A stretch of 15,223 bases of DNA, from the NCBI GenBank assembly GCA_046570105.1, contig JBKHVI010000059.1:1-15223 (forward strand), written 5' to 3'. The DNA is from Bacteriovoracia bacterium (lineage in GTDB: Bacteria; Bdellovibrionota; Bacteriovoracia; Bacteriovoracales; Bacteriovoracaceae). Positions within the stretch are counted from its first letter, which is position 1. Every line of letters starts with the position of its first letter. The position numbers and the translations under genes are program-made. Below are positions 1-15,223 of the stretch, one piece after another. A model generated the notes under the pieces. That model searched no databases. It was not told the origin of the DNA and was given only the letters and a program-made list of their open reading frames with translations.

Positions 1-1
1 A

Positions 2-2020
2 CAACTCAAAGTGGATTATCAAAAATTTCAAGATGCCAATGTTCAGGAAGAAGTACCAAGCTTTCTAATCAATCTCAACGAACTGGCGACTGCTGGAAAA
101 TTGGATCCAGTTATTGGCCGCTCAAAAGAGATTCGTGCCGTCATGGAAATCTTAGGCCGTCGTTCAAAAAATAATCCCGTGTTAGTGGGCTCTGCCGGTG
201 TGGGTAAAACGGCTATTGTCGAAGGCCTTGCTGAACAAATTGTTAAAGGTGCTGTGCCGGATGTCCTTCGCGGTAAGACGGTTTATTCGCTTGAGATGGG
301 TTCTCTCATGGCGGGAACAAAATATCGTGGTGATTTTGAAGAGCGCATTCAGAATCTTTTGAAATTTATTAAATCACAAAATGGCCAAGCGATTTTGTTC
401 ATTGATGAGATTCACCAATTGATTGGCGCAGGTCGCACGGATGGCGCGATGGATGCCGCTAATCTTTTAAAGCCCGCATTGGCACGCGGCGAGCTCCACT
501 GCATTGGAGCTACCACTCAAGACGAGTATCAAAAATATATTCTCAAAGATCCTGCTCTCGAGCGTCGCTTTAGACCAGTGCCGGTCAATGAACCTTCTAA
601 AGAAGATGCGGTTGAAATTTTAATGGGAGTGCGTGGCAAGATGGAGGCGCACCATGGGATTAAAATCTCAGAGGATGCTATTTATGGAGCGGTCTTTCTA
701 TCGGATCAATACATCACTGATAAGTATCTTCCTGACAAAGCGATTGATTTGATTGATGAAGCCGCATCAAGCTTAAAACTCTCTGCTGAAGCGATGCCAG
801 CCAAATTAGTGGAACTTGAAGCAGAGTTGCGCTCAAAACGCGTGCTCTCGCAAATCGAGAAAGATAATAAAACACTCGCCAGCGATATTGAAAGTTTGCA
901 GAAACGTTTTAATGAAGACAAGGCCATCTGGGAAAAAGAAGTAGCGGCCTTAAAAAATGTTTCGGAAGTGAAGGCGCGTATTGATCGCTTAAAGTTTGAG
1001 CTTGAAACTGCTGAGAGAAAACAAAACTACGAAGAGGCTTCGAAAATTAAATATTCTTTGCTGCCAGAAATGGAAAAGCAATTGACGCAATTTCAGCACG
1101 ACTGGGTATTAAACCAAAAGCACGTCGCTAGTGTTATTGCTCGTCAGACGGGTATTCCAGTAGAAAAGATTTTGAAGTCTAAGCAGGAGCACATCTTAAA
1201 ACTCGAAGAGTTTTTAAAGAAGCGCGTTTTTGGACAACAAGAATCCCTCAAAGAAATTAGTGAATGCTTGATGGCTTCGCACGCCGGTTTGACGGCGGAG
1301 AATCGTCCGCTAGGCTCTTTCTTGTTACTGGGCCCAACGGGCGTAGGTAAAACCGAAACCGCTAAGGCGTTGGCGCAGTTTTTCTTTGAAAACGATGAAA
1401 GCATGGTGAGACTTGATATGTCGGAGTTTTCCGAAAAACATAGTGTCGCCAAGCTGATTGGAGCACCGGCCGGCTATATTGGATATGACGATGGGGGAGT
1501 ATTAACCGAAGCCATTCGTCGCAGACCTTATAGCGTTATCTTGTTTGATGAGATTGAAAAAGCGCATCCAGATTTTGCAGATATTCTGTTACAAATTCTG
1601 GACGATGGCCGCCTGACGGATAACAAAGGTCGCACCATTAGTTTTAAAAACTGCGTTTTGATGATGACATCGAATTCAAAACATCCTGAAGTTGATTTTA
1701 AGCCGGAAGTGCTTGGTCGGGTTGACGCCATTTTAAATTATCGCTCGCTAGATAATTCAATTATGCGTCAGCTTATCGATAAGCAACTGAAGCTATTAAA
1801 TGATCGTCTCAAAGCTAAAAAGCTGGATGTGAAACTCGACCTGACTGCTTATCAAACGCTGACTGAGCAGGGATACGATGCCACCTATGGGGCCCGCCCT
1901 CTCAATGCTGTGTTTAATAAGCTCGTGACGAGACCACTTTCACGTCTAATCTTAGAGGACAAGCTGCCGCAAGGAAGTATTCAACTGAAGTGGGACGGCG
2001 GCCAGATGGCAGCGTTTTAA
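2..2020 (+). CDS. clpB: ClpB-type Hsp100 AAA+ chaperone/disaggregase, probably 5'-partial (frame is open to the window edge; ORF track starts at GTG 11)
   Basis: NBD1: [15 protein letters not shown], Walker A GSAGVGKT, pore loop KYRGDFEER, Walker [30 protein letters not shown] long coiled-coil M-domain follows ([21 protein letters not shown]). NBD2: [33 protein letters not shown]. There is no IGF/L ClpP-docking loop. The N-terminal Clp-repeat domain is not in the window. Confidence 0.88.
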
Positions 2021-2042
2021 ACGCGACGATTAACTTGAACTT

Positions 2043-2051
2043 TGCCAAAAT
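2043..2051 (+). promoter_or_regulatory. Putative extended -10 sigma70 element (TGcCAAAAT) 6 nt upstream of ATG 2058; candidate leaderless transcript
   Basis: TG-C-CAAAAT-AGCCCC-ATG, with no Shine-Dalgarno in the 37-bp intergenic gap. The -35 match is weak. Confidence 0.4.
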
Positions 2052-2057
2052 AGCCCC

Positions 2058-3056
2058 ATGAGATGGATTTTTCTTTTGGGGTTATTTATGGCCTGTACCA
2101 CAGTGAAGTATGCGACTTCTGAGCATTACGATGGATCACATTTTTTTAATCCATGGGGCGTGAATAACAAGAAGTCTTTTTGGGATGTGCTCAAGTGGAA
2201 GTTCACGACATCAGCTGAAAAATGGCCAACTGAAGTTAAAAATCCAAAGCCACAAATTTTACCTAAACCGACGAGCGGCTTTAATATCACCTGGGTCAAT
2301 CATTCAACCTTTCTCATACAAACTCCGCATCTCAATATTCTAACTGATCCGGTTTGGTCAGAGCGTACCAGTCCTTTTAGTTTTGCAGGTCCCAAACGTA
2401 TTCGCCCGGCCGGAATAGCTTGGGAGGAGTTACCTAAGATCGATGTCGTAGTGGTTTCACATAATCACTATGATCATTTAGATGTGGCCTCGCTGGTAAA
2501 TTTGGAAAAGCGTGATCAACCGCATTTTTATGTCGCCCTTGGGGATAAAAACTGGCTCAGCAAAAAAGGTCTCACACACATCACCGAATTGGATTGGTGG
2601 CAAGTGATTGAGCTTCCTCATTACAGAGTAACCTTTCTACCAGCTCAGCACTGGTCAGCACGCAGTCTGTGGGACAAGAATGAAAGTCTGTGGGGCGCTT
2701 GGGGAATTGAGGTGGAAGGTAAAAAAATCTATCACGCTGGGGATACCGGACTTGGTCCACATTTTAAAGAGACTCGAGAGCGTTGGGGAGCACCTGATTT
2801 AGCGCTTCTTCCGATTGGCGCCTATAATCCTCGCTGGTTTATGAAAGACATGCATATGAATCCTGAGGACGCGGTGGAGGCCTTCAAGCAGCTGGAGGCG
2901 CGCGAAGCCTTTGGAATGCACTTTGGTACGTTTCAATTGACGGACGAGCAATGGGATCAGCCAGAAAAGGATTTGCGCAAAGTCTTAGAAAATGAGGTTG
3001 AGGTCGTGGGAAAATTTCATATTCCCATTATTGGAATGAGTCGCCCTTATCCTTAA
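2058..3056 (+). CDS. MBL-fold metallo-hydrolase, NAPE-PLD/RomA-like, predicted lipoprotein
   Basis: Motifs TWVNHSTFLIQ, LTDPVWSERTSP, the HxHxDH site SHNHYDHLD, PAQHWSAR, YHAGDTG, LPIGAYNPRW, HMNPEDAV and MHFGTFQL. The N-terminus MRWIFLLGLFMAC is lipobox-like with Cys13. Confidence 0.9.
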   Translation: MRWIFLLGLFMACTTVKYATSEHYDGSHFFNPWGVNNKKSFWDVLKWKFTTSAEKWPTEVKNPKPQILPKPTSGFNITWVNHSTFLIQTPHLNILTDPVWSERTSPFSFAGPKRIRPAGIAWEELPKIDVVVVSHNHYDHLDVASLVNLEKRDQPHFYVALGDKNWLSKKGLTHITELDWWQVIELPHYRVTFLPAQHWSARSLWDKNESLWGAWGIEVEGKKIYHAGDTGLGPHFKETRERWGAPDLALLPIGAYNPRWFMKDMHMNPEDAVEAFKQLEAREAFGMHFGTFQLTDEQWDQPEKDLRKVLENEVEVVGKFHIPIIGMSRPYP

Positions 3057-3970
3057 TATGCTTCGACCGTAAATGTCAGTGTATCTTGGTAGTCGCCATC
3101 ATCAAGAGTGGCAAAGGTCCCTAGACGCACACGAATGCGGTAACTGCGACCAGACTGTGAAGTGCCACTATATTCTTGTCCGAGCCAATGAGAGTTATTC
3201 GGTGGAGTAAACCAGCTGCCATTGGCCAAGCGAATCTGATAAGGCACCGCTGTGGTGTGTGGGGTTTTTCTGAGTTGTCCTCCATTGGCCGAAGTCACTC
3301 GCATTCCATAGGGAACATTCGCCTTGATTCGTAGATCTGCACGCAATTCTTGATTGGGTTGCATCTGACCAAAGTCCATGATGTAAACGGTAGATTGTGG
3401 ATCATGCGGAGAGTTTTCCGGCACGATACTCAGTTCAGCATAGCGAGGAACAGTGAAGGCGAGAGTCATCCAGCGTGACGCTTGATAATCAATATCACCA
3501 TTTGCTCTGACAGCATAAACATTCACCGGAAGAGTATCAGTGTAGACACCTGGTGGCACATTAAAGAGGGTGTTTTTAGATTTCACTTCAACGTAAAATG
3601 TACTTTGGTAGTTCACGTTTTTGCTAGGTGCATAGCCGGTAATGTATTCATTGGCCGAGGCATCACCAAAATCTTTCAGCACATTTCCCAGACTCACCGT
3701 GCGGTAGAGATTATAAGTCATAGAGTTGCCGCCGCTATAAGCGCGACGCTGATAGGAGTTGGCCTGGCCTTTGGCAAAATAGAGACGATAATTTTCGCAA
3801 GGAGTTTCAGGTGAGTTTTGTGGGCGAAGTAAACTGAGTGAGTGCGGGAGTACTTGGGCCACATCTTGCACTGAGGTCGTAAAATTCCCTAGACTCAAAT
3901 CGTATTCACAGTTTTGTGCTTGGGCCTTAAGGCCAAGTAGCAAAGTTGTGATAGCAAAAAATATTTTCAT
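3053..3970 (-). CDS. Two-domain tip adhesin/minor pilin of a non-classical chaperone-usher pilus (spore-coat-U/CsuE-like)
   Basis: Signal peptide ends AQA. Domain 1 has Cys21/Cys58, YNLY and PGVYTDTL. Domain 2 resembles the major pilin (YGMRVTSANGGQL...GDYQDTLTFTV vs YQVSVSSANQGKL...GDYSDTVTFTI). It is the last gene after the usher, with an ATGA overlap and a GAGGAGG RBS. Confidence 0.8.
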   Translation of the reverse strand: MKIFFAITTLLLGLKAQAQNCEYDLSLGNFTTSVQDVAQVLPHSLSLLRPQNSPETPCENYRLYFAKGQANSYQRRAYSGGNSMTYNLYRTVSLGNVLKDFGDASANEYITGYAPSKNVNYQSTFYVEVKSKNTLFNVPPGVYTDTLPVNVYAVRANGDIDYQASRWMTLAFTVPRYAELSIVPENSPHDPQSTVYIMDFGQMQPNQELRADLRIKANVPYGMRVTSANGGQLRKTPHTTAVPYQIRLANGSWFTPPNNSHWLGQEYSGTSQSGRSYRIRVRLGTFATLDDGDYQDTLTFTVEAY

Positions 3971-6360
3971 TCTTCCTCCTCAACTCGAACAGCACCTAAT
4001 TGGCGAAGTCCGCGTGAGCGTTGGTCTAGTTTGATATCAAGCGTTTTGAAACCTTCGAGATTTAACTGATAATTACCGGGATTGAGTCCTTCGATGTAGA
4101 ACTGGCCTTCTTGTGAAGTAAAGAATGGTTTTCCGCCAATATCTCCCACTCGAAGTCCTAGCGCTCTTCCTTTGGTGTCGACTAATGTACCGCTCAGTAT
4201 CACTGAGCCTTTGTCTTCAAGTGCGATCAAGTGGGCACTTCGATAAGTAGGATAAACAATAAACTTCTCTTGTACTAAACTGGTGCCCATCTCAAGACCC
4301 GATGGATCGAGTTGAATCTCGCGATACTGATAGGGAAGAAGATTGGTGAAAGTAATCTCTCCCAATGGACCTGATTCCCCTTCCGTGAAAGGAGAAGTGG
4401 AGCGGAGTGCGACTTTCTGACCTTTGAGTTCATCATTAGGCTTAAAAAGCACAAAACTATTTGGTACAGGTCGTGAGAGACCTAAACCGAAATCACCGTC
4501 TTGATAAGCAAAGACAATCGCCTGAGACATACGAGCAATACCGCGTGCTTCAGTATTTCCACTGTTTTCAAATTTAGCCGCTTGCACGCGCGCGCCAAGA
4601 TCGGCGACAGGTGTGGGAACAAAAGCATCGATCTCACCACCATCACGCGAGGGACCTTCTTCAGCGGTAGCGGTCAGGCGAGGAGAGTAGAGACGGTTGC
4701 CGTTGTCTCTGACAGCGGTTAGGCGATTGAGATTATTTTCGGCATCATGAAAGCCCGTGATGAAGTGACTGGCGCTATCAAATGTCCAAGTAAAGAAAGC
4801 ATAGGCCACGTCGTTCCAGCGTTTAAATTCATCACGATTGCGGGCCATGAAAAAACTAATATTCAAATTTCGCCATGCCCTGAGATTAAGGGTTGCGTCC
4901 CAGCCGCGTCGATCATCGAGAGTTTCATCGCGCACTTGACCCAGGCTTGCACCCAGCGAGAGCGTCATCAGCTCTTGAATGGGAATAGTAAAATTACCAG
5001 CGCTCTGTGCTGCCAGATTTCCCTGCATTCCATCGTTCACACTAGTGAAGCCTTTCTCGAAGCGCTCATGACGAAGTGTGAGAGTATAAGAAGAAAATAA
5101 TCGAGAGCCTAAGCTTTGCAATTGCCAAGTCAGAGAACCGGCACCTGCGCTCACATCATTATCACGTGATTGAGCTCCACCTAAAAATAAATTTCCCCAA
5201 TTTGTCGCTAAACCAAGTTCGATCCCGCCGAGAGAGAAATCATCTTGTCTTTGGGCATAACTGCCTGCTGAAAAGGCGCGCGTGACACCATATTGCAAAT
5301 AACCGCTGGTGATTTCATCATCGGTGTAAGTACGACGAAAAGTCATGTCTTGAAAAGGCCTGCCATGAGAGAGCGAGAAGTTCCATTCTTTATGACGAAG
5401 CAGTCCCACAGAAGTGGGGAGACGAAAATCATAGATGCGTTTCTCACCCAGCTCATCCGTTGTCTCAACGAGCACAGTGTTAAGACCATTGATTAAAGGC
5501 ACATCACGCAGATCATAGTTACCGGCCGGCAGCCATTCATCACGAATGAGAATACCATTCACAAAAGTGCGCACCTGAGAGCGCGTTCTCAGTGTGAATT
5601 GGCCCTGGCCCTGAGGAAAAGGCACTTGATAAGGGTCGAGGGTAAAGTTTCGAGCGACATGTACGCCACCAATGGGGCGAGCGGGCATAAAACCAAAACT
5701 GCTGGGGTAAACATCACCCGCTTCAGCGCGCACTCGGTTTTTTTGAAAGTCTTTGACTAGTCGAGTGTCGCCGCGAAACCAGCCTTGTCCTTGAGCATCG
5801 TCGGTGTAGTTCATCTGGCCTTCGAGAACGACGCCTCCGATATTTACAAAACTTTCAAAATAACTTGAGAAGGCCTCGCCTCCCAAAAGATCGGACCCCC
5901 AGGATTTTTCGACACGATAATTAATTGCGCCACCTAGAGGAGCAGGTTTTCTGGCCTCATCACCATAGAAAGCGTCGAAGTCTTCACCGACTTCTAGTTT
6001 TTTAAAACGAGAAAGCTCAGTGGGAACATCGAGCACAAGCACAGCATTTTGTGGGTCATATTTAAGTTTAAAATTTAAATCTTGGGGATTGAGCCAGCCC
6101 GATTTCTTTTCAACTTCGCTCCAAAGACTTTTCTGGACTTGAGCTTTTAATACGATTAACAAAGTTTTTTGTTCGATACTTTCTAGCTTTTCACCTTTGA
6201 GACGAGCTCGAATCTCTCCAATCCGCTGAGATCCCATCATGACAGGAATAGGAGCTTCGTAAACTTGTTCAGCAAAATTAGCTTCTGTGACAGGAATAAT
6301 TTCCTGCGCCCAACTTAAATTGGTAAGTGAGAGAGTGAGGAGAAGAAAAAGTTTATTCAA
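3967..6360 (-). CDS. Outer-membrane fimbrial usher (CsuD/PapC-like)
   Basis: 797 aa with a signal peptide and usher-type motifs FRGDTRLVKD, AGDVYP, GGVHVARNF, the plug region FVNG...LPAGNYDLRDVPLINGLNTV...DELGE, GYLQYGVTRAFSAG and C-terminal NLLPYQYREIQLDP and FFTSQEGQFYIEGLNPGNY. The TTG start overlaps the chaperone stop by 8 bp. Confidence 0.9.
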   Translation of the reverse strand: MNKLFLLLTLSLTNLSWAQEIIPVTEANFAEQVYEAPIPVMMGSQRIGEIRARLKGEKLESIEQKTLLIVLKAQVQKSLWSEVEKKSGWLNPQDLNFKLKYDPQNAVLVLDVPTELSRFKKLEVGEDFDAFYGDEARKPAPLGGAINYRVEKSWGSDLLGGEAFSSYFESFVNIGGVVLEGQMNYTDDAQGQGWFRGDTRLVKDFQKNRVRAEAGDVYPSSFGFMPARPIGGVHVARNFTLDPYQVPFPQGQGQFTLRTRSQVRTFVNGILIRDEWLPAGNYDLRDVPLINGLNTVLVETTDELGEKRIYDFRLPTSVGLLRHKEWNFSLSHGRPFQDMTFRRTYTDDEITSGYLQYGVTRAFSAGSYAQRQDDFSLGGIELGLATNWGNLFLGGAQSRDNDVSAGAGSLTWQLQSLGSRLFSSYTLTLRHERFEKGFTSVNDGMQGNLAAQSAGNFTIPIQELMTLSLGASLGQVRDETLDDRRGWDATLNLRAWRNLNISFFMARNRDEFKRWNDVAYAFFTWTFDSASHFITGFHDAENNLNRLTAVRDNGNRLYSPRLTATAEEGPSRDGGEIDAFVPTPVADLGARVQAAKFENSGNTEARGIARMSQAIVFAYQDGDFGLGLSRPVPNSFVLFKPNDELKGQKVALRSTSPFTEGESGPLGEITFTNLLPYQYREIQLDPSGLEMGTSLVQEKFIVYPTYRSAHLIALEDKGSVILSGTLVDTKGRALGLRVGDIGGKPFFTSQEGQFYIEGLNPGNYQLNLEGFKTLDIKLDQRSRGLRQLGAVRVEEEE

Positions 6361-7036
6361 CTTTTAATTTTCCTTTAAGCTCTGCGCCTTTTAATTCTGG
6401 GTGTGCGGCAATGGTGAAGACACGCTTAGAACCTGCCAGCACGTTTTCGCCGGCTAAACCTTTGAGTGCTTCGCCATTGAGATTGATGGTCTTTTTTCCG
6501 GCGGTCACACTCAAGGTGGGATTCAACAACAAGCGATGTTGCGAGCCTTTGTTTTCGATATGAACCTTAAGGCCATCTTTTGATTCTTCAATAACTCCTA
6601 ACACCAAACTCGCTTCGGTTTCACCCGGATTTACATAGAGAGCGGCCTTGTAGCGCATCAGCATTTTGATGCCACTGCCTTTTTGTTTCTTGCCATCGAC
6701 TTTAAGTGGCAACTGTTCGGCGACTACACGAAAAGCTTTTTCGAGATTGGGTTTTTCTCCCGTCCATTGAACGCGAATGGTGCGCTTTTCTTTAGGAGGC
6801 AAAATAAGTTGCGGGGGAAAAGCCACTAGCTCACTGGTTTTAGCGTTGTCTTCTTGGCCATCAGTTTTTTGCTTTCGATCCGTCACACTGATCACAACGG
6901 CCATCGGCTCATTGGTGGGATTATCTAATAAAAACTGGGCTTCTTTTTGTCCCTGCGAAAGTTCGATGGTCTGAGACATCGGAGTGAATGAGAAACTTAC
7001 GAGTAGGGGAAGAAAAAAATAAATGAAACGCGTCAT
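6353..7036 (-). CDS. Periplasmic pilus assembly chaperone (CsuC/EcpB/PapD superfamily)
   Basis: FPPQLILPPKEKRTIRVQWTG, EKAFRVVAEQLP, a G1 donor-like strand IKMLMRYKAALYV, and domain-2 motifs IENKGSQH and NVLAGSKRVF. RBS AAAGGAG. Lies between the pilin and the usher. Confidence 0.9.
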   Translation of the reverse strand: MTRFIYFFLPLLVSFSFTPMSQTIELSQGQKEAQFLLDNPTNEPMAVVISVTDRKQKTDGQEDNAKTSELVAFPPQLILPPKEKRTIRVQWTGEKPNLEKAFRVVAEQLPLKVDGKKQKGSGIKMLMRYKAALYVNPGETEASLVLGVIEESKDGLKVHIENKGSQHRLLLNPTLSVTAGKKTINLNGEALKGLAGENVLAGSKRVFTIAAHPELKGAELKGKLKVE

Positions 7037-7062
7037 CCTGACACTCCTTTAAAGTCTTCTTA

Positions 7063-7091
7063 ATAATAGCAAAGAGATCTCTAAGGGTGAA
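7063..7091 (-). promoter_or_regulatory. Putative sigma70 promoter for chaperone-usher-adhesin
   Basis: Minus strand reads TTCACC(7091-7086)-N17-TATTAT(7068-7063) with an extended TGc immediately before the -10, then AAAGGAG and ATG 7036. Confidence 0.5.
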
Positions 7092-7302
7092 TCACCGTGA
7101 TGAGAGTAATGCCATTTTTATCTACTCTCTCGATGGTGGGTGTGGCCTGAGTGGAGGGGTGATTGGAGTGCGTGACGAGAGTGCCGTCTGAATTGATATG
7201 AATGCGGTAGATGCTAGGGACATGCGCTCGTAAACTCAGGGTGGCCGCTTCGTGGGCGAGGGCGCTGAGAGAGAATAGAAGCGTAGCGAGCCACAGTTTC
7301 AT
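7081..7302 (-). CDS. Small secreted pilin-like protein ('mini-pilin', about 57 aa mature)
   Basis: Signal peptide MKLWLATLLFSLSALA. The mature N-terminus HEAATLSLRAHVPSIYRIHIN aligns without gaps to the major pilin ATTGTLLLRGTVPRLLEITVN (8/21 identical). It is co-oriented inside the pilus cluster. Confidence 0.75.
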   Translation of the reverse strand: MKLWLATLLFSLSALAHEAATLSLRAHVPSIYRIHINSDGTLVTHSNHPSTQATPTIERVDKNGITLITVIHP

Positions 7303-7309
7303 AGTAAAC

Positions 7310-7337
7310 GTGTCGGCTATCGAGAGAGATTACTTGA
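7310..7337 (-). promoter_or_regulatory. Putative sigma28 (FliA)-type promoter for the mini-pilin
   Basis: Minus strand reads TCAAG(7337-7333)-N15-GCCGACAC(7317-7310), then 7 nt and ATG 7302. It resembles TAAA/TCAAG...GCCGATAA with a spacer about 1 nt longer than canonical. Confidence 0.45.
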
Positions 7338-7358
7338 GCGATATGACTAAGTACTCAT

Positions 7359-7388
7359 AAAAAAAGGGCCCCCAGTGGAGGCCCTTTC
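7359..7388 (-). terminator. Rho-independent terminator after the major pilin gene
   Basis: Minus strand GAAAGGGCCTCCACTGGGGGCCCTTTTTTT is a GC-rich stem-loop followed by T7, starting 13 nt after the pilin stop. Confidence 0.85.
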
Positions 7389-7401
7389 GGGGATTTCAAT
7401 T

Positions 7402-7869
7402 CTAGTTAGCAGCGATCGTGAAAGTCACTGTGTCTGAGTAGTCGCCTTCGATCAACAAGTCATGAGCGATACCCGTGTATGAGATATCAACGTTACGGTT
7501 GTTGTTGTTGGCACCAGCTCCGGCGTAAGTGAATGTCTGGCCAGTCGCCAAGTTAACAGCGTTACCGTTGTAGCGAAGAGAGTAGTTCAAAACGCTTGTA
7601 CCGACTGATTCATGAACAAGCTTGCCTTGGTTCGCTGATGAAACACTGACTTGGTAACCAGTGTTTGAGTTAGCTTTTTCATTCACAACGGCCACCAATG
7701 TATTGGCCTGAGTAGTATCAAGTGGAAGAGTTGAAGCGATCGCCTGTGGGTTTACAGTGATTTCAAGAAGACGAGGAACCGTACCTCTTAAAAGTAACGT
7801 ACCCGTGGTGGCCGCAAAGGCACTTGAAAGTGTGAGAGCTGCAATTGCGATGGTGAATAGCTTCTTCAT
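7402..7869 (-). CDS. Major pilin subunit of a non-classical chaperone-usher pilus (spore-coat-U/Csu-like fold, cysteine-free)
   Basis: Signal peptide ends AFA. Alternating hydrophobic N-terminal donor strand TLLLRGTVP, LNYSLRY, and C-terminal GDYSDTVTFTI (G-x-Y-x-D-T strand). It is the first gene of the cluster and has its own terminator. Confidence 0.85.
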   Translation of the reverse strand: MKKLFTIAIAALTLSSAFAATTGTLLLRGTVPRLLEITVNPQAIASTLPLDTTQANTLVAVVNEKANSNTGYQVSVSSANQGKLVHESVGTSVLNYSLRYNGNAVNLATGQTFTYAGAGANNNNRNVDISYTGIAHDLLIEGDYSDTVTFTIAAN

Positions 7870-7924
7870 TTATAATCCCTTGAACACTGGGCCTTGGGGG
7901 CCCCGTTATTGTTACCCATTACTC

Positions 7925-7941
7925 TTCAAATATTGTGCCAG
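7925..7941 (-). promoter_or_regulatory. Putative sigma54 (-24/-12) promoter of the major pilin
   Basis: Minus strand CTGGCACAATATTTGAA is TGGCAC-N5-TTGA, with the GG-N10 spacing exact and GA in place of GC. The predicted start is near 7914, about 45 nt before ATG 7869. Confidence 0.65.
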
Positions 7942-7959
7942 TCTTAACACCCTTAAGAC
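7941..7959. promoter_or_regulatory. Perfect 7-bp inverted repeat abutting the sigma54 -24 box (candidate operator)
   Basis: GTCTTAA-CACCC-TTAAGAC. Confidence 0.35.
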
Positions 7960-7991
7960 CAGCGCAAGGCAATGATTTCCCATGAGGGTGG

Positions 7992-8028
7992 TGTCAAAGG
8001 ATTAGGCAGGGGCGCTAACAGGGTGACA
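7992..8028. promoter_or_regulatory. Candidate enhancer (UAS) for a sigma54 activator
   Basis: Tandem imperfect dyads TGTCAAAGGATTAGGCA and GGCGCTAACAGGGTGACA, with outer half-sites TGTCA and TGACA. They lie about 80-115 bp upstream of the predicted sigma54 start, a typical enhancer distance. Confidence 0.3.
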
Positions 8029-8034
8029 AAAGAG

Positions 8035-8055
8035 GACTGCTGGCCGGTGCCAGTC
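8035..8055. repeat. GC-rich imperfect palindrome upstream of the HUH transposase (REP-like candidate)
   Basis: GACTGCTGGCCGGTGCCAGTC contains a CTGGC-CGGT-GCCAG stem and GACTG/CAGTC ends. GTGCCAGTC recurs at 7935-7943. Confidence 0.3.
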
Positions 8056-8144
8056 GGGTTATAAACAAATGGTGTTTCTCTTCTGAAAGATCTCTTTCTC
8101 TCTTAGATCATTCGCTTCTGTATCTCCTTCACTGCGTTTTACAT

Positions 8145-8792
8145 ATGCCTCAATCAATCGGAGGCATGATGGCAAAACAACTCAATCTCAATATTTATAA
8201 AGGATCGCGTGGTGGCAGAAGACCTGGTGCTGGTCGCAAACGAATTCATTCCAAAGGCGTCGCCCACCGAGAGCGCGAGAAAGTTCAAATGCGACACGGC
8301 CTGCATGTGAATTTTAAATACCGCACTTCTATTCGTCATAAGAAAGGACTGAGTCTTTTGAAAAGGGCGATTCTCAATTCCCGTAAGATGGGCCTGAGAG
8401 TGATTCACTTCTCGCTGCAAAGTAATCATATTCATTTGATTTTAGAAGCGCAGGATAATGCCATCCTCACGAGAGGCATGCGCTCCCTCACGGTGACGAT
8501 CGCCAAAGGTTTGGATAAAGGACGCGTGCAGGTAGAGCGTTATCATTTGCATGTTCTTCGTTCCGTGCGTGAAACAAAGAATGCCGTTTATTATGTCCTC
8601 TTCAATGAGCAAAAGCACTCTGGATTGAAAAAGGCATATGTCGACGGGTACTCATCGTTGGGCGTGGTGCGAGATTTAAAGAAGTTGGCAAAAGGGAAGA
8701 GAGTAACAGTGATATTAAAAAGAATCAGCGAGGTGAGTTTTTTAGACTCACCTCACAGTTGGACTATGAAGCGTGTGAGTCTTTTGCTTTAA
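8145..8792 (+). CDS. HUH/Y1 single-strand transposase-family protein (RAYT/IS200-like), stand-alone; true start may be ATG 8166 or 8169
   Basis: LHVNFK first strand, HUH motif QSNHIHLILEA, ERYH, catalytic-Tyr helix AVYYVLFN and the DGYSS motif typical of RAYT-type Y1 proteins. Basic N-terminal tail RGGRRPGAGRK. GGAGG at 8160-8164. No tnpB and no clear element ends. Confidence 0.8.
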   Translation: MPQSIGGMMAKQLNLNIYKGSRGGRRPGAGRKRIHSKGVAHREREKVQMRHGLHVNFKYRTSIRHKKGLSLLKRAILNSRKMGLRVIHFSLQSNHIHLILEAQDNAILTRGMRSLTVTIAKGLDKGRVQVERYHLHVLRSVRETKNAVYYVLFNEQKHSGLKKAYVDGYSSLGVVRDLKKLAKGKRVTVILKRISEVSFLDSPHSWTMKRVSLLL

Positions 8793-10002
8793 GCACTTTC
8801 TGTAAAATCAACGCTACCACGAGTCCCAAGATCACTCCTTTCAACAGATCAAGCATCACCACACCAAGGATAGTGGTGACGAAGGGAATGAAATCTAAGA
8901 GACCGTGCTTAAAAGACTGAATGAACTTTTGTGGGGCCGCGAGATTATACCCAGTGAAAACCAGTATCGCACCCAGCACGGCGAGTGGAATCATATCCAT
9001 CAATTCAGGCACGAGCAGCAGACCGATCAAAAGAATTGTGCCGTGAAAAACTGTCGACCACTTTGACGCTGCTCCTGCTTCGAGGTTCGCTGAAGTGCGC
9101 ACTATCACCGACGTTACCGGCAATCCACCCATCAGACCTGAAGATAAATTACCAATTCCTTGCGCCAAGAGTTCACGATCTTTATTGGTTCCTCGCTGGA
9201 AGGGATCCATTTTAATTGAGGCTTCAATACAAAGAAGCGTTTCGATACTCGCCACAATCGCCAGCACGACGGCGTGTTTAAGAATGAGAGGAGAGAACCA
9301 AGTGGCATCACGCAGTCCTTGGAAGTGATCGGCAAAGCTGAGACTTTTTAGAGCTCCTGCCACTTGCACGAAGTCACGTGAGAGCAGAGCAAAATCAGTT
9401 TGCATAATGAAGCGAGCGATGAGGGCCGACAGAACGACCAGCACCAATGGAAAAGGAATGAGTTTAAAGACGCGCCAAGATTTAATAGTGGTGACACGAA
9501 AAATAATAAAGGCGAATAAACAGCCAAGGCCTATGGCGAGTGCTCCCATGCTAGAGCCGACACTTTGACCACTCAAAAGGGTTTGCACTTCGGGGTAGTT
9601 AGTGACGCCTAAGAGCAGTGGAATTTGTTTGATGATAATAAGAATGCCAATGGAAGCGAGCATGCCTTCAATCACTGAGTGGGGAATGAGAGCGGTGAGT
9701 TTACCGAATTTTAATTGGCCGAAGATAACTTGCAAAACACCGGCAAGAATAATGGCCGGAGCAAAGGCGGCAAAGCCTCCGACTTCTTGAATGCCAAAAT
9801 AAATAATAACGGAGAGTCCAGCAGCGGGGCCTGAGACTGAGAGGGGAGAGTCACTGATGATCCCCACGACAATTCCACCAATAATTCCTGCGATAACTCC
9901 GGCCAACAGAGGCGCGCCGGAGGCCAGCGAGATGCCTAAGCACAGAGGAAGAGCGATGAGACTTACAATCAAACCGGATTTTAAATCTTGGGTATATTTC
10001 AT
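8764..10002 (-). CDS. SulP/SLC26-family anion (possibly bicarbonate) transporter, transmembrane domain only (no STAS)
   Basis: DLKSGLIVSLIALPLCLGISLASGAP, SVSGPAAGL, IPHSVIEGMLASIG, AIVASIETLL, RELLAQGIGN, GGLPVTSVIVRTSAN and IPLAVLGAIL. It ends about 12 aa after the last TM helix. ATG 10002 is preferred to TTG 10008 because of the -10 box position. Confidence 0.9.
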   Translation of the reverse strand: MKYTQDLKSGLIVSLIALPLCLGISLASGAPLLAGVIAGIIGGIVVGIISDSPLSVSGPAAGLSVIIYFGIQEVGGFAAFAPAIILAGVLQVIFGQLKFGKLTALIPHSVIEGMLASIGILIIIKQIPLLLGVTNYPEVQTLLSGQSVGSSMGALAIGLGCLFAFIIFRVTTIKSWRVFKLIPFPLVLVVLSALIARFIMQTDFALLSRDFVQVAGALKSLSFADHFQGLRDATWFSPLILKHAVVLAIVASIETLLCIEASIKMDPFQRGTNKDRELLAQGIGNLSSGLMGGLPVTSVIVRTSANLEAGAASKWSTVFHGTILLIGLLLVPELMDMIPLAVLGAILVFTGYNLAAPQKFIQSFKHGLLDFIPFVTTILGVVMLDLLKGVILGLVVALILQKVLKAKDSHAS

Positions 10003-10008
10003 TGGCAA

Positions 10009-10017
10009 ATCATAGCA
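10009..10017 (-). promoter_or_regulatory. Extended -10 promoter TGcTATGAT, 6 nt before the sulP ATG (leaderless candidate)
   Basis: Minus strand TGC-TATGAT-TTGCCA-ATG, with no Shine-Dalgarno. Confidence 0.55.
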
Positions 10018-10058
10018 TTTGCTCAGCGAGCGGCTAGCAGAAAAGAATGAAAATTAAT

Positions 10059-10676
10059 TCATTGGATGGTGAGGTGAAATTCACGCTGGATACGTTCACG
10101 TTCTTCCTCACTAAATGAGTTATTATCCATCGAGACATGCTTCAATTGCGGGAGCTTCGTTAAGGCGACGGGAAAGACAGTGAGCAGATTGCTATCGAGA
10201 TTGAGTCTTTTTAATTTCTTAAGATCGCTAAAACTAACGGGAAGAGCGGTCAGCTTATTTTGTGGCAAATAGATTTCTTCCAGTGTTGTGAGTTCGCCAA
10301 ATTCGAGGGGAAGCTCTTTGAGTTCACAGCCTTTAAGCGTTAAAAACTTCAAGGGAGCGCGCGTGCCACCAAGACTTAAGCGCAAGGGATGCAAAGGAGT
10401 CTCAAGCGCTTTGAGATTTTCCAGTTTAGGTAGTCGAAAGAGTTCTACCAGTGAACCTTTGAAAAGGGGTGCTCTGATTTGAAAAACCTTGAGCTCATTA
10501 AAAGCTGTTAGCGTATCGGGAAAATCAGTGAGAGCTGTGGCTTCGAGATAGAGTTCTTTGAGGTTGGGAAAATGGAAAAGCTCGAGCGGAAGTGAGCTCT
10601 CTTTAAGGGTAAGCTTAAGCGCTGTAACGGATTCACGCTCTTTAAGGGCACTTGCCAAATTCTTATGGAGTGTCAT
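10059..10676 (-). CDS. Leucine-rich repeat protein
   Basis: Repeated LxxLxLxxNxLxxLP units: LKFLTLKGCELKELP, LEEIYLPQNKLTALP, LKRLNLDSNLLTVFP and LKHVSMDNNSF. The start overlaps the serB stop by 14 bp. Confidence 0.88.
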   Translation of the reverse strand: MTLHKNLASALKERESVTALKLTLKESSLPLELFHFPNLKELYLEATALTDFPDTLTAFNELKVFQIRAPLFKGSLVELFRLPKLENLKALETPLHPLRLSLGGTRAPLKFLTLKGCELKELPLEFGELTTLEEIYLPQNKLTALPVSFSDLKKLKRLNLDSNLLTVFPVALTKLPQLKHVSMDNNSFSEEERERIQREFHLTIQ

Positions 10677-11850
10677 CCAAGTGACTCCCAGGGATACCTA
10701 AGAAATAGAGAATCGAAGTCATGGGGCCATGGCCCAACTGATGACGGGCCTCTTTGCGAACTTTTTCTTTGGCGTGAAAGGCAATGCCAAGGCCAGCTTT
10801 AGCGAGCATTGGCAGATCATTGGCGCCATCACCAATTGCTACCACTTGTTCCAAGTGAATACTTTCTTGTTGCGCGAGCAACTCTAAAATAAAGGCCTTC
10901 TTTTCAGCATTAACGATTTCACCTGTCACTCGTCCGGTGAGTTCATCACCGCTGAATTCAAGTTCATTGGCAAAGACGTAATCCATTCCGAGGCGTTGTT
11001 GTAGCTCTTCAGCAAAAAATTTAAAGCCACCTGAGACGATGGCGGTTTTATAGCCCAGACTTTTAACAGCACGAATGAACTGCTCTACGCCAGGATTTAA
11101 TTCCAGACGGTCATGGACTTTCTTTAAAACTTCGCGCTTGAGACCTTTTAAGAGGGCGACACGTTCACGCAGTGATTGATCAAAATTCATTTCACCATTC
11201 ATCGCCCGGGCGGTGATGGCCTTAACTTGATCGCCGACACCGGCTTCGACGGCTAACTCATCAATCACTTCTGCGTTGATGAGCGTTGAGTCCATATCAA
11301 AAACGATCAGACGTTTGTTGTGGCGAAAAACATTGTCGCGCATAAAAGCGATGTCGATGCCATGGCGATTAGAAACATTCATCAATTCTGTTTTAATCTT
11401 TTCCCATTTCACAGGGTGCACACTTTGGGCGGCAATTTCCATCGCCTTAAAAGTTCGTCCTGTCATGTTGTCGATGCGTTGAATGTTAATTTTATGTTGT
11501 GCCAGCGTTTCGGCCATATCGGCCATAAAAGCCGCGGTGATACCGGTAATACCCACACAACTTAAAATATATTTGTCACCGGTCGCACTGGCTTCAGGAA
11601 GGTTGTCGACAATTTCAAAATCGAGATCCATGCCTAGATGTTTGGCCTCGAACAAAAGATCTTTGAGCGTCGGGTGAGATTCATTTTCATCGATATCTAA
11701 AAGGATGCTGAGAGAAAGCAGACCGTGAGTCACTGCTTGCCCCATATCAAGGAGCTTGGCTTGGTTTTTCACCAAGGCCTTCATGAGACCAGAAGTAATA
11801 CCTGGCCTATCGGGACCTGTGACTGTGACAAGGACGAGCGAGCGATCCAT
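10663..11850 (-). CDS. serB: Phosphoserine phosphatase with N-terminal ACT domains
   Basis: ACT start VTVTGPDRPGIT. HAD motifs VFDMDSTLI, EVIDELA, ITARAMNGEMNF, IVSGGF, K and AIGDGANDLPML. Confidence 0.95.
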   Translation of the reverse strand: MDRSLVLVTVTGPDRPGITSGLMKALVKNQAKLLDMGQAVTHGLLSLSILLDIDENESHPTLKDLLFEAKHLGMDLDFEIVDNLPEASATGDKYILSCVGITGITAAFMADMAETLAQHKINIQRIDNMTGRTFKAMEIAAQSVHPVKWEKIKTELMNVSNRHGIDIAFMRDNVFRHNKRLIVFDMDSTLINAEVIDELAVEAGVGDQVKAITARAMNGEMNFDQSLRERVALLKGLKREVLKKVHDRLELNPGVEQFIRAVKSLGYKTAIVSGGFKFFAEELQQRLGMDYVFANELEFSGDELTGRVTGEIVNAEKKAFILELLAQQESIHLEQVVAIGDGANDLPMLAKAGLGIAFHAKEKVRKEARHQLGHGPMTSILYFLGIPGSHLDDTP

Positions 11851-11859
11851 GTTGCCTCA

Positions 11860-12489
11860 CTATTTCTTTTCGCGTTTTTTTTCTTCGCGCTTGTGCTTCA
11901 ACTGGCGAACCATATCAAATGAATAAGAAATCGCTGAACCAAGCGAGAGAAGACCTGCGATCCAAATACAAACGGTGCCAATTTTATCCCAAGGTAAACC
12001 TAGCCACTCATAACCGATCATCAGCATAGGAATGGCGGTCATTTGAAAACCGGTTTTCCATTTACCACTTTGGCTGACGGGAATACTGAAACCTTCACTC
12101 ATCGCTAAAAGTCTTAGCGAAGTAATATACATTTCACGTAGAACGAGAATGATGACGACGACGGCATGCACACGATTCATCGCTGCCAGCATGATAAGAC
12201 TGGAAACAACTAAGAATTTATCCGCCAGAGGATCTAGAAAAGATCCAAAAACCGTTACGATATTGCGACGTCGTGCAATCCAGCCATCGAGAAAATCAGT
12301 AATCGAAGCCAGCACAAAGGCCCAAGTCGCGAAGTGGGAAAGAACCCAAGTGGGAATAGTTCCGGTGCCGTGCTGAGGATGATCAACAAAGTAGAGCGAC
12401 ATCACCACCAACGGAATCAATAAGACTCGTAAAATAGTCAGGCGATTGGGGAGATTATCAATTTCAAGATCGTTTCCGTGTAGCGACAT
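11860..12489 (-). CDS. pgsA: CDP-diacylglycerol--glycerol-3-phosphate 3-phosphatidyltransferase
   Basis: NLPNRLTILR, the CDP-alcohol phosphotransferase motif TDFLDGWIARRRNIVTVFGSFLDPLADK, REMYITSLR and GKWKTGFQM. Confidence 0.93.
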   Translation of the reverse strand: MSLHGNDLEIDNLPNRLTILRVLLIPLVVMSLYFVDHPQHGTGTIPTWVLSHFATWAFVLASITDFLDGWIARRRNIVTVFGSFLDPLADKFLVVSSLIMLAAMNRVHAVVVIILVLREMYITSLRLLAMSEGFSIPVSQSGKWKTGFQMTAIPMLMIGYEWLGLPWDKIGTVCIWIAGLLSLGSAISYSFDMVRQLKHKREEKKREKK

Positions 12490-12495
12490 AGAGAG

Positions 12496-12524
12496 AGAAT
12501 ATCAGGGCCTAGGTTCTAGAGCAA
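12496..12524 (-). promoter_or_regulatory. sigma70 promoter of pgsA, leaderless candidate
   Basis: Minus strand TTGCTC(12524-12519)-N17-TATTCT(12501-12496) with an extended TGa, then 6 nt (CTCTCT) and ATG 12489. No Shine-Dalgarno. Confidence 0.65.
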
Positions 12525-12540
12525 AAGAAAGCTTTTTCCA

Positions 12541-12569
12541 CTGTACGGAATTTCAAGAGCGGATAGAAT
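12541..12569 (+). promoter_or_regulatory. Putative sigma70 promoter of the PilZ gene, divergent from pgsA
   Basis: CTGTAC-N17-TAGAAT, followed by an AAGGA RBS before ATG 12600. Confidence 0.4.
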
Positions 12570-12599
12570 GGAGACATCAATAAAGGAAAAGGATTTTCC

Positions 12600-13322
12600 A
12601 TGCCTACAGAGCGTCGCTTTAATTTAATCAAAACTGACTTCCAGCAACACGAAAAGCGAGTCTTTCCGCGTTTTCCGGTCTGCTATCTGACTTTCCGCCC
12701 TGATAAGGGCGAACGGGCCCACGAGATTAAAGATATTTCTCACACTGGTATGCAATTAGGTGTCACTGAAGGCAGTGGTGTTTATACCGAAGGCGAAGTG
12801 CTACAGGGAACAGTGCATTGGTTGGGAGATGAACTGGTCACTCACGGCAAAGTGATGTGGTCAACTAAAGGGCGCGTGGGGATTGAATTTATCAAGCGCG
12901 CTGAGTTAGCTCAGCACCTTGGAAAATTTCTCTCTGAAGACCGTCTCGTGGCAGCGTTAAAGCCGTTACACAAAATGGATTATGGCGCAGAACTTCCGGC
13001 GAAGCTTAAGTATTGGTTGCGCTCAGACGGTCCAGTCGAGCTTTTTGTATGGCAGCACCGTGATGGGGAGCTCGCGCAATTTCAGGTTCTTCTCTTGGAA
13101 AATTTCGTCGAGTGGGAAGACGGTCAAGGACTTAAAACTGGCCGCATCATGTCTAAACGAAACGTCGATACTCCGCTTTTAGATGAAGACGAGTTTGTTT
13201 TCCGTGTTGATGAAGGGTTAGACGATCTTAAATTGCAACGCGTACGCTCGCTGGTAGAAAAAATACCGACACATCTTTTGACCGAGGATGCCAAAGAGTT
13301 TCTCCTGCGCAAACTCAGCTGA
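12600..13322 (+). CDS. PilZ-domain (c-di-GMP-binding) protein with an unassigned C-terminal domain
   Basis: RxxxR (KRVFPRFP) and DxSxxG (DISHTG) signatures, and the barrel end GKVMW...VGIEF. I do not recognise the roughly 130-aa C-terminal region. Confidence 0.82.
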   Translation: MPTERRFNLIKTDFQQHEKRVFPRFPVCYLTFRPDKGERAHEIKDISHTGMQLGVTEGSGVYTEGEVLQGTVHWLGDELVTHGKVMWSTKGRVGIEFIKRAELAQHLGKFLSEDRLVAALKPLHKMDYGAELPAKLKYWLRSDGPVELFVWQHRDGELAQFQVLLLENFVEWEDGQGLKTGRIMSKRNVDTPLLDEDEFVFRVDEGLDDLKLQRVRSLVEKIPTHLLTEDAKEFLLRKLS

Positions 13323-13377
13323 CGAGTGATGAGCGTTTAAGTTAAACTGAACCAAATTATCTTTTTGGAGTCTCTCG

Positions 13378-14331
13378 ATGAATCGTAACCTTGCCTTGGA
13401 ATTTGTACGCGTAACTGAGATGGCGGCGATCGCTTCGGCCCGCTTAATGGGACGTGGTGATGAGAAGGCAGCCGATCAGGCAGCGGTCGATGCCATGCGA
13501 GCGATGCTTGATTCAGTCGATTGTGCTGCCACTGTCGTGATTGGTGAAGGTGAGCGTGATGAAGCTCCCATGCTCTACATCGGTGAAAAAGTCGGCACAG
13601 GGAATGGTCCAAAACTAGAAATCGCACTTGATCCTTTGGAAGGAACAACCATCTGTGCGGTGGGTGGTTATAACTCGATTTCTGTTATGGCGATTTCGGA
13701 AGCCGGTGGCATGCTGCACGCGCCAGATACTTATATGCAAAAAATTGCCGTGGGCCCAGATTGCAAAGGCGTGATTGATATTCGTGTCTCTCCAAAAGAG
13801 AACTTGAAGCGTATTGCTGATGCAAAAAAATGTCGTATTCAAGATTTGACTGCGGTGGTGCTTGATCGCCCACGCCACAAAGATCTGATTGAAGAAATTC
13901 GTGCCGCTGGTGCACGTATTCAGTTGATTGGTGATGGAGATGTTTCTTCAGCGATTGCCACTGCCACTCCTGATTCAGGTGTGGATGTATTGTTTGGTAT
14001 CGGTGGCGCTCCTGAAGGTGTGATTGCTGCTGCGGCCTTGCAATGTATGGGAGGCGACTTCCAAGGCATCTTGAAGCCACGCAATCCTGAAGAGATTGTC
14101 CGTGCTAAAAAAATGGGCATTGAAGATATCAACCGTGTATTTAAAATTGATGATCTCGCTCGCGGCCATGTCATGTTCTGTGCGACAGGCGTGACCGATG
14201 GTAATTTCTTGGATGGCGTGGTGTTTAAGCCTTGGGGCGCACTGACTCACTCGTTGGTGATGCGTTCTGAATCAGGCACCATTCGCCATATTCGTGCTGA
14301 ACACCACTTCGATAAAAAACCTCGCTACTAA
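13378..14331 (+). CDS. glpX: Class II fructose-1,6-bisphosphatase
   Basis: MNRNLALEFVRVTE, ADQAAVDAMR, VVIGEGERDEAPMLYIGE, DPLEGT, APDTYMQK, LDRPRH, DGDV, GIGGAPEGV, ATGVTDG and SLVMRSESGTIR. RBS GGAG. Confidence 0.97.
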   Translation: MNRNLALEFVRVTEMAAIASARLMGRGDEKAADQAAVDAMRAMLDSVDCAATVVIGEGERDEAPMLYIGEKVGTGNGPKLEIALDPLEGTTICAVGGYNSISVMAISEAGGMLHAPDTYMQKIAVGPDCKGVIDIRVSPKENLKRIADAKKCRIQDLTAVVLDRPRHKDLIEEIRAAGARIQLIGDGDVSSAIATATPDSGVDVLFGIGGAPEGVIAAAALQCMGGDFQGILKPRNPEEIVRAKKMGIEDINRVFKIDDLARGHVMFCATGVTDGNFLDGVVFKPWGALTHSLVMRSESGTIRHIRAEHHFDKKPRY

Positions 14332-14341
14332 GGAAGGATAT

Positions 14342-14773
14342 ATGGCCAAAGCTGAACGCACAGAAGTTTTTGATGTTCCTTGTGATAAATTCTATAAGGC
14401 TATCACAGACTATAAGAGCTATCCCAGTTTCGTTGATGGGATGAAGTCGGTCGAGATCGTCACTGGTACTGCGGAAAACGCTACCGTGAAATTTAATCTC
14501 TCACTGATCAAAGAAGTGACCTACACGCTCAAGCTTACCGGTACTCCGAATCAGTCAGTTAGCTGGTCATTGGTTTCAGGTGATTTGATGAAAGTAAATA
14601 ACGGTGGCTGGAAACTCAAAGATTTGGGCAATGGTAAAACCGAAGTGACATACAGCTTGGAAGTTGAACTCAAAGGCTTCTTCCCAGGACTTGGTATGGT
14701 TGAGAAAACGATGGTGTCGACGAATCTTCCGATGAACATGAAGGCGTTTGCTAAGCGGGCCGCCTCTCTCTAA
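14342..14773 (+). CDS. SRPBCC/START-fold protein (RatA/Coq10/polyketide-cyclase-like)
   Basis: ITDYKSYPSFVDGMK, YTLK, VSWSLVSGDLMKVNNGGWKL and TEVTYSLEV. Start moved from GTG 14294 to ATG 14342, which follows AAGGAAGGA and avoids overlap with glpX. Confidence 0.85.
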   Translation: MAKAERTEVFDVPCDKFYKAITDYKSYPSFVDGMKSVEIVTGTAENATVKFNLSLIKEVTYTLKLTGTPNQSVSWSLVSGDLMKVNNGGWKLKDLGNGKTEVTYSLEVELKGFFPGLGMVEKTMVSTNLPMNMKAFAKRAASL

Positions 14774-14782
14774 GGAGCTCCT

Positions 14783-15070
14783 ATGTCAGAGAAAGATGGC
14801 AAAGGTAAGTTGGGCGATATTTTAAAGTCCGTCGTCTCAACGGGAGTCTCAGCGGCTTCCATGGGCGAGGAAGCGGTCAAAGGCATTATGGAAAATGCCA
14901 AGAACGCGAAAACGGAACTCATTGGCCAGGCCAAGAATGAGTTAAAGAGCTGGTTAGATAAAATTGATCTTTCTAAAGAAATTGATCGCGTGCTTGAGGA
15001 CTATGATTTAGAAGTGAATGCGAAAGTATCCTTCAAAAAAAAGAAGTCCAAGAAAGATGAAACGACCTGA
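14783..15070 (+). CDS. Hypothetical protein (helical, Lys-rich tail; weakly phasin-like)
   Basis: Strong TAAGGAG RBS and operonic spacing between the SRPBCC gene and yggS. No diagnostic motif. Confidence 0.75.
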   Translation: MSEKDGKGKLGDILKSVVSTGVSAASMGEEAVKGIMENAKNAKTELIGQAKNELKSWLDKIDLSKEIDRVLEDYDLEVNAKVSFKKKKSKKDETT

Positions 15071-15223
15071 AGCTCTCGCTCACAATCTCCAAACTATTCA
15101 AAATGAATTACAAGGTTCACGCTCACAACTCTTAGTTGTGAGCAAAACCCAATCGCTCGACGATGTCCGTGCGCTCTACCTTGCGGGCCAGCGGCACTTT
15201 GGTGAAAACCGTGTGCAGAAGTT
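15057..15223 (+). CDS. yggS: YggS/PLPBP pyridoxal-phosphate homeostasis protein, 3'-partial (not in the ORF track)
   Basis: Manual translation from ATG 15057 gives MKRPEALAHNLQTIQNELQGSRSQLLVVSKTQSLDDVRALYLAGQRHFGENRVQ..., with the VSK PLP-lysine motif and GQRxFGEN. It overlaps the previous gene by 14 bp. Confidence 0.9.
   Translation, partial: MKRPEALAHNLQTIQNELQGSRSQLLVVSKTQSLDDVRALYLAGQRHFGENRVQK

Follow-up and report, generated by a model that had tools for sequence, protein, structure and literature searches.

A conserved short pilin-like protein of an archaic-type chaperone-usher cluster in Bacteriovoracaceae as a candidate chain terminator

What can an apparently secreted protein of 73 residues, encoded between a major pilin and a periplasmic chaperone, contribute to a chaperone-usher fibre? 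The window, that is, the whole stretch of 15,223 nucleotides analysed here (contig JBKHVI010000059.1 of assembly GCA_046570105.1, Bacteriovoracia bacterium), raises this question with a gene whose product a sequence-only reading had described as a minimal pilin that could terminate, cap or inhibit the growing fibre. That interpretation is partly supported by the present analysis. We consider it very probable that the protein is a real donor-strand-bearing subunit of this system, and we give an even chance to its being a chain terminator or base cap. The short reading frame that had been proposed is real, and the list of open reading frames together with Pfam matches places it second in a five-gene chaperone-usher cluster on the minus strand:

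7402..7869, minus strand: major pilin, 155 aa, no Pfam family, pilin fold by AF2 and Foldseek
7081..7302, minus strand: mini-subunit gene, 73 aa, ATG start, no Pfam match
6353..7036, minus strand: PapD-like periplasmic chaperone, 227 aa (PF00345, E 1e-13)
3967..6360, minus strand: outer-membrane usher, 797 aa (PF00577, E 2.9e-10)
3053..3970, minus strand: two-domain SCPU protein, presumed tip adhesin, 305 aa (PF05229, E 7.4e-9)

The chaperone gene has its own GGAG ribosome-binding site, 44 nt past the stop codon of the mini gene. Among solved structures, the only sequence relatives of the chaperone are CsuC (two sequences, E 2.3e-6), and because of these relatives and of the SCPU domain in the cluster, the system is placed nearest the archaic class. 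The AF2 model of the pilin (pLDDT 81.6) matched chaperone-usher pilins of all classes in Foldseek, 12 chains having E <= 0.001, with CfaB best at 4e-5, CsuA/B at 6.9e-4 and CupE1 at 1.8e-3; the fold is therefore that of a pilin, and the class is not assigned by the fold alone. A profile search of PDB sequences with the pilins and the 305-aa protein gave no matches, and with the pilin alone chance matches only. The pilin carries the motif L-x-L-R/K-G-x-V-P on its donor strand and GDYSDT on its last strand, while the 305-aa SCPU protein is without an N-terminal donor motif and has L-R-x-x-A-x-V-P at residues 211-220 and a GDYQDT strand at its C-terminus. Next to the promoter region of the pilin, on the plus strand, lies a 215-aa open reading frame (8145-8792) with a weak match to an IS200-like Y1 transposase (PF01797, E 2.9e-4, under the curated cut-off).

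The mini gene itself divides into the following parts:

7255-7302, minus strand: signal peptide, approximately residues 1-16
7210-7254, minus strand: N-terminal extension, putative donor strand, residues 17-31, motif L-x-L-R-A-x-V-P
7084-7209, minus strand: predicted four-strand body, residues 32-73
7081-7083, minus strand: stop codon

As had been claimed, the N-terminus of the mini protein resembles a signal peptide, and AF2 models it as a helix at residues 2-16. If both proteins are cleaved at AxA-type sites, which were assigned by eye, the mature chains are 57 aa for the mini protein and 136 aa for the pilin, in agreement with the earlier estimate, the former being about 40% of the latter. 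The register match reported for the two mature N-termini is exact, with 8 of 21 positions identical, a level reached by 1 of 20,000 shuffles of the mature pilin in register and by 41 of 20,000 anywhere, and residues L22, L24, A26 and V28 of the mini protein alternate in register with L25, L27, G29 and V31 of the pilin. BLASTP gave no alignment of the two proteins. hhalign aligned them at 97.3% (E 2.6e-11, 40 columns) with their signal peptides and at 93.6% (E 2.2e-7, 22 columns) once these were removed; the 22 columns cover exactly the donor strand and the next strand, and nothing further aligns confidently. Judged from these alignments, the mature N-terminus of the mini protein is homologous to the donor strand and first strand of the pilin. 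A BLASTP match at E 0.02 also links the mini protein to residues 211-243 of the 305-aa SCPU protein. In 3 of 22 loci the mini protein has no Pro after the conserved Val, and all three are among the 6 in which the adjacent pilin is Pro-less; this co-absence was seen by eye among related loci and is only a hint. The mini protein thus shares with pilins a signal peptide followed by an alternating hydrophobic N-terminal extension, and it is encoded beside a PapD-like chaperone and an usher.

Conserved short homologues, which the earlier reading had asked to be sought, exist. A profile search of 1.84 billion cluster representatives retrieved 46 representatives at E <= 0.001, all of 51-90 aa; nearly all match through the last residue, and none is a full-length pilin. 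Near-invariant positions across these relatives are L22, L24, R25, V28, P29, N47 and the final P73, and one homologue of 73 aa is 68% identical. The relatives that carry a name are all annotated 'hypothetical protein', and neither Pfam nor NCBIfam holds a family for the mini protein. Its own genome has a single copy. Six of ten same-genus genomes contain a stop-free match that starts at residues 1-5 and runs to residue 73 with 36-48% identity; no match was seen in the other four, which have a completeness of 80-99%, although G008 among them did match the profile later. For the three pairs with the least saturation, the recommended dN/dS comparison (Nei-Gojobori) gave 0.20, 0.20 and 0.21; most other pairs were saturated. 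The values for pilin and chaperone are 0.03 and 0.04, respectively. The gene is under purifying selection, and by this measure the mini body changes at about five times the rate of the neighbouring genes. Contigs of four other samples show 8 variants inside the reading frame among the best supported 40 of 104 differences over 1001 bases; all 8 fall at third positions and are synonymous.

The body of the protein is where it departs from a pilin. AF2, run on an alignment of 8 sequences (pLDDT 75), leaves residues 17-31 unpaired after the signal helix and then predicts strands at 32-36, 42-46, 56-62 and 65-71, that is, four short strands in 42 residues. A pilin has an incomplete Ig-like body of ~120-150 residues with an acceptor groove, and the mini protein, judged by its length and its model, appears to have no such body. 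Its model found no PDB match with E <= 0.001 in Foldseek and reached a best Z of 2.2 in a wide VIA-align search, results that are silent on fold novelty. The mini protein also lacks what marks SCPU or archaic pilins, a PF05229 domain with a GDYxDT-type C-terminal strand: PF05229 did not match the mini protein and does not appear in the list of 10 families for the 46 relatives. The earlier statement that it has no C-terminal GDYxDT strand holds for the motif, which is absent here and present in the pilin and the 305-aa protein, but not for the strand: the protein ends in strand 65-71, and T69, V70, H72 and P73 are invariant in 8 close homologues. This C-terminal strand may be the counterpart of the last strand of the pilin. 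Calling the protein 'donor strand only' was too strong, since it keeps a conserved strand at its end.

The genomic setting of the gene is conserved as well. The close relatives belong to Bacteriovoracaceae, and in L002-L007 the gene again follows the last pilin and precedes the chaperone. In some species of the genus, represented by L002 (766-2213), L003 (38-1456) and L004 (450-1427), it comes after two or three pilin paralogues in tandem; they are 46-53% identical to the pilin of the window, which has one pilin. When 401 genomes from the phylum were searched with the profile, 60 had a match, a tally that includes pilin N-termini. In loci L030-L058, the gene directly upstream of the chaperone encodes 67-87 aa in 21 of 29 and 99-121 aa in 7 of 29 (some of the latter lengths are inflated by upstream start codons), and no short gene was detected there in the remaining one. 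A full-length pilin at this position, which would have made the mini gene look like a decayed duplicate, was thus sought and never seen, a short gene standing upstream of the chaperone in 28 of 29 loci; its placement after the last pilin applies to loci where a pilin was seen. As the protein at this position has 99-121 aa in 7 of the 29, being so small is not a requirement. The C-terminal endings of the mini proteins vary by lineage, but in each case the chain finishes with an alternating strand. In L043, L044, L053 and L057 the gene upstream of the chaperone encodes 117-121 aa, with an ending that resembles the last strand of the pilin; hhalign of these forms against the pilin and the mini protein aligned the N-terminal part alone with confidence. 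Such intermediate forms could be a clue to the origin of the short one.

The mini gene reaches beyond this family. In Bdellovibrio, of which an isolate carries the cluster, a 73-aa mini gene again lies directly upstream of the chaperone, and the pilin gene is found on the other strand, at the opposite end of the cluster, so that the mini gene occurs in two families of the phylum:

7972-8193 of L059, plus strand: Bdellovibrio mini gene
12405-12911 of L059, minus strand: Bdellovibrio pilin, 168 aa

In L059 the pilin gene is convergent and follows the tip-protein gene, and the mini gene follows a 655-aa histidine-kinase-like gene. The expression table of B. bacteriovorus HD100 has no such cluster at the syntenic site, where Bd0193 (kinase-like) is followed by Bd0194 and unrelated genes. 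A search with the pilin alignment returned the 10 same-genus genomes, two Spirochaetaceae loci and one weak Gemmiger match. In a related cluster of one Spirochaetaceae genome, whose pilin is 41% identical, the pilin gene leads directly to the chaperone gene across a 32-nt gap and there is no mini gene; this pilus type can therefore dispense with the mini protein. Just upstream of the Spirochaetaceae pilin in L027 (5234-6769, plus strand), a 511-aa protein has a receiver-like N-terminus and a GAFTGA stretch, which we take to be typical of sigma-54 activators.

Two known operons place subunit genes at this site: fimI lies between the major pilin and chaperone genes of the fim operon, and in the Csu operon csuA and csuB have the major pilin gene on one side and the chaperone gene on the other. 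The mini gene has the position of fimI. That it equally has the position of csuA and csuB speaks for a different role, namely an adaptor or embedded minor subunit that would donate its N-terminal strand, accept a neighbour beside its C-terminal strand, and either join tip and rod or form part of the rod itself, the role proposed for CsuA/CsuB and CupE2/CupE3. The strand after the donor strand and the conserved C-terminal strand, both kept by the mini protein, are the pair that flanks the groove in a pilin, and the 99-121 aa forms at the same position fit this role too. However, four short strands in 42 residues cannot build a two-sheet pilin body, and no similarity to the pilin was found past the first 22 mature residues. 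We regard an adaptor as unlikely.

Putative regulatory signals in the window lie on either side of the pilin gene and upstream of the mini gene:

7926..7940, minus strand: sigma-54-like -24/-12 site, TGGCAC, 5 nt, TTGA, ~70 nt upstream of the pilin start
7359..7384, minus strand: intrinsic-terminator-like hairpin after the pilin gene, 8-bp G+C-rich stem, 3-nt loop, 7 U
7311..7338, minus strand: promoter-like site, CTCAAG (7333-7338), 16 nt, CCGACA (7311-7316)

The pilin site was recognised by eye, with what we take to be the sigma-54 -24/-12 consensus. The strict pattern occurs in 9 of 16 loci, with near matches by eye in 6 of the 7 others, the exception being L031; in the window and in L004-L007, L033, L039, L041 and L046 it lies 59-75 nt upstream of the first pilin start. 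The hairpin stands between the pilin gene and the mini gene, the minus strand of 7303-7405 folding at -26.6 kcal/mol (z = -2.1), and similar hairpins occupy the same gap in L005, L006 and L007; a consensus scan did not list the hairpin at 7359-7384. Control by a riboswitch was considered and set aside, Rfam giving two sub-threshold matches only, both on the terminator hairpin. Downstream of it, the -10-like part of the promoter-like site stops 8 nt before the ATG of the mini gene, with no Shine-Dalgarno sequence. By eye, a motif of the form [C/T]T[A/C/T]AAG, 16 nt, CCGA-type, ending 5-9 nt before the mini ATG, was found in 15 of 15 loci (the window, L002-L007, L031, L033-L035, L041, L042, L045 and L051). 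It matches the attack-phase consensus of B. bacteriovorus, TTAAG-N16-CCGATA, which the excerpted text of the source reports in 92 of 140 attack-phase promoters and assigns to FliA (PMC3627812). In its own genome the motif occurs 42 times against ~15 expected from a crude Markov-1 simulation, and an open reading frame of at least 50 aa begins within 60 nt of 30 of the 42 occurrences. Many of these 30 reading frames begin just 2-10 nt after the motif.

The mini site is thus probably an attack-phase promoter of the FliA (sigma-28) type, and a leaderless or near-leaderless transcript starting there would open an operon of mini, chaperone, usher and tip genes. The rod subunit and the assembly genes seem to be under different sigma factors. 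Co-transcription of the mini gene with the tip protein and not with the pilin, if these signals act as they look, would suit an adaptor. The same site bears on whether the mini gene might be a decayed pilin duplicate or a functionless chance reading frame, an idea that could appeal to the short stretch shared with the pilin at the N-terminus, to the empty BLASTP comparison and to the lack of a named family. It is contradicted by the 46 representatives that are all short, by the dN/dS of about 0.2, by the synonymous character of the 8 listed variants, by the promoter-like site in 15 of 15 loci and by the presence of the gene in two families of the phylum; we therefore hold it to be very improbable.

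If the mini protein carries a donor strand, this strand should fit a pilin groove. A complex was predicted between the pilin stripped of its donor strand (residues 33-155) and the mature mini protein (residues 18-73). Its ipSAE was 0.93 in each of three runs, and none of 3 controls scored above 0.02. The mark that it reached is attained by 116 of 157 solved complexes and, among mismatched pairs, by 2 of 215. The runs shared at least 98% of their contacts, with a partner pLDDT of at least 79. In the predicted interface, residues 18-31, 33, 45 and 47-49 of the mini protein face residues 35-50 and 136-153 of the pilin, and the pilin:mini contacts 148:22, 146:24, 144:26 and 142:28 run antiparallel to the last strand of the pilin, which is how the donor strand of a pilin fills the groove of its neighbour. 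The near-invariant N47 falls within this interface. The mini donor strand is accordingly predicted, in these models, to insert in the pilin groove, as the earlier reading had proposed; three of the outcomes it had set against a mini-pilin were examined, and none refutes the idea. Because solved donor-strand complexes exist, the pass may reflect likeness to them, and any pilin-like N-terminus, including the pilin's own strand, would probably pass, so the prediction cannot tell whether the protein is a terminator, an adaptor or an inhibitor.

An inhibitor of this kind would be a periplasmic competitor outside the fibre, plugging pilin grooves or that of the tip protein and thereby damping or timing assembly, or protecting subunits while the usher is idle. 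The predicted filling of the pilin groove is what such a competitor would need, the protein may be too small for delivery by the chaperone, and its promoter-like site is apart from that of the pilin. On the other hand, the conserved C-terminal strand and the conserved Asn in the body suggest more than a free peptide, and even in clusters whose pilin gene has been relocated the mini gene remains in tight linkage with those of the chaperone and the usher. We regard this reading, too, as unlikely.

The role that we favour for the mini protein is that of a subunit which ends the chain. After export and cleavage of the signal peptide, a 57-residue protein with a free N-terminal strand would be left, whose donor strand copies that of the pilin in its groove-facing residues (L, L, A/G and V) and in its distance from the mature N-terminus. 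By ordinary donor-strand exchange, this strand would slot into the groove left open by the last pilin, or by the tip protein, and pair antiparallel with the last strand of that subunit. The remaining 42 residues, with their four short strands, most likely offer no groove for another subunit, and incorporation of the mini protein would therefore stop chain growth and cap the base of the fibre. The parts of such a fibre would be of three kinds: a tip restricted to accepting a strand, a rod subunit able both to donate and to accept one, and a base cap restricted to donating. The C-terminal strand would probably be gripped by the chaperone for delivery to the usher, although a body of 42 residues may be too small to hold the chaperone. 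As the first gene of the chaperone-usher operon, the mini gene may also seem to yield amounts that are high for a terminator. We infer the missing groove, the chaperone binding and the termination itself. It is very probable that the gene product is a genuine, conserved minor component of a chaperone-usher fibre of the archaic type in Bacteriovoracaceae, and its gene family is shared by Bdellovibrio; the even chance given above applies to the role of terminator or base cap.

An extension of the terminator role is that the mini protein would also release the fibre. Known terminators remain lodged at the usher under their chaperone cap, whereas a donor-only cap with a four-strand body could follow the last pilin through the usher pore. 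Its incorporation would then set the length of the fibre and free the finished fibre from the cell, and the pairing of a sigma-54-like site at the pilin gene with a FliA-type site at the operon could let predators alternate between short, capped tip complexes and long fibres that are shed. We find this doubtful; were it true, archaic chaperone-usher pili would thereby gain their first described terminator.

Among chaperone-usher pili the archaic class is the most widespread, and Csu and CupE drive the biofilms of hospital pathogens; we know of no chain terminator for pili of this class. In its excerpted text, a 2023 structural paper states that the existence of a PapH-like terminator in archaic pili is undetermined (PMC10104325). 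The mini family offers a concrete terminator candidate for these pili, one in which the donor strand is kept and the acceptor body dropped, and, if confirmed, it would be the smallest unit able to join donor-strand exchange. A natural 57-residue protein that plugs the groove, or its N-terminal peptide, could serve as a template for assembly inhibitors. The cluster itself points to an uncharacterised adhesive fibre of predatory bacteria, probably made in the attack phase. A literature search combining Bdellovibrio with chaperone-usher gave no paper on such a fibre, judged by title, and a search of the supplements of PMC3627812 found no 'usher' and no fimbrial chaperone, with type-IV-like 'fimbrial assembly' genes elsewhere only.

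A short protein beside a classical chaperone-usher cluster invites comparison:

8516-8797 of L062, minus strand: yehE of E. coli K-12 (YehE, DUF2574, PF10836), 93 aa, beside the fimbrial genes yehDCBA

A feature ranking in a protein atlas, useful as a lead only, placed a DUF2574 cluster second for the mini protein (0.89). Like the mini protein, YehE is short, secreted and encoded beside a chaperone-usher cluster, and its mature N-terminus resembles the pilin YehD by eye, with a BLASTP E of 1.3 that is not significant; unlike the mini gene, yehE lies upstream of the pilin gene and not between pilin and chaperone. A relationship of the two is not supported: hhalign of the mini family against YehE gave a probability of 12.8%, and 1 of 46 mini family members matches PF10836, at E 0.023, short of the curated cut-off. 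In a classical system YehE could play the part of a comparable short subunit; a text search of the available literature found no mention of 'DUF2574'.

Closer in class are the minor subunits of archaic pili. Those of Acinetobacter Csu pili are described as adaptors in the excerpted source (PMC9452303), and CupE2 and CupE3 of Pseudomonas, 39% and 30% similar to CupE1, are predicted to polymerise according to the excerpt of another (PMC10104325). Like the mini gene, the genes of CsuA/CsuB and CupE2/CupE3 lie between the major pilin and the chaperone of an archaic-type cluster, but they encode full-length pilins, whereas the mini protein matches the pilin over the first 22 mature residues only. 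The closest functional parallels are FimI of type 1 pili and PapH of P pili, chain terminators and anchors, which in the excerpted text of one paper are full-size subunits, incorporated last, whose groove stays filled by the chaperone, FimI termination resting on a strong chaperone-subunit interface (PMC12122975). FimI and PapH are secreted, as the mini protein appears to be, and give their N-terminal strand to the last rod subunit without being extended. They differ in having full-size pilin folds and in serving classical pili, whereas the mini protein has a 42-residue body in an archaic-type system and shows no detectable sequence relation to the classical fimbrial subunit families: no classical fimbrial Pfam family matched it at E <= 1 or appears among the 10 families listed for its 46 relatives. 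Should the mini protein both end and release the fibre, it would stand beside FimI and PapH as a new principle of termination, with no groove at all in place of a blocked one.
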